A DNA stretch of 62,579 nt, filler included. It is 8 parts of 8 records of this genome, joined end to end, with 100 filler letters (N's around TTAATTAATTAA, not from the genome) between each part and the next. Parts side by side here need not be neighbours in the genome. Positions count along the whole stretch, not along the records: positions 5,355 to 16,745 come from SRR31147125_48291; 7 more parts are not named here. One strand, written 5' to 3'. Positions 1-62,579 of this stretch are shown one piece after another. The notes under the pieces were generated by a model. That model made no database searches. It saw only the letters and a program-made list of their open reading frames with translations, and had not been told where the DNA came from. Position 1 is the first letter of the stretch; each line of letters starts with the position of its first letter. Position numbers and translations under genes: made by a program.

Positions 1-38
1 TTCTCGCGCTTTTCCGATCGGCTCTCCTGCCCGTTCAT
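1..38 (-). CDS. 5' end of a gene translationally coupled to psd, probably CDP-diacylglycerol--serine O-phosphatidyltransferase (PssA); truncated by the window edge
   Basis: ATG at 38-36 overlaps the psd TGA (ATGA) and reads MNGQESRSEKRE to the edge. Identity rests only on the usual psd-pssA gene order. Confidence 0.4.
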   Translation of the reverse strand, partial: MNGQESRSEKRE

Positions 39-679
39 TCCACTAAACCTATAATGGTCTCACCGCCCGTCACTTTATCACCGATCGCCACATCTATTTT
101 CCACTCCTTGGGAAAGTAAACATCCACCCTTGAGCCGAAGCGGATGATGCCATAGCGCACCCCCTTCTGGAGCTCGTCTCCGATTTCCGGATAGGAAACA
201 ATGCGCCGCGCAATCAGGCCCGCGATCTGAACCACAAGGATCTGCTTCCCTTCTTCGGTTTCCATTATGATTCCGGACTGTTCGTTCAGTTCGCTCGACT
301 TGTCCAGGGTCGCGTTCAAAAATTTCCCCTTGTTGTAATACAGGTCGACAACCTTCCCCGTCAAGGGGACACGATTGACGTGCACATTGAACATCGACAT
401 GAAGATACTGATCTTGTTGACCTCGGCGTTGAGAAAACGCTCTTCGTTCACCACTCCCGCGAAAACAATTTTCCCGTCAGCCGGAGAAATAATGGCCTTT
501 TCATCACCTGGTACGCGGCGTTCAGGATTGCGAAAAAAATAGGTCGTAAATAGAGTCAACGTCAACAGCAGAAGGGTCAAACATCCCCAGCCCAAAACCG
601 CAAACACCAGAGTGACAAAGCCCATCAGCAATATAAAAGGATACCCTTCCTTGGCAATCGGCAGATTTTGGTTTCTCAT
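35..679 (-). CDS. psd: Phosphatidylserine decarboxylase proenzyme (short type)
   Basis: N-terminal TM segments, FFRNPER, SPADG, FMSMFNVHVNR, QIAGLIARRI and the self-cleavage motif RFGSRVD. Confidence 0.93.
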   Translation of the reverse strand: MRNQNLPIAKEGYPFILLMGFVTLVFAVLGWGCLTLLLLTLTLFTTYFFRNPERRVPGDEKAIISPADGKIVFAGVVNEERFLNAEVNKISIFMSMFNVHVNRVPLTGKVVDLYYNKGKFLNATLDKSSELNEQSGIIMETEEGKQILVVQIAGLIARRIVSYPEIGDELQKGVRYGIIRFGSRVDVYFPKEWKIDVAIGDKVTGGETIIGLVE

Positions 680-783
680 CTCTTTCAGCTCCCCTTAACC
701 CGTTTTATCCATAATCCGGGTTAAAACTGGTTGAGTTTTCCAGAAATATTTTTCCAACCCGTTGATGCGTAATCGGTCGGAAA

Positions 784-1818
<1,035 letters not shown>

Positions 1819-1830
1819 TTATGTTGAATT

Positions 1831-2322
1831 TTATTTTTCACCCATTTTGGCACCACGGGCCAGAACCACCGGCCCAGTCCTCACCACTTCCTTGATTCCC
1901 ATCGGTTTCAACAGTTCAATAATCGCATCCACTTTGGACGTGGTTCCGGTCACCTCGATGGAGTAGCAACGAGGCGCCACATCAATGATCTTGGCCCTGA
2001 AAATATCTGATATTCTCAATACTTCCGCCCGAGTCGTTTCCTCGGCATTGACCTTGATGAGAGCCATCTCCCTGGCCACACAGTCCTTGTGGGTGAAATC
2101 TATGACTTTTATGGTATTAATCAGCTTATGCAGCTGCTTGTTGATCTGTTCGATAATCCGGTCATCGCCACGGGTCACAATCGTCATGCGCGAAATGCTC
2201 GGCTCCAGGGTCGGGGCAACAGAAAGACTTTCAATATTGAAGCCGCGACCGGAGAAAAGGCCCGCAACCCGCGCCAGAACACCGAACTCGTTTTGCACGA
2301 GAACAGAAATCGTATGTTTCAT
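1831..2322 (-). CDS. ilvN: Acetolactate synthase small (regulatory) subunit
   Basis: ACT domain GVLARVAGLFSGRGFNIESL; GGAGGAG RBS supports ATG 2322 rather than 2349. Confidence 0.95.
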   Translation of the reverse strand: MKHTISVLVQNEFGVLARVAGLFSGRGFNIESLSVAPTLEPSISRMTIVTRGDDRIIEQINKQLHKLINTIKVIDFTHKDCVAREMALIKVNAEETTRAEVLRISDIFRAKIIDVAPRCYSIEVTGTTSKVDAIIELLKPMGIKEVVRTGPVVLARGAKMGEK

Positions 2323-2367
2323 TAAGCTATTCTCCTCCCTGAAAAACAACCGGCCTATTAACCCAAG

Positions 2368-4065
2368 TTAAGAAGCCAGAACCATTTCATTCAAACTTTT
2401 ACCCGCCGGGACCATCGGCATGACGTTCTCTTCCCGTGACACCTTGAATTCCATGATGACCGGTCCGGGGGTTTCCAATGCCTTGCGGATGGTCGCCTCC
2501 ACTTCATCCGGATGGGCGGCGGTCAGTCCCGTTGCGCCATAGGCTTCCGCCAGCTTGACGAAATCGATGGGGACCTCCATGCGCGTCTGGCTGTAGCGCC
2601 TGTCGAAAAAGAGCTGCTGCCACTGCCGGACCATGCCGAGGAAATTGTTATTGAGGATGGCAATCTTCACTGGCAGATTGTACTGGACCAGGGTCGCGAG
2701 TTCCTGGGAATTCATTTGAAAAGAACCGTCCCCCGAGATATCGATAACCTGCCGGTCCTTGTAGGCGGCCTGGGCGCCGAGAGCGCTTGGCAAACCGTAA
2801 CCCATTGTGCCCAACCCACCCGAGGTCAGAAAAGTCCTGGGCTGGGTAAAGTCAAAAAACTGGGCGGTCCACATCTGGTGCTGGCCAACTTCCGTGGTGA
2901 TAATCGCGTCGTCGTTGGTCAGCTCACGAATTTTTTCGATGACGAACTGGGGTTTTATCTCGCGGTCGGATGGTTCGTAGCGCATCGGTTGTTCTTTCTT
3001 CCAGGCTTCCGTCTTCTGTCGCCAGTGAACCGTTTCATCAATAAGGCTGCTGACTCCCTCGCTCTCCTGAGAAAGCCTCTTGACCAGTTTTTCCAGAACG
3101 TCATGGAGGTCGCCGACAATGGGAAGGTCAACGCGGACGTTTTTCTTGATGGACGTCGGGTCAATATCGACATGGATAATTTTGGCGTGCGAGGCAAAGG
3201 TCGCCACTTTTCCGGTAACCCGGTCATCAAAGCGCGCCCCCACGGCAATCAGCAGATCCGACTCGGTCACCGCCATATTGGCGAAATAGGTCCCGTGCAT
3301 GCCAAGAAGACCAAGAGACAGAGGGTGCTGCTTGGGGAAGGCGGCCATCCCCATCAGGGTCGTGGTCACCGGAGCCTGAATGAGTTCAGCCAGCTTTTTC
3401 AGCCATTCCCCGGCTTCCGGCGAATTGACACCACCGCCCACATAGAGGACCGGCTTCCTGGCGGCGAGAATCATTTCCACGCCTTTGTCAACCTGGCGGA
3501 CGTTGCCGCTGTAGGTCGGTTTATAACCGGGGAGAATAACCTTCTCCGGATATTTGAACGTACTGGTCGCCACCTGAACATCTTTGGGCAGATCCACCAG
3601 AACCGGGCCGGGACGGCCGGTGCGGGCAATAAAAAAGGCCTCCTTGATAATCCGCGGCAGATCCTTGATATCCTGTACCAGGTAATTATGCTTGGTCACA
3701 GGTCGCGTGATGCCGACGATATCCGCCTCCTGGAAAGCATCGTTGCCGATGAGCGGCGTCGGGACCTGACCGGTAATAATAACCATGGGAACCGAATCCA
3801 TGGCAGCAGTGGCAATCCCTGTCACTGTATTGGTGGCTCCTGGTCCGCTGGTGGCAAAAGCCACGCCCACTTGGCCGGTGGCTCGTGCATAGCCATCCGC
3901 CGCGTGTACGGCCGCCTGTTCGTGGCGAGTCAGGATGTGGTTAATGGGGGAATCGAAAAGATCATTGTAAATATTGATAACAGCTCCGCCCGGATAGCCA
4001 AATACAGTTTCCACCCCTTCCTGGCAAAGACATTCCAACAAAATCTGGGAACCGGTCATTTTCAC
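2368..4065 (-). CDS. ilvB: Acetolactate synthase large subunit, biosynthetic
   Basis: [28 protein letters not shown], ThDP motif GDGSFQM..NN. Confidence 0.97.
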
Positions 4066-4165
4066 TGCAGGTCTCCTAATGTACTTTCATAGCATGTTCA
4101 GGTTGATTTTTACCCAGGATTCCAGGAGATAAATACTCCACCCACGCTGGCCCTTCGGACCGGCA

Positions 4166-5254
4166 TCACTTGAGAACCGCTCCCATACCGGCGTTCTGAA
4201 CCAGTTGGGAGTACCTTTTCAGGTAGCCGTAGTCTATTTTCGGTGTAAAAGGCTTCAGTTCGGCTCGGCGTTTTTCGATTTCCCCTGCCGTCAAGTCCGC
4301 TTCGAGCAGATGCTGGTCGAGGGAAATCCGAATGTTGTCCCCATCCTTCAGCAGGGCAATCAGGCCACCCTCCGCAGCCTCGGGGGAAATATGGCCGATG
4401 CACGCCCCCCGGGTTCCACCCGAGAAACGTCCGTCGGTAATCAGGGCAACGCTCTCTCCAAGTCCCTGGCCCATGATATAAGAGGTCGGCGCCAGCATTT
4501 CCTGCATACCCGGCCCACCCTTGGGCCCCTCATAACGAATCACCACGACATGGCCGGCCTGAACCTTGCCGGCCAGAATTCCCTCGCAGGCATCGACCTG
4601 ACTGTCGAAAATAATGGCTTTGCCTTCAAAATTCATCATGCCCGCGGCAACACCGGCTTTTTTGACCACGGCTCCCTGCTCGGCCAGATTCCCATGGAGA
4701 ATGGTCAAACCGCCATCCTTGGAATAGGCCGTAGCTACGGAACGAATCACTTCGGCATCGCGAATTTCTGCATCCGCAATATTTTCGCCCAGGGATTTAC
4801 CGGTAACGGTCGGGCAATCCTCGCGCAACAGACCGGAAATGGAAGAAACTTCCTTGAGAATGGCGCTGACACCGCCGGCACGGTCCACATCCTCGATATG
4901 GAAATGGGAGGAGGGGGATACCTTACAGATATTAGGACATTTCTTCGAGATCGCGTTGATCCGGTTCAAATCATAGTCCACTTCCGCTTCCTGGGCAATA
5001 GCGAGGGAGTGCAGAACCGTATTGGTGCTGCCGCCCATAGCCATATCCAGGGCAAAAGCGTTGTCCAGAGAGGCCGCGGTAACGATTTCCCGGGGCAGCG
5101 GCCCCCTGTCTCGGGCCATTGCAACGACCCTGCGGGCGGCCTCGAGGTAAAGGTTCTGACGTTTCGGATCCGCGGCCAGAACGGTTCCGTTTCCGGGCAG
5201 GGCCATGCCGATGCCCTCGCAGAGGCAGTTCATGGAATTGGCCGTGAACATCCC
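4166..5254 (-). CDS. ilvD: Dihydroxy-acid dehydratase, 5'-truncated at the contig end
   Basis: [41 protein letters not shown]. Confidence 0.96.
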
Positions 5255-5354
5255 NNNNNNNNNNNNNNNNNNNNNNNNNNNNNNNNNNNNNNNNNNNNTT
5301 AATTAATTAANNNNNNNNNNNNNNNNNNNNNNNNNNNNNNNNNNNNNNNNNNNN
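5255..5354. other. Artificial contig spacer
   Basis: N-run + TTAATTAATTAA (stops in all six frames) + N-run, 100 nt. Confidence 0.99.
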
Positions 5355-5393
5355 ATGCCATTCAAGCGCTCTAGCCAACTGAGCTATACCCCC
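5355..5393 (-). tRNA. tRNA-Ala(GGC), 5' half only, cut by the contig end
   Basis: Minus strand reads GGGGGTA-TA-GCTCAGTTGGCTAGAGC-G-CTTGA-ATGGCAT: acceptor 5' strand, D arm and anticodon loop with GGC. Confidence 0.88.
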
Positions 5394-5474
5394 GTAAATC
5401 ACGGTATGTAACACACTGTCGTAGAAACCTTTAATTCTTTTAATAGTATGTAGTTAACATGATGTAACACGCAT

Positions 5475-5504
5475 ATGCTATCACTAACAATCATAGGCTG
5501 TCAA
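5475..5504 (-). promoter_or_regulatory. Putative sigma70 promoter for the tRNA
   Basis: Minus strand TTGACA (5504-5499), 18 nt, then TAGCAT (5480-5475) preceded by TG. Confidence 0.5.
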
Positions 5505-5660
5505 CAGGGTTGGGTGACAAAGGTGATATACGAGAAACTTGCAGGTGCATGATTGCCCTGTTTTGAAGGAGGAAAAGTCCTTCGATCCTGCTGATGGAAT
5601 ACAGATAACGATAATAGATTTTTTACAATGAGATTTATTTCGCATACAACTAATAATTTC

Positions 5661-5713
5661 TTGACAGGAGAAAAACTTCGGATTACCATAATTGTTAGCA
5701 GAAAACGTTTTCT
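5661..5713 (+). promoter_or_regulatory. Putative sigma70 promoter with a downstream LacI-type palindromic operator
   Basis: TTGACA (5661-5666), 17 nt, TACCAT (5684-5689); perfect palindrome AGAAAACGTTTTCT at 5700-5713. Confidence 0.55.
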
Positions 5714-5882
5714 TCCAACAGTTAACAATTAATAAATAACTATAAATGAGGTTTTGTGAAGAAATGGAGAATCGGAGTAATGTGAAAAACTCTCATCAAA
5801 GATTGCCGGTTTGATAAAAAAATGGTTTTAAAAATAGATTTGTTAATTAGTAAGGTATAGTAATTACACAGTTATATAATAG

Positions 5883-5906
5883 ATGGTATGTGACAAAACA
5901 TACCAT
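5883..5906. promoter_or_regulatory. Inverted repeat, candidate regulator binding site
   Basis: ATGGTATGT-GACAAA-ACATACCAT: perfect 9-bp arms, 6-nt spacer, upstream of the cluster. Confidence 0.45.
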
Positions 5907-6062
5907 ATTAGAGAAAACGCTAGTAAAAAACATTATTTTAATTTTTTCATGTTGTGAGTTTCTTTTAGCTGATATAGAATGAAAAAAGTTTGGTTTAGTA
6001 ATAAGTTATATAAGTTATACAAATTAACTATTAAGTCAAAAAAACAACTTAGGAGGATGAAA

Positions 6063-6662
6063 ATGCGTAAGTATGCTTTTTCATTGTTATTATTTTTAAT
6101 TTTATTAATCCTGCCAATGCAGGTTTTCGCAGAAGTTACCGGGGATCCTATTCAAAAATACTCGGCTCCATTATTGATTACGAATGCGGGTCAAGGACCT
6201 GGCGGGAAAATGGCTAGGTTGTTGATTGGACAAGCCAGAGTTCTTACATTAAATCAGGATTTCTTTTATAAATCTGAACCGTTAGAAAATGATCTGGAAG
6301 ATTTAGAGTATTCCTGTTTATTAGTTGTTATTGGATCAACTGATAAAGGCCTTGGTGCTTCAGGAATAACTATAGACGATGAAATAGAACGTCTTGAAAA
6401 GATGATTGATCATGCTAAGGATATTGATCTACCAATAATTGCATTACTTTTAGAGAAAGATAAAAGATCATCAATCAAAACAAATGCAAATGAACGCTGT
6501 ATTGATTTAGTTTGTCCTCAATCTGATTGGATGATTGTAGTTGAAGGCGGTAATACTGATAAAAGGTTTGATGCAATAAGTGATAAATATGATATTCCGC
6601 TAACACAAATTGGAAGTGCGATGGAATTTATGATGCTGTCAAAAAAGATTTTCACAAAATAA
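6063..6662 (+). CDS. Exported DUF6305-like protein
   Basis: AGGAGG RBS at 6051-6056; signal peptide ending VFA; motifs LITNAGQGP and VIGSTDKGLGASGI..DDEIER recalled as DUF6305. Confidence 0.7.
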   Translation: MRKYAFSLLLFLILLILPMQVFAEVTGDPIQKYSAPLLITNAGQGPGGKMARLLIGQARVLTLNQDFFYKSEPLENDLEDLEYSCLLVVIGSTDKGLGASGITIDDEIERLEKMIDHAKDIDLPIIALLLEKDKRSSIKTNANERCIDLVCPQSDWMIVVEGGNTDKRFDAISDKYDIPLTQIGSAMEFMMLSKKIFTK

Positions 6663-6677
6663 TCTGGAGGATTATTG

Positions 6678-7978
6678 ATGTATTTAATAACAGCTATTCT
6701 ACTTGTTTTAATGATAGCAATATTTGTTTTTAGCAGTATTAAATTTAAATCTCCAGAGATATCAATGGTTTTTGCGGGAGTTGTGATTGCTGTTGTTGGC
6801 TGGGGTTTAATTGATGGGTTAAATAATCCAATAAATTATCTTGTTGAAGGTTTATTTACAAACTTAGATTTAGCAATTCTGTTTATAACAGCTTCATTCT
6901 TTATCAATGTTTATGCTTATTCAGGATCTCTGGATACAGTTACAAGAAAACTGGTAAGTACATTTAGTAATAAATGGATTCTACTGTTTTTCATGGCTAT
7001 ATTCATGATTGTCCCGGGTGCTTTAACTGGAGCCGGAAGTGTTTCTGTTTTTGTTATGGGGGCCTTAGTAGCCACAGTAGTAGGCTATATGGGGCTGTCA
7101 AAAAGAAAAACTGCCGCTTTTGTGTTTGTTTTTGCAATACTGTCGGCTGCTGCTCCGCCAATTAACTTATGGACAATGATAATGACAGCCCAGGCAAATA
7201 TGCCGTATGTAGGATTTGCAAAATTACTAACTATTCCATTAGTAATAACAGGGATTTTCGCAATTATCTATTTAGGCTGGGGATCCAAGCCGGAATCAAC
7301 AGAGAAAATACTTAAAGAACTACCCGAAGCAACTGAAGGAATGAATCTTGTTCGTATTATATTACCTTTGGCAACAATAGCAGCATTAATTCTTTTATCA
7401 CTCTATTTACCTTGGAATATTCCGGTATTGGGGCTGCCTCTTATGTTTGTTCTCTCGACTGTTGTGGCAATTCTTTGTAATCCGAAGAAAACTTCGTTTA
7501 AGCAGTATAGAGAAATCTTAGATGGTACGATGGAACAGGTTTTTCCTCTTGCAGCCACCGTAATTAGTGTAGGGTTGCTGCAAAGTGCAATGACTGCTAC
7601 AGGAGTAAAAGGGTTAATCGGTATAGCCTTTGTTACTTTACCGATTGTATTCATTTATGTTTTTGTACTGATCGTCGGTCCTTTTTCCCAAGGTTGTTTA
7701 AGTTACGGCAGTGCAATAATTATTGGAACACCTTTAATTTTCATGTTCAATACAGCAGGTTTTGATACAACCGTTGTATGTGCAGCTTTGAGTATTATAT
7801 TCCCAATAGGAGATTGTTTACCTCCTTCAAGAATTGTTGGAAGGCTAACTTGTGAAGTCACTGGATACAAAGGGAAATATACGACTTTTCTCAAAAAATC
7901 TTTTTCCCTTGTTTAGTTCTGGGATCTATAGCCTTGTTGATGCTCATTTTCCCAAATGAGTTGTCATTCTTGAAGTAG
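6678..7978 (+). CDS. DctM/TRAP-large-subunit-like (IT superfamily) permease; probable 1-nt error in the A6 run at 7893-7898
   Basis: About 12 hydrophobic segments; PGALTG, AAAPPINL, GDCLPPS hairpin-type motifs; adding one A extends the frame through a last TM helix (IFFPCLVLGSIALLMLIFP) to TAG 7976-7978. Confidence 0.75.
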
Positions 7979-7990
7979 TTGGGGGTATTT

Positions 7991-8167
7991 ATGTTAATTT
8001 TTTTACAATCAGTCATCCATTATTTTTACTTTGTATTGAATGCCATAATTTTATATTACTTTGTTAAACATCTCCTGAAAAGAAAGAAAAAGGTAAATTT
8101 AGTATATGACATTGTATATGCATATACTTGCATTCCTTTTTTATTAAGAATGTTATTTATTAAATAG
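7991..8167 (+). CDS. 58-aa two-TM membrane protein
   Basis: GGGGG RBS before ATG 7991; two hydrophobic stretches separated by KRKKK; fills the gap between permease and deacylase. Confidence 0.65.
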   Translation: MLIFLQSVIHYFYFVLNAIILYYFVKHLLKRKKKVNLVYDIVYAYTCIPFLLRMLFIK

Positions 8168-8212
8168 TATTTAGAGGGTAAAAATGAGTAAAAAAATAAA
8201 ATAATAAAACCT

Positions 8213-9397
8213 ATGATAAGTACTAATAAGATAAAATTCTTAATAATTGGAATAATGCTTATTTTTACGATTATAGCAGGAAGAAATTTTTGGTTGTTAA
8301 GACATTATAAGGAGACTTTTGTCGCTTCAGATGCTTTAACTGAGATTAAATGGTTAAGTGATTATGAACCTTCCTTAAAAGGAAGTTGGAATGATACACC
8401 TGTTTATTTTTTTGATTCAGGTGTAGAAGGTGGAACAGTTTTTTACATGGCTAATGTTCATCCTTATGAACCGGCCAGTGCCTTATCTGCTTATATCCTC
8501 ATGGAAAATATTACTGTTGATAAAGGTAAGGTAATTGTAATACCACAAGGGAATTTCAGTGCTTCAACACAAGGTGTCGTTGGGAATGCCTTTCCTCCTT
8601 ATCATCATGTAGAAACCCCCTGGGGCGTGAAAAAGTATAAAATTGGGGATAGGGGAACTCATCCATTGGATCAATGGCCGGATCCTTTTACGTATGTAAA
8701 CTATCCATCTGGTCAAAGCCTGGCATATCAGGATATCAGGAATATGAACAGGACTTACCCAGGAAGAGCAGATGGTACACAAACAGAACGTGCTGCTTAT
8801 GCAATTATGGAATTAATCAGGCAGGAAAATGTTGATATTTCAATTGATATTCACGAAGCATCAATAATGTATCCTGTTGTGAATACGTATGTTGCTCCTG
8901 ATAAATCCCTGGATATTGCGATGATGGCAGCCATGAATTTAACGGATTCTACTTTCGATATGAAATGTGAAGCTTCACCAGCAAGTTTAAAGGGTCTTTC
9001 TCATAGAGAATGGGGAGATTATAGTGATACGCTACCTTTCTTGATGGAAACTGCTGAGCCGTTTATCGATCGTATTACAGGACCCGTTACTGAAGCTCTT
9101 TGTGTAGATGGTAAAGATCCTTTCCTTGCAACCGCTGCTGAACATGGTCTTACCTTTGTTGATTATGATTATGAGACCGGCTCACCTATGTGGCAACGCT
9201 GTGGACGACATTTGTCTGGTGCTTTGGAAGTTATTTTCTGGGCAAGTGCATTCTTCCCGGAAATGGAAGTAATTTGCTCTTGGCCGACTTATCAGGATCT
9301 GGAAGAAAATGGCACTGGTTATTTTCTTCACGACCCAGAAGATCCTGAAAATATAGATAGGGTACAAAAGGTTTATTATAAACCTTTAAATAATTAA
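8213..9397 (+). CDS. Membrane-anchored succinylglutamate desuccinylase/aspartoacylase (M14-clan Zn carboxypeptidase-like) protein
   Basis: N-terminal TM; HPYE (HxxE Zn ligands), NRTYPG, DIHE. Confidence 0.8.
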   Translation: MISTNKIKFLIIGIMLIFTIIAGRNFWLLRHYKETFVASDALTEIKWLSDYEPSLKGSWNDTPVYFFDSGVEGGTVFYMANVHPYEPASALSAYILMENITVDKGKVIVIPQGNFSASTQGVVGNAFPPYHHVETPWGVKKYKIGDRGTHPLDQWPDPFTYVNYPSGQSLAYQDIRNMNRTYPGRADGTQTERAAYAIMELIRQENVDISIDIHEASIMYPVVNTYVAPDKSLDIAMMAAMNLTDSTFDMKCEASPASLKGLSHREWGDYSDTLPFLMETAEPFIDRITGPVTEALCVDGKDPFLATAAEHGLTFVDYDYETGSPMWQRCGRHLSGALEVIFWASAFFPEMEVICSWPTYQDLEENGTGYFLHDPEDPENIDRVQKVYYKPLNN

Positions 9398-9412
9398 AAG
9401 AGGAAGGGAAGA

Positions 9413-11008
9413 ATGAAAAGAACAGTTTTGATTGCGATGTGTGTGGTTTGTTCACTGATGTTATTCTTTGGACAAAATCTTTTTGCATGTACCATTTTCG
9501 CTGTGGGAAGAGATGCAACGACTGATAACTCGACCATTGTGACGCATAATGATGACTCCAGTGGTGCAGATTTCAGGTTGTGGGTAATTCCTTCTATGGA
9601 GGCAGGTACTAGGGATCTCGTTATTGATTCTCATAACTATGGAGATTATGGTGAGTATCCTGAAGTAAAAGATTATGGTAACGGAACCAAGATTCTTGAA
9701 ATTGATCAGCCGGAAGAGACCAATCAGTACTTACACTCACGTTATTCATTTATGAATGACAAGGGTGTAGCTATGGGTGAATCTACCTTTGGAATTAACA
9801 GAAACACAGAATATGGTGCAAAAGTAAGAGAATTAATCTATGGTGATAATACCGGAATCATTGATTGCTGGAATGCTCAGGATATAGCTCTTGAAAGAGC
9901 ATCAACAGCAAGAGAAGCCGTACGAATTATGGGTGATTTAGTAGAAGAATTCGGATGGAAAGATTCTGGTGAAACTATCAATATTTGTGACGGAGAAGAA
10001 GTATGGATAGCAGAATTCTATGGTAAGGATTTATGGTGTGCCGTTAAGCTTCCGTCAAATGCATTTTTTGTAGCAGCAAACAGGGCTAGAATAGACCATT
10101 TTGACTTTGATGATCCTGAAAACTACATGTGTTCACCGAACTTGAAGAGCTTTGCAGTTGAGAATGATCTGTGGTCGGAAGGCGAAGAATTCAAGCCTAA
10201 TAAGATTTATGCACCGAACACCAGATTTTATTCATCAAGAAGAGAGTGGAGAGGTTATGATTTAGTAGCACCGAGCTTGAATCTTGATCCAAATGCTGAT
10301 GAATTTCCTATGTGGGTAATCCCGGAAGAAAAATTAAGTGTACAGGATATTTTTGAAATGACTGGTGATTACTACCAGGGAACTGAATTCGATCAGAGCA
10401 GAACACCGCAGGCTGGACCGTTTGGCAATGTTGCAGCATATGATTTACCAGAAAGAACAATCAACTTGTTCAGAACATGTTATGTGCAGATTGCGAATGT
10501 AAAATCATGGATGCCTGATGAAACGAAATGTCTTGTATGGTTTGGTTATGGAGCACCTGACTCAACTTACCTGACACCGCTTTGGGCCTCAATGAATAAG
10601 CTTCCGGAGTTATATAACACAGGAAGCCGATATGAAGAATTCAGAACTGATTCAGGCTGGTGGGTAAATTCATTTGTACAGCAGACAGCTACATCTAATT
10701 ACCAGGATGCAATTGTTACAATACATGAAACAAGAGGCGATAGGATGACTCAACAGTATGAAACTGTAACGAAATTGCAGAATACTGCTACACGGTTAGT
10801 GAAATATGGTGATCCTGAGGCAGCAGTTGATATGATCAGTGATTATGCATATTGGACTGCGGTTGATTGGCAGGAAGATTGGCTGGAAATGGGTAATAAA
10901 CTGTATGCCACCTATATGTGGGATAAGAAAGTATTTAGAACTCCGAAATATCCGGAATGGTGGTCAGATATTTTAAGCTCAGCACCGAATAAACCTTTAG
11001 ACAACTAA
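9413..11008 (+). CDS. Exported C69-family dipeptidase (Ntn hydrolase)
   Basis: Signal peptide ending LFA directly before the Cys nucleophile (CTIFAVG); THNDD, MNDKGVAMGEST, LERASTAREA, AANRARI. Confidence 0.85.
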   Translation: MKRTVLIAMCVVCSLMLFFGQNLFACTIFAVGRDATTDNSTIVTHNDDSSGADFRLWVIPSMEAGTRDLVIDSHNYGDYGEYPEVKDYGNGTKILEIDQPEETNQYLHSRYSFMNDKGVAMGESTFGINRNTEYGAKVRELIYGDNTGIIDCWNAQDIALERASTAREAVRIMGDLVEEFGWKDSGETINICDGEEVWIAEFYGKDLWCAVKLPSNAFFVAANRARIDHFDFDDPENYMCSPNLKSFAVENDLWSEGEEFKPNKIYAPNTRFYSSRREWRGYDLVAPSLNLDPNADEFPMWVIPEEKLSVQDIFEMTGDYYQGTEFDQSRTPQAGPFGNVAAYDLPERTINLFRTCYVQIANVKSWMPDETKCLVWFGYGAPDSTYLTPLWASMNKLPELYNTGSRYEEFRTDSGWWVNSFVQQTATSNYQDAIVTIHETRGDRMTQQYETVTKLQNTATRLVKYGDPEAAVDMISDYAYWTAVDWQEDWLEMGNKLYATYMWDKKVFRTPKYPEWWSDILSSAPNKPLDN

Positions 11009-11028
11009 AGGAAAAAGGTATATTATTT

Positions 11029-11059
11029 AAAAACAGGTGTGAAAGCACCTGTTTTTTTT
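11029..11059 (+). terminator. Intrinsic terminator between the C69 gene and pgsB
   Basis: AAAAACAGGTG-TGAAAG-CACCTG followed by T8. Confidence 0.8.
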
Positions 11060-11065
11060 ATATGT

Positions 11066-12181
11066 ATGGAATTAATAATTATTATAACAATTCCTCTGAT
11101 TCTGCTAGGGCTGGAAAGTTTTTTTAATTATAGAAATTTAAAAAAAATACCGATCCGCATTCTAGTAAATGGCACTAGAGGAAAAACAACAGTTACAAAA
11201 CTTCTCACAAAAACATTTCAATCTTATGGAATATCAACTATAGCAAAAACCACAGGTTCACAGGCCCTTATTATAGAAAAAGATGGTAAAGTATTACCAT
11301 TTATAAGAAAGAGAGGTTTTAGACTTACTGAGTTAATACCTTTTATTAGGCATTGTGCTCATGAAAATGTAGATTGTATTATTGTTGAATGTATGGCTTT
11401 AAGATTGGAAAATCAGAAAACACTATCAAAAAGTATTTTAAAACCAACGCATGTTCTCATTACAAATTCTTATGTGGATCATATAGATGAAATTGGTAAT
11501 TCAATTGATAAAACCACATATACATTAAGTCAAAGTGTTATAAAAAATAGTAAACTTTTTGTAAACCAAGATTTTAATCTGAAATACATCTCAAAGGAAA
11601 TACAGGTTACTAAGAGTATGAAACTTGAGTCCTTAAAAAATTTTTCTGATAATATTAAATCTTATCCTGAGAATATTTATTTAGCTTCTTCCGTAGTAGA
11701 AAGCTTCAATATCCCTATGGAACTTCTGGAAAAAGCATCACATTCTATGAGTTTAGATATCGGTATGTATCAAAAATTTGATTGTAAAAATGGTGCGGTG
11801 TTTATTCCATCTTTTTCGATTAATGATGTTACAAGTTTAAAAAATACAATAGAAAAAATGAATATTGATACGTATAGTTCAATTTATTTTATCTTTAATA
11901 ATCGAAGAGATAGGGAATATAGAGTTTCTCAATTTACAAAATTCTTTAAAGATTTAGAATTTCCAATGAATATAATTGTTATTGGTGAAAATATAAAAAT
12001 GATATCAAGATATTTCAGAAAAAATACCCAACAACATGTTCGAGCTGTTAATGAAATTAATATTTTGAATCAAATGATGGATAATAGTAATAATGAATGT
12101 ATATATATTGGGGTTGGGAATATTAAGGGACAAGGTGTGAAATTAATAAATAATTTTATTGATGAGCTTCATGCAAAATGA
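11066..12181 (+). CDS. pgsB: Poly-gamma-glutamate synthase PgsB/CapB (Mur-ligase-like)
   Basis: N-terminal TM; IPIRILVNGTRGKTT P-loop, AKTTGS, ECMAL, TNSYVDH, NNRRDREYR, GVGNIKG; adjacent to pgsC. ATG 11066 preferred because GTG 11039 lies inside the terminator. Confidence 0.88.
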   Translation: MELIIIITIPLILLGLESFFNYRNLKKIPIRILVNGTRGKTTVTKLLTKTFQSYGISTIAKTTGSQALIIEKDGKVLPFIRKRGFRLTELIPFIRHCAHENVDCIIVECMALRLENQKTLSKSILKPTHVLITNSYVDHIDEIGNSIDKTTYTLSQSVIKNSKLFVNQDFNLKYISKEIQVTKSMKLESLKNFSDNIKSYPENIYLASSVVESFNIPMELLEKASHSMSLDIGMYQKFDCKNGAVFIPSFSINDVTSLKNTIEKMNIDTYSSIYFIFNNRRDREYRVSQFTKFFKDLEFPMNIIVIGENIKMISRYFRKNTQQHVRAVNEINILNQMMDNSNNECIYIGVGNIKGQGVKLINNFIDELHAK

Positions 12182-12196
12182 CAAGATTAAGAGCCA

Positions 12197-12661
12197 ATGG
12201 AATATATTGGCTCGATGATAAGGGATAATATGTTACAAACTGCTATTGGCTTAAGTATAATTTTTGGATTTATGTGTAATGAATTTCTCTATATTCTATC
12301 TGGAGGTTTAGTATCTGCGGGATACCTTGCTTTTTTCATAGAGCAGCCTTTTCGCATAATTTCAACATCATTATTATCTATCTTAACTTATTTAATAGTA
12401 AGAATTCTGCAAAAGTTTTTCATAATATACGGAAGACGACGTTTTATGATAACGGTTCTTATTAGTTTACTTGCTTCATATTTTATTAATCGTACATTTT
12501 TTTATTTTTCCGCTGTTGATCAGGATATGAGAATAATAGGATTTATAATTCCAGGATTAATTGCCAATGATATGTTGAAACAAGGTGTCTTTAAAACACT
12601 AATAATTGTCTATCTATTAGCAATTCTTATTAGATTGATAATAATGATAGGTATTATTTAA
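12197..12661 (+). CDS. pgsC: Poly-gamma-glutamate biosynthesis protein PgsC/CapC
   Basis: GGLVSAGYLA, IIYGRRRF, IGFIIPGLIANDMLKQG. Confidence 0.92.
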   Translation: MEYIGSMIRDNMLQTAIGLSIIFGFMCNEFLYILSGGLVSAGYLAFFIEQPFRIISTSLLSILTYLIVRILQKFFIIYGRRRFMITVLISLLASYFINRTFFYFSAVDQDMRIIGFIIPGLIANDMLKQGVFKTLIIVYLLAILIRLIIMIGII

Positions 12662-13760
12662 TGTATAAAAATGAAAAAATAGATTTTATCTATTTAATTA
12701 TTGCTTTTGTAATTCTCCTTATTGGATCTTTCTTGGTTTTTAAAACAAAAATAAGAAACGATAATGAGTATAGTTTATTACAATTGCAAGCATCACAAAT
12801 CATGGAAGATTCTGAAAATTTTATTAAATATTATATGGAAGATAATGATTTTGAATTTGATGTAGAGGACATAAATAATACGGGGTTAATTGGTCCTGAA
12901 TGGAGTGAATTAACTTCAACTCCAGGACATATCGATGCAAAAGAACTTCGTTGAACCCTAATTTTGCAGCACTGATGATTCATTATTTTAATCAAGCTGG
13001 ATTAAAAAAAGGAGATACTATTGCTATTGGAAGCAGTGGATCTTTTCCAGGATTGTTAATAGCTACACTTTGTGCCTGTAAAGTAATGAATATTAATGCA
13101 AATATAATCATCTCTTTTGGATCTTCTATGTATGGCGCTACTCGTCCGTCTTTAAATATTGCAACAATTATTAATTTATTGAAAAACGAGGGTTTTGTTG
13201 ATTTTAATCTTTTAGCGGTGTCTCCGGGTGGTAAAAACGATTATGGGGTTGGTATTCTCGAAGATATCTTATATAGCGGAACAAGAGAAACCGTATTGCA
13301 GCTTTGTAAAGAAGAAAACGTTGAGATAATTGATGTTAATAACATAGAACAAAGTATACAAAAGCGACTTTCTTTATTTGGAGATAATCCATCGATGTTT
13401 GTAAATATAGGAGGAGCCAGTGCCAATATGGGAACAAGCGCGTATACTCTTGATTTTCCACAAGGTCTAGTTTTAAATCCACCCAGGATTCCAATCTACA
13501 AAACAAGAGGATTAACATATGAGTATGCCGCAAGAGGAATCCCTGTCTTAAATTTATTAAACGTTAGAAAATTAGCAACTGAAAATGGATTACCGTATGA
13601 TCCTGTCCCTCTTCCTAAAGCCGGCGAAGGTGATATTTATTTTACATTTATGTATAATAAGATTCTCATATTAGCAACAATCCTATTAAGTCTTTTAACT
13701 GTTATTATGGGATATTGTATAAAAAGATGGCGTAGAAAAAGTTTGAAGTTTGAAATTTGA
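12661..13760 (+). CDS. pgsW: Poly-gamma-glutamate system protein (PgsW-like); split by a probable 1-nt error in the A run at 12939-12942
   Basis: DINNTGLIGPEWSELTSTPG; adding one A restores AKRTSLNPNFAA; SSGSFPG, GSSMYGA, FVNIGG; N- and C-terminal TMs; ATG overlaps the pgsC stop. Confidence 0.85.
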
Positions 13761-13963
13761 AATTAGATTGAGATAGGTTATGAGTATCCCCATACTATGG
13801 GTTAACGAAAACCATGTAGGCGGGATATAAGATCAGCCCTGTTATTATGACCAGAATCCAGAATATGTATGTTGGATGTTAAAGTTAATCAGTTTTCACT
13901 GTGAAAGAATGCGATTCACCCGCTGTCTGGATAAAAAAAACCATTTCCTGTATAACCTTACTC

Positions 13964-14728
13964 ATGGGTGATATAAACATTTTACTGCTGCTGGGATTCA
14001 TGCTCTGGGGAATATTCGTTGGAACTATCGTTGGTTTTACCGCGGTCGGAACGGGATTGGTTGGAGTAACCGGTCTCATGATAATCTTTGGAGTGGAGCC
14101 CCTGATTGCCGTGGGATCGATGGGAGTCTCCGGGTTCTTCCTCATGTTGTCAGGAACAATACAGCATAGGCGTAATGGAAATATCCACATTCCGGTGGCA
14201 ATGATGACAGCCGTGACGGCTATCCCCATGTCATACATTACGGCAATGTTTGCCGAAACAATCAACGAAATCATCCCGCTCACCTATATAATCGGCGGAA
14301 TAATTATACTATCTGTTATTCTGCTCTTTTATCGCTATTTTATTCGGAAAAGCGTGAATAAAGATTTCGAGTTCGTGGCCTGGAAAAAAGTAGCCGCACC
14401 GCTAATGGGAATCGTACTTGGTGGATTGATGGGTATTACCAGCATCAGCGGATCAATACTGGTGGTCATGTTCCTGCTGGTGCTGCATATGCCAGCGGCT
14501 CTGGCTGTTGGAACAACAAGTGCGGTTAGCGCTGTTTCTCTGTTTGTGGCGGGGATTGCGCATATACAAGGCGGTAATGTGGATCTAGGTGTGGTACTGG
14601 GACTTATTCCCGGTGTTTTGCTGGGAGCCGCGGTTGGCGCACGCTATTCAAACCGTGTACCGGTCAATGTCCTGAGAATCGGAATATTAGTAATCCTGCT
14701 GGCTGCGGGAGTCATGGTGTTTCTTTAG
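13964..14728 (+). CDS. TauE/SafE (sulfite exporter) family permease
   Basis: Two repeats of Gly-rich TM hairpins (GTIVGFTAVGTG; GGLMGITSISG), AVGTTS, GAAVGA. Confidence 0.85.
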   Translation: MGDINILLLLGFMLWGIFVGTIVGFTAVGTGLVGVTGLMIIFGVEPLIAVGSMGVSGFFLMLSGTIQHRRNGNIHIPVAMMTAVTAIPMSYITAMFAETINEIIPLTYIIGGIIILSVILLFYRYFIRKSVNKDFEFVAWKKVAAPLMGIVLGGLMGITSISGSILVVMFLLVLHMPAALAVGTTSAVSAVSLFVAGIAHIQGGNVDLGVVLGLIPGVLLGAAVGARYSNRVPVNVLRIGILVILLAAGVMVFL

Positions 14729-14752
14729 AATCCATTATGTAATATCCATTAT

Positions 14753-15871
14753 CTAGAGGATCTTTCCTGCAATATCTTCAGGGGAAGGCGGACACCCCGG
14801 CACAAACCGGGTAAATTGAGCTGTGCAGCGGCCAATCCCAACAGCATCCTTCCATTCCCCCGAACAGCCTTTTTTGCGGAAAGCTCTTCCAATGGCAAAA
14901 TGCCTGTTATCAGCAGTCAATTCAGGATATTCCCGTAAAGCGGCAATCAGGGCCGCGTAGCATGATGAGCAGGCATCCTGTTCATCAATCAGATTTGATA
15001 GAGTTTCCAACATCGGATCACGTTCAGCACCGACAGAATCATCGGAAGGAGTATTAATTTCCAGAATTTGATTCATCTCCCCAGACCAGATTTCACCAAC
15101 CCCCAGTTCAGCACAACGACCGATATAACCGATATCAGAGTAGTCGAGTTGAATCTGTGTACAGGCATAGCTGTCCAGCAGGACCGGATCATGGGAGCAA
15201 AGGATTCTATTGAGGGACGAAGGTGATCCACCCTCCTCAAAGGTAGGATCCCCGCATATACCGTCCATTACAATAAAATCCTGTTTGATTACGGTATTCA
15301 GCCGTGCGATGGGTTCATGCAGCCCTTTGGAATGATATCGTCTTTTTTCGGAATCAGGGATACATCCCTTCATATTTTTCAGGGATCCGGTGTAATAGGT
15401 CTGACAATGTCCTTTCAGGACGGGAACATTAATGAAAAAATCCAGATCCTGCATAATATCACACACGGTAAGCGAATAGCCGTCAGCGGAAACTTTATGA
15501 ACGGAATCTTTTTGTGTATCCATCAATCGGACATTATATCTGTTAGCAAGCTCCTCATAACCGCAGACCCGAAACGCTGCCGTAGTCCGGTCGCCCACCC
15601 AGGCCCCTTCGAGTATAATGATGTTGTCATACCCTAATGACTGCAGATACTGAATAATTCCTTCAACAATTTCCGGATGTGTCGTAGCCCCCGAACTTGC
15701 CGGCTTGGAAACGACCAGATTGGGTTTCAGGCCGATCAAGCTGCCGCGGTCTGCTGGCAGACGGTCCTTGAGTGATACGGTTTCCAGCAGGTTGATGGTC
15801 ATCTTCTGCAGGGATTGTGTATCATTGGTGCGATAGAGAACGGCTATAGGACGATCAGGTATGGTATTCAT
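14753..15871 (-). CDS. DUF362 domain protein with a C-terminal Cys-rich (probable Fe-S) region
   Basis: LKPNLV, ATTHP, VPVLKGH, LKNMKG; C-terminal CSSC, GIGRC and GCPP. Confidence 0.85.
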   Translation of the reverse strand: MNTIPDRPIAVLYRTNDTQSLQKMTINLLETVSLKDRLPADRGSLIGLKPNLVVSKPASSGATTHPEIVEGIIQYLQSLGYDNIIILEGAWVGDRTTAAFRVCGYEELANRYNVRLMDTQKDSVHKVSADGYSLTVCDIMQDLDFFINVPVLKGHCQTYYTGSLKNMKGCIPDSEKRRYHSKGLHEPIARLNTVIKQDFIVMDGICGDPTFEEGGSPSSLNRILCSHDPVLLDSYACTQIQLDYSDIGYIGRCAELGVGEIWSGEMNQILEINTPSDDSVGAERDPMLETLSNLIDEQDACSSCYAALIAALREYPELTADNRHFAIGRAFRKKGCSGEWKDAVGIGRCTAQFTRFVPGCPPSPEDIAGKIL

Positions 15872-15884
15872 AGTTCAACTCCGA

Positions 15885-16745
15885 TCAGCCGTGTAAAAAA
15901 TCTTGATAATAACGATAACTCGCTTTGGGGATACGTTCCAACGTTTCGTAGTCGCAGTAAACAATCCCAAAGCGGCGTGAATATCCGAATGACCATTCGA
16001 AATTGTCGATAAAACTCCAGACAAAGTATCCTTTAAGGGGGATTCCGTTCTGGACAGCTTTCTCACATATCCCAAGGTGATCTTTGAGATAGGCAACCCG
16101 ATCGGGGTCTGGGACAGTTCTGTTACCACTGCCGGTTATCTCAATTGCATCATGCCAGGCTGAACCGTTTTCGGTAATGTATATCGGGAGACCAGGACAC
16201 TCCCCGGCCAGCCAGGCCAGCAGGCGATAGAGGCCATCAGGGGTGATATCCCAGCCCATAGCGGTTTTCGGCAGATCAGTTTGATAGATTCTGTATTCTT
16301 CATCAGCGTTCTTTTCGTATTCAACTACCGTTTCATTATAAAAATTGATGCCCAGAAAATCTATTTTCCCGGAAATCAATTCCATATCACCAGGTTCTAT
16401 CGGCAGCTCAATATCAGGATGCGCGTCCAGATGTCTTTTTGGATACCCTTTTCCCACAACCGGATCAAGATACATCCGCGTTTGGAAATCGGTTGCCCGG
16501 TCTGCGGCCAGAATATCCTGCGCTGAATCAGTCAGTGGTTTGTAGAGAGATAAGTTCAGGGTGGTTCCGATCGTTCCGGGATAACCTCCGTTCCGGAATT
16601 TCTTCAGGGCCAGTCCATGGGCAAGGTTCAGGATATGGATTGATGAATACATGCGCTGCTTATCTTTAATTCCCGGTGCGTGAATACCAATACCGTAACC
16701 GAGAAACGATGAACAAAATGGTTCATTCAGGGTTATCCAGTTTTT
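15885..16745 (-). CDS. GH1 beta-glucosidase, 5'-truncated at the contig end
   Basis: Frame is open upstream of the listed ORF (NWITLNEP, acid/base); YITENG nucleophile; DNFEW..GY..RFG. Confidence 0.93.
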   Translation of the reverse strand, partial: KNWITLNEPFCSSFLGYGIGIHAPGIKDKQRMYSSIHILNLAHGLALKKFRNGGYPGTIGTTLNLSLYKPLTDSAQDILAADRATDFQTRMYLDPVVGKGYPKRHLDAHPDIELPIEPGDMELISGKIDFLGINFYNETVVEYEKNADEEYRIYQTDLPKTAMGWDITPDGLYRLLAWLAGECPGLPIYITENGSAWHDAIEITGSGNRTVPDPDRVAYLKDHLGICEKAVQNGIPLKGYFVWSFIDNFEWSFGYSRRFGIVYCDYETLERIPKASYRYYQDFLHG

Positions 16746-16845
16746 NNNNNNNNNNNNNNNNNNNNNNNNNNNNNNNNNNNNNNNNNNNNTTAATTAATTA
16801 ANNNNNNNNNNNNNNNNNNNNNNNNNNNNNNNNNNNNNNNNNNNN
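16746..16845. other. Artificial contig spacer
   Basis: N-run + TTAATTAATTAA + N-run. Confidence 0.99.
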
Positions 16846-17139
16846 TCAGGTGGCCTGACATGGCCGTTATACAAAAAAGATCGGTTGTTAATATCGTTTT
16901 AGAATTGAGAAATAAGGAAATCGTCTGAAATAACGGCATCCTTCATGTGCCCTCCACTCTACTTTACACATTTTTGGGTGAGATTCCGAATAACGTGAGG
17001 CGTCTCATGAAACGTGTAAACAGCAAATAAAGCATGCCGAAATAACTTACCAAAAATCCCCTTCTTTTCATTCATGGAGAGGGGTGAGAAAATGGGTAAG
17101 TTTTACCGATTCCTCAGTAATGATTTCAAGGGAGTTATT

Positions 17140-18048
17140 ATGGATCTTATAGGTAAGTTGAAAAAAGGGTTGAGCAAAACAAGAGACATTTTATTAACGG
17201 ATGTCAATGAGCTCTTTTCCATGGACAGGAAAATTGATGACACGCTTTTTGAGGAGTTGGAAGAGGTGCTGGTCATGTCGGACCTCGGCATTGACATTAC
17301 CATGGAAATTATGGAAAAAGTGATCAAAAAATCAAGGTCTCTTTCAACGGCGGATGAGCTGAAAGAGGTGTTTAAAGGGGAACTGAAGGCTCTTTTTCCG
17401 GATCATACAAAAGAGGCGTCGCCGGCTCAGCAGCAAAAACCACAAGTGATCATGATGGTGGGTGTCAACGGTACCGGTAAAACCACAACCCTTGGAAAAC
17501 TTGCCATGAAATATAAAGCGCAAGGTAAAAAGGTGTTGATTGCCGCAGCAGATACCTTTCGGGCTGCTGCCATTGAACAGGTGGAGATTTGGGCGGATCG
17601 TTCCGAGGCCTCTCTTGTAAAGCACAAAGCCGGTGCCGATCCGGCGGCTGTTGCTTTTGACGGGGTGGAAGCGGGGATGGCAAGGGGCATGGATGTTGTG
17701 CTGATCGATACGGCAGGAAGGTTGCACACCCAGAAAAATTTAATGGAAGAGTTGAAGAAAATCAAACGTTCCGTATCCAAACGGCTGCCGGGGGCCCCCC
17801 ATGATGTGTTGATGGTGCTCGATGCCACAACAGGTCAGAATGCCCTATCCCAGGCAAAACTGTTCAATGAGGCGGTGGGTATCACCTCCCTTGCTTTGAC
17901 AAAGCTGGATGGAACGGCCAAAGGGGGAATCGTTGCGGCGGTGGCGAAAAGTATGGATGTTCCCATTAAATATATCGGCGTCGGAGAGGCGATTGATGAT
18001 CTGCAGGATTTCGATCCGGAACTGTTTGTCAATGCACTGTTTGATTGA
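17140..18048 (+). CDS. ftsY: SRP receptor FtsY (NG domains only, no acidic A domain)
   Basis: GVNGTGKTT, DTFRAAA, DTAGR, TKLDGTAKGG; GGAG RBS before ATG 17140. Confidence 0.96.
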   Translation: MDLIGKLKKGLSKTRDILLTDVNELFSMDRKIDDTLFEELEEVLVMSDLGIDITMEIMEKVIKKSRSLSTADELKEVFKGELKALFPDHTKEASPAQQQKPQVIMMVGVNGTGKTTTLGKLAMKYKAQGKKVLIAAADTFRAAAIEQVEIWADRSEASLVKHKAGADPAAVAFDGVEAGMARGMDVVLIDTAGRLHTQKNLMEELKKIKRSVSKRLPGAPHDVLMVLDATTGQNALSQAKLFNEAVGITSLALTKLDGTAKGGIVAAVAKSMDVPIKYIGVGEAIDDLQDFDPELFVNALFD

Positions 18049-18082
18049 GATGAAACGTGAAGTTTAGTGAAGGGAGATTATC

Positions 18083-18550
18083 ATGGCAGTAATCGTTCAA
18101 TATGTCGTGGTCAGGGATGGAGAAGAGAAAATGACTTTTGCCACAAAAAAAGAGGCGGATGCCTATGATAAGATGCTGGATATCGCAGATAATCTGTACC
18201 ATTTTTTTGAGGAAGAGTCGCTCCCTCTGAATGAAGAGCAGAAAGAACAGGTCTCTATGAAGTTGGCGGAGAATGCCGATACGGTTCTTAAAATCCTGAA
18301 GGGCGTCAAACTGACGAAGAAAACGGCCGCCCCATCTCAAAAGAGCGGAAAACCATCCGAAAAAGAGCAGTCCTCCGGCGCTACGGTGTCAAAGACTCAA
18401 AACATTGAAATGGACAAAGAAGGGGAGTCGAAGGGATCGAAAAACAACCCGGCATCACAAGAACTTCCGGAAGTGGAGGAGGACAGTGAGAAAAAAGTCG
18501 ACCGCCAAAGAGAGGTACCGGGCGAAAAACAGGGAAATCAAAAAGTGTAA
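18083..18550 (+). CDS. YebG-family protein with a charged low-complexity tail
   Basis: N-terminus MAVIVQYVVVRDGEEKMTFATKKEADAYDKMLDIA matches the YebG signature. Confidence 0.82.
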   Translation: MAVIVQYVVVRDGEEKMTFATKKEADAYDKMLDIADNLYHFFEEESLPLNEEQKEQVSMKLAENADTVLKILKGVKLTKKTAAPSQKSGKPSEKEQSSGATVSKTQNIEMDKEGESKGSKNNPASQELPEVEEDSEKKVDRQREVPGEKQGNQKV

Positions 18551-18570
18551 GCAGCGCAAAAATTTAAGGT

Positions 18571-18606
18571 AAAAATCCTGACCCTTCAGTCCAGGTCAGG
18601 ATTTTT
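18571..18606. terminator. Bidirectional intrinsic terminator between convergent yebG-like and ackA
   Basis: AAAAATCCTGACC-10 nt-GGTCAGGATTTTT. Confidence 0.85.
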
Positions 18607-18631
18607 TGAATTTTTACAGGTTTGAAAATGC

Positions 18632-19894
18632 TTAACTTAAAACATCAACGACATCTCTTGCAATCTGAAGCTCTTCGTTGGTGGGAACGACCCACAGTTC
18701 CACTCGGCTGTCTACCGCGTGGATGGCTTTATTCTCAGAAATACGGCCCTCGTTTTTTTCAAGATCCAATACCATTCCAAGGCCTTCCAGATTTCTACAA
18801 ACCCTTTCTCGAACGATATCATCGTTTTCACCGATACCGGCTGTGAAAATCACTCCATCCACATGGCCCAGAACGGCAGCATATGAACCGATGTACTTCC
18901 TGATCTGATAAGTAAACATATCCAAAGCAAGGGTTGCCATTTGATCGCCGTTTTCAATGGCATCATGGATATCCCGCATGTCATTCATCCCGCAGATGCC
19001 CTTCAAACCACTTTTTTTGTTGAACACGTTGTCCAACGCTTTCGGCGATAGATCCGTGTAATCCAGAAGATATTTTTGGATGGCTGGATCCATATCCCCG
19101 GTTCTGGTTCCCATCATGACTCCGGCCAGAGGCGTCATTCCCATGGAGGTATCTACACAGCGTCCCTGCTCAACTGCGCAGATGGAACACCCGTTACCGA
19201 GGTGTACGGTAATCAAGTTGAATGCGTCTTTATCTTTTCCGCCTTTTCTCAAAAGCTCAGCTGCGGTTGCTGCGACATATTTATGGGAGGTGCCGTGAAA
19301 TCCGTATCGACGGACTCGGTATTTTTCATAAAATTCGTAGGGCAGGGCATACATGAAGGCTTTGGACGGGATGGTTTGGTGGAACTCCGTGTCAAATACG
19401 GCAATGTTCGGGATTCCCGGAAAAAGCTGTTCCGCCACTTCAATTCCCGTCAGGTTGGGAGGGTTGTGAAGGGGGGCCAAGGGATTATTTTCCTCAATGG
19501 CTTTTTTCACATTTGCATCAATGAGGATGGATGAGTTGAATTTCTCTCCTCCTTGGACGACGCGATGGCCAATGGCATCGATTTCCTCTTTGTTTCCAAT
19601 GACCCCTGAATCGCTTGCAATGATCATTTCTGCGGCCAGATGCATGGCAGCGGTGTGATCGTTTATTTCCTGCTCTTTGATGAATGTTTCAGCCGGGTCT
19701 CGGGAAACGTTGCTGACGGTAAATTTTTTGTGGGTCAGTTTTCCTTTGCTGTCGCCGATTCGCTCAACAACGCCGGCAGCCATGACGGTATGTCCCTCAT
19801 TGGCATCCGCCCCTTTTGGGGGTGCATCCGTATGCATTTCGATAAGTTGATATTTCAATGAGGAACTGCCGGCGTTAATTATCAGTATTTTCAT
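18632..19894 (-). CDS. ackA: Acetate kinase
   Basis: INAGSSSLKY, GHRVVQGG, APLHNP, YGFHGTSH, HLGNG, FTAGIGEN, PTNEEL. Confidence 0.97.
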   Translation of the reverse strand: MKILIINAGSSSLKYQLIEMHTDAPPKGADANEGHTVMAAGVVERIGDSKGKLTHKKFTVSNVSRDPAETFIKEQEINDHTAAMHLAAEMIIASDSGVIGNKEEIDAIGHRVVQGGEKFNSSILIDANVKKAIEENNPLAPLHNPPNLTGIEVAEQLFPGIPNIAVFDTEFHQTIPSKAFMYALPYEFYEKYRVRRYGFHGTSHKYVAATAAELLRKGGKDKDAFNLITVHLGNGCSICAVEQGRCVDTSMGMTPLAGVMMGTRTGDMDPAIQKYLLDYTDLSPKALDNVFNKKSGLKGICGMNDMRDIHDAIENGDQMATLALDMFTYQIRKYIGSYAAVLGHVDGVIFTAGIGENDDIVRERVCRNLEGLGMVLDLEKNEGRISENKAIHAVDSRVELWVVPTNEELQIARDVVDVLS

Positions 19895-19915
19895 TTCTTA
19901 TACTTTTCCGTTATT

Positions 19916-21181
19916 TTACTGTTGCTTCATTTTGGGAGGAGTATAGGTACACAGCGGCTCTTCTGCCATATAATCTCCTGTTGCCTCATAGGCTCTTGCA
20001 CGACAACCACCGCACACTTTTCGGTATTCACAGGCGCCGCATTTTCCGCCAAAGTCATCCACGTTTCTCAGTTTGTTGAAAACTTCCGAATTCTCCCACA
20101 CCTCCTTAAATGATGCTTGGGTGATATCACCGCACTTGACATCTAAAAATCCGCAGGTTTGCACTTCACCAATGTGAGAAATAAAACAGAAACCGGTTCC
20201 GGCAAGGCAGCCCCGGGTGACGGCGTCCAGACCGTGACTTTCAAACGTCACTTTTTTGCCTTCCGCCTTGGCCCGTTGTCTTAGGATCCGGTAATAGTGC
20301 GGGGCACAGGTGGCTTTCAGCTGAAGTGGGGTCTTGTCCCGTTGATCATAAAACCAGTTGAGTGTTTCTTCATAGGCGGCGGCATCAATGGCTTGGTCGA
20401 TAATGTATTTTCCTCTTCCTGTGGGTACCAGTAGAAAAATGTGATGTGCGACGGCACCAAGAGACTCTGCCAGGGCCAATATTTTAGGAATTTCATCCAG
20501 ATTGGCTTTGGTGATGGTGGTATTGATCTGAAATTCAAGTCCCACCTCCTTTGCCAGTCGGATTCCGTTAAGTGCACCGTCAAACGCCCCTTCTACCCCT
20601 CTGAACGTATCATGGCGTTTTTTTGTGGCGCCATCCAAGCTGATGCTGATTCTTTTGATGCCGGAGGCTTTCATTTTTTCGGCATTTTTTCGAGTAATCA
20701 GCGTACCATTGGGCGCCATCACCATTTTTAAGCCGATTTTTGTACCGTAAGATGCAATATCGAAAATGTCGCTTCTCAGCAATGGCTCGCCACCGGTCAG
20801 GATGATAATGGGCTGTCCCACTTCCCGAATTTGGTCCAGTAGCTTGAATGCCGCTGCTGTATCCAGTTCATTGTCGTAATAATGATCTTCAGCAGCAGCC
20901 CGACAATGGACACAGGAGAGATTGCATCGACGAGTTGTTTCCCATGCGACCAACCGGAGTGTGTGACCACTCGGACCGGAGGCACCATGGGGATGCCCTC
21001 CACCATGAACTTGCGTACGATGCGGATGACCGTGGGAAGACATTGGGTGGTCATCTTCTCCACGGGGAGGGGCGGTTTTCGGATGAGAGTGAGGCTTTGT
21101 TGTCGAGTGAAACTGTGAAGAAGAGGGATGCCGTTCATGCCCATTCCCGTTGGAATTCGTATTGGAATTGTTCGTTTCCAT
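19916..21181 (-). CDS. ahbD: Heme b synthase (radical SAM/SPASM) with a His-rich N-terminal extension
   Basis: LVAWETTRRCNLSCVHC, HHIFLLVPTGRG, LKATCAPHYYR, SPASM cysteines; directly downstream of hemB as in ahb operons. Confidence 0.88.
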   Translation of the reverse strand: METNNSNTNSNGNGHERHPSSSQFHSTTKPHSHPKTAPPRGEDDHPMSSHGHPHRTQVHGGGHPHGASGPSGHTLRLVAWETTRRCNLSCVHCRAAAEDHYYDNELDTAAAFKLLDQIREVGQPIIILTGGEPLLRSDIFDIASYGTKIGLKMVMAPNGTLITRKNAEKMKASGIKRISISLDGATKKRHDTFRGVEGAFDGALNGIRLAKEVGLEFQINTTITKANLDEIPKILALAESLGAVAHHIFLLVPTGRGKYIIDQAIDAAAYEETLNWFYDQRDKTPLQLKATCAPHYYRILRQRAKAEGKKVTFESHGLDAVTRGCLAGTGFCFISHIGEVQTCGFLDVKCGDITQASFKEVWENSEVFNKLRNVDDFGGKCGACEYRKVCGGCRARAYEATGDYMAEEPLCTYTPPKMKQQ

Positions 21182-22158
21182 TATCCGTTATTCAACTCCT
21201 TTGCCGCGTCGATTGCGGAGTAGGTCAAAATCATATCCGCTCCGGCACGTTTGATGGAAAGAAGCGTCTCCATGACCACTTTCATGCCATCGACCCAGCC
21301 CATCAATTCTGCGGCTTTGATCATGGCGTATTCACCACTGACGTTGTAGGCAGCCATGGGAAGATCGATTTCATCGCGAAGGCGATGGATGATATCAAGA
21401 TAGGGGAGCGCAGGCTTCACCATGATGATGTCGGCTCCCTCTTCCACGTCCATGGTGGCTTCCCGGATGGCCTCCAGTGCATTGGCCGGATCCATCTGGT
21501 AGGATCGTCGATCTCCGAATTGCGGCGTGGAGTCGGCAGCTTCTCGAAACGGTCCGTAAAACGCGGATGCGTACTTCACGGCATAGGACATAATGGGAAT
21601 ATGGGAAAAATTCTCTTCATCCAAGGTTTGCCTGATTTCTCCCACACGGCCGTCCATCATATCGGAAGGGGCAACCATATCCGCTCCGGCTTTGGCATGG
21701 GAAAGGGCGGTTTGGGCCAGAAGGTCAAGGGAGGCGTCATTATCGATAATGCCGTTTTCCACCATTCCGCAGTGCCCGTGATCGGTATATTGGCAAAGAC
21801 AGACGTCGGTGAGAACGGCCATGTCGGGGACCGCTTCTTTGACCGCTTTGATGGCTTTTTGAACAATGCCGTCAGCCGCATAAGCCCGGGTTCCGAGGGG
21901 ATCTTTTTTATCAGGCAATCCAAAGAGCATCACCGCAGGAATTCCCAGATCATATGCGTCTTGAACCACTTTTACCAGGTAATCGCATGTATATTGAAAA
22001 TGGCCGGGCATGGAGGGAATCGGGTTTTTGACTCCTTTTCCTTCAATGGCAAACAGCGGGAGGATAAAATCATTGACCGTAAGGATGGTTTCCCGCATCA
22101 TTTTTCTGAAAGCACTTTTCTCCCTAAGTCGTCTTGCTCTGAAATCCGGAAACAGCAT
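21181..22158 (-). CDS. hemB: Porphobilinogen synthase
   Basis: DVCLCQYTDHGHCG, APSDMMDG, SAFYGPFR, MVKPALPYLD, YNVSGEY. Confidence 0.97.
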   Translation of the reverse strand: MLFPDFRARRLREKSAFRKMMRETILTVNDFILPLFAIEGKGVKNPIPSMPGHFQYTCDYLVKVVQDAYDLGIPAVMLFGLPDKKDPLGTRAYAADGIVQKAIKAVKEAVPDMAVLTDVCLCQYTDHGHCGMVENGIIDNDASLDLLAQTALSHAKAGADMVAPSDMMDGRVGEIRQTLDEENFSHIPIMSYAVKYASAFYGPFREAADSTPQFGDRRSYQMDPANALEAIREATMDVEEGADIIMVKPALPYLDIIHRLRDEIDLPMAAYNVSGEYAMIKAAELMGWVDGMKVVMETLLSIKRAGADMILTYSAIDAAKELNNG

Positions 22159-22210
22159 GGATCTTCATCTCCTTTTATTAGAAAAACCTCACGCTCATTG
22201 GTTCGAGGAT

Positions 22211-22310
22211 NNNNNNNNNNNNNNNNNNNNNNNNNNNNNNNNNNNNNNNNNNNNTTAATTAATTAANNNNNNNNNNNNNNNNNNNNNNNNNNNNNNNNNN
22301 NNNNNNNNNN
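22211..22310. other. Artificial contig spacer
   Basis: N-run + TTAATTAATTAA + N-run. Confidence 0.99.
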
Positions 22311-22555
22311 TATCCAACCATTTTTGCTACCAGAGTATATTCGCCAACCGGCAAATCAACCAACATGTAATGCCCGGTAACGTCGGTTGCAGTTCCAAAC
22401 TTGGTTCCTTCCAAATATATGTTTACAAAAGGAATGTGTTCTCCCTGCGAAACTACGTGCCCAATAATTACAGCATCGGAATGTTCTTCTTGCGCATGAG
22501 TATATTGTATAAGAATAAGCAAGAGCAGACTTAAACAGGTTATATTTTTAATCAT
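22311..22555 (-). CDS. N-terminus of a Bacteroidota TonB-dependent receptor (CarboxypepD_reg-like domain), 3'-truncated
   Basis: Signal peptide ending THA-Q; GEHIPFVNI..GTATD.TGHY...LPVGEY....VGY pattern. Confidence 0.75.
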
Positions 22556-22578
22556 TTTAATCGATTTTTAGTTTATAA

Positions 22579-22632
22579 CAAAAGTAGGGAGGAAAGAGTT
22601 TTTGGGCAATTTATTTAGACTGAATCCAAATA
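22579..22632 (-). promoter_or_regulatory. Bacteroidota -7 promoter element plus a candidate metal-regulator operator
   Basis: TACTTTTG (TAnnTTTG) on the minus strand at 22586-22579; imperfect palindrome TATTTAGA-CTGAA-TCCAAATA at 22612-22632. Confidence 0.5.
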
Positions 22633-22688
22633 GGTTTTGTCGTTGTTACATAGATAAATTCAATATTGCGATTGACTTTCAAATTGAG

Positions 22689-22719
22689 TTTGCCTCCGCA
22701 TAAAAGATTATTAAATTTG
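22689..22719 (+). promoter_or_regulatory. Bacteroidota housekeeping promoter
   Basis: TTTG (22689-22692), 19 nt, TAAATTTG (22712-22719). Confidence 0.6.
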
Positions 22720-22749
22720 TTTCGTTATATAAGAGATAAACTTTGAAGT

Positions 22750-23652
22750 ATGAGTAGTGAAATTGACGCAGTTCAGCGCGAATCGAAAGATAGAAGGAAT
22801 AATATTATTGTAATTATACTTTCAGTAGTATTGGTGGTAGTGTTGGTGCTGTTCTTTTTTCAGCGTCGCGACCACAAAGGAATGGTTAATGAAATTAAGG
22901 CCGAAAAAGATTCTATACAGTTCGAATTAACCGAAATTGCTACCAGCTACGACTCGCTTAAAACTGAAAACGATACCATAAACGAAGCACTTTTTGTTGC
23001 CCAGGCAAAAGTAAAAGACCTTTTGGTTGAGGTGGAACAAACAAAAAAAGTAAGCTACTCGAAAATTTCCGGTTACCAACAACAGGTTACCACTTTGCGC
23101 GGCATTATGCGCGATTTTGTTGTTCAGATAGATTCGCTGAATAAGCGCAACGAACAGTTAATGGCCGAAAATCGCGAAGTAAAGGAACAGTACAAACAAT
23201 CGGAGCAGGAAAAAGAAGTGTTAAGTAAAGAGATTCAACGTCAGCAACAAAGTTTGAAACGTGCAGCTATGTTGGAGGCCCGCGAATTAATTGCTGATCC
23301 GGTAAATAGCAGAACTAAAGTTACCAAGTTTGCCAAACGTACCGAAAAGATTCGTATTTATCTGATTCTTGGTAAGAATGCAACAGCTAAGCGTGGACCT
23401 AAAAATGTATACGCGCGTATTATGCGTCCCGATCAACTGTTAATGGGTAAATCTGAAAATAATCTTTTTCAGTTCGAAGATTTAAAAATTCAGTATTCGG
23501 CTATGCGCGAGGTTGTTTACGAAGGCCGCGAATTGCCACTAACCATTTGGTGGGATAATACAAACGAACCGGAATTAATGATAGGTACTTACACCGTTAA
23601 CATTTTTGCCGACGGAAACGAAATTGGTGAAACGACATTTACTATAAAATAG
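22750..23652 (+). CDS. Hypothetical membrane-anchored coiled-coil protein with a C-terminal beta-rich domain
   Basis: One N-terminal TM, long helical/heptad region, C-terminal GTYTVNIFADG; clean ORF with a promoter. Confidence 0.8.
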   Translation: MSSEIDAVQRESKDRRNNIIVIILSVVLVVVLVLFFFQRRDHKGMVNEIKAEKDSIQFELTEIATSYDSLKTENDTINEALFVAQAKVKDLLVEVEQTKKVSYSKISGYQQQVTTLRGIMRDFVVQIDSLNKRNEQLMAENREVKEQYKQSEQEKEVLSKEIQRQQQSLKRAAMLEARELIADPVNSRTKVTKFAKRTEKIRIYLILGKNATAKRGPKNVYARIMRPDQLLMGKSENNLFQFEDLKIQYSAMREVVYEGRELPLTIWWDNTNEPELMIGTYTVNIFADGNEIGETTFTIK

Positions 23653-23664
23653 ATAGATCGGAAA

Positions 23665-23816
23665 GTTTGAAATCGCTCCATGCGATGCTATCCTTAGTCT
23701 GAGAAAAAAGAAAAACAGAAACATTCAACATTGTGGATAGCATTTGACCTCGTGCCTCGGCAACAGATGCCATCCTGGGGCAAAAGGATGGAATCGCTCT
23801 AAGCTATGCTATCCTT
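23665..23816. repeat. Cluster of degenerate REP-like palindromes (consensus GGATAGCATCGC-n-GCGATGCTATCC)
   Basis: AATCGCTCCATGCGATGCTATCCTT (23671-23695), GGATAGCAT...ATGCCATCC (23735-23775), GGATGGAATCGCTCTAAGCTATGCTATCCTT (23786-23816). Confidence 0.65.
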
Positions 23817-24518
23817 GGATTTAACTTTCGACAGTTTCTTCTTCCAGCGTTTATAATCCGAAAATGCCTGTTCTGTTTTAAAGCGTTTGCCATGCCCGGG
23901 ATAAATGCATGTAATTTCCATTTCGAAAAGCTTTTCCCAGGTTTTTAATAATACTTCCGGCTCATCGGCAAAAGGTGGAAAAATTCTTCCGTTTGGTGTA
24001 TTAATAAATGTGTCGCCCGAAATTAGCATGTCATCAATTAAAATAGATTGCGAACCGTTTGTGTGTCCGGGAGTGGAAATAATTTTCGCTTCTATACCAA
24101 ATTTATCAAGGTGGAAAATGTCGTGATTTATTAGCTGAGCAGAAAAAGGTTTAGGTGATGCATAACGTGGTAATATTTTGCGCCCGAGTTTGGAAATCAG
24201 TCCCGAATATTTTCCGTTTCCCACAGGAATTTGAGTAAAACCACTTTCCAGATTTTTGAATTCATTTTTATGAACCAACACAGGAGCACCTGTGTATTCA
24301 ACCAATTCGTGCAGGTTGCCGGTATGATCGTAATGCGTGTGGGTTAAAACAATAAGCTTAACATCTTCGGATGTTAAACCGGCTTCTGCAATTAACATCT
24401 TGAGCTTTTTTATTCCGCCCGACACTCCGGTATCTACAATAATTGAATTTTGCCCATTTTTAATGAGAATAGCATTTGAATAGCCGATGCGTTTCTGAAT
24501 GATTTTTATTCCTGGCAT
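23799..24518 (-). CDS. MBL-fold metallo-hydrolase
   Basis: VDTG, THTHYDH, TPGHTNGS, SGD, PGHG. Confidence 0.9.
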   Translation of the reverse strand: MPGIKIIQKRIGYSNAILIKNGQNSIIVDTGVSGGIKKLKMLIAEAGLTSEDVKLIVLTHTHYDHTGNLHELVEYTGAPVLVHKNEFKNLESGFTQIPVGNGKYSGLISKLGRKILPRYASPKPFSAQLINHDIFHLDKFGIEAKIISTPGHTNGSQSILIDDMLISGDTFINTPNGRIFPPFADEPEVLLKTWEKLFEMEITCIYPGHGKRFKTEQAFSDYKRWKKKLSKVKSKDSIA

Positions 24519-24613
24519 GAGCGAAATTTTTTCCTGAAAGTACAATAAATCACGAATCACTTAGCCGTAAATGGTACGAAAATGATTTTATCTTTGCGCA
24601 ACATTTAGAATTT

Positions 24614-25393
24614 ATGGCAACATTTTTATTCGATAAAATAATTTTTGGGCCGGTGAAAAGCCGCCGGTTAGGAGTCTCTTTAGGTATTAACTTGCTTCCA
24701 ACTAATGTAAAAGTATGTTCGTTCGATTGTATTTACTGCGAGTGTGGTTTTACGCCTAAAGAATACTACGAGAAAGTAACACTTCCGTCATGAACCGAAG
24801 TGCGCGAAAAACTGGAAGCTAAGCTAAACGAAATGGCAGCCTCAAACGAATTGCCCGACGTAATTACTTTTGCCGGAAATGGAGAGCCAACACTGCATCC
24901 TGAGTTTGGTGGTGTTATAGACGATACCATTGAATTGCGTGATAAATTAGCACCCGATGCCCGAATTGCCGTACTTGCCAATGCTACAATGAATTACAAG
25001 GAACCGGTTTTTGAAGCATTACTAAAAATTAAGGATAATATTCAAAAATTGGACTCCGCTTTCGAAGATACAGTGAAATTACTAGATGCCCCAAAAGGTA
25101 ATTTTAGCCTCGATAAAATTGTTGAAGGTCTGATTGCATTCCAGGGGAAACTGGTTATTCAAACCATGTTTGTTCGCGGAAGTTTTAAGGGACAAGCAGT
25201 TGATAACACCACCGAAAAAGAGGTAGCTGCCTGGTTAGAATTGCTGAAGAAAATTAATCCGCGCCAGGTGATGATTTATACCATTGCCCGCGATACTCCG
25301 GTTGAAACACTCGAAAAAGTTCCGCTCGAAGAATTAAATGCAATTGCCGCTAGGGTTCGCGAGGCCGGATTCGATGTTCAGGTTTCGGGATAA
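24614..25393 (+). CDS. Radical SAM protein with an in-frame TGA at codon 60 (24791-24793): point error or recent pseudogene
   Basis: MATFLFDKIIFGPVKSRRLGVSLGINL..CSFDCIYCECG is in frame with the listed 24800 ORF (FAGNGEPTLHP); promoter TATCTTTG at 24589-24596. Confidence 0.85.
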
Positions 25394-25394
25394 G

Positions 25395-25690
25395 TAGTTT
25401 AAAGTTTCGGGTTTAACGTTCAACGTGGGTGTAATAAATTTAGATTTACTTCTTATAATATTTGTGCATTTTTTTTGCTTTGTAAATTGCGTAAAAAGCG
25501 TTACGTAAAAAGCGTAATTTTTAATTGGCTTATAGTCAGGGTTTTATGATGATTATACTTGCTGTTGTTGGTTTGCTGGAAATGTTGTAAAAAACGTTAC
25601 GCAAAAAACGCAAAAGATAAGTTGGCTCAAAGTTTAAAGCATTCGTAGTGCAGGAACAACTTTAAACTTTGAACCCGAAACTTTAAACTA
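25395..25690. repeat. MITE-like non-coding element bounded by heptamer-built terminal inverted repeats
   Basis: Left TAGTTTAAAGTTTCGGGTTTAACGTTCAACGT; right end reverse-complements to TAGTTTAAAGTTTCGGGTTCAAAGTTTAAAGT (first 19 nt identical). Confidence 0.7.
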
Positions 25691-26130
25691 TAGCGTTGTT
25701 CTGTACCACTCCGAGCTTTTCCCCATCCAGCGGATTCCGGCAACAAAACCTTTTAGTTTTAGCAAGTCGGTACTTTCGAGCCAGGCATAACAATCGTATG
25801 TTTTTCCCGATTTCGGATCGTAAATAGTACCGTCTTTCCATTCCTTCTTTTTGGTGTCGTATTCAAAACCTTCCAGAATTTGTATTCCGATAATGGAGCG
25901 TTCGCGTAGAGCCGGATCCGGATTTTCATCATCTTTTGGTGGCTGACCATTTTCATATTTTTCAGGAATCATGTAAACAATAGTGCCAATGTATTTTCCG
26001 TTTTTCTGCTCTACTTCAATTTTAGTAGTTTTTTCGTCGTTCCACCATACTCCAACAATTTTGTCTGTATCTTGTGCAAAACCTGCAAAGGCATAAAATC
26101 CGAGAAAAAAAGAATCAATAACTTCTTCAT
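25688..26130 (-). CDS. Exported DUF2147 protein; probable 1-nt error in the homopolymer at 26105-26111
   Basis: D.ENPDPALR.RSIIG, WKDGTIYDPKSGKTY; restoring one base joins the signal peptide MKKLLILFFLGFYAFAGFAQ to IVGVWWN. Confidence 0.85.
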
Positions 26131-26210
26131 AATATTTGATTTTGGATTATTTTTAAGGATTAAATATATAAAAATCAAACCGTATTTTTATTTTGTCCAA
26201 AATCATTGTT

Positions 26211-28598
26211 ATGAAAATCTTCAAACGCATCTTTCCCGGATTACCTATTTTACTTGGATTGGCTTTATTAGTTTCGGTTGGTTATTATCGAAATGTAAAA
26301 GAAGCTGCCATCCCCGATTATAACGAGAACATTTATTTTGCTGAATTGAATGAAGAAGTTAATGTTTTTCGCGATGCACACGGTGTACCTCATGTTTATG
26401 CCGAAAATGAAGTCGATTTGTACAGGGCAGTTGGTTTTACAATGGCGCAAGATCGTTTGTGGCAAATGGATTTATTGCGGCGGGTAACCCAGGGAAGATT
26501 ATCAGAAATTTTAGGAAAAGACCAGCTTAATACCGACCTGATGATGCGGGCTTTGCGAATTCAGGAAAAATCGGAGAAGGTTTTAAAAGTATCATCGCCC
26601 GAAGTTACTTTGGCATTAAAAGCCTTTGCTGAAGGAGTGAACCATTACATTACTAAATATCCTTTGCCTCCCGAGTTTAAAGTATTGGGTTATAAACCTG
26701 AATTATGGGAGCCGGTTCATTCCATTAATCTTATTGGCTACATGTCGTGGGACTTGTCGATGGGGTGGGGGACTGAATACTTTCTGCATCAACTACGGAA
26801 TGAGGTTTCTGACAAAAAAATTGCAGAGTTGATCCCTGATTTGGGAAACCACAAAACAGCCATTTTTCCAGAGTTTGGAAATATAGATTTGAAAGGTGCA
26901 GAAACGCTTCTTTCTGCCACAGAAAACCTAACCGAACTGGGTGCCGAAATTTTTAATGGAAGTAACAACTGGGCGGTAGCAGGCAAAAAAAGTAAAACCG
27001 GAATGCCACTATTGGCCAACGATATGCATCTGGGATTATTTGCACCTGGGATTTGGTATCAAATGCATCAGGAAGTTGAGGGGAAACTGAATGTTACCGG
27101 TGTTGTGGTTCCGGGGCAGCCATTTATAATTTGTGGACACAATGCAAATATTGCCTGGGGAATGACGAATGTTATGGTTGACGACCTCGATTTTTATGCC
27201 GAAACACTGAACGAAGATTCTACTAAATATTTATTTGATGGCGAGTGGCGCAATTTAATTGTTCAAAAAGAGAGCATTAAAACGAAGGAAGGTAAAATTA
27301 TTGAAGAGGAGTTAAAATTTACCCACCGCGGCCCCATTGTAAATCGTTTCAAAAAGGAAAAAGAAACGCCACTTTCCATTCGGTGGCTGGGTAATGAGAT
27401 GAGCAACGAAATAAGAACGGTCTTTCTGTTGAACAGGGCAAAAAACTGGACTGAATTTCGTGATGCAGCAAGCTCGTTTAAATCGGTTAGCCAAAATATT
27501 GTTTATGCCGATGTGGAAGGAAATATTGGCTTGCAATGCAGTGCCGGCCTCCCAATTCGCGAAGGCTCGGGGATACAAATTTACCCCGGCGACAGCAGCA
27601 AGTACGATTGGAAAGGGCTGGTGCCCTTTGAGGAATTGCCTTATGAGTTTAATCCGGAACGAGGTTATGTTTCTTCGGCCAACAACAAAACGGTTTCCGA
27701 AGATTATCCGCACTATATTACGCATTGGTTTGCTACGCCGAGCCGCATCGACCGTATTCGCGAAATGCTGGAAGAAAAGGAAAAACTGGGAGTCGACGAT
27801 TTTAAAGCCATGCATGCCGATTGGAAATCGAAAACTGCTGAGCGAATGACGAAAGTTTTTGTTACATCGTTGAAAAATCAGAATAATTGGAACGAAACAG
27901 AAAAGAAGGCGCTGAAAAAACTAATAAGCTGGAATTACAATTTAACGCGCGAAAGCCAGGCTGCTTCTATTTTCGAAATTTTGTACCGAAAGTCGATGGA
28001 GAATTTGGTAAAAGACGAACTTTCGGCTGATTTGTTTAAGGGAATGCAGGGGCAAAAAATGTTGCTGGAAAACGTGATAATTAACCTTTTGGCAGAAAAC
28101 GGTTCTACATGGACCGATAATGTAACTACCGATAAAGTAGAAACTTTTGATGATATTGTTGCGATGTCTTTTAAAGAAACGGTTGAAGAGCTTTCCGCTC
28201 AATTGGGCGACAATATTGAAGCCTGGGAATGGGGAAAAATCCACACGTTTACTATAAAACACCCATTGGGCGTAGTAACCGCAATGGATATAGCTTTTCA
28301 TTTAAATCGCGGACCATTCGAAATGCCCGGAAGTTATCACACAGTTTGTCCTTATTCTTATTCGTTTACAAAGTTGTATGAAACCGTTCATGGAGCATCG
28401 CACAGGCACATTTACAGTACCGGAGATTGGGATATGTCTGAAACAATTATTCCAACCGGGACAAGTGGAATTCCTGCCAGCAATTTCTATCTGGATCAAA
28501 CAGAAATGTATTTAAACAATGAATACCATTCAGATTTGTTTAAAAGGGAAGCCGTTGAAAAAGCGGCAAAATTTGAGATGTCTTTTATCTCGAAATAA
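26211..28598 (+). CDS. Penicillin acylase family (S45 Ntn hydrolase)
   Basis: RDAHGVPHVYA, AQDRLWQMD, GSNNW nucleophile, ANDMHL, SANN. Confidence 0.92.
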   Translation: MKIFKRIFPGLPILLGLALLVSVGYYRNVKEAAIPDYNENIYFAELNEEVNVFRDAHGVPHVYAENEVDLYRAVGFTMAQDRLWQMDLLRRVTQGRLSEILGKDQLNTDLMMRALRIQEKSEKVLKVSSPEVTLALKAFAEGVNHYITKYPLPPEFKVLGYKPELWEPVHSINLIGYMSWDLSMGWGTEYFLHQLRNEVSDKKIAELIPDLGNHKTAIFPEFGNIDLKGAETLLSATENLTELGAEIFNGSNNWAVAGKKSKTGMPLLANDMHLGLFAPGIWYQMHQEVEGKLNVTGVVVPGQPFIICGHNANIAWGMTNVMVDDLDFYAETLNEDSTKYLFDGEWRNLIVQKESIKTKEGKIIEEELKFTHRGPIVNRFKKEKETPLSIRWLGNEMSNEIRTVFLLNRAKNWTEFRDAASSFKSVSQNIVYADVEGNIGLQCSAGLPIREGSGIQIYPGDSSKYDWKGLVPFEELPYEFNPERGYVSSANNKTVSEDYPHYITHWFATPSRIDRIREMLEEKEKLGVDDFKAMHADWKSKTAERMTKVFVTSLKNQNNWNETEKKALKKLISWNYNLTRESQAASIFEILYRKSMENLVKDELSADLFKGMQGQKMLLENVIINLLAENGSTWTDNVTTDKVETFDDIVAMSFKETVEELSAQLGDNIEAWEWGKIHTFTIKHPLGVVTAMDIAFHLNRGPFEMPGSYHTVCPYSYSFTKLYETVHGASHRHIYSTGDWDMSETIIPTGTSGIPASNFYLDQTEMYLNNEYHSDLFKREAVEKAAKFEMSFISK

Positions 28599-28692
28599 CA
28601 GAAAATTCAGGGACGATATAATAATTATCTTCCTCTGCTAAACCCGGGCTGTTACTTTTACGTTCTACCAACAACGTACTAACAAAACTATT

Positions 28693-29559
28693 ATGAGCAA
28701 AACATCGCAAGCGCCTATTTATGTGGTTTCGGGTGGCCGCGGAATTGCAGGGAACAATCTCGTGCAGTCGTTACTTATTCAGTACCCCGATAACAAAGTG
28801 CCTGTTATAATTATGGGGCAGGTGGAAACCGAAGATGAGATTTTTGATGTTATTATGAAAGCAAAAACCGATGGAGGTTTAATTGCTCATACAATGGTAA
28901 ATCCCGATTTCCGCCTTAAAATTAATGAGCTGGGAGCTGAATTTAATGTTAAGGTAATTGATTTAATGGGAGAACTGGCTGAATATCTTGATGATAAATT
29001 GGATGTAAAACCCTTACAACATCCGGGTTTGTATCGCGAAATTAATCACCAGTATTTCGACCGAATTGAATCGATTGAATTTACCCTTTCGCAAGACGAC
29101 GGAATGAGTCCGCAACGCCTTCGTGATGCCGAAATTGTATTAACCGGGCTTTCGCGTGCCGGCAAAACTCCATTAAGTGTTTACCTGGCTATGTACGGTT
29201 GGAAAGTTGCCAATGTGCCTTTAGTGCCGGGTGTTCAACCGCCTCCCGAGTTATTCGAAATTGATCCGAACCGTGTATTTGGCCTGCATATTAGTGCCAG
29301 TCAGTTAATTACTCACCGTCAAAAGCGACTTTCAAGCTGGAAGAATCACCAAAGCGAGACATATATCGATCAGCGTGCTGTGCGCGAGGAAATCCGAAAT
29401 GCCGTATTTGTTTTCGATCGTGGAGGCTTTACTGTAATAAATGTTTCTAACAAACCCATTGAGAGTACGGCCAACGAAATACTAAATATTATGTCGAAAC
29501 GTTTTTCTTACCGTGGGCGGAAGCTGCAGTCGCCATATCACGACCAAAAAGAAAAATAA
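28693..29559 (+). CDS. PEP synthase/PPDK regulatory kinase-pyrophosphorylase (PDRP, DUF299)
   Basis: YFDRIESIEF...DDG, GLSRAGKTPLSVYLA, KVANVPLV, PIESTA. Confidence 0.9.
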   Translation: MSKTSQAPIYVVSGGRGIAGNNLVQSLLIQYPDNKVPVIIMGQVETEDEIFDVIMKAKTDGGLIAHTMVNPDFRLKINELGAEFNVKVIDLMGELAEYLDDKLDVKPLQHPGLYREINHQYFDRIESIEFTLSQDDGMSPQRLRDAEIVLTGLSRAGKTPLSVYLAMYGWKVANVPLVPGVQPPPELFEIDPNRVFGLHISASQLITHRQKRLSSWKNHQSETYIDQRAVREEIRNAVFVFDRGGFTVINVSNKPIESTANEILNIMSKRFSYRGRKLQSPYHDQKEK

Positions 29560-29631
29560 TTTTATTACGAACGCAAGTTTCTTTGAGATGCTGTGTCATA
29601 TCAAAGAATAAAACAAAAATCCTTTATTAAG

Positions 29632-30447
29632 ATGAATAAAAAATTTAGCTGGCGTGCATTTATTAGTTTCGGGTTAACCTGGGCAATGCTTATCCTTATA
29701 CTAACCGGAGTAATACTATATATTGCACCTCCCGGACGATACGCACACTGGGTAGACTGGAAATTGTGGGGCTTAACAAAAGAGGGCTGGCAATCAGTAC
29801 ACACCATATTTTCGATTACTTTTATTGTCCTTTCTGTATTTCATTTGTTTTCGGTTAACTGGAAAGCTTTTAAATCGTATCTGAAATCGAAAGCGTCCTC
29901 CGGCTTCAATAAAAAACGCGAGTTTGTTATTTCAATCGTATTGGTTTTGGTTTTCTTTTTCGGAACCATTTTTTCTATTCCACCCTTTAAAACAGTAATG
30001 GATGCAGGTGATAACTTAACCAACTCGTGGGAGAAAGTAGAAGAAAGAGCTCCGGTTCCACATGCTGAAATGCTTACCCTTGCAGAAATAACCGAACAGC
30101 TGAATTTTTCGTCGGTTGATGAGATTACCCGAAAGCTCGACAACCACAAAATAAAGTATGAAAATGTGGGTAAACAAACACTTCTGGAAATTGCCGAAGC
30201 CAATAATACTACTCCAATCGAGGTTTACGAGATGATTTCGAAAAAGGCCGGGAACCAGCGTCAGGGCTCGGGAGTAGGAAGAAAAACCATTGAGGATTTT
30301 TCGCAAGAGCTTGATAAAAGTGTTGATGAAATAATGAAAATTCTCGAAAAGAATAACATTGAGGCTAAGCCAAATCAGACTTTGCGTGATATTGGAGAAA
30401 ATAATAATCTTCCACCGCGCGATGTTTACAAGTTGATCTCAGAATAG
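29632..30447 (+). CDS. DUF4405 (putative cytochrome b-like) membrane protein with a duplicated C-terminal helical domain
   Basis: TGVILYIAP, W..VH, HLFSVNW; two ~57-aa repeats ending TLLEIAEANN.TPIEVY and TLRDIGENNN.PPRDVY. Confidence 0.8.
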   Translation: MNKKFSWRAFISFGLTWAMLILILTGVILYIAPPGRYAHWVDWKLWGLTKEGWQSVHTIFSITFIVLSVFHLFSVNWKAFKSYLKSKASSGFNKKREFVISIVLVLVFFFGTIFSIPPFKTVMDAGDNLTNSWEKVEERAPVPHAEMLTLAEITEQLNFSSVDEITRKLDNHKIKYENVGKQTLLEIAEANNTTPIEVYEMISKKAGNQRQGSGVGRKTIEDFSQELDKSVDEIMKILEKNNIEAKPNQTLRDIGENNNLPPRDVYKLISE

Positions 30448-30486
30448 TTTTTATTACGTTGCAAAAATGCTAATTTTCAGGACATA

Positions 30487-30950
30487 ATGTCCGACGCCGA
30501 AATCATAGAACAACTAAAACAGGGCAGCGAACTTGCATTTAGAAAGTTGGTTGAAAATCATCAGAAACTGGTGGTGAATACCTGCTATGGTCTGGTTCAG
30601 AACCGCGAAGATGCGGAAGATATTGCACAGGATGTTTTTGTGGAAGTTTACAGAAACATTGAAAACTTCAGAGCCGATTCGAAATTGTCGACCTGGCTTT
30701 ATCGTATTGCAGTAAACCGTTCGCTGAACCACATTCGCGATAATAAAAAACACAAATGGTTTCGCTCGTTCGAAGATGAAGTGGGAGATAAAAACCGGCA
30801 ACTATTACAAGTTAAATCTGCAAAATCGGACCAGCCGGAATATGAACTGGAAAATAAACAGCGGGCAATTATTTTAAAGGAAGCTATAAACAGTTTGCCC
30901 AAAAATCAGAAAGTGGCATTTACTTTAAGCAAGTACGAAGAATTGTCGTA
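30487..30950 (+). CDS. ECF sigma-70 factor, 3'-truncated
   Basis: DAEDIAQDVF, STWLYRIAVN, region 4 start LPKNQK. Confidence 0.92.
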
Positions 30951-31050
30951 NNNNNNNNNNNNNNNNNNNNNNNNNNNNNNNNNNNNNNNNNNNNTTAATT
31001 AATTAANNNNNNNNNNNNNNNNNNNNNNNNNNNNNNNNNNNNNNNNNNNN
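30951..31050. other. Artificial contig spacer
   Basis: N-run + TTAATTAATTAA + N-run. Confidence 0.99.
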
Positions 31051-31177
31051 GCGCATCACAACGATGCATGAACGCTTTTTTATTACAGTATTTTATGGAG
31101 GATTTCCAATAAAACCAAATGACTCAATAAAACCCATTATGTACCCCAGCAAAGGCCTTATGAATTTGGATTAAAAC

Positions 31178-34100
31178 ATGACCACTTCAAATCAGTCCGC
31201 CGTACTTATTCACCAAGGTAGTATTTCACACATTTATCTTCACAAGAAAAATGAATATCACCACCCTGTGGTGATCAAGGTTTTAAGCAGCGATCATCCC
31301 ACGATCAACCAACGGATCAACTTCTACAATGAGTACGAAATTACCAGGACTTTGAAAATTGACGGTGCCCGCAAAGCCATAGCCCAGAGTCGATGGGAGG
31401 ACAAACCCGCCTTGGTCATGCCCTACGTTCCCGGAGTGACGCTCCGGCAGGCATTTGTCGATAAAAAGAGACCTTTGGCCGATTTCCTCCAGGCTGCGAT
31501 TCATATTACGCGAATCCTGGGAGAACTACATAGACACCCCATCATCCACAGGAATATCAACAGCCAAAACATTCTTTTTGATCCTGAGACCAAAGAGATT
31601 CACATCATTGATTTCAGTCTGGCCTCCCGGCTTGACCTTAGGATTCGACATCCGGATAACCCGCAAGGGTTGCCGGGCACCCTGGCCTATATCTCGCCGG
31701 AGCAGACCGGTCGGATGAACCGGGTGGTGGATCATCGTACCGATTTATACTCTCTGGGAGTGACGTTCTATGAACTTTTGACCGGTCGACTTCCATTTGA
31801 AATCGACGATCCCCTGGCCCTGGTCCATGCCCATCTGGCCAGCCCTCCTGAACCGGTTGCAGAGAAAACCCCCGATATTCCCGTCATTGTTTCGGACATT
31901 GTCATGAAATTATTGGCCAAAAATGCAGAAGAGCGTTATCAGTCGGCATTTGGTTTAAAAGCCGATCTGGAACGCTGCCTAACGAGCCAGACCCAGCTCC
32001 AAGGGGCAGAGAGCCTTGCAAAATCGAATTTCAAATTGGGACGAAGCGACCACATCGGTCAACTCCATTTTCCGCAAAAACTGTATGGTCGATCCACTGC
32101 GCTTACCGATCTGATCGATGCCCTTGAACGGAGCACAAAGGGCGCGCAGGAATTGATTTTGGTATCCGGTCATCCCGGAGTGGGTAAGTCGGCCCTGGCA
32201 GCTCAACTCCATGGACCTATCACGGAAAAACGGGGCTATTTCATCATTGGAAAATTTGATCAGTACCGCAAATACACCCCATATTCGGCCATTGCCCAGG
32301 CCTTTGATCAACTGGCGGATTTAATGATGATCGAATCGGAATCAACCCTTCGCCGGTGGCGGGCCAGGATATTGGCGGCCGTGGGTGACAACGGAGCCGT
32401 ATTGACCGAAATGATCCCCAATTTAGAGAAGCTCATCGGACCTCAGCCGGGGGGGCTGAAACTGGACGGAAGGGAGGGCCGCAACCGGTTGAATTTGACA
32501 TTTCAGAACTTTGTCCAAGCCGTCAGCACAGCCGAACACCCATTGGTGATCTTTATTGACGATTTGCAATGGGCTGATTCGGCCTCATTGGAATTGTTCA
32601 AAAATCTACTTTTGAATGAGGTGATTTCCCATTTTTTGCTGATTGGATCCTATCGCCACAATGAGGTGAATGCGACTCATCCGTTATCGATGGCACGGGA
32701 TGAATTGAGCGCCAAGGGTGTTGTGATACGATCGACGCATCTGAAGAATCTGAAAAAACGGATGTTTCTCAACTGATTGAAGACAGTTTGGCCGGTTCAA
32801 TTACGGACAAGCAGGCCCTGACCGAACTGGTTTACTCCAAAACACGGGGAAACGCCTTTTTCACCCGTCAGTTTCTCCGGAATCTATATGAAGAGAGGGT
32901 GCTGCGTTTCAATTTCGACACTTGCCGCTGGGAGTGTGATTCCAATCAAATCAAAACCCGAAACATCACCGATAATGTCGTTGAATTGATGGTCGAAAAA
33001 ATGGGCAAACTCCCTTTCCAAACCATCCAATTACTCCAATTGGCCGCCTGCATCGGAAATCAATTCGATCTGCAAACCTTGGCTTTAGTGTCTCAAAAAA
33101 GTACCGCCCAGGCCTTGGCGGCTCTAGATGAAGCGCTCATCCAAGGGGTCGTATTTCCCTTGGATGAGTACTACAAACTTCCCGACATGGCCGGTCGGGC
33201 CTGTTTTGTTTTTCAGCACGACCGAGTGCAACAAGCCGCTTACAGCCAAATTTCCCCCTCGGGGCGACAAAAGGCCCATTTAACCATCGGCCGTTTGCTG
33301 CTCACCAACACGCGGGATGAAGAGCCGGAACAACGGGTTTTTGATATCGTGCAGCATTGCAATCGGGCCGAAGAGCTGATCACCGCTGAAGCCGATCGGT
33401 TTGAAATGGCAACGTTGAACATGCGTGCGGCGGATCTGGCAAACAAGGCGGTGGCATTTCACTCCGCCAAAGGCTATCTGGAAACAGCCATGGCTTTCAT
33501 GCCCCCGGATGCCTGGAATAGATACTATGAGCAAACGCTGAAACTTCACTCTCAACTGGCCACGACCCTGGCGCTCACCGGTGATGTTGAGCAACTGGAA
33601 CGTATTTACCAAATTACCCTGAAACGGGCATGTCATCTCGTGGACACGGTCCGGGTGACCCAGGCCAGAATTCAAGCATTCATATCCAAAGGGGAATTTC
33701 TTCAGGTGCTTGAAATGGGTGTGGATTTTCTTGACGTATTGGGATTTTCTTTAAACCACACCCCTCCCCTGACGAAGCCGATCAATTTTTGCTGGAAACG
33801 TCTGAATGGTTGACCCAGGCGCGGATTGAATCCATCCCCCATCTGCCCCAAGCCCCGGCCGAAGAACAACTGATTATGCAATTCTCCCAGGCATTGAACG
33901 CCCCGGCATTTATTGCCAGAGCACCCCTTTATATAATGCTGAATACAAAACTGGTCCGACTTTGCATCGAAAAAGGGCTGGCGCACGGCGCGCTTCCGGC
34001 CCTGACCAATTTTGCATTTCTGCTTTGCTTGATTCTGCATCAGGTACCCAAGGCCATGGATCTGGTTGAAACCATACGAAAATTGGCTGAAGAGAGGTTC

Positions 34101-37100
34101 CCCTCCGGCAGTCTGCTGTCGTTTGTCTACGTGATTCTCGGCAGCTATCTGTGCCATCGAAATAGACATCTAAAACATTGTTTGTCGATCCTGAACAAGG
34201 GCGTGGAGAAAGGGCTGACATCCGGCAATTTTGAATTTGCAGGGTATGGGGTTTGGGATATTACCTGGACTCGGTTATTCCTGGGAACCCCTTTGGACCG
34301 GATGTCGAAGAGTTGTCGTCAGGCCCTCGGCGTATGTCAAAAGATGCAGCGCTCCCGGGTAAAAGAGTGGTGTGCACTGCCTTATCAAGTCACCCTCAAT
34401 CTGAAAGGCAATAGTGAAATCCCATGGGTTTTAAAGGGCGACATGTTCGATGAAGATGTGCAACAGAGTTTGGCCCTTGAGAGCAACGATTTTTTGGATG
34501 CGTTTTTCATCATCTTTGTCAAAGGGTGGCTGCGTTACCTGTTCGGTCACCCACGGGAAGCCATTGGATGTTTCCGTGAGGCGGAAAAATATACGCTGCA
34601 AGGAATGGGGAACTATGCGGAGACGCAATTTTACCTCTACGATGCTTTGGCCAATGCAGCGGTGTGTGCCGATCAGCCAACCGATGGGCAGCTCGAGAAC
34701 CTTCAACGGATCGACCGCAGCCTGGAAGCACTTGAGGTATGGGTGCGGTTTGCTCCGATGAACCACCGGCATAAAAAAGATCTGATACTGGCTGAAAAAG
34801 CCCGTATCCAGGGAAAATACTGGGAAGCACAGGAGCTTTACAATCAGTCCATCGAGAGCGCCAAAGCCAACGATTTTGTGTCTGAAGAGGCCCTGGCAAA
34901 TGAACTGTACGGTCAATTCTGGCTGGATCGGGGACGGGAAGAGGTGAGCCGTGTTTACCTGAAAAAGGCTCAAAATCTATACCGCTTATGGGGAGCAACT
35001 GCCAAGGTCGATCAGCTGATGGAGAAATTCGGGGCGATCCTGGCCCCCCTGGAACGAGGGGAGGACCGGGATGACCGAATCGGGTTCGGGCATTGGCTCT
35101 TCTGCATACAGACATTCCGGATCTACCGATAGTCTGGATATCGCCAGTCTGATGAAGGCCAACCAGAGTTTGGCTCAAACGGTTGCGTTGACCGATTTGA
35201 TGACCCAAATGATTGGTATCGTATTGGAAAATGCGGGGGCCGAAAAGGCAATCATTCTATGTCCCGACAAAGGAGATTGGTTCATTGAAGCCGCTGGGAA
35301 GACCGGGAGTCAACCAGTCCAAACCCGGATGCATACCCCCTTGACCGAAACCGCCGGACTTCCGTTGAATGTATTGAACTACGTGATTCACTCAGAGCGG
35401 ACGGTGGCTCTGAAAAATGCAGTCAAGGATCCCCGGTTCGGCACAGATCCCTATTTTCGGGCCGAACCGATCAAGTCGGTCCTGTGTATGCCCGTACTGT
35501 ACAAGGATGAGCTTACGCTGATGCTCTATTTGGAAAACAATCTGACTGAAGGGGCCTTTACCCCAAACCGCTTGGAATGGTTGCAATTGCTCTCGGGACA
35601 GATGGCCATTTCAATGGAAAACGCCTCGATGGTTGATCAGTTGAAAACGTCCATTGCAGAGCGTGATAAGATGCAAAAAGGCCTGGAGATGTTTCGGTTC
35701 ACCATTGATCAGGCACCCGATGCGGTGTTCTGGATAGACCGGGAAGGGCGATTCTCATATGTCAATGAACAGGCCTGCCGATCTTTGGGATACACCAAAA
35801 CAGAGTTGGAGAAATTGCACCTATGGGATATCGATCCGGAATTTCCCCAAGCCATTCATGGTGAGGCGTGGGACATCTTCCAAAAGGGAAATCCCACCGA
35901 AACTTATCAGATTGAGTCCCAGCAAAAATGCAAGAACGGTTCTTTTTTTCCGGTTGAGGTTTTGGCCCGGCATATGTGGTTCAGTGACACCGAGTTGCAC
36001 ATCACCTTTGTCCGCGACATCACCGAACGAAAACGAACCGAGGAGTCCCTGCAGATTAACCAATTCAGCTTTGACCGTGCTGCCATGGGGATCTACCGCA
36101 TCGCCGAAGATGCCCGGATATTGGAGGTCAACCAAAGAGCGACCGAGATAATCGGTTATTCCCGGGAAGAGCTGGCCACCATGACCCTTATGGATATCGA
36201 TCCTTGGGTGACCCAGAAGAGTTGGGGGCCCATCTGGAAGCAACTGTTGGATAAAAGCTTGGATAGTTTTGAAACAACTCATATTGGAAAAGACGGCAGA
36301 AAGATTCCGGTGGAGATTCATTCCAACCTTTTAGAGTATGACGGCCAGCGGTTTTCCATCTGTTTTGTTCAGGATATCACCCAGCGCAAGGAGGCGGAAG
36401 CGGAATGCAATCAACTGCGCAACTATCTGTCCGACATCATCGACTCCATGCCCTCGGTACTGATCGGCGTGGACTCCAAAGGGCGTGTCACCCTTTGGAA
36501 CAGCAAGGCTGAACAACTAACCAAGATACCGCCTGATACCGCCATCGGCCAACCGATTGAAAAATCGTATCCGCGTCTTTCAAGTGAGTTGAAGCGGATA
36601 CGACAAGCCATCACTTCAGGAAAAGTTTCCCATGCGACTCGTCAGTCAAGAAAAGGGAAGGATCAGGTTGTTTATGAAGATATCACCATTTACCCTTCCA
36701 ACGCCAACGATGTCGAAGGCGCGGTGATCCGCATCGATGATGTGACGGAAAAAGTTCGCATGGAAGAGATGGTGGTGCATAGCGAAAAAATGCTGTCCGT
36801 GGGAGGTCTGGCTGCCGGCATGGCCCATGAAATCAACAATCCGCTGGCCGGTATTCTTCTGACCTGCAACGCCATGCAAAACAGGCTGGGAACGACGGTG
36901 GATATCCCCGCCAATCACCAGGCAGCGGAAGCCGCCGGTACCACCATGGCGTCCATTGGTCAGTTTATGGAGATGAGGAAAATCTCAAGCATGATCGAAA
37001 CCATCAGCAACTCGGGACGGCGGGTGTCAGCCATTGTCGAAAGCATGCTCAGTTTCTCCCGTAAAAGCGAGGGCACCTTTTCCATTCATGCTCTGGATAA

Positions 37101-37574
37101 AATCATCGATGAAAGTCTGATGCTTGCGGCCACGGATTATGACTTGAAAAAGGAATATGATTTCAAAAATATTGAAATAGAAAAGAAGTACGCCGGAAAC
37201 CTCCCCCGATTTCATGCGAAAGGTCGAAGATTCAACAAGTGCTGCTCAATATTTTCGGAAACGGGGCCCAAGCCATGCAAATGGCCGGAGTGGATCAGCC
37301 AAGGCTTCACATTCGAACCTGGTTCGATAAAGAGCGACGGATGGCCTGTCTCTCCATAGAAGACAACGGACCCGGCATGGATGAAAAAACCCGGAAGCGG
37401 GTGTTCGAGCCGTTTTTTACGACAAAACCGGTGGGGTTGGGCACGGGTCTCGGGTTAAGCGTGTCCTATTTTATCATCACCGAAAATCATCGGGGGGAAA
37501 TGGAAGTGGAATCCCACCCTGCAGAAGGGGCAAAATTTATCATCCGGTTACCACTGAAGGAAAATACGAAATGA
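31178..37574 (+). CDS. Multidomain sensor: Ser/Thr-kinase-like + AAA/STAND ATPase + helical region + GAF + 3 PAS + His kinase; split into five ORFs by probable sequencing frameshifts (~32755, ~33775, ~35065, ~37205)
   Basis: GTLAYISPEQTGRMNR, DLYSLG; Walker A GHPGVGKS and Walker B IFIDD; FQHDRVQQAAY; LYLENNL GAF; RDITE/QDITQ/DDVTE PAS ends; AHEINNPL; DNGPG, FFTTK, GTGLGL. Confidence 0.85.
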
Positions 37575-38173
37575 ACGACACCCATAAAGAAACCATTTTG
37601 ATCATTGATGATGATGAATCCGTTAGAAAAGGCCTTTCATTTTATCTTGAAGACTATGGCTATGGCATCCTCACGGCTGAAAACGGTCGTATCGCTGTTG
37701 ACCTTTTCGATCGCCAAAACGCCGACCTGGTTCTGGTGGACCTGGATATGCCGGAAATGAATGGCCTGGAAGTTCTGAAGCTGCTCACCCGTAAAAGTCC
37801 GCATACCCCACTGATTGTCATTACTGGCGCTCAAAAAATATCGGATGCCATAACGGCCATGAGACATGGTGCCTGGGACTACCTGGTAAAACCCATCGAC
37901 GACGCTTCAAAATTGACTGATGCCATTGAAAGCGGGCTGTCCAAGGCGCGGGTCAAAAAGAAACAATTTGATAAGGACGTTCAGAAAGCCCTTGATGGGC
38001 TGAAGATGCTGAAAGGCATTATTCCCATATGCTCATATTGCAAGAAGATTCGTGACTCCGAGGATACTTGGGAGGAAGTGGATGTGTATATTACCAAAAA
38101 CTCCCAAGCCATATTCAGCCATGGGATTTGCCCGGCGTGCATGAAAAAAAATTTTTCGGATCTATTCGATTAG
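37571..38173 (+). CDS. Response regulator with a Cys/His-rich C-terminal domain
   Basis: REC domain (IIDDD, LVDLDMP, T, KP); C-terminus IPICSYCKKIRD...FSHGICPAC; ATG overlaps the kinase stop. Confidence 0.9.
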   Translation: MNDTHKETILIIDDDESVRKGLSFYLEDYGYGILTAENGRIAVDLFDRQNADLVLVDLDMPEMNGLEVLKLLTRKSPHTPLIVITGAQKISDAITAMRHGAWDYLVKPIDDASKLTDAIESGLSKARVKKKQFDKDVQKALDGLKMLKGIIPICSYCKKIRDSEDTWEEVDVYITKNSQAIFSHGICPACMKKNFSDLFD

Positions 38174-38237
38174 ACTCTTCAGACATAAATTCTCATATCC
38201 GACACTACATAAGTACCTGGACACAAGTTGTCTGGTA

Positions 38238-38337
38238 NNNNNNNNNNNNNNNNNNNNNNNNNNNNNNNNNNNNNNNNNNNNTTAATTAATTAANNNNNNN
38301 NNNNNNNNNNNNNNNNNNNNNNNNNNNNNNNNNNNNN
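38238..38337. other. Artificial contig spacer
   Basis: N-run + TTAATTAATTAA + N-run. Confidence 0.99.
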
Positions 38338-38364
38338 GGGGCCGGATTCGGATTGTCTCTCTTT

Positions 38365-39603
38365 TCATCCATACCGGATTGCCTCGACGGGTTGTAGACG
38401 CGATGCCTGCCGCGCTGGGTAAAGGGTTGCTATAAAACTGATGGTCAAGGCCGAAAGTGCCACCAGTACTACATCCAATGTCTTGAGGTCCACCGGCAGT
38501 GCCGTGATGTAATAGACATCGCCAGGGAGACGGATCAGGCCATAACTGCTCTGCAGGTAACATAAAAGTACGCCGAGGAGAACGCCTGACGCCGTACCGA
38601 TGGCGCCGATGAGCATGCCCTGCAAAACGAAGATTCGTCTGATGCTCGTGCTGGTTGCCCCAAGCGTTCTTAATATGGCGATATCTTTTATTTTCTCCAT
38701 TACCATCATGACCAGGGAACTGGTGATGCTGAATGTGGCCACCAAGGTGATGAGGGTCAATGTGATAAACATGGCCGCCTTTTCCAGTTTCAGCGCCGAG
38801 AAGAGATTTTTGTTCAGTTGAGACCAATCTCGCATTCGAAAGCCGCTCTCAAGGAGCATTGACAACTTGTCCTTGATGGCTGATGAGTGCAGGACATCGT
38901 CGACCCGCACTTCGACGGCGCTGACCGATCCCCGCGATCGGGCCAGCGCCTGAGCGTCTTGAAGCCTTATGAAGGCCAGGCTGCCATCGTATTCATACAT
39001 ACCGGTCTGAAAAATATCCGCCAGGACAAATCGTTTCATGTAAGGGACAAATCCCACGGGCGCCAATTTCCCACGGGGAGATATGACAAACAGGCTCTCT
39101 CCCTTTAGAAGGCCCAGATTGCGTGCCAGATCTCGCCCCATGATCAGCGGCGGCGGTTGAGGTCCGGTTGTCGTGCGGCCGTCACCATCGGGAAAGTCGC
39201 TGAGCAGGTCCAGTTGTTTCAATTCAAGACCTTTTCCGGCAGCAACAGGATCGACTCCTTTGATAACGGCTATGGCCACCCGGGCATCAGATTTGAGCAT
39301 GACCTGAAGCTCTTCCAGTGGCCATGCTGCTTGAACGCCTGAAACCGACTTGGCCTGCGTAACCACATGTTCATAACCTTCTATCGTATCTCCGTTGCGG
39401 TCGATCACAAGATGGGGTTCTATTCCCATAATCCGGGTTTTAAGATCGGTTTCGAAGCCGGCCATTACCCCGATCACCACGATGAGGGCGGTCACGCCGA
39501 TGGTTACACCGGCGATGGACAATAGGGTGATCAACGACAGAATCGTTCCTTTGGGTTTGGATTTGAAGTATCGTCGGCTTATGAATAGTTCGAACCGCAT
39601 CAT
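38365..39603 (-). CDS. lolE: Lipoprotein-releasing ABC transporter permease LolC/E
   Basis: SIAGVTIGV..LIVV.GVM.GF, LFSALKLEK, DIAILRTLGA, YPARQASRL.PVEAIRY; downstream of lysS. Confidence 0.9.
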   Translation of the reverse strand: MMRFELFISRRYFKSKPKGTILSLITLLSIAGVTIGVTALIVVIGVMAGFETDLKTRIMGIEPHLVIDRNGDTIEGYEHVVTQAKSVSGVQAAWPLEELQVMLKSDARVAIAVIKGVDPVAAGKGLELKQLDLLSDFPDGDGRTTTGPQPPPLIMGRDLARNLGLLKGESLFVISPRGKLAPVGFVPYMKRFVLADIFQTGMYEYDGSLAFIRLQDAQALARSRGSVSAVEVRVDDVLHSSAIKDKLSMLLESGFRMRDWSQLNKNLFSALKLEKAAMFITLTLITLVATFSITSSLVMMVMEKIKDIAILRTLGATSTSIRRIFVLQGMLIGAIGTASGVLLGVLLCYLQSSYGLIRLPGDVYYITALPVDLKTLDVVLVALSALTISFIATLYPARQASRLQPVEAIRYG

Positions 39604-39668
39604 CCCCTATACTGGCATTCCGCCGTCCCCTGAAAGTTGAAGTGTCCTAAAAGGGCGTTCCCCTCGGG

Positions 39669-41150
39669 TTACGCACCCCGTGGCTTCATGTGGGGAAAAA
39701 GGATAACCTCTCTAATGGATGGGGCATCTGTCATGAGCATGGTCAATCGGTCGATTCCGATCCCTTCTCCTGCGGTGGGGGGCATACCGTATTCCAACGC
39801 CTCGATGTAATCCTCATCCATGAAGTGCGCTTCTTCGTTTCCTTCCTGTCTGTCCTGAACCTGCTCAATGAAACGGCCACGTTGGTCTTCGGGGTCATTG
39901 AGCTCTGAAAACCCGTTGGCGATTTCAAATCCTGCGATGAAGAGTTCAAAACGCTCGGTAAGTCCCTCTTCAGTATCGCTTCTGCGCGACAGGGAAACCT
40001 CTACTGGATACCCGGTGATGAATGTGGGTTGGATCAGCTGGGGCTCCACAAGGGCCTCGAACAGCTTGGTGATGATTTTGCCAACTGATCGGGTTTTGGT
40101 CAACTGAACACCCTTTTCCGCTGCAAAATCAATAAGACCCTGGTAGTCGGTGAGCAGTTGGCGGTCCAGTCCGCCCAACTTTTCCAGAGATTCGGCCATG
40201 GTCATACGGCGCCACGGTCCCTGCAGGTCGATTGTATTCCCCTGATAAGTTATGGTGTGGGACCCCAAAACCTCGTTTGCCAAGCCGGCGAACAGGGATT
40301 CGGTCAGATCCATTAGATCGTGATAAGTCGCATAGGCTTGGTAGAACTCAAGCATGGTGAATTCCGGATTGTGCTGAGTAGAAATCCCTTCGTTGCGGAA
40401 GTTGCGATTGATTTCGAACACGCGCTCAAAACCGCCGACCACAAGCCGTTTCAGATACAATTCTGGAGCGATGCGCAGGTAGAGATCCATGTCCAAAGCG
40501 TTGTGATGGGTAACAAACGGTGCAGCTTCCGCTCCGCCGGCGATGGGTTGCATCATCGGTGTTTCAACCTCCAAGAATTCACGTTGGAGGAAAAACCTTC
40601 GGATTGCCTGAATGATATTGCTGCGCGTTTTGAAAATGTTACGGACATCGGCATTCATAATCAAGTCGACATAGCGACGTCGATAGCGCTTTTCAGGATC
40701 CTTCAGGCCATGAAATTTTTCCGGCAGCGGACGAACGGCTTTGCTCAACAGTACCACCCGGGTCGCCAGCAGTGTCCATTCACCGGTTTTTGTTTGAAAG
40801 ACCGTACCGGTCATTCCAACAAAGTCGCCTATATCAAACCGTTTAAACAGCGTATAGTCATCCGCCCCGACCTTGTCTTTGCGGAGGTAGGCCTGCATCT
40901 GTCCGCTGCGATCACGAAAACGGACGAAAGCAGATTTCCCAAAGCTGTTGATGGCGATCATGCGGCCAGCCACCGTGAATTGCATCTCACCAAGCACATC
41001 TGCGTTGTTGGCCGTTATGGCCTCTTGTACCTGGCCCACAGTGTGTTCGACCTGAAAGCCACTTGGAAATGGATTGATGCCTTCATTGCGCAGTGCTTTC
41101 AGTTTGCTTTTTCGTTGCTCGATAACACTCGCTGTTTCACTGTTTCCCAT
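39669..41150 (-). CDS. lysS: Lysine--tRNA ligase (class II)
   Basis: YLRIAPELYLKRL, FRNEG, HNPEFTMLEFY, GMPPTAGEGIGIDR; ATG 41150 has an AGAGG RBS. Confidence 0.97.
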   Translation of the reverse strand: MGNSETASVIEQRKSKLKALRNEGINPFPSGFQVEHTVGQVQEAITANNADVLGEMQFTVAGRMIAINSFGKSAFVRFRDRSGQMQAYLRKDKVGADDYTLFKRFDIGDFVGMTGTVFQTKTGEWTLLATRVVLLSKAVRPLPEKFHGLKDPEKRYRRRYVDLIMNADVRNIFKTRSNIIQAIRRFFLQREFLEVETPMMQPIAGGAEAAPFVTHHNALDMDLYLRIAPELYLKRLVVGGFERVFEINRNFRNEGISTQHNPEFTMLEFYQAYATYHDLMDLTESLFAGLANEVLGSHTITYQGNTIDLQGPWRRMTMAESLEKLGGLDRQLLTDYQGLIDFAAEKGVQLTKTRSVGKIITKLFEALVEPQLIQPTFITGYPVEVSLSRRSDTEEGLTERFELFIAGFEIANGFSELNDPEDQRGRFIEQVQDRQEGNEEAHFMDEDYIEALEYGMPPTAGEGIGIDRLTMLMTDAPSIREVILFPHMKPRGA

Positions 41151-41334
41151 ATCAATGCCTCTATATGCAGAAAACGGGCACTTCGATGTTTGCATGAAAA
41201 CATCGCACCCGTTATTTAGAGATTATAGCTTCATCTCACTATTTGATTAAACAGAAATTGCTAACCTATTTGAAGGGTTGTGTCAAGGCCAAGTTTCCTT
41301 CCGAACCGTATCAACCACGGTGCTAAATTGAAAA

Positions 41335-41363
41335 TTGACATAACGCTCTCCTGTTCATAGGAT
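41335..41363 (+). promoter_or_regulatory. Putative sigma70 promoter for the lptF operon
   Basis: TTGACA (41335-41340), 17 nt, TAGGAT (41358-41363). Confidence 0.6.
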
Positions 41364-41397
41364 AGCCCGTCCGAAACCGCATTCAGTTTGAGGGCTT

Positions 41398-42561
41398 ATG
41401 ATCATTCAGCGATATGTTTTCAAGGAGTTCCTGCCGCCGTTCGGCATCAGCCTGGCCTTTTTCTCCTTTGTCTTTTTAATGATGCAACTTCCCGAAATTG
41501 CAAACTATGTTGTCAATTTCCAGATCGGGCTGTCCACCGTCGGTCTTTTGCTGCTCTACACGACACCCTATTTCCTTCAATTCACTATTCCCATGTCGGT
41601 AATGATTGCAGTGTTGATCTCATTTCTAAGAATGTCCGGTGACATGGAAATTGTGGCCCTCAAGGCCGGCGGCGTCCATTTGAATCACCTATTGCCGCCG
41701 GTGCTGATATTTGGATTGATCGGCGCTTTGCTCACGGCCTATATGGGCATTTTCGCAATACCCGCGGGGCGCAAAGCGTCCAAACAGCTCCTTTACGATG
41801 TGGCCTCGTCCCACATTGAGGTGGGGCTCAAACCCAGACAATTTATCGATATGTACAAAGGCGTGGTTATCTACATCAACGCGATCGATACTGAGACCAA
41901 AGTTCTTTCGGATATTTTTATCGAGGACAGACGGTCTAATAAGTTGAGAAGCACGGTCCTTGCCCCGAGGGGTCGCCTGACATATGATGCAGAACAGGCA
42001 CTGGCCAATCTCAGGTTGTTCAACGGTACAATTCACCAGGTCGATTTGGCAAAAAAGCAAACCAACAGCACTCAATTTGAAACCTACGACTTGAGGCTGG
42101 ACGCCGGCAGCAATTTTAAATCCTCCGATAAAGGCAAAGAGCACGTCCGGGAGATGAGCCTGTCCAAACTGTGGAAAACCATCCAATCCTCTAAACAAAA
42201 GGATGGCGCCTATTACAAGGCACTTAAGGAGTGGCATCGGAAATTCTCCCTTCCGGGGGCCTGCTTGGCCATGGCCTTGCTGGCCATGCCGTTGGGGATT
42301 AGGGCACGCAACTCGAAGAGAGCCTATGGAATTGGACTTGGCCTCTTCTTCTTTCTGCTCTATTATGTCATGCTCTCCGTCGGTTGGCTGCTGGGCGAGT
42401 CAGGGCTCTATCCTCCGGTAGTAGGAATGTGGGCACCCAACTTCATTATTTTGACCATCGGTATTTTCATGCTCGTTCGTGCAAATCAGGAGAGGCCCCT
42501 ATTGCAGATTGCGATGCCCGATTTCATCAGACGATTGCAGATGCGCTATTCACGACAGTGA
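41398..42561 (+). CDS. lptF: LPS export permease LptF
   Basis: RYVFKE, P..LQFTIPM, RMSGDMEIVALKAGG, EWHRKFSLP, WAPN. Confidence 0.88.
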   Translation: MIIQRYVFKEFLPPFGISLAFFSFVFLMMQLPEIANYVVNFQIGLSTVGLLLLYTTPYFLQFTIPMSVMIAVLISFLRMSGDMEIVALKAGGVHLNHLLPPVLIFGLIGALLTAYMGIFAIPAGRKASKQLLYDVASSHIEVGLKPRQFIDMYKGVVIYINAIDTETKVLSDIFIEDRRSNKLRSTVLAPRGRLTYDAEQALANLRLFNGTIHQVDLAKKQTNSTQFETYDLRLDAGSNFKSSDKGKEHVREMSLSKLWKTIQSSKQKDGAYYKALKEWHRKFSLPGACLAMALLAMPLGIRARNSKRAYGIGLGLFFFLLYYVMLSVGWLLGESGLYPPVVGMWAPNFIILTIGIFMLVRANQERPLLQIAMPDFIRRLQMRYSRQ

Positions 42562-42587
42562 CCATAAATCAACACTATTGAACTGAT

Positions 42588-43667
42588 ATGACGATATTCG
42601 GCCGCTATATTACAAAAGAGATTGGAAAGTCTTTTGGTATCATTCTGATGGTGGTCACCGGTATCTACTTGACGGTGGACTTCATTGAGAAAATTGATAA
42701 TTTCCTGGAAGCTGGTCTTCCTCTATATCGTGCATTTCTCTTCTTCGCCTACAAGCTTCCCATGATTTTGGTTCAGGTTACGCCGGTGGGAATCCTCCTG
42801 GCGGTAATTATCACGTTCGGATTGATGGCCAAGAACAATGAGCTTCTGGCGTTGCGGTCGAGTGGTGTAAACCTTTTGTCGTTGTTGGCATCCATTGCAG
42901 GCTGCGGTGCCGCAGCTACTTTTTTTGTATTTCTCGTCGCCGAAGCGGTGATGCCCCTTACTATTTCGCAGGCGGATCAGATATGGATGGAAGAAGTTAA
43001 GGGAAGGAGAACAGCTACAGCCAATAAAAGCGATATCTGGCTCAAGGGTGATAACAGTATTTTGCACGTAAAGTATTTCGACCCAGGTACACAGGTTGCC
43101 AGAGGGGTTGCCAAGGGGATCACCCTTCATCGGTTTGACCGGGACTTCAACCTGATAGAGCGCATTGATGCCAACACAGGACAGTTCAGCAATGAAAAGT
43201 GGACGCTCCGAGACGGCCTTGTTCAGAAACGCGGCGATCAATTCGCACCACAGACGTTCAAGAAGATTGACGTCGTAATGGGGTTTGCACCACAGGACCT
43301 TATCCAGGCAGCTCCCAAGCCGGAAGCGATGAATATCGCCCAACTCTATCGCTATATCCAAAAGGTTGAGGGGGAAGGATATGATGCTACCCATTATCGC
43401 GTGGATTATCATGCCAAAATGGCTTTCCCTGCTATTTCACTTATCATGACCCTGATTGGCGCGGGTTTGGCGGCAAGAGGGACGATCAGGGAGGCCGTTG
43501 CTGGAAGCGTGGTCTATGGCTTGGGGCTAGCGTTTCTCTACTGGATCGTATTCAGTTTTTGTCTCTCTCTGGGCTATGCTGGAAAGCTTCCTCCGGTTAT
43601 CGCTGCCTGGGGGGTCAATTTTATCTCTATTTGTGCGGCGGGCTACCTTCTCATCAATGCCGACTAA
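42588..43667 (+). CDS. lptG: LPS export permease LptG
   Basis: DFIEKID.F, NNELLALRSSG, HAKMAFP, LPPVIAAW; tandem with lptF. Confidence 0.88.
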   Translation: MTIFGRYITKEIGKSFGIILMVVTGIYLTVDFIEKIDNFLEAGLPLYRAFLFFAYKLPMILVQVTPVGILLAVIITFGLMAKNNELLALRSSGVNLLSLLASIAGCGAAATFFVFLVAEAVMPLTISQADQIWMEEVKGRRTATANKSDIWLKGDNSILHVKYFDPGTQVARGVAKGITLHRFDRDFNLIERIDANTGQFSNEKWTLRDGLVQKRGDQFAPQTFKKIDVVMGFAPQDLIQAAPKPEAMNIAQLYRYIQKVEGEGYDATHYRVDYHAKMAFPAISLIMTLIGAGLAARGTIREAVAGSVVYGLGLAFLYWIVFSFCLSLGYAGKLPPVIAAWGVNFISICAAGYLLINAD

Positions 43668-43736
43668 TGCGTCAGACAGGCGGTATTTTATAGCATTCCG
43701 GAAGGACGGAACGATCCTTTCCCGGTTGGGTTGAAT

Positions 43737-44904
43737 ATGAGCCTGAAACGTCAAGTACAACAATTAGAAGAAAAGGTCGCCGAGGTCATCGCCACGCAGC
43801 GGCGCTTCCCTGCTGTTTCCTTGGCAACACTGCTCCATGGCGGATCACTCCTGTACGGCACAGCGATTGGAATTCGCAATTTGCTCTACAAAAGAGGCGT
43901 TTTGCCGATTGGGCGGGTGGAACGACCGGTGATTTCAGTTGGCAATCTGACGGCTGGCGGCACCGGAAAAACACCGATGACGGTGCATCTGGCAGCAATG
44001 CTGAAGTCGCGTGGCTTCAAGGTGCTGATTGTGAGCAGAGGATACAAAAGCCAAGGAGAAAAGGCCGGGGCGGTGGTCTGCGATGGAGAGACATTGTTAG
44101 GTGACGCCCACAGCGCCGGCGATGAACCCTGCCTCATGGCACGGTTGCTCTGTGAAGTGCCGGTGATGGTGGGGAGTAAGCGACTTATAACGGCAAGTGC
44201 TGGTCTTCGCCGTTTTTCCCCGGATGTCATATTGCTCGATGACGGCTTTCAGCATCAGCATTTGGCCCGGGATTTGAACCTGGTTCTGATGGACGCGAAA
44301 GATCCGTTGGGCAATGGCCATCTACTTCCAAGGGGACCGCTGCGAGAGCCGATATCGGCCTTGGAGCGTGCCGATGCCATCATTTTTACACGTAGTCGCC
44401 AATCTGACAGATGCCCCAATCGAAGACTCGAGCGCATCATCTCTTCTAAACCTGTCTTTCACAGCATCCACAGGACCGTTATTCGCTTCATACGGCCGGC
44501 CAACTGCCAAGATCTTATGAATGGCGTCAACTTGGCGCATCATCGCAGCGATCGTCCCGGGGCTACGGTTGGGGGACGGCAGCTTTTGCCTTCTCTGCAT
44601 TGGCGAACAATGATGCATTTTTTCTGCTGCTGCAAGCGTGGGGGGCGATGTTCTGGGAACCATGGGGTTCCCGGATCACCATTTTTATAGCCGTGAGGAT
44701 ATTGATGCAGTGATTCGTAACGCTCACAATGCCGGCTGCAATGCAGTGGTAACCACAGATAAAGATTTCGTGCGTCTCCCTGAAAAACTCTCCCTGCCTG
44801 TCGATCTCGTTGTTCTGGGAGTAGAGATTGACTTTGGAGGGGATGGGCAGCGATGGCAACACTTTATTATCAACAAGCTGGCAAACTGTATGCGACGTAC
44901 TTAA
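43737..44904 (+). CDS. lpxK: Tetraacyldisaccharide 4'-kinase; probable sequencing frameshift(s) near 44570-44640
   Basis: SVGNLTAGGTGKTP, SRGY, GDEP, LDDGFQH, LPRGPLRE; FPDHHFY and TTDKD lie in the 44638 ORF. Confidence 0.9.
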
Positions 44905-44928
44905 AATGTTAACCGAAGAGATGGCGTT

Positions 44929-45906
44929 TTGCGAGAAATGGATATCCTGATCGTCAAATTGGGCGCACTTGGGGATGTGATCAACACCCTCCCCCTGGCC
45001 ATTTTACTCAAGGAGCAACTCGACGCCCGTATCTGCTGGGTTACAGCTCCTCTGAGCTATCCGATTTTGGATGGGCACGAGGCAGTGGATCGAACCATAC
45101 GCTTCGATCGCAGAAGGGGGATTTCAGCTATCCCGAATCTATTGCATCAGCTAAGATCCCAACCGTTTGATCTGGTACTGGATCTTCAACGTATATTGAA
45201 GTCTGGGGTTATCTGCACTTTAGCCATGACCGGGCGAAGAATCGGTTTCGACAGACGGCGCTGTAAGGAGCTTACGTGGTTACTGCCATTTGAAAGAATT
45301 ACGGCGTCCGATCCCAACGCACATATGGTCCACCAATATCTGGAGTTTGCACGCCATCTCGGTATTCCATCGCAACCAGTCGAATGGCGTATAAAAAAGG
45401 GAGGAGATAAACCTTCGGGACTGCCGGACACATATGTGGTCCTCAATGTCGGCGCCACTAAGCCGGCCAATCGCTGGTCGGTGGAGGGATTTGCCCGGCT
45501 GGCCCAAATGGTTCGCCGGCAGCATGGCATGCCGTGCGTTTTAACCGGCGGTCCGGAAGATGCCCCAATGGCCGAGCGGATTCAATCCATAGCCAATGGC
45601 GGCATCCACAATCTGGTCGGCAAAACCTCACTTCCCGAACTCATCGATGTGATCGATGCCGCCACAGCTGTCGTCACATGCGATACCGGCCCCATGCATC
45701 TGGCCACTGCATTGGGGAAACAGGTGATCGCCCTGTTCGGTCCTTCCGACCACCGCCGCACAGGGCCTTTTCGAGGCAAGGTGATCCAGGCCAATATCGC
45801 CTGTGCTCCGTGCAATCGGAAAGAGTGCTCAAAGCCTCTATGTATGGAGGCCATCCAGCCCCAGCACGTCTTGGCCATATTGAATGCGTGCATGAAAAAT
45901 GCTTGA
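44929..45906 (+). CDS. GT9 LPS heptosyltransferase
   Basis: KLGALGDV, DLQ, DTGPMHLATA, LFGPS. Confidence 0.9.
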   Translation: MREMDILIVKLGALGDVINTLPLAILLKEQLDARICWVTAPLSYPILDGHEAVDRTIRFDRRRGISAIPNLLHQLRSQPFDLVLDLQRILKSGVICTLAMTGRRIGFDRRRCKELTWLLPFERITASDPNAHMVHQYLEFARHLGIPSQPVEWRIKKGGDKPSGLPDTYVVLNVGATKPANRWSVEGFARLAQMVRRQHGMPCVLTGGPEDAPMAERIQSIANGGIHNLVGKTSLPELIDVIDAATAVVTCDTGPMHLATALGKQVIALFGPSDHRRTGPFRGKVIQANIACAPCNRKECSKPLCMEAIQPQHVLAILNACMKNA

Positions 45907-45962
45907 AGGCGAAAAATGCGATACAGAGCTGTTGATGATGCTTTTATGGCAACGTCTTCTGA

Positions 45963-46651
45963 TCAGCTATCGCCGGCTTTCATAAGGGTACAGAGTTCAT
46001 TCGGCAAGCCATGCTTATTTACAGCCCTGCACCAGCGGTTTCGATATCTTGATTCAAGCGAATTTGCGTCATCCCGGCATACGGTACATTTATCAAAATC
46101 GATAATATAGATTTGTTCTTTGCTATCGACCAGGATATTGCCCGGGTGGAAGTCGGCATGCAGGATCTGATTGTCCACCAGGATGCGGACCTGCCGATTG
46201 AGTGCGTCCATAACATTGGCGACTCGATTCGGCTCTGTACGGCTGAACTCAGCCATGGTTTGTGAGTGTATGATCTCCCGGGAAACAAGCCAGGCTTTAT
46301 AGACAAGTTTACCTCGATACGCATAGGCTATGGGTTTCGGAGCGCTTACACCCTTCGCCCGGATGAGTTCCATCTGTTCGAACTCGATCTGGCTGCGTGT
46401 TTTAGTAGCTCTAAGATAGGATTGGGTGATCAGATTCGCCAGTATCCCCCCCGGCGGTAGTGTTTGACAATGACCGCACCAATACCCTCAATATGGATTC
46501 GGGAGACGGAGATCCTGCCGCCCAACCGACGTCCTTCCGGCTCAGGTGGTGTTTGAAATACAGCGACCAACTGTGCCAGTTGAGCCGTTGTTAACGGGTA
46601 GCTGCTACCTACTTTATACCCGTTGTGTGAAAATTTCAAGGTTGCATCCAA
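45963..46651 (-). CDS. Kdo/WaaP-family LPS kinase (KdkA-like); probable frameshift in the C run at ~46446-46452
   Basis: LGGR, VKHYRRGG in the upstream piece; HADFHPGNIL and IIDFDK in the downstream piece. Confidence 0.82.
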
Positions 46652-46697
46652 TCCAGTTATCCTTTTGAAATAGCTTAACAGGTGACTGCCGATTCAA

Positions 46698-47231
46698 TTA
46701 ACCCATGCCATCCCCAGCAGGTCGTTTTTCCTCCAACAGCTCCCGGATGGCAGCGATTACCCGTTCCGGTGCGGGGCCACGCATGCACGCCTCGGTGCCG
46801 TTCGGGCATTTGACCGATCCGTGCCGGCGGCAAGGCTTGCAGTCCAGGTTCTCCTGCTCGATCACAATGGCTCGGTTTTTCCACGGACCATATCCGAAGG
46901 AAGGAGAGGTGGCGCAGAAAATTACCACAGTGGGAATGTGCATCGCAGAAGCCATATGCAGGGACATGCTGTCGTTGCAAACCATCAAGCATGCGTTTTG
47001 GACGATGGTCATTGCCTCTGCAATTCTGGTTTTTCCGGAAAGATCGACAACGGGCAACCCTTCGGCAACCTTGGCGCAAACCGTCCGGTCCGATTCGGCG
47101 CCGAGCAGCACGACATTGACGCCTTCTCCCAGCAGATGGCTGGCTACCTCCTGAATCCCTGCCAGTGCCACATTTTTGTTCGCCAGGCACTGCCGGGCGC
47201 CATGACAGCATAGCTGTCGGGGGGAGAGCAG
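46698..47231 (-). CDS. GT9 heptosyltransferase (WaaF-like), 5'-truncated
   Basis: DLSGKT, NDSMSLHMASA, FGYGP, CKPCRRHG..CP. Confidence 0.82.
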   Translation of the reverse strand: MLSPRQLCCHGARQCLANKNVALAGIQEVASHLLGEGVNVVLLGAESDRTVCAKVAEGLPVVDLSGKTRIAEAMTIVQNACLMVCNDSMSLHMASAMHIPTVVIFCATSPSFGYGPWKNRAIVIEQENLDCKPCRRHGSVKCPNGTEACMRGPAPERVIAAIRELLEEKRPAGDGMG

Positions 47232-47331
47232 NNNNNNNNNNNNNNNNNNNNNNNNNNNNNNNNNNNNNNNNNNNNTTAATTAATTAANNNNNNNNNNNNN
47301 NNNNNNNNNNNNNNNNNNNNNNNNNNNNNNN
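47232..47331. other. Artificial contig spacer
   Basis: N-run + TTAATTAATTAA + N-run. Confidence 0.99.
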
Positions 47332-47788
47332 GCGGGGCAGGGCATTTGTGCTGGCCGGTATGGGCAGCGGCGCCTTGGTTTACCGGATGCTGGCCAAGCA
47401 GGGAATCTCCTTTGCCACAGGCGTGCTCCACAGCAATGATCTCGATTACTACGTGGCAAGGTCTTTGGGGGCGTCGTGTACGGTGCAATCTCCCATGGAG
47501 GGTATCAGTGAGGCAACGGTCATCGAGGCGGAATCTCAATTGGACGGGTGTGATGTGCTCATTGACTGCGGATTTGAAGTGGGAGAGATGAACCGGGCCA
47601 ATCTGACATTACTGGAACGTGCCGTCGAGAAGAAAAAACCGGTGTTGACCCTTCGACAGGCTTCCCTAGGTGAAAATCCATCTTCAGCCATTTGTTGTGC
47701 TGATATTAACGCTCTCTTTCAGGCACTGGATAACGGCGGGGTACTCCAGAATGAAAGCGCGGCAGCAAGGGGTAAAGCGGCATATTGA
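47332..47788 (+). CDS. C-terminal extension of a probable cobalamin/iron-chelate ABC transporter ATP-binding protein, 5'-truncated
   Basis: FVLAGMGSGALVYRML...FATGVLHSNDLDYYVARSL resembles, from memory, the tail of long BtuD/FepC-type ATPases; the ATPase core is not in the window. Confidence 0.55.
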
Positions 47789-47816
47789 ACGCCCCTCTGA
47801 AGTGAGTGAAAAGAAC

Positions 47817-50800
47817 ATGAGTGAAACGAAAATCGGGAAAAACTCCATGAAGCCAAAACCTTATTCGCTTTGTTACTATTCAGCCACATCCATGGAAATG
47901 CCCTCTCTCAGTGAGGGCATCCGGAAATATCGGGAAGGCGGCGGTTCCATCACGGTTCACGCTCGTACCCAGACCCAGCTGTTTGACGAGGCCCGTCAAG
48001 AAGCTTTTGTCCGAAAAGCCATGGCATCGGATGCGGTGATCATTACACTGCATGGCGGAAAACCCTCATTTCCGGCATTCGATCGGTTTATTGAACATCT
48101 CTCGGAAGTCTCTTCCAAGGGCGATTATCGACCATTTGTTCACATTCAGCCCACCGGCGGAGATGAAGACTCCATCGAAGCGGCCCAAAAACATTCTGAC
48201 CGGTTCGGCACGTCGGAATGGGACGAAATGCGTCGTTATCTCGATTGCGGCAGCCACGTCAATTATCATCAATTGCTCATATATATTCACAATCTGCTCC
48301 CTAGAGGGGAGGGCGTGAAGGGAGAGAGTGGAGAAGAGAAGGCAGGGCAATTGGCATTCGGAGGGGCTCAGGATTCAAAAGGGGGTGAATGCCCCTGTCA
48401 ACCGCCCATGCCGCTGCCCCATGAGGGGATTTATCATCCCGATTATTACGGGATTCCCGACCTTGACACCTATCTGGCTGAAAAAGTGGATCCTTCAAAA
48501 CCGACGGTAGGGCTCTGGTTCTATCAAACGTATTGGCTCAACAACAATCTGGACTATATCGACGGCATCATTCGAGCCATCGAAGCGGCCGGAGCCAATG
48601 TAATTCCCGTGTTTCATCTTCGCTACAAAGAGGCGGATCGGGGTAACAAAGGGGCGGATCACATTGTGGAAGAGTATTTCATGGACGGTGATACGCCCCG
48701 TATTCAGGTGCTCATCAATCCCTTGATGTTCTCTTTGACACTGGTGGCCAAGGAGTACCAGCCCCTTCTTCCCATGATGGATGTTCCGGTCATTCAGGCC
48801 ATCACCGGCATGACGCCCCGTGCCCAGTGGGAGGAAAGCGTGCAGGGGATCTCCACCATGGAGGTCTCCTACTCCGTGGCCCAGCCGGAATTTGACGGCA
48901 ATCTCATCACGGTTCCGGTGGCAAGCAGAGAGCAGGAAGAGACCGATCCCATCACCGGCGCCCTCTTGACCCGGTACGTTCCCATTGAAGACCGGGTGGA
49001 GAAGGTGGTCAGACTGGCGCTCAATTGGGCCCGCCTGAGCCGAATTCCCAATGAAGCGCGGCGGGTGGCCATTATCTTTCATCACTATCCTCCCCGAAAC
49101 GACCGTATCGGATGCGCTGCCGGACTGGACAGTTTCAAGAGTGTCACCAATTTGCTGAAACGAATGAAAGAGGATGGATATACGGTTTGGCGCACCTTTG
49201 AAGAGGAAGGGGAACTATCGGTATCGGGAAAGGCGGATGGTGCCCCATTTACCGATGCTGGCGGCGGAAGCGCTGAAAATTCAGAAAAAAGAAAACCGCG
49301 TAGGGTCCGATGCCCTGGCCCATGAGATGCTCTCCAAAATGACCTGCGATCAACGGTGGCTTCCCCCGGATCTCATGGCTGAGCGGGCCGAAGCCCATGC
49401 CGGAATAGAGTGGTTCCAGCCGTGGCACAAGGAACTCCCCGCCATTCAGGAAAAAATGCAGGCCGACTGGGGCGATATTCCCGGCGATCTTTTTGTCCAT
49501 GACCATCAGATGCACTTTGCCGGAATGATCAACGGCAATCTCTTTATCTCCATTCAGCCGCCAAGGGGCTACCTGGAGAACGTGGATAAAATCTACCACG
49601 ACATGTATCTGTCTCCCCCTCACCACTACCTGGCGCAATATCGCTGGATCCGGGACGTTTTCAAGGCCGATGCCGTCATGCATGTGGGTAAACACGGCTC
49701 ATTGGAGTGGCTCCCCGGAAAAGCCCTGGGACTGTCGAAAAGTTGCTATCCCGATCTTTCCATCATGGAGCTTCCCAACATCTATCCCTATATCATCAAC
49801 GATCCCGGTGAAGGGACCCAGGCCAAACGACGCTCTTTTGCCTGCATCATCGATCATCTCACGCCGGCCACCACCAATGCCGATCTCTACGATGACCTGG
49901 AGAAGGTGAGCGGCCTCATGGCCGATTATACCTTTGCCAAAGCCGAAGATCCCACCAAAGTGGAGATCCTGGAGGGAATGGTGTGGGAAGCGGTGACGGC
50001 TGCCGATCTGGATAAGGATCTGGAGATGACAAAAGAGGAGGCCAAATCCGATTTTGACGGATTTTTAGAAACGCTTCACTCCTATCTTCAGGACCTTTCG
50101 GACACCATGATCAACGACGGCCTCCATGTCATGGGAGATGCGCCTGAGGGAGATCGACTGGTGGAGTTCCTGGTGCAGCTCACGCGTATGCCCAACGGCA
50201 GTGTGCCCAGTCTCAGGGAAGCACTGGTCGAAGCCATGGGCTTTGTCTACGATGAGGTATTGGAAAACAGAGGAAAAAGGCTGCCGAAGTTCGGTAATCT
50301 TACGGGTGGAGAAATTATCCGTCAGGCCCACGATCAGGCCTTGTCATTGGTGACGGCACTGTCGGATGCAACGTTCAACCCGGATGCCGTCGCCGGCATC
50401 GTCGCAAAATCCGTGGATAATCCGAGCGAAGATGTGGTGGCGGTTCTTGGCTATCTGGCCGAAACCCTGGTGCCCAATATCAGACGCTGCAGCGATGAAA
50501 TCGGTGCCTCCCTTCATGCTTTTTCCGGCGGATTTGTCAAACCCGGTCCATCCGGCGCACCCAGCAGGGGCAGGCCGACATTCTGCCCACCGGTCGCAAC
50601 TTCTTCTCTGTGGATCCCAACAAGATCCCCACACCCGCTGCCTGGGAAGTGGGCGTGAAACTGGGAGATGCCTTGCTGGAGAGGTATTTGGACGAGAGCG
50701 GCAAATATCCCGAAAGCGTTGGCATTCTGGTTTACGGCTCTCCCACCATGCGGACCCGGGGCGACGATATTGCCGAAATTTACTATCTCATGGGATTGAA

Positions 50801-51815
50801 ACCGGTGTGGCAAAAGGGAAGCGGCAACGTCTCCGGCCTGGAGGTGATTCCCTTGAGTGAATTGACCCTGAATAAAAAAACGCGCCCCCGTATCGATGTG
50901 GTGCCCAGGGTCTCGGGATTTTTCAGGGATTCCTTTCCCAATCTCATGGAGCGCATGGACGAGGCGGTTCAGATGGTGGCTTCCCTGAAGGAGCCGCCGG
51001 AATCCAACATGCTTCGTCGCAACGTTTATAAAGACCTGGAAGCGTACAAATCCCAGGGGATGAGCGAGGAAGAGGCATTCCGGGAAGCGACGTTCCGGGT
51101 GTTCGGATGTCCGCCCGGTACTTACGGGGCCGGCGTGGCAGAGCTGGTGGAGTCCAAGAACTGGGAGAGTCAGGACGATCTTGGTAACAACTATATTCGA
51201 TATTCCTCCCACGCCTATGGCCGGGGCAGCTACGGCACACAGAAACCGGACACTTTTCGCAGGATGCTCTCCCGAATGGACGTCACCGTGAAGAACGAGG
51301 ACTCCCGGGAGTACGACATGATGTCCTGTACCGACTACTACAACTATTACGGCGGACTCATCGTGGCAGCCAAGACCGTCAGAGGGGAGCTTCCCTTTGC
51401 CGTGATGGGCGACAGCGCCGATCCCAAACGCGTCAAGATGCGCACCACATTTGAAGAGGCAAAACATATCTTGAGATCCCGCCTGGTCAATCCGAAATGG
51501 CTTGCCGGAATGAAACGACACGGCTATAAGGGGGCCGGGGACATCTCCCACATGATGGATGTGGTTCTGGGCTGGGATGCCACCGCCGAAGTGGTGGAAG
51601 ACTGGATGTACGAAAAGATCGCCAAGGCCTATGCCCTGGATCCGGAGATGCAGGAATGGATGAAAGAGGTCAATCCCTTTGCGCTTCAAAATATTCTGGA
51701 TAAGCTCTTGGAGGCGATCAGTCGCGGCATGTGGAACGCCGATTCGGAAATGGAAGAAGCCCTTCGGGACACCTATCTCGACATGGAAGGAGAAATCGAA
51801 GAGTGGTCGGATTAA
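47817..51815 (+). CDS. cobN: CobN/BchH-family chelatase large subunit; two probable sequencing frameshifts (~49290, ~50570)
   Basis: PEFDG, HHYPP, QPPRG, HVGKHGSLEWLPGK, YPYIINDPGEGTQAKRR, RIDV..RVSGFFRDSFP, YGAGV, RLVNPKW. Confidence 0.88.
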
Positions 51816-51881
51816 GAAGGTCGGTTCATGGGTTCGTTAACGAGTCTGTAGGAAAGTTGCTATATCCTAAAGTGGGGGAAT

Positions 51882-53686
51882 ATGAATATGGGCCGAGTGT
51901 TGATGGAACGGCGTCTTCGACCTCATTGAGTCGGGTTTTTCAACGACAAGGTGGGTTGCTTGCCGGTTTTATTTTTTTCATCACCCTCATCTTTATGCCT
52001 ACATGGAGTCCGGCTGCAGCCGCAATGCATGAAGCGACCGACGATGAGAGTATCATCATCACGGAAGCGGAGATCAAAGCCATGAAACCTAATAAAATGG
52101 CCGATCTTCTTAACCATGTCCCCGGAGTCACCGCCGGAGATACGTCGGTGAACATCCATGGATCGGTCAAGGTGAAAGTGTTGGTGGACGGTCGCTCCAT
52201 CAACGATCCCACCTCCAGTCACGGCCGGATCCACTGGGAGATGGTCTCTCCGGAAGAAGTGGTTCGCATCGAGGTTTTCCGGGGTAAAGGGGGGCTTAAA
52301 TACGGCCAGGATGCAAGCGGTGGGGTGATTCTCATTACCACCCGAAACATCGGGCAGTTAACCGGAAATATCAAAGCATACGGCGGCAGCGAAGGCACGG
52401 CTTACGGTCATCTCAATCTTCAAAAACGCATTGGAAAGTGGGGCGTTGGTATCACCGGCGGCGGGGAGCGCACCGATGGGTATAAAGTCAATAACGACAA
52501 AGAGCGTTGGAAAACCGGCGCCAGAGTGGATTACTCCTTTGATGAGAAAAAGAAGGTCGCATTTACCGCCGACTATTTAGAAGATGAGAGGGGACTGAGC
52601 GGACAACCGAAAAACCCAACCCCTTATTCCAGAAAAAAGACGGAAAATACTGCCCTTTCATTTCAGGTTCAATACAATACTGTTATCGGAACCACCAGCT
52701 TCAACGAAGGGTTCAATCACAACACGGACATCAGCAAAAATCTGGACAAAAAATTGCGTGTCCGGGAGGTGACTCAGGATTTCGGAACGACGTTTCAAAC
52801 CCAATCCTTTGGAAGTGTGAGTGTGGGCGGTTCCGCGTACCAGGGCAGGGCCTCTGGAAGTAGCTTCGATGATCAGAAGGAGGAGCGTTTCTCTCTCTTT
52901 TTCGCTCAATCTCTGAAACTAAAAAGCACTCCCCTGTCCCTGACCCTGGGCCTTCGGGCCAATTTCAACTCGGCATTTGACGATGCCGTCAATCCGGAAG
53001 TGAAGTTGTCTTGGAAAAAGCATCAAGACAGTAAATGGCGAGTCACCGCCGATTACAGCCGGAGCAACAACACGCCGTCCTTCTATCGGCGCTATTACCG
53101 GAGCAGCTCCACCATTCCCAATCCCGATCTCACCATGGAAACCGCCGACAATTACAGTCTGGCCCTCTTCATGAAGCCCTTCGAGCGGCTCTCCGGCAGC
53201 ATCACCTTTTTTTACAATCGCCTCAACGATCGCATCACCTATGACACGGGTGATGACGGCATCGGGCAGTATAAAAATATCGGCCTGGTCAGCTATACCG
53301 GCGGAGACATTGCCGCCACATGGACGGCGACGGCAACTGTAAAGATCAACGGAAGTTATACCTATCTGGAAGCGGTGGACGAAGATACGGATCTTTGGAT
53401 CACGGCCAAAGCTAAGCACACAGGAAAGCTGGATATCTACTGGCAACCGACAGATCCCCTATCGGTGGTGCTTCGATCCAAAGCGGTTTCCAGGGTGTAT
53501 CGAAACAAGAGCAATACCAGGACGGAGCCGGGGTACGGCATCACCGATTATCGGTTGGAGTATGCGTTTTCGTCCTTCAATCTGTTTGGCGAAATTCGAA
53601 ATATCTTTGATAAGCATTACAACTATGCCGATGGGTTGACGGCCCCGCCGCTTACTTGGTTTGTCGGGATCAACATGAAAATATGA
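51882..53686 (+). CDS. TonB-dependent receptor; 5' end uncertain, likely ATG 51882 with a frameshift before the signal peptide
   Basis: Signal peptide ending AAAA; plug motifs DLLNHVPGV, VLVDGR, RIEVFRG..G.KYG....GGVILITT; NPDL.ME; RNIFDK.Y; C-terminal beta strand. Confidence 0.85.
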
Positions 53687-53736
53687 TCGCAATTTGATGT
53701 ATTTCCATAGAACCCAACTCAGCCGAGCTGGATAAT

Positions 53737-55862
53737 TTAGATGAAACCTTTTTCAGCCTGAGCTTGTATCGCAGTAATAATAACGGTGTTAATAATGTCA
53801 GTCACCTTACACCCACGACTTAGGTCATTTACCGGTTTTTTGAGACCCTGAAGGATAGGACCGATTGCAACGGCTCCTGTCGAACGCTGAACAGCCTTAT
53901 AGGTATTATTTCCTGTATTTAAGTCCGGAAAGATGAAGACGGTTGCTTTTCCTGCAACGTCGCTGTTAGGGGCTTTAGACTTCGCAACTTCCGGATCAAC
54001 TGCAGCGTCGTATTGTATAGGGCCTTGAACTTTCATATTGGGGCATCTCTCTTTAACGATTTTGGCGGCATCTTTTACTCTCTCCACCTCTTCTCCCTGA
54101 CCTGATTCGCCGGTTGAATAAGATAAAAGAGCGACCCTTGGCTCTATATCAAAGGCGGCAGCCGTTTTCCCAGAAGCCATTGCAATTTCAGCTAACTGTT
54201 CCGAGTTCGGCCTCGGGTTTACAGCACAGTCGCCATATACCAATACCCTATCTGCCAAGCACATGAAAAAGACACTTGAAACGATAGAAAGTCCGGGCTT
54301 GGCCTTTATAATTTGAAAGGCCGGGCGTATGGTATCTTGAGTTGTATGGACGGCACCGGAAACCATTCCATCAGCATCACCCATATGAACCATCATCGTT
54401 CCAAAATATGTCTCATCCAACATGGTTTCATGGGCACTTTGAAGGGTTCCCCCTGGTTGCCCCCTTGTGTTTTCTTAATTCATAGTAACACTCAACATAT
54501 TTTTCCAAGTTAGGATGCTTGGCAGGCTCAATTATGCCAATTTCTCCTTCCATAAGTTCCAGCCCTAATGAACTGATGTTACTTAATATTTGATCTTTGT
54601 TTCCTAGTATGCTAATTTCTACGACTCCTCTTCGAACAAGAATTTCTGCTGCTTTTAAAATTCTTTCATCATTACCCTCAGGTAAAACGATGTGCTGAAC
54701 ATTGAGAGTGGCCTTTTCTATTAGCGACAGCTCAAACATTTTTGGAGTCATTCTGGAGGACTTGGCTATTTCAACCGCAGATAAAATTTCATCTTTATCA
54801 ACAAATTGAGAAAAAAGACCTATGCTTGCGGCTATCTTGCTTTGGTCATTCACACAAATATTTGGGCTTATTTTACTTACTTCCAAGGCTGTATCGAAAG
54901 TGTTTTCTTTGACACTCAAAATTGGCAAAGGCATATTGGGCAGGCCGTTTAATAGTCTGTTTACCCCATCATCCGGAACCTCGCCTATGGTAAGAACGAT
55001 ACCTGCAACACTTGGGATAGATGTTGATAATAATGAGAGGATGCAACCCAGAAGCATATCGATCCTATCACCGGGCGTAATAACTAAAAAGCCTTCTTTT
55101 GTAATAAAATTGAATAGTTTAGGTAACTGAGCCGATGCAATAACATAATCATACACTTTATTCGTTAATCTGTTTTTACCCCAAAGAACGTCAGCATTTA
55201 ACAGTTCAACGATATCATTCATGGTCGGGTTGGAAATTTCACGCCACTCCGGTATTACATAAAAGAGTAAATTATTTTTACCATCAAATCTCTTTTGAAA
55301 TTCATCTGCCGTTTCCTTCACCGTATCAGGGTTCGTTCTATTAGAAACAGCACCAAATACTTCACAACCATTTTCTTTGTATGCGTCAATGGCTAACTGC
55401 ACGCTACTTACAATAGTATCAGTACTTTTATTAAGAGCATTGGCTATAATAATTACAGGACAACCTAATTGATAGCTTATGTGGATATTTATGTCAGAGT
55501 CAAATATATTTGTGTCATGTGTATAATCCATCCCCTCCACCAGGATTAAATCACATTTTTTTCCAACGCTTTATATTTTTTTAATATTTCTTCATAAAAC
55601 GTTTCCTGACGGTTAGACGTCAACAGCTCTTTTGCCTCTTCAAATGTATAAGCATACATTTCTTCATAGTTTATTTCTAAATTGAATGTTGACTTAATAA
55701 GGTTAATATTGTTATCAATTTGCTCTTTTTTTCTACGTTAATTATTGGACGAAAAAAACCTACTCTGTCTGTCCTTGTTGAAAAAATGTGCATTAGACCC
55801 AAAGAGACAAGCGTTTTCAGGCTTTCACTCTCGATGGAGGTAATATACAGACTTTGTGCCAT
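53737..55862 (-). CDS. pta: Long-type phosphate acetyltransferase (AAA_26 + DRTGG + PTA domains); several probable sequencing frameshifts
   Basis: [67 protein letters not shown]. Confidence 0.9.
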
Positions 55863-55988
55863 ACTTCTTTTCTCCGAAAATCTCGAAAGATATTTTTCAA
55901 ATATAAAAAAATATACTATTGTTAATTTTTTATTACAACGTTGTGGAATTGACTAAATGAGTCAGCGATTATTGATTTACCACTTACA

Positions 55989-56088
55989 NNNNNNNNNNNN
56001 NNNNNNNNNNNNNNNNNNNNNNNNNNNNNNNNTTAATTAATTAANNNNNNNNNNNNNNNNNNNNNNNNNNNNNNNNNNNNNNNNNNNN
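55989..56088. other. Artificial contig spacer
   Basis: N-run + TTAATTAATTAA + N-run. Confidence 0.99.
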
Positions 56089-56113
56089 ACGGCGTCGCTC
56101 GAAGCGACACCGT
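56089..56113. repeat. REP-like GC-rich hairpin at the contig start
   Basis: ACGGCGTCGCT-CGA-AGCGACACCGT, 10 of 11 positions pair. Confidence 0.5.
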
Positions 56114-56149
56114 CGGTTCATTTCATACATAAAATCGAATCTAATGATG

Positions 56150-56194
56150 AAAAAAAAATCTCCAGGCTTCTGCATTTCTGCCAACCTGAAGATT
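56150..56194 (-). terminator. Intrinsic terminator after the GH29-SGNH gene
   Basis: Minus strand AATCTTCAGG...CCTGGAGA followed by a long T run. Confidence 0.6.
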
Positions 56195-56216
56195 GTAATA
56201 TTTTTCAGTTTCTGGA

Positions 56217-58190
56217 CTACTTTTTCAAAGCCTTTTTAATAGCTTTCTCAACCAACTCTTCCATCACTTTGTAGCCTTCCACATTTGGGTGAACACTGTC
56301 GCTACCATATTCTTTTATCAAACCCTTGTTATCGTTTACCATTGCTGAATAGTAATCGAGATAAACCATGTCGTTCTCATCGGCATAAGCTTTTATCATT
56401 TTATTCAATTCGATAATTTTATCTTCCGGATTAATAGCCGGACGCCAGCCAAAACTCGATGCGGGAAGCACAGAAGCCAGTACCACTTTAATTCCGCTTG
56501 CCTTTGCCAGTTGAGCCATCGAAATAATGTTTCCCATGGTTTGCTCTAAGGTTTGTGGGCCACGGTTGGCAGCAATATCGTTTGTTCCGGCATTTATTAC
56601 AACCACTTCAGGATTTAGGTCGATAACATCGGGGCGGAAACGAATTAACATTTGCGCCGTAGTTTGTCCACTAATTCCACGGCCGTAATAAGGTTTTCCT
56701 TCAAAAAATTCGCCATGATGTCGTACCCAACCTTCGGTGATTGAGTTCCCCATAAAAACTATCCGTTGTTCATTCTTTGCAGGTGCAGCCAGTTTAGCAT
56801 TTGCTTTACTATATCGTTTCAAATTAGCCCAGTCTTCCGATGGAATAACTTCGAGCTTAATTACTGTTGCAATATCATCCGGAGCATTTTCCGGCAAAAG
56901 AATATAATCGCCTTTCCCTGATTCCTTAATTTCAAGTTCTTTTCCACCGGCCAGGAAAGTAGCTTTTTTAACCTTCAGGCTTTTATCAATTTGAATTTGT
57001 TTATCAGCAGGCCAATCGAAAACGTGGGCATAAAGCAAACCACGCTTGCTTGTGTAACGTCCCCACCCGGGGCGGTCGAACGGACTGGCTTTTGCACCGT
57101 AAATGGCTTCACCGTTTTCTTTTGTCCACTCGCCCATGGCTGCTAATCGTTCCACACTCTCCTGCGGGAACAAACCCATTGGATCGGGTCCAATATTCAA
57201 TAAAAAGTTACCGCCTTTAGAAACAATGTCTACCAAATGCTGAATCAATGTTTCGCTGCTTTTCCATTTTTTATCCGATGGTTTGTAGCCCCACGAGCCG
57301 TTCATGGTCATGCAGGCTTCCCAGTCGCTGTCTATTCCGGTTGCAGGAATTTCCTGTTCAGGTGTTCCAAAGTCGCCGGCAAAATCACCTTCGGCATCCA
57401 TACCTTCCATTCCCATTCGGCCTTTGTCAACACGGTTGTTTACAATAGTATTGGGCTGAATTTCGCGAATGGTTTTGTAGAAATCTTTCCCCATTTCGGT
57501 GGTATAATCGGCAATCCAGTCGCCATCGAACCAAACCACACCAATGTCGCCGTAGTTTGAAAGTAGCTCTACAACCTGTGGTTTCAGATAATTTTCGTAG
57601 TATTTCGGGAACTCGGGATTTACAACCGTTTGGTCTTTTTGCCCGGCATTATAATTCGGATACAACGGAGCCTGCGCCTGTGGATGATGCCAATCTACAA
57701 TGGAATGGTAGAAGCAAAATACAATATCTTGCTTTTTACATGCTTCGGCCAGTTCGCGAACAATATCGCGCTTAAACGGAGAAAAATCCATCACATCATA
57801 ATCGGTAATTTTCGAATCCCACAAACAAAAACCATCGTGGTGTTTCGATGTAAGCACGATGTATTTCATACCGGCATTTTTTGCCATGGTCACCCAATCG
57901 TCGGCATTAAATTTCACCGGATTAAACTGCGAGCTTACATCTTTTTCGTAGTCTTCAATGGTATAGTCGAGCTTGTCCATTACCCACTCGGCACCACCAC
58001 CACAAATTTCACCGTTGCGTTCACCTCCGGGAATGGCATAGGCTCCCCAGTGAATAAACATACCAAAACTGGCATCGCGCCACCAGCGCATGCGTTGATT
58101 GTCGTCGAGTTTTTTTACGCTTGTTTGTTGCGCGAAACCTGTTCCAAGCAGCGCAAAAACAATTGCAAACAGTAAGATTGATTTTTTCAT
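56217..58190 (-). CDS. GH29 alpha-L-fucosidase fused to an SGNH/GDSL esterase
   Basis: FGMFIHWG, KHHDGF, WFDG nucleophile, GGNFLLNIGP; C-terminal FMGNSIT, GISG, GTND, DSVHP. Confidence 0.9.
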   Translation of the reverse strand: MKKSILLFAIVFALLGTGFAQQTSVKKLDDNQRMRWWRDASFGMFIHWGAYAIPGGERNGEICGGGAEWVMDKLDYTIEDYEKDVSSQFNPVKFNADDWVTMAKNAGMKYIVLTSKHHDGFCLWDSKITDYDVMDFSPFKRDIVRELAEACKKQDIVFCFYHSIVDWHHPQAQAPLYPNYNAGQKDQTVVNPEFPKYYENYLKPQVVELLSNYGDIGVVWFDGDWIADYTTEMGKDFYKTIREIQPNTIVNNRVDKGRMGMEGMDAEGDFAGDFGTPEQEIPATGIDSDWEACMTMNGSWGYKPSDKKWKSSETLIQHLVDIVSKGGNFLLNIGPDPMGLFPQESVERLAAMGEWTKENGEAIYGAKASPFDRPGWGRYTSKRGLLYAHVFDWPADKQIQIDKSLKVKKATFLAGGKELEIKESGKGDYILLPENAPDDIATVIKLEVIPSEDWANLKRYSKANAKLAAPAKNEQRIVFMGNSITEGWVRHHGEFFEGKPYYGRGISGQTTAQMLIRFRPDVIDLNPEVVVINAGTNDIAANRGPQTLEQTMGNIISMAQLAKASGIKVVLASVLPASSFGWRPAINPEDKIIELNKMIKAYADENDMVYLDYYSAMVNDNKGLIKEYGSDSVHPNVEGYKVMEELVEKAIKKALKK

Positions 58191-58215
58191 TCTATTTTGA
58201 TTTTAATTTAACTTT

Positions 58216-59118
58216 CTATTTATCAAGTAATCTACTTTCATTTTCTGAAGGAAAATCGACTGGAATTTTATAGCTTGTTTTTCCGGTTGCCAACCATTCT
58301 GTTGCACGAATTAAAGTGCTTTGAAAGCCAATACACCGATATCCAACCGGATAGGTATCGCCTTTCCACAAATGGCCCATACTCGAATTGTACACCCTTC
58401 CTTTTCCATAAAACACGACCCATTCTACCGGCCAATTTATATTTGTTTCGGGGTCGGCAGAATACGACAAGACCGTAAGATTTTCAGCCGGTCCGCGGGC
58501 AAATTTATAGAGTTCCATATCAGGGGTAAGCCAGGCTTTGGGAAAACCCTTATTTATGGGGTGGTTATTTAGTATTTTAATTACTGCATCATGTCGCGGA
58601 CCATGATAAGTTGATTTCCCCTGCCCCACCGGAATTCGTTTTATTTGGCCGTCTTCTTCCACTTGCAAAGCAACTCCCTGTTCCGGATTACGCCAGCCCA
58701 GGCCAATCATTTTATTGTATTCGGGCCAGTGAGCAAATGCATTGTTGGCAGAATGATGGATGTACAAACCGCCACCGCCGGCAACATATTTTTCGAGCTT
58801 CTTCTCTATCTTTTCTGGCCAACGAATTTTCTTGTTATGAATATTGTTGCAGTTCAACAAAACGACATCGTATTTACTGAAATCCGGATTCCACAAATTC
58901 CACTCATTGTCATCCGGTTCGGAAGGAGAAGTTGAAACTGAAACATGAAACAACTCGCTTTCTTCTAAAATTGACTTTACCACTTTTGTGGTTTGTTTCC
59001 AGTCGTGATTGCTAAAACCATCTACAATCAGCACCTCTGTTTTTTCAGTATCAGGCTGCCCAAAAGCAAATGTTGGAACAATAAATAACAGGACTATATA
59101 GTAAAACCAATTCCTCAT
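58216..59118 (-). CDS. Exported ThuA-like domain protein
   Basis: Signal peptide; VDGFSNHDW, GGGLYIHH, HPI.KG.P, YGKGRVY....GH. Confidence 0.8.
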   Translation of the reverse strand: MRNWFYYIVLLFIVPTFAFGQPDTEKTEVLIVDGFSNHDWKQTTKVVKSILEESELFHVSVSTSPSEPDDNEWNLWNPDFSKYDVVLLNCNNIHNKKIRWPEKIEKKLEKYVAGGGGLYIHHSANNAFAHWPEYNKMIGLGWRNPEQGVALQVEEDGQIKRIPVGQGKSTYHGPRHDAVIKILNNHPINKGFPKAWLTPDMELYKFARGPAENLTVLSYSADPETNINWPVEWVVFYGKGRVYNSSMGHLWKGDTYPVGYRCIGFQSTLIRATEWLATGKTSYKIPVDFPSENESRLLDK

Positions 59119-59124
59119 TGCGTA

Positions 59125-60731
59125 TTATTTTAAGGCTCCTTTTACTTGAAATACTGCTGAATAATTATTGGATCTCTCGGCAGGAACATTCAGAATTAAT
59201 TTATCGCTGCTTTGCTTAAATTGAATTTTTTCTTTGCTGCCAATCATTTTTACCGACTTTATTTTATTTGGCTGGTATTTTGAATTTAATCCCAGTGCCG
59301 GAAGTTCGATTTCTCCGTCGGCAGGATTTAATACAAACACATACAGCACATCATCTTTTGTTGTGAAACGAACTTCGTTGTTTGCGTAGGCAGGACTGTC
59401 TTTAGTTCTGTTATTGAACTGCAACTTGGCCTTTTTCCGCTTTTTCTTTAGCTCTTCCAAATCGGTAACATCGGCTTTGCCTGTGTTGTCTTCAATTCCG
59501 GCGTAAAAATTATCGCCATGTACTTTCCAGGGTTTGCTGGCATAAATAGCCTCGCTATTCTGTTTTAACCAGGCCCCAAATTCATCTAAAATAACTTTAT
59601 GCCCGGGCGGAACAGTTCCATCGGGTAAAAGCTCAACATTTAGCACGAAGTTGCCGTTTTTGCTTACCACATCAATCAACAATTCGATAGTACTTCTTGC
59701 ATCGTGCCTCGATTCATCGTCTTTCTTATAAAACCAATGAGTATACGAGCAGATACTTTGCCAGGTTTGCGGCAGGATATCCGATTCCACTCCCTGTTCA
59801 ATATCGTGAACAATGGCAGGATCGCCCCCGGGAATTTTTCCGGCAATTACCGCATTTATTTTACCGCTGTCATCTAATTTCTGATTATAAAAAGTTTTAA
59901 AGGCTTCTTTACCAAAATCCCATAAGGAAATCCCCAGCCATCGAACCACAAAAAATCGACATCGTAACTGCTAACCAAATCTTTCATGCGTAACAACCAG
60001 TTTTGTTTCCATGCTTCTTCCCATTTTGGTGTTCTTTTTTCGGGTGGCAGACCGTATAAATTGGCTGGGTCCATGCCTTCCCACCAGGTGCCAACACCGT
60101 CTTCTTTGGTTAACCAACCATCATAAGGAACTCCTTTAAAATCGCCCGAGGTATCGGCACCAAAAGCTGGCAGTCCCCACTTAAAAAAGCGCTCGTCGTG
60201 GGTGCTTACACCAAAAGGCACATTGTATTTTTTTGCCGATTTACAAAACTCTCCGATAATATCGCGTTTGGGCCCCACATTCACCGAGTTCCATTCCTGG
60301 TATTTCGAATTCCAGTTGTCGAAATTATCGTGATGATGCGCCAAAGCCATAAAATACCGGGCACCTAAATCTTCAGTGAAATAGTGAAGCAAACTGTCGG
60401 TATTTAATTTCTCTGCTTTCCAGGCATTAGCCACATCTTTATAACCAACTTTCGATGGGTGTCCAAAGGTTTTCAGGTGATACGAATGGGCATTTTTTCC
60501 AAAGGTTTCTCGTCCTACATCTTGCATATACATGTGCCGGGCATACCAACCGCCACCGTATTCAGGAACAGTTTGCGCTCCCCAGTGCACCCAAATTCCG
60601 AACCGGGCCTCTGAAAACCATTCCGGTATTTCATACTGTTCGCTCAACTCTTCCCACGAAAGTTCTTCGTTTTGCGAATAACAAGTTACGCTCAAAATGA
60701 TTGCAAAAAACAGAAGATGGATTTTTTTCAT
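59125..60731 (-). CDS. GH29 alpha-L-fucosidase; probable frameshift near 59920
   Basis: PEWF.EARFGIWVHWG, HHHDNF, WNSVNVGPKRD, LWFDG; second piece LIDVVSKNGNFVLNV, EAIYASKPW, VRFT. Confidence 0.88.
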
Positions 60732-60747
60732 GATAATTAGTTATTCG

Positions 60748-62579
60748 TTACAATGGTTTAAATATAACAGTTATAGAGCCTGATTCTATCTTTTCAGTAA
60801 ATTCAATTCCTATGCGTTTGGCATTTCTTCCACTGCGTAAATGCTCAACAGGAACTGGTTCGGGAATAATTTTCACCTTACCTCCTTCGGCTTCAATTTC
60901 CACTTTTACTTTTTCCATATTTTCAACACTCGTTAAAACAATGGTTTTCTCATCTAAAATTTTATAGTCTGAAAAAGTAGAAATAGCCGTTCCAAAGCTT
61001 ACCGCTTTATTTGCCGAAAATTCATCTTTTATAGAAATGATTCCTTCACCAGTTTCGTTGTTTTCCAATATTCGAACCAGTGTTTCCAGCTCTGGAATTT
61101 CGTAAGCCGGTTTAATATCCATTACTACTTTGTCTTTGTTTTCTGAAAATTCAGATTCCAGAATTTCGCCGCTGAACTCTTTTCCTTTTGATTGCAAAGC
61201 ATTATCAATTCGCGGAACCGGATGCCCCCACGAGCTACGTGCCGGATTATCATCGGAAAAAGCGCCAGCAGTGTACGATGGAGCACCAATATCTCCGGCA
61301 ATGTAATCTTCGCCCAAAACAAGTACATAACTGCCCACATCCATGTGGTTGTGGTTTTCGGCGTTGTGACCTGCTTTTATGGCTATAGAAAATGGTTTTT
61401 CTTGTTGTCCACGTGAGATAACAATTCCCATATCGTCGAAATAAGTATGCCGCGGCAGTTGAGTTTTTGCTTTAGTTTCGGCAAGGTACTCTTCAAGTCC
61501 CGACCAAAATATTAGGTTTTGAACGGCATCAGCAGAAACAAAACTGGTGGGCTTTTGTGCGCCATAATGTTTTGCAGCCATCAGGTAAGCAAAATTATCT
61601 TCGCTTTGTTTTACCCGCGTAACTCCGTCGGAAAAGGGTGCGTACATTCCTTCATGAATTTGAAAATTTTCAGGAAAATTGGCTACGTTTTTTAGCTTTT
61701 CAGGATTATTGAACTCGAAAAGATTTATTTTTCCATTGGTGTAGTTGAAAAGAACTTCAGCTAGATAAAAGTAATGCCCAAATCCATAACGCCAGTAGCC
61801 TGTGCCTTCGGAGCAATAACCGTCTTGTCCAAAACCTGACAAGTAATAAACCATACTGTTTAATGCAGAGCCAATTGCAGCAATACGTTCGTCGTATTCT
61901 TTCGAAGCCATGATTGTAGTTAGAATGGTTCCGCTGGTGCAAACTGAGTTCCAGTTGCTGGTAGACCGAATCCAGTGGTTACTTATATCATCTTCCTTTT
62001 GGCACGAACTTAAATAGGAATCCATAATTCGCCATTGCAAATGTGAAACGATTTTGGCACTCAATTCAGTAGTAAGTTTGTCTTCCAGCAAAGCATTGGC
62101 AAGGGCAAGCACCACGCCAAATTTACGTGCCCCCAGGTCGATGGAAACACGTCGTCCTTCAAGCACATCGTTATTTTTGTCGTGATTGGGATGCAGCCAC
62201 GATTTCATAGCCATAATAGAGTCGCAATAAACTTCAATTTGTGGAAGAAATCGTCCTTCATTTTCAATACATTCGGCTATAATAAATTTCTCCAGCCGCT
62301 CCATAGTTTGGTAATAGCGAGGCTTGTAAATTCCACGGTTCCCTTCCCGGTTTGCCCGGTAATAAATTTCATCAGAAATAGGAATTTCAGGTGCTTTTTC
62401 CAATTCTGAAATTGCATTCTGAAAATAGGTTTGCGCCGATTCAATTTTACCAATACCTTCCCAATATTTACGCTTACTAATTGGTGGCGCCAGTTGGAAA
62501 TTTTCTTCCGGTACCACATTTTTCAGCAAAGCTATTTGTTCTGGTGTCGGGTAAATTAACTTTGAATCTGCCAATTCCA
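60748..62579 (-). CDS. Heparinase II/III-like protein, probably 5'-truncated at the window end
   Basis: SNWNSVC, DGYCSEG.GYW.YGFG, KAGHNAENHNHMDVGSY, HPVPRI. Confidence 0.72.
   Translation of the reverse strand, partial: ELADSKLIYPTPEQIALLKNVVPEENFQLAPPISKRKYWEGIGKIESAQTYFQNAISELEKAPEIPISDEIYYRANREGNRGIYKPRYYQTMERLEKFIIAECIENEGRFLPQIEVYCDSIMAMKSWLHPNHDKNNDVLEGRRVSIDLGARKFGVVLALANALLEDKLTTELSAKIVSHLQWRIMDSYLSSCQKEDDISNHWIRSTSNWNSVCTSGTILTTIMASKEYDERIAAIGSALNSMVYYLSGFGQDGYCSEGTGYWRYGFGHYFYLAEVLFNYTNGKINLFEFNNPEKLKNVANFPENFQIHEGMYAPFSDGVTRVKQSEDNFAYLMAAKHYGAQKPTSFVSADAVQNLIFWSGLEEYLAETKAKTQLPRHTYFDDMGIVISRGQQEKPFSIAIKAGHNAENHNHMDVGSYVLVLGEDYIAGDIGAPSYTAGAFSDDNPARSSWGHPVPRIDNALQSKGKEFSGEILESEFSENKDKVVMDIKPAYEIPELETLVRILENNETGEGIISIKDEFSANKAVSFGTAISTFSDYKILDEKTIVLTSVENMEKVKVEIEAEGGKVKIIPEPVPVEHLRSGRNAKRIGIEFTEKIESGSITVIFKPL

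What the first reader, a model, noticed from the sequence alone, without database searches (positions are those of the whole stretch)
6063..13760. Candidate poly-gamma-glutamate make-and-recycle system: pgsBCW coupled to two exported peptidases and an atypical transporter
Seen: eight co-directional, closely packed genes (DUF6305-like, DctM-like permease, 58-aa protein, M14-clan deacylase, C69 Ntn peptidase, pgsB, pgsC, pgsW). There is no capA/pgsA, capE, capD/ggt or pgdS in the cluster. Established: Bacillus capBCADE/pgsBCA-pgdS loci pair the synthase with CapA and a gamma-glutamyl hydrolase/transpeptidase; PgsW-like proteins co-occur with pgsBC and, as far as I know, are uncharacterised. Inference: this is a non-Bacillus architecture in which PgsW takes the accessory role, the peptidases trim or release the polymer, and the transporter re-imports glutamate or gamma-Glu oligomers. 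I do not know of a functional description of it, but I could not search.
Basis: partly seen in the sequence, partly recalled or inferred. Interest (0 to 1): 0.78.

Follow-up and report, generated by a model that had tools for sequence, protein, structure and literature searches.

The report
Polyglutamate synthase linked to recycling cassette
A gene set for making the slime polymer poly-gamma-glutamate sits next to a conserved, undescribed cassette of exported peptidases and a membrane transporter that most likely breaks gamma-glutamyl material down and takes it up; the pairing recurs in anaerobic bacteria of several phyla.

Summary
The eight genes are there as described. The cluster lies on an 11.4-kb contig inside a window made of linker-joined contigs. 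Two of its genes, the permease and pgsW, each lack one base in an A-run.

Of 80 genome loci found with the M14 enzyme, 45 carry pgsB, pgsC and pgsW beside the five-gene cassette. Of 44 informative metagenome loci found with PgsW, 40 carry the cassette. A divergent second version of the whole arrangement exists.

In related cassettes gamma-glutamyltransferase (the CapD/Ggt family) takes the place of C69. Three of these also sit beside pgsBCW.

The cassette also occurs alone and in up to seven loci per genome. A conserved terminator-like hairpin separates it from pgsB.

Best reading: a PgsA-less polyglutamate synthase paired with a separate gamma-glutamyl hydrolysis and uptake module. All of this rests on gene context; nothing is tested biochemically. 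My searches of the held paper library found no description of this arrangement.

The parts
6063..6662 (+). DUF6305 protein. It has a signal peptide followed by a ~175-aa alpha/beta domain. It is a candidate extracytoplasmic substrate-binding or adaptor subunit.
   Evidence: PF19823 at 135 bits. A hydrophobic N-terminus is seen. The AlphaFold model has pLDDT 88.5 and a three-layer alpha/beta fold. Structure searches gave only generic matches. It is present beside the M14 gene in all loci where the contig allows.
6675..7978 (+). Permease of about 434 aa with 12 TM segments, of the ion-transporter superfamily (DctM-like). In this window one base is missing from the A-run at 7893-7898.
   Evidence: DctM scores 21 bits, under the cut-off. 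Of 24 homologues, 14 hit DctM and 10 hit Na_H_antiporter. Twelve hydrophobic segments are seen in the L001 orthologue. The C-terminal 26 or so residues are read in another frame and match the homologues.
7991..8167 (+). 58-aa membrane protein, a possible small transporter subunit.
   Evidence: ORF. Relatives of 56-64 aa were detected at this position in the loci scanned (tblastn hits in 77 of the 80 genome loci), at 41-88% identity.
8213..9397 (+). Membrane-anchored AstE/AspA-like zinc deacylase of the M14 clan. It is a candidate exo-hydrolase that releases C-terminal glutamate from gamma-glutamyl chains.
   Evidence: PF24827 at 27.9 bits, hit by all 12 of 12 homologues. H83, E86, H214, E279 and the R176/N177/N179/R180 block are invariant. 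The nearest solved relatives are DoeB (6twm) and AstE-like (3na6). An N-terminal TM segment is seen.
9413..11008 (+). Secreted C69 (Ntn, cysteine) peptidase. It is a candidate gamma-glutamyl hydrolase, the counterpart of GGT in sister cassettes.
   Evidence: PF03577 at 240 bits. NCBIfam C69 dipeptidase scores 211 bits, under its 250 cut-off. Cys26 follows the signal peptide directly. PDB dipeptidase 5iau matches at E 1.8e-31. Related loci carry 1-4 tandem copies.
11029..11056 (+). Terminator-like hairpin with a U tail, between the C69 stop codon and pgsB.
   Evidence: 12-bp stem. Folding energy is -19.2 kcal/mol with z -5.3. The same hairpin core lies at the same place in L001 (-18.3 kcal/mol, z -5.7).
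11066..12181 (+). PgsB-like amide ligase, the synthase catalytic subunit. An alternative GTG start is at 11039.
   Evidence: TIGR04012 at 214 bits against a 222.7 cut-off, E 2.7e-63, full length. Mur_ligase_M at 36 bits.
12197..12661 (+). PgsC, the membrane subunit of the synthase.
   Evidence: TIGR04011 at 106.6 bits (cut-off 96.45). PF14102 at 107.6 bits.
12661..13760 (+). PgsW, the 'poly-gamma-glutamate system protein'. It has two TM helices flanking an alpha/beta domain of about 300 aa inferred to face outward. In this window one base is missing from the A-run at 12939-12942.
   Evidence: TIGR04332 scores 59.9 bits (model positions 2-87) and 228.7 bits (model 90-307) on the two ORFs. The intact orthologue in L001 differs by one extra A. 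Full-length relatives are 360-380 aa. The model of the L001 orthologue has pLDDT 94.7. No structural relative stands above background.

Best explanation
The locus is two functional modules placed side by side.

Module 1 is pgsB-pgsC-pgsW. It is a PgsA-less member of the poly-gamma-glutamate synthase family. PgsB ligates glutamate on the cytoplasmic face, PgsC is its membrane partner, and PgsW is the third subunit, with its domain inferred to face outward, handling the emerging chain.

Module 2 is DUF6305, the permease, the 58-aa protein, the M14 enzyme and C69. It works outside the cytoplasmic membrane on gamma-glutamyl material. The M14 deacylase removes C-terminal glutamate, because a gamma-Glu-Glu bond is chemically an N-acyl-glutamate like the AstE substrate. 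The C69 enzyme does the job that GGT/CapD-type enzymes do in sister cassettes. The permease, perhaps helped by DUF6305 and the 58-aa protein, takes up the glutamate or short gamma-glutamyl peptides that are released.

Together the two modules let the cell build an external glutamate polymer and later trim it or reclaim it.

Shown here: the gene content, the conservation of the pairing, and the swap between GGT and C69. Inferred: the chemistry of every step, the direction of transport and the identity of the polymer.
For: 1.

2. Pairing in loci found with the M14 enzyme. Of 80 genome loci, 45 carry PgsB, PgsC and PgsW. Three more carry part of the set at a contig end. Eleven carry a PgsW-like gene only. 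Eight have at least 7.9 kb of downstream room and none of the three. Thirteen are too short to tell. By record titles the loci come from Spirochaetales, Clostridia/Bacillota, Synergistales and Kosmotogaceae/Petrotogaceae.

3. Pairing in loci found with PgsW. Of 80 metagenome loci, 25 have the full cassette, 15 have part of it, 36 are uninformative, and 4 are informative without it.

4. Genomes whose cassette lacks adjacent pgsBC. All 5 of 5 examined have a pgsBCW cassette elsewhere. In two of them it lies beside a second, divergent cassette, with M14 at 44% and the permease at 36-41% identity.

5. The GGT variant. Of 26 further DUF6305 loci in one bacterial family, 21 carry GGT, 3 carry C69, none carries both, and all 26 carry an M14-like gene. 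Three are GGT-DUF6305-(permease)-M14-PgsB-PgsC-PgsW. In those three TIGR00066 scores 472-485 bits, above its cut-off. None of the 80 C69-type loci has GGT.

6. No CapA or GGT elsewhere. The closest relative's genome (G001) has no CapA-like hit and no GGT hit. G004 and G005 also have no GGT.

7. Location. DUF6305 and C69 have signal peptides and M14 has an N-terminal anchor. The PgsW domain lies between two TM helices.

8. The M14 family keeps an intact zinc and catalytic residue set.
Against: - There is no biochemical evidence for any step.
- PgsB scores just under the NCBIfam equivalog cut-off.
- The cassette often stands alone, occurs at up to 7 loci in one genome, and is separated from pgsB by a conserved terminator-like hairpin. 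It may therefore serve general gamma-glutamyl scavenging rather than recycling of the cell's own polymer.
- DUF6305 occurs with M14 and GGT but without any permease in 8 of 26 loci. This weakens the idea that it is a transporter subunit.
- In Synergistales a soluble PgsW-like protein sits in the cassette without PgsB or PgsC, so PgsW may not be purely a synthase subunit.
- Francisella capBCA was not linked to capsule production by the studies reviewed in PMC4688374. Its third gene is annotated 'poly-gamma-glutamate system protein' in a table of PMC5362203. The product of PgsW-type cassettes is therefore uncertain.
- The window's copy has two frameshifts, and its GC content does not match its flank.
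Confidence: 0.55

Rival explanations
1. The cassette is a general scavenging system for foreign gamma-glutamyl compounds, such as other microbes' PGA, glutathione, folyl-polyglutamates or peptidoglycan gamma-D-Glu peptides. It sits near pgsBCW only because both deal with glutamate. The cell does not recycle its own polymer.
For: The cassette stands alone, followed by unrelated genes, in 8 loci with ample flank. One genome has seven DUF6305 loci, with eight DUF6305 genes. In one bacterial family 38 of 69 genomes carry it, in 1-8 copies. Only 3 of 26 sampled loci there adjoin pgsBCW. Some loci have their own regulators, either GntR or a two-component system. A conserved hairpin separates the modules.
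Against: For the orthologue group of the window, adjacency is the rule: 45 of 67 informative genome loci and 40 of 44 informative PgsW-seeded loci. The adjacency has also arisen or been kept in divergent versions.
Confidence: 0.2
2. The exported enzymes are maturation factors, not catabolic ones. Like CapD or PgdS they size, release or anchor the polymer. The permease supplies glutamate to the synthase or exports material.
For: GGT-family CapD is the anchoring transpeptidase of the Bacillus anthracis capsule (recalled knowledge). GGT replaces C69 in sister cassettes. Both are acyl-enzyme Ntn hydrolases able in principle to transfer (recalled knowledge).
Against: The cassette, with its permease, is frequent in loci and contexts without any adjacent synthase. 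The 1-4 tandem C69 copies and extra M14 or M20 genes look like a degradative battery.
Confidence: 0.12
3. The PgsB/PgsC/PgsW cassette here does not make poly-gamma-glutamate. It makes another amide-linked product, which the cassette processes.
For: PgsB is below the equivalog cut-off and is only 28-40% identical among cluster orthologues, while M14 is 54-72% identical. The reviewed Francisella capBCA literature found no role in capsule production (passages of PMC4688374). PgsW has no structural relative above background.
Against: PgsC passes its equivalog cut-off. PgsB aligns end to end with the PGA synthase model. The association with GGT, a gamma-glutamyl-specific enzyme family, points to gamma-glutamyl chemistry.
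Confidence: 0.1
4. The window's copy is not a working system. It is either a decaying, horizontally acquired island or part of a mis-binned or chimeric contig.
For: There are two single-base deletions in A-runs in 7.7 kb. GC is 27-40% against 47-48% on the same contig and about 50% on most other contigs. None of the 165 related loci scanned (L001-L165) shares the TauE/DUF362 flank, apart from one weak 23% DUF362-like hit in L023.
Against: Both defects are homopolymer length errors of the kind sequencing makes. Other genes in the window are also split or truncated, for example pta at 53737-55540. All other cluster genes are intact and 69-88% identical to L001.
Confidence: 0.2

Closest known systems
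Bacillus subtilis pgsBCAE with the degrading enzymes PgdS and Ggt (recalled knowledge; reviews seen only as search listings)
   Same: It has a PgsB/PgsC synthase core, a degradative enzyme encoded next to the synthase, and late reuse of the polymer as a glutamate source.
   Different: The window has no PgsA or PgsE; PgsW is the third gene. Its hydrolases belong to other families: AstE-like M14 and C69, instead of NlpC/P60 PgdS and GGT. A dedicated permease with DUF6305 and a 58-aa protein is part of the set. The carriers are anaerobes of other phyla.
Bacillus anthracis capBCADE (recalled knowledge)
   Same: A synthase plus an exported Ntn-type enzyme (CapD, GGT family) in one locus. Sister cassettes of the window's type carry a true GGT.
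   Different: The window has C69 instead of GGT, no CapA or CapE, and an added M14 enzyme and transporter. An anchoring role is not indicated.
pgsB-pgsC-pgsW three-gene cassette (TIGR04012, TIGR04011, TIGR04332), including by annotation the Francisella capBCA locus
   Same: The same three families in the same order. PMC5362203, table 3, names FTT_0807 capA a 'poly-gamma-glutamate system protein' (passage).
   Different: Membership of the Francisella protein was not tested here. I know of no report of that locus having the DUF6305/M14/C69 cassette; this was not tested. Its product is unknown.
TRAP transporters (DctP/DctQ/DctM)
   Same: A three-part layout: an exported soluble protein, a large 12-TM permease distantly like DctM, and a small membrane protein.
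   Different: The permease is below the DctM cut-off. DUF6305 is a single ~175-aa alpha/beta domain, not a DctP-type two-lobed binding protein. The small protein has about 58 aa, not four TM helices. DUF6305 also occurs without the permease.
Phage PghP, a zinc PGA hydrolase structurally related to carboxypeptidase A (PMC4497714, passage read)
   Same: It is a precedent that a carboxypeptidase-A-like zinc enzyme cleaves gamma-glutamyl bonds of PGA.
   Different: The window's enzyme matches AstE/AspA, not the PghP family. No match to a PGA-hydrolase Pfam family was seen. It is membrane-anchored and about 390 aa.

Membership tests
PgsBCA/CapBCA poly-gamma-glutamate synthetase system | PgsB/CapB amide ligase (TIGR04012) | tested here: inconclusive
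   214 bits against an equivalog cut-off of 222.7. E 2.7e-63, covering model positions 3-379 of 380.
PgsBCA/CapBCA poly-gamma-glutamate synthetase system | PgsC/CapC membrane subunit (TIGR04011, PF14102) | tested here: met
   106.6 bits against 96.45, and 107.6 bits against 27.
PgsBCA/CapBCA poly-gamma-glutamate synthetase system | PgsA/CapA (PF09587) in the locus | tested here: not met
   No cluster ORF hits PF09587. The genome of the closest relative (G001) has no hit and G003 has none over the cut-off. PF09587 also matches 7 of 14 control genomes, so hits elsewhere are not specific.
PgsBCA/CapBCA poly-gamma-glutamate synthetase system | CapD/Ggt (PF01019) in the locus | tested here: not met
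   Absent from the cluster and from genomes G001, G004 and G005. Present in sister cassettes.
PgsBCA/CapBCA poly-gamma-glutamate synthetase system | Product is gamma-linked polyglutamate | not testable with these tools
   Needs expression and polymer analysis.
pgsB-pgsC-pgsW cassette | TIGR04332 protein directly after pgsC | tested here: met
   59.9 and 228.7 bits on two abutting ORFs (cut-off 100), split by a one-base deletion.
TRAP transporter | DctM large subunit over the Pfam cut-off | tested here: not met
   21 bits against 23.8. Of 24 homologues, 14 hit DctM at E up to 1, the best at 8.4e-7.
TRAP transporter | DctP-type binding protein and DctQ subunit | tested here: not met
   DUF6305 and the 58-aa protein match neither family. 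The DUF6305 model is a single alpha/beta domain.
AstE/AspA deacylases (M14 clan) | Catalytic-domain match and conserved zinc and catalytic residues | tested here: met
   PF24827 at 27.9 bits against 25, hit by 12 of 12 homologues. HxxE (H83, E86), H214 and E279 are invariant. Assigning those residues to zinc binding and catalysis is recalled from the family, not tested here.
Peptidase C69 | Family match with the nucleophile Cys at the mature N-terminus | tested here: met
   PF03577 at 240 bits, starting at residue 25. Cys26 follows the signal peptide. The NCBIfam C69 dipeptidase equivalog scores 211 bits against 250, so it is not an equivalog of the known dipeptidases.

The most novel reading that the evidence does not exclude
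DUF6305, the AstE-like M14 enzyme and an Ntn hydrolase (C69 or GGT), usually with a new ion-transporter-superfamily permease and a 58-aa subunit, form a previously unrecognised, widespread and often multi-copy class of extracytoplasmic gamma-glutamyl utilisation systems. In this class hydrolysis is built into uptake. PgsW would then be an outward-facing polymer-handling enzyme that can work without PgsBC, as in the soluble Synergistales form, rather than a mere stand-in for PgsA.
Probability: 0.3. Interest if true: 0.78.

Novelty: new variant of a known kind. Interest (0 to 1): 0.68.

Why it matters
Poly-gamma-glutamate is known almost only from Bacillus and a few other organisms, where the synthase needs PgsA. 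This locus defines a conserved PgsA-free architecture. By record titles its carriers are anaerobes from several phyla, with some records from rumen, gut and faecal samples.

It also names concrete candidates for three things the field lacks:
- new PGA-degrading enzymes (an AstE-like zinc enzyme and C69 peptidases);
- a dedicated uptake route for the breakdown products;
- a role for the uncharacterised PgsW and DUF6305 families.

It may also bear on PgsW-type capBCA loci, whose product is unknown. Every element can be tested with ordinary expression and enzyme assays.

Tried and rejected
- **Whole genome of the window:** none is held. CapA or CapD elsewhere in this same genome could not be checked, so relatives' genomes were used instead.
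- **Reads over the frameshifts:** one public run holds 0.10 of the sampled words, as contigs only. The listed pieces are 151-192-nt fragments and none of them covers 7893-7898 or 12939-12942, so the test is inconclusive. No RNA holder was listed.
- **Complex prediction, permease with mature DUF6305:** no verdict (score 0.00). This is no evidence either way.
- **DUF6305 against PgsW, profile comparison:** no relationship (probability 0.5%).
- **Structure searches:** for PgsW, Foldseek found nothing at E 0.001 or better and VIA gave a best Z of 8.2. For DUF6305, Foldseek TM scores were 0.26-0.42 and VIA gave a best Z of 8.8. All matches were generic Rossmann-like folds at background level.
- **PDB sequence searches:** no relative for PgsW or DUF6305.
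- **ESM Atlas:** returned only other PgsW clusters.
- **Rfam over 5300-14100:** no match.
- **tRNA scan over 5300-16000:** none.
- **First PgsW alignment (30 sequences):** too diverse for the locus scan, so a 14-sequence alignment was used.
- **Upstream palindrome at 5883-5906:** not found in any of the 191 loci.
- **Papers:** PMC3128946 and PMC3985703 are not held. No supplements were opened.
- **Literature searches with no relevant hit:**
  - 'pgsW': none of the 20 listed of 33 papers concerns this gene.
  - 'DUF6305': 0 papers.
  - 'TIGR04332': 0 papers.
  - 'poly-gamma-glutam' with 'C69' and 'dipeptidase': 0 papers.
  - 'polyglutamate', 'capsule', 'Treponema', 'capB': nothing on this locus type among the 10 listed of 44.
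- **Earlier findings of this scan:** several pgsBC(W) loci with other partners, none with this cassette.

Full report
**What is in the window**

The window is not one continuous stretch. Seven N...TTAATTAATTAA...N linkers join separate contigs. The finding lies on a contig spanning 5355-16745.

On it, eight + strand genes follow each other with gaps of 12-57 nt:
- DUF6305, 6063-6662: PF19823, 135 bits.
- A 12-TM permease, 6675-7978: DctM at only 21 bits.
- A 58-aa membrane protein, 7991-8167.
- An AstE/AspA-like M14 deacylase, 8213-9397.
- A C69 peptidase, 9413-11008.
- PgsB: TIGR04012 at 214 bits, against a cut-off of 222.7.
- PgsC: TIGR04011 at 106.6 bits.
I did not verify that gene symbol.

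No CapA, GGT or PGA-hydrolase family is matched in the cluster.

**Defects and composition of this copy**

pgsW is split into two ORFs. The nearest relative, L001, is collinear over 6038-13699 at 76-80% nucleotide identity. It reads GCAAAAAGAACT where the window reads GCAAAAGAACT. One A is therefore missing from the run at 12939-12942.

The permease has the same kind of defect. One A is missing at 7893-7898. The last 26 or so residues, which match all homologues, lie in another frame ending at 7978.

Other genes in the window are also split or truncated, for example pta at 53737-55540. I therefore think these are sequencing errors. The single public run that shares words with the stretch did not cover the sites in its listed pieces, so this stays open.

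The cluster is 27-40% GC. TauE and DUF362 on the same contig are 47-48% GC. L001's whole neighbourhood is low in GC. The window's copy is thus either a recent import or part of a mis-joined contig.

**Is the eight-gene set a unit?**

Starting from the M14 enzyme, 80 loci from different genomes were fetched. By record titles these are Spirochaetales, Treponemataceae, Sphaerochaetaceae, Clostridia, Synergistales, Kosmotogaceae and Petrotogaceae.
- Wherever the contig allows, DUF6305, the permease and the small protein precede M14, and C69 follows it.
- 45 loci also carry PgsB, PgsC and PgsW.
- 3 carry part of that set at a contig end.
- 11 carry only a PgsW-like gene, 9 of them from Synergistales.
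- 8 have at least 7.9 kb of downstream room and none of the three.
- 13 are too short to judge.

Starting from PgsW, 80 metagenome loci were fetched. Of these, 25 have the whole cassette and 15 have part of it. Another 36 are uninformative, and 4 are informative without it. Several of these loci are near-duplicates of one gut organism, so they are not all independent.

**Independent recurrences**

Five genomes whose cassette lacks adjacent pgsBC were searched for PgsB. All five have a pgsB-pgsC-pgsW cassette elsewhere. In a Petrotogaceae MAG and in Fretibacterium fastidiosum that cassette sits beside a second, much more divergent copy of the peptidase and permease cassette. There M14 is 44% identical, the permease 36-41%, and DUF6305 26% where detected. 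The pairing has thus been kept, or rebuilt, across deep divergence.

**The GGT variant**

One Treponemataceae MAG (G002) has eight DUF6305 genes at seven loci. In its family, 38 of 69 genomes carry DUF6305, in 1-8 copies.

- All 26 have an M14-like gene.
- 21 have gamma-glutamyltransferase.
- 3 have C69, none has both, and 2 have neither.
- 18 have the permease.

Three of the loci read GGT-DUF6305-(permease)-M14-PgsB-PgsC-PgsW. NCBIfam confirms them: TIGR00066 at 472-485 bits against a cut-off of 358; TIGR04012 at 224, 216 and 251 bits; TIGR04332 at 253-288 bits. None of the 80 C69-type loci has GGT.

GGT is the family of CapD and of the Bacillus subtilis Ggt that degrades PGA (recalled knowledge). 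Its mutually exclusive exchange with C69 in the same cassette is the strongest context evidence that the cassette works on gamma-glutamyl bonds. It also suggests that C69 is the functional counterpart of GGT.

**Where the proteins act**

- DUF6305 and C69 have signal peptides. In C69 the Cys that the family uses as N-terminal nucleophile (recalled) directly follows the signal peptide, at Cys26.
- M14 has an N-terminal anchor.
- PgsW has TM helices at both ends and a strongly basic C-terminal tail. By the positive-inside rule its ~300-aa domain should face outward. This is my inference.

These points rest.

The M14 family keeps HxxE, a further His, a Glu and an R-N-x-N-R block invariant. Its nearest solved relatives are N-acyl-amino-acid deacylases, DoeB and AstE-like. 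A gamma-Glu-Glu bond is an N-acyl-glutamate closely resembling N-succinyl-glutamate. Release of C-terminal glutamate from a gamma-glutamyl chain is therefore a chemically natural activity. This too is inference.

**Unknown parts**

- PgsW folds with high confidence (pLDDT 94.7) but has no structural or sequence relative above background.
- DUF6305 is a single three-layer alpha/beta domain (pLDDT 88.5) with only generic matches. It is unrelated to PgsW.
- DUF6305 has many invariant basic residues: K49, R52, K95 and R135, with R145 nearly invariant. These would suit an anionic ligand, but this is speculation.
- In 8 of 26 loci DUF6305 occurs with M14 and GGT but with no permease. It therefore follows the hydrolases more closely than the transporter.
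- In Synergistales a soluble PgsW-like protein, with a signal peptide and no C-terminal anchor, belongs to the cassette without PgsB or PgsC. This hints that the PgsW domain acts on the polymer or peptide itself.

**Modularity**

The cassette occurs alone, followed by unrelated genes, with 1-4 C69 copies. Extra M14 or M20 peptidases and GntR-type or two-component regulators sometimes accompany it.

Between the C69 stop codon and pgsB lies a 12-bp hairpin with a U tail, at 11029-11056. Its core is conserved in L001. The folding energies are -19.2 and -18.3 kcal/mol, with z -5.3 and -5.7. The eight genes are therefore best seen as two linked transcription units, or as one attenuated operon, and not as one indivisible operon.

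**Comparison with what is known**

The locus works like the Bacillus pairing of synthase and degrading enzyme (pgsBCAE with pgdS and ggt, or capBCADE). It is not a member of that architecture: PgsA/CapA and GGT are absent from the cluster. In the closest relative's genome, whose completeness is unknown, neither is found anywhere.

It is a member of the pgsB-pgsC-pgsW cassette type. The only functional literature I could connect to that type is indirect. A table in PMC5362203 calls Francisella capA a 'poly-gamma-glutamate system protein' (passage). A review, PMC4688374 (passages), reports that capBCA mutants are attenuated but that no role in capsule production was found. I did not test whether that protein belongs to TIGR04332.

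The transporter resembles a TRAP system in layout only and fails the family tests.

**Novelty and verdict**

Searches of the held paper library found nothing on DUF6305 or TIGR04332, on pgsW in this sense, or on C69 together with PGA. Subscription journals are mostly not covered, and no supplements were opened.

Earlier notes of this scan describe pgsBC(W) loci with other partners such as outer-membrane barrels, and none with this cassette.

I rate this a new variant of a known kind of system. It has well-supported gene linkage and a coherent, testable mechanism that is entirely inferred. The window's own copy is of uncertain integrity.

Noticed in passing
window 5255-5354, 16746-16845, 22211-22310, 30951-31050, 38238-38337, 47232-47331, 55989-56088: The window is a pseudomolecule. 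Contigs are joined by N runs around the six-frame stop linker TTAATTAATTAA. GC content differs between contigs, from 37-41% to 50-54%. Gene content includes LPS genes, a TonB receptor and YebG. The record may be a mixed or island-rich draft.
   Followed up: partly
window 5356-5395: By eye, the first 40 bases of the cluster contig look like the reverse complement of the 5' part of a tRNA gene cut by the contig end. ARAGORN reports no tRNA there.
   Followed up: no
window 5883-5906: A 9-bp inverted repeat, ATGGTATGT-N6-ACATACCAT, lies about 160 nt upstream of the DUF6305 start and could be an operator. It was not found in any of the 191 related loci.
   Followed up: partly
window 53737-55540 (- strand): Phosphotransacetylase is split into two abutting ORFs, covering PTA_PTB model positions 3-93 and 101-319. 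Several other genes match only part of their family model (LpxK, CobN, a Kdo kinase-like ORF, a fucosidase). This fits an error-prone assembly.
   Followed up: no
L063 5904-6809, L076 12894-13856, L078 about 13000-13902: Synergistales cassettes carry a soluble PgsW-like protein of about 300-320 aa. It has a signal peptide, no C-terminal anchor and no PgsB or PgsC beside it. Fretibacterium also has a separate, divergent pgsBCW plus cassette locus (L084).
   Followed up: partly
L166-L171 (genome G002): One Treponemataceae MAG has eight DUF6305 genes at seven loci, two of them in tandem. Identical rve-type integrase genes lie next to two of the loci (L166, L170), which suggests mobility of the cassettes.
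   Followed up: partly
L188 5437-16009: A compact block of PgsB-PgsC-PgsW with three M14-like genes, two GGT genes and DUF6305, but no permease.
   Followed up: partly
L001 3887-7094: The closest relative has two tandem C69 genes where the window has one. Its cluster is followed by ilvN, ilvC and leuA-like genes. The window's preceding, separate contig ends in an ilv operon.
   Followed up: no
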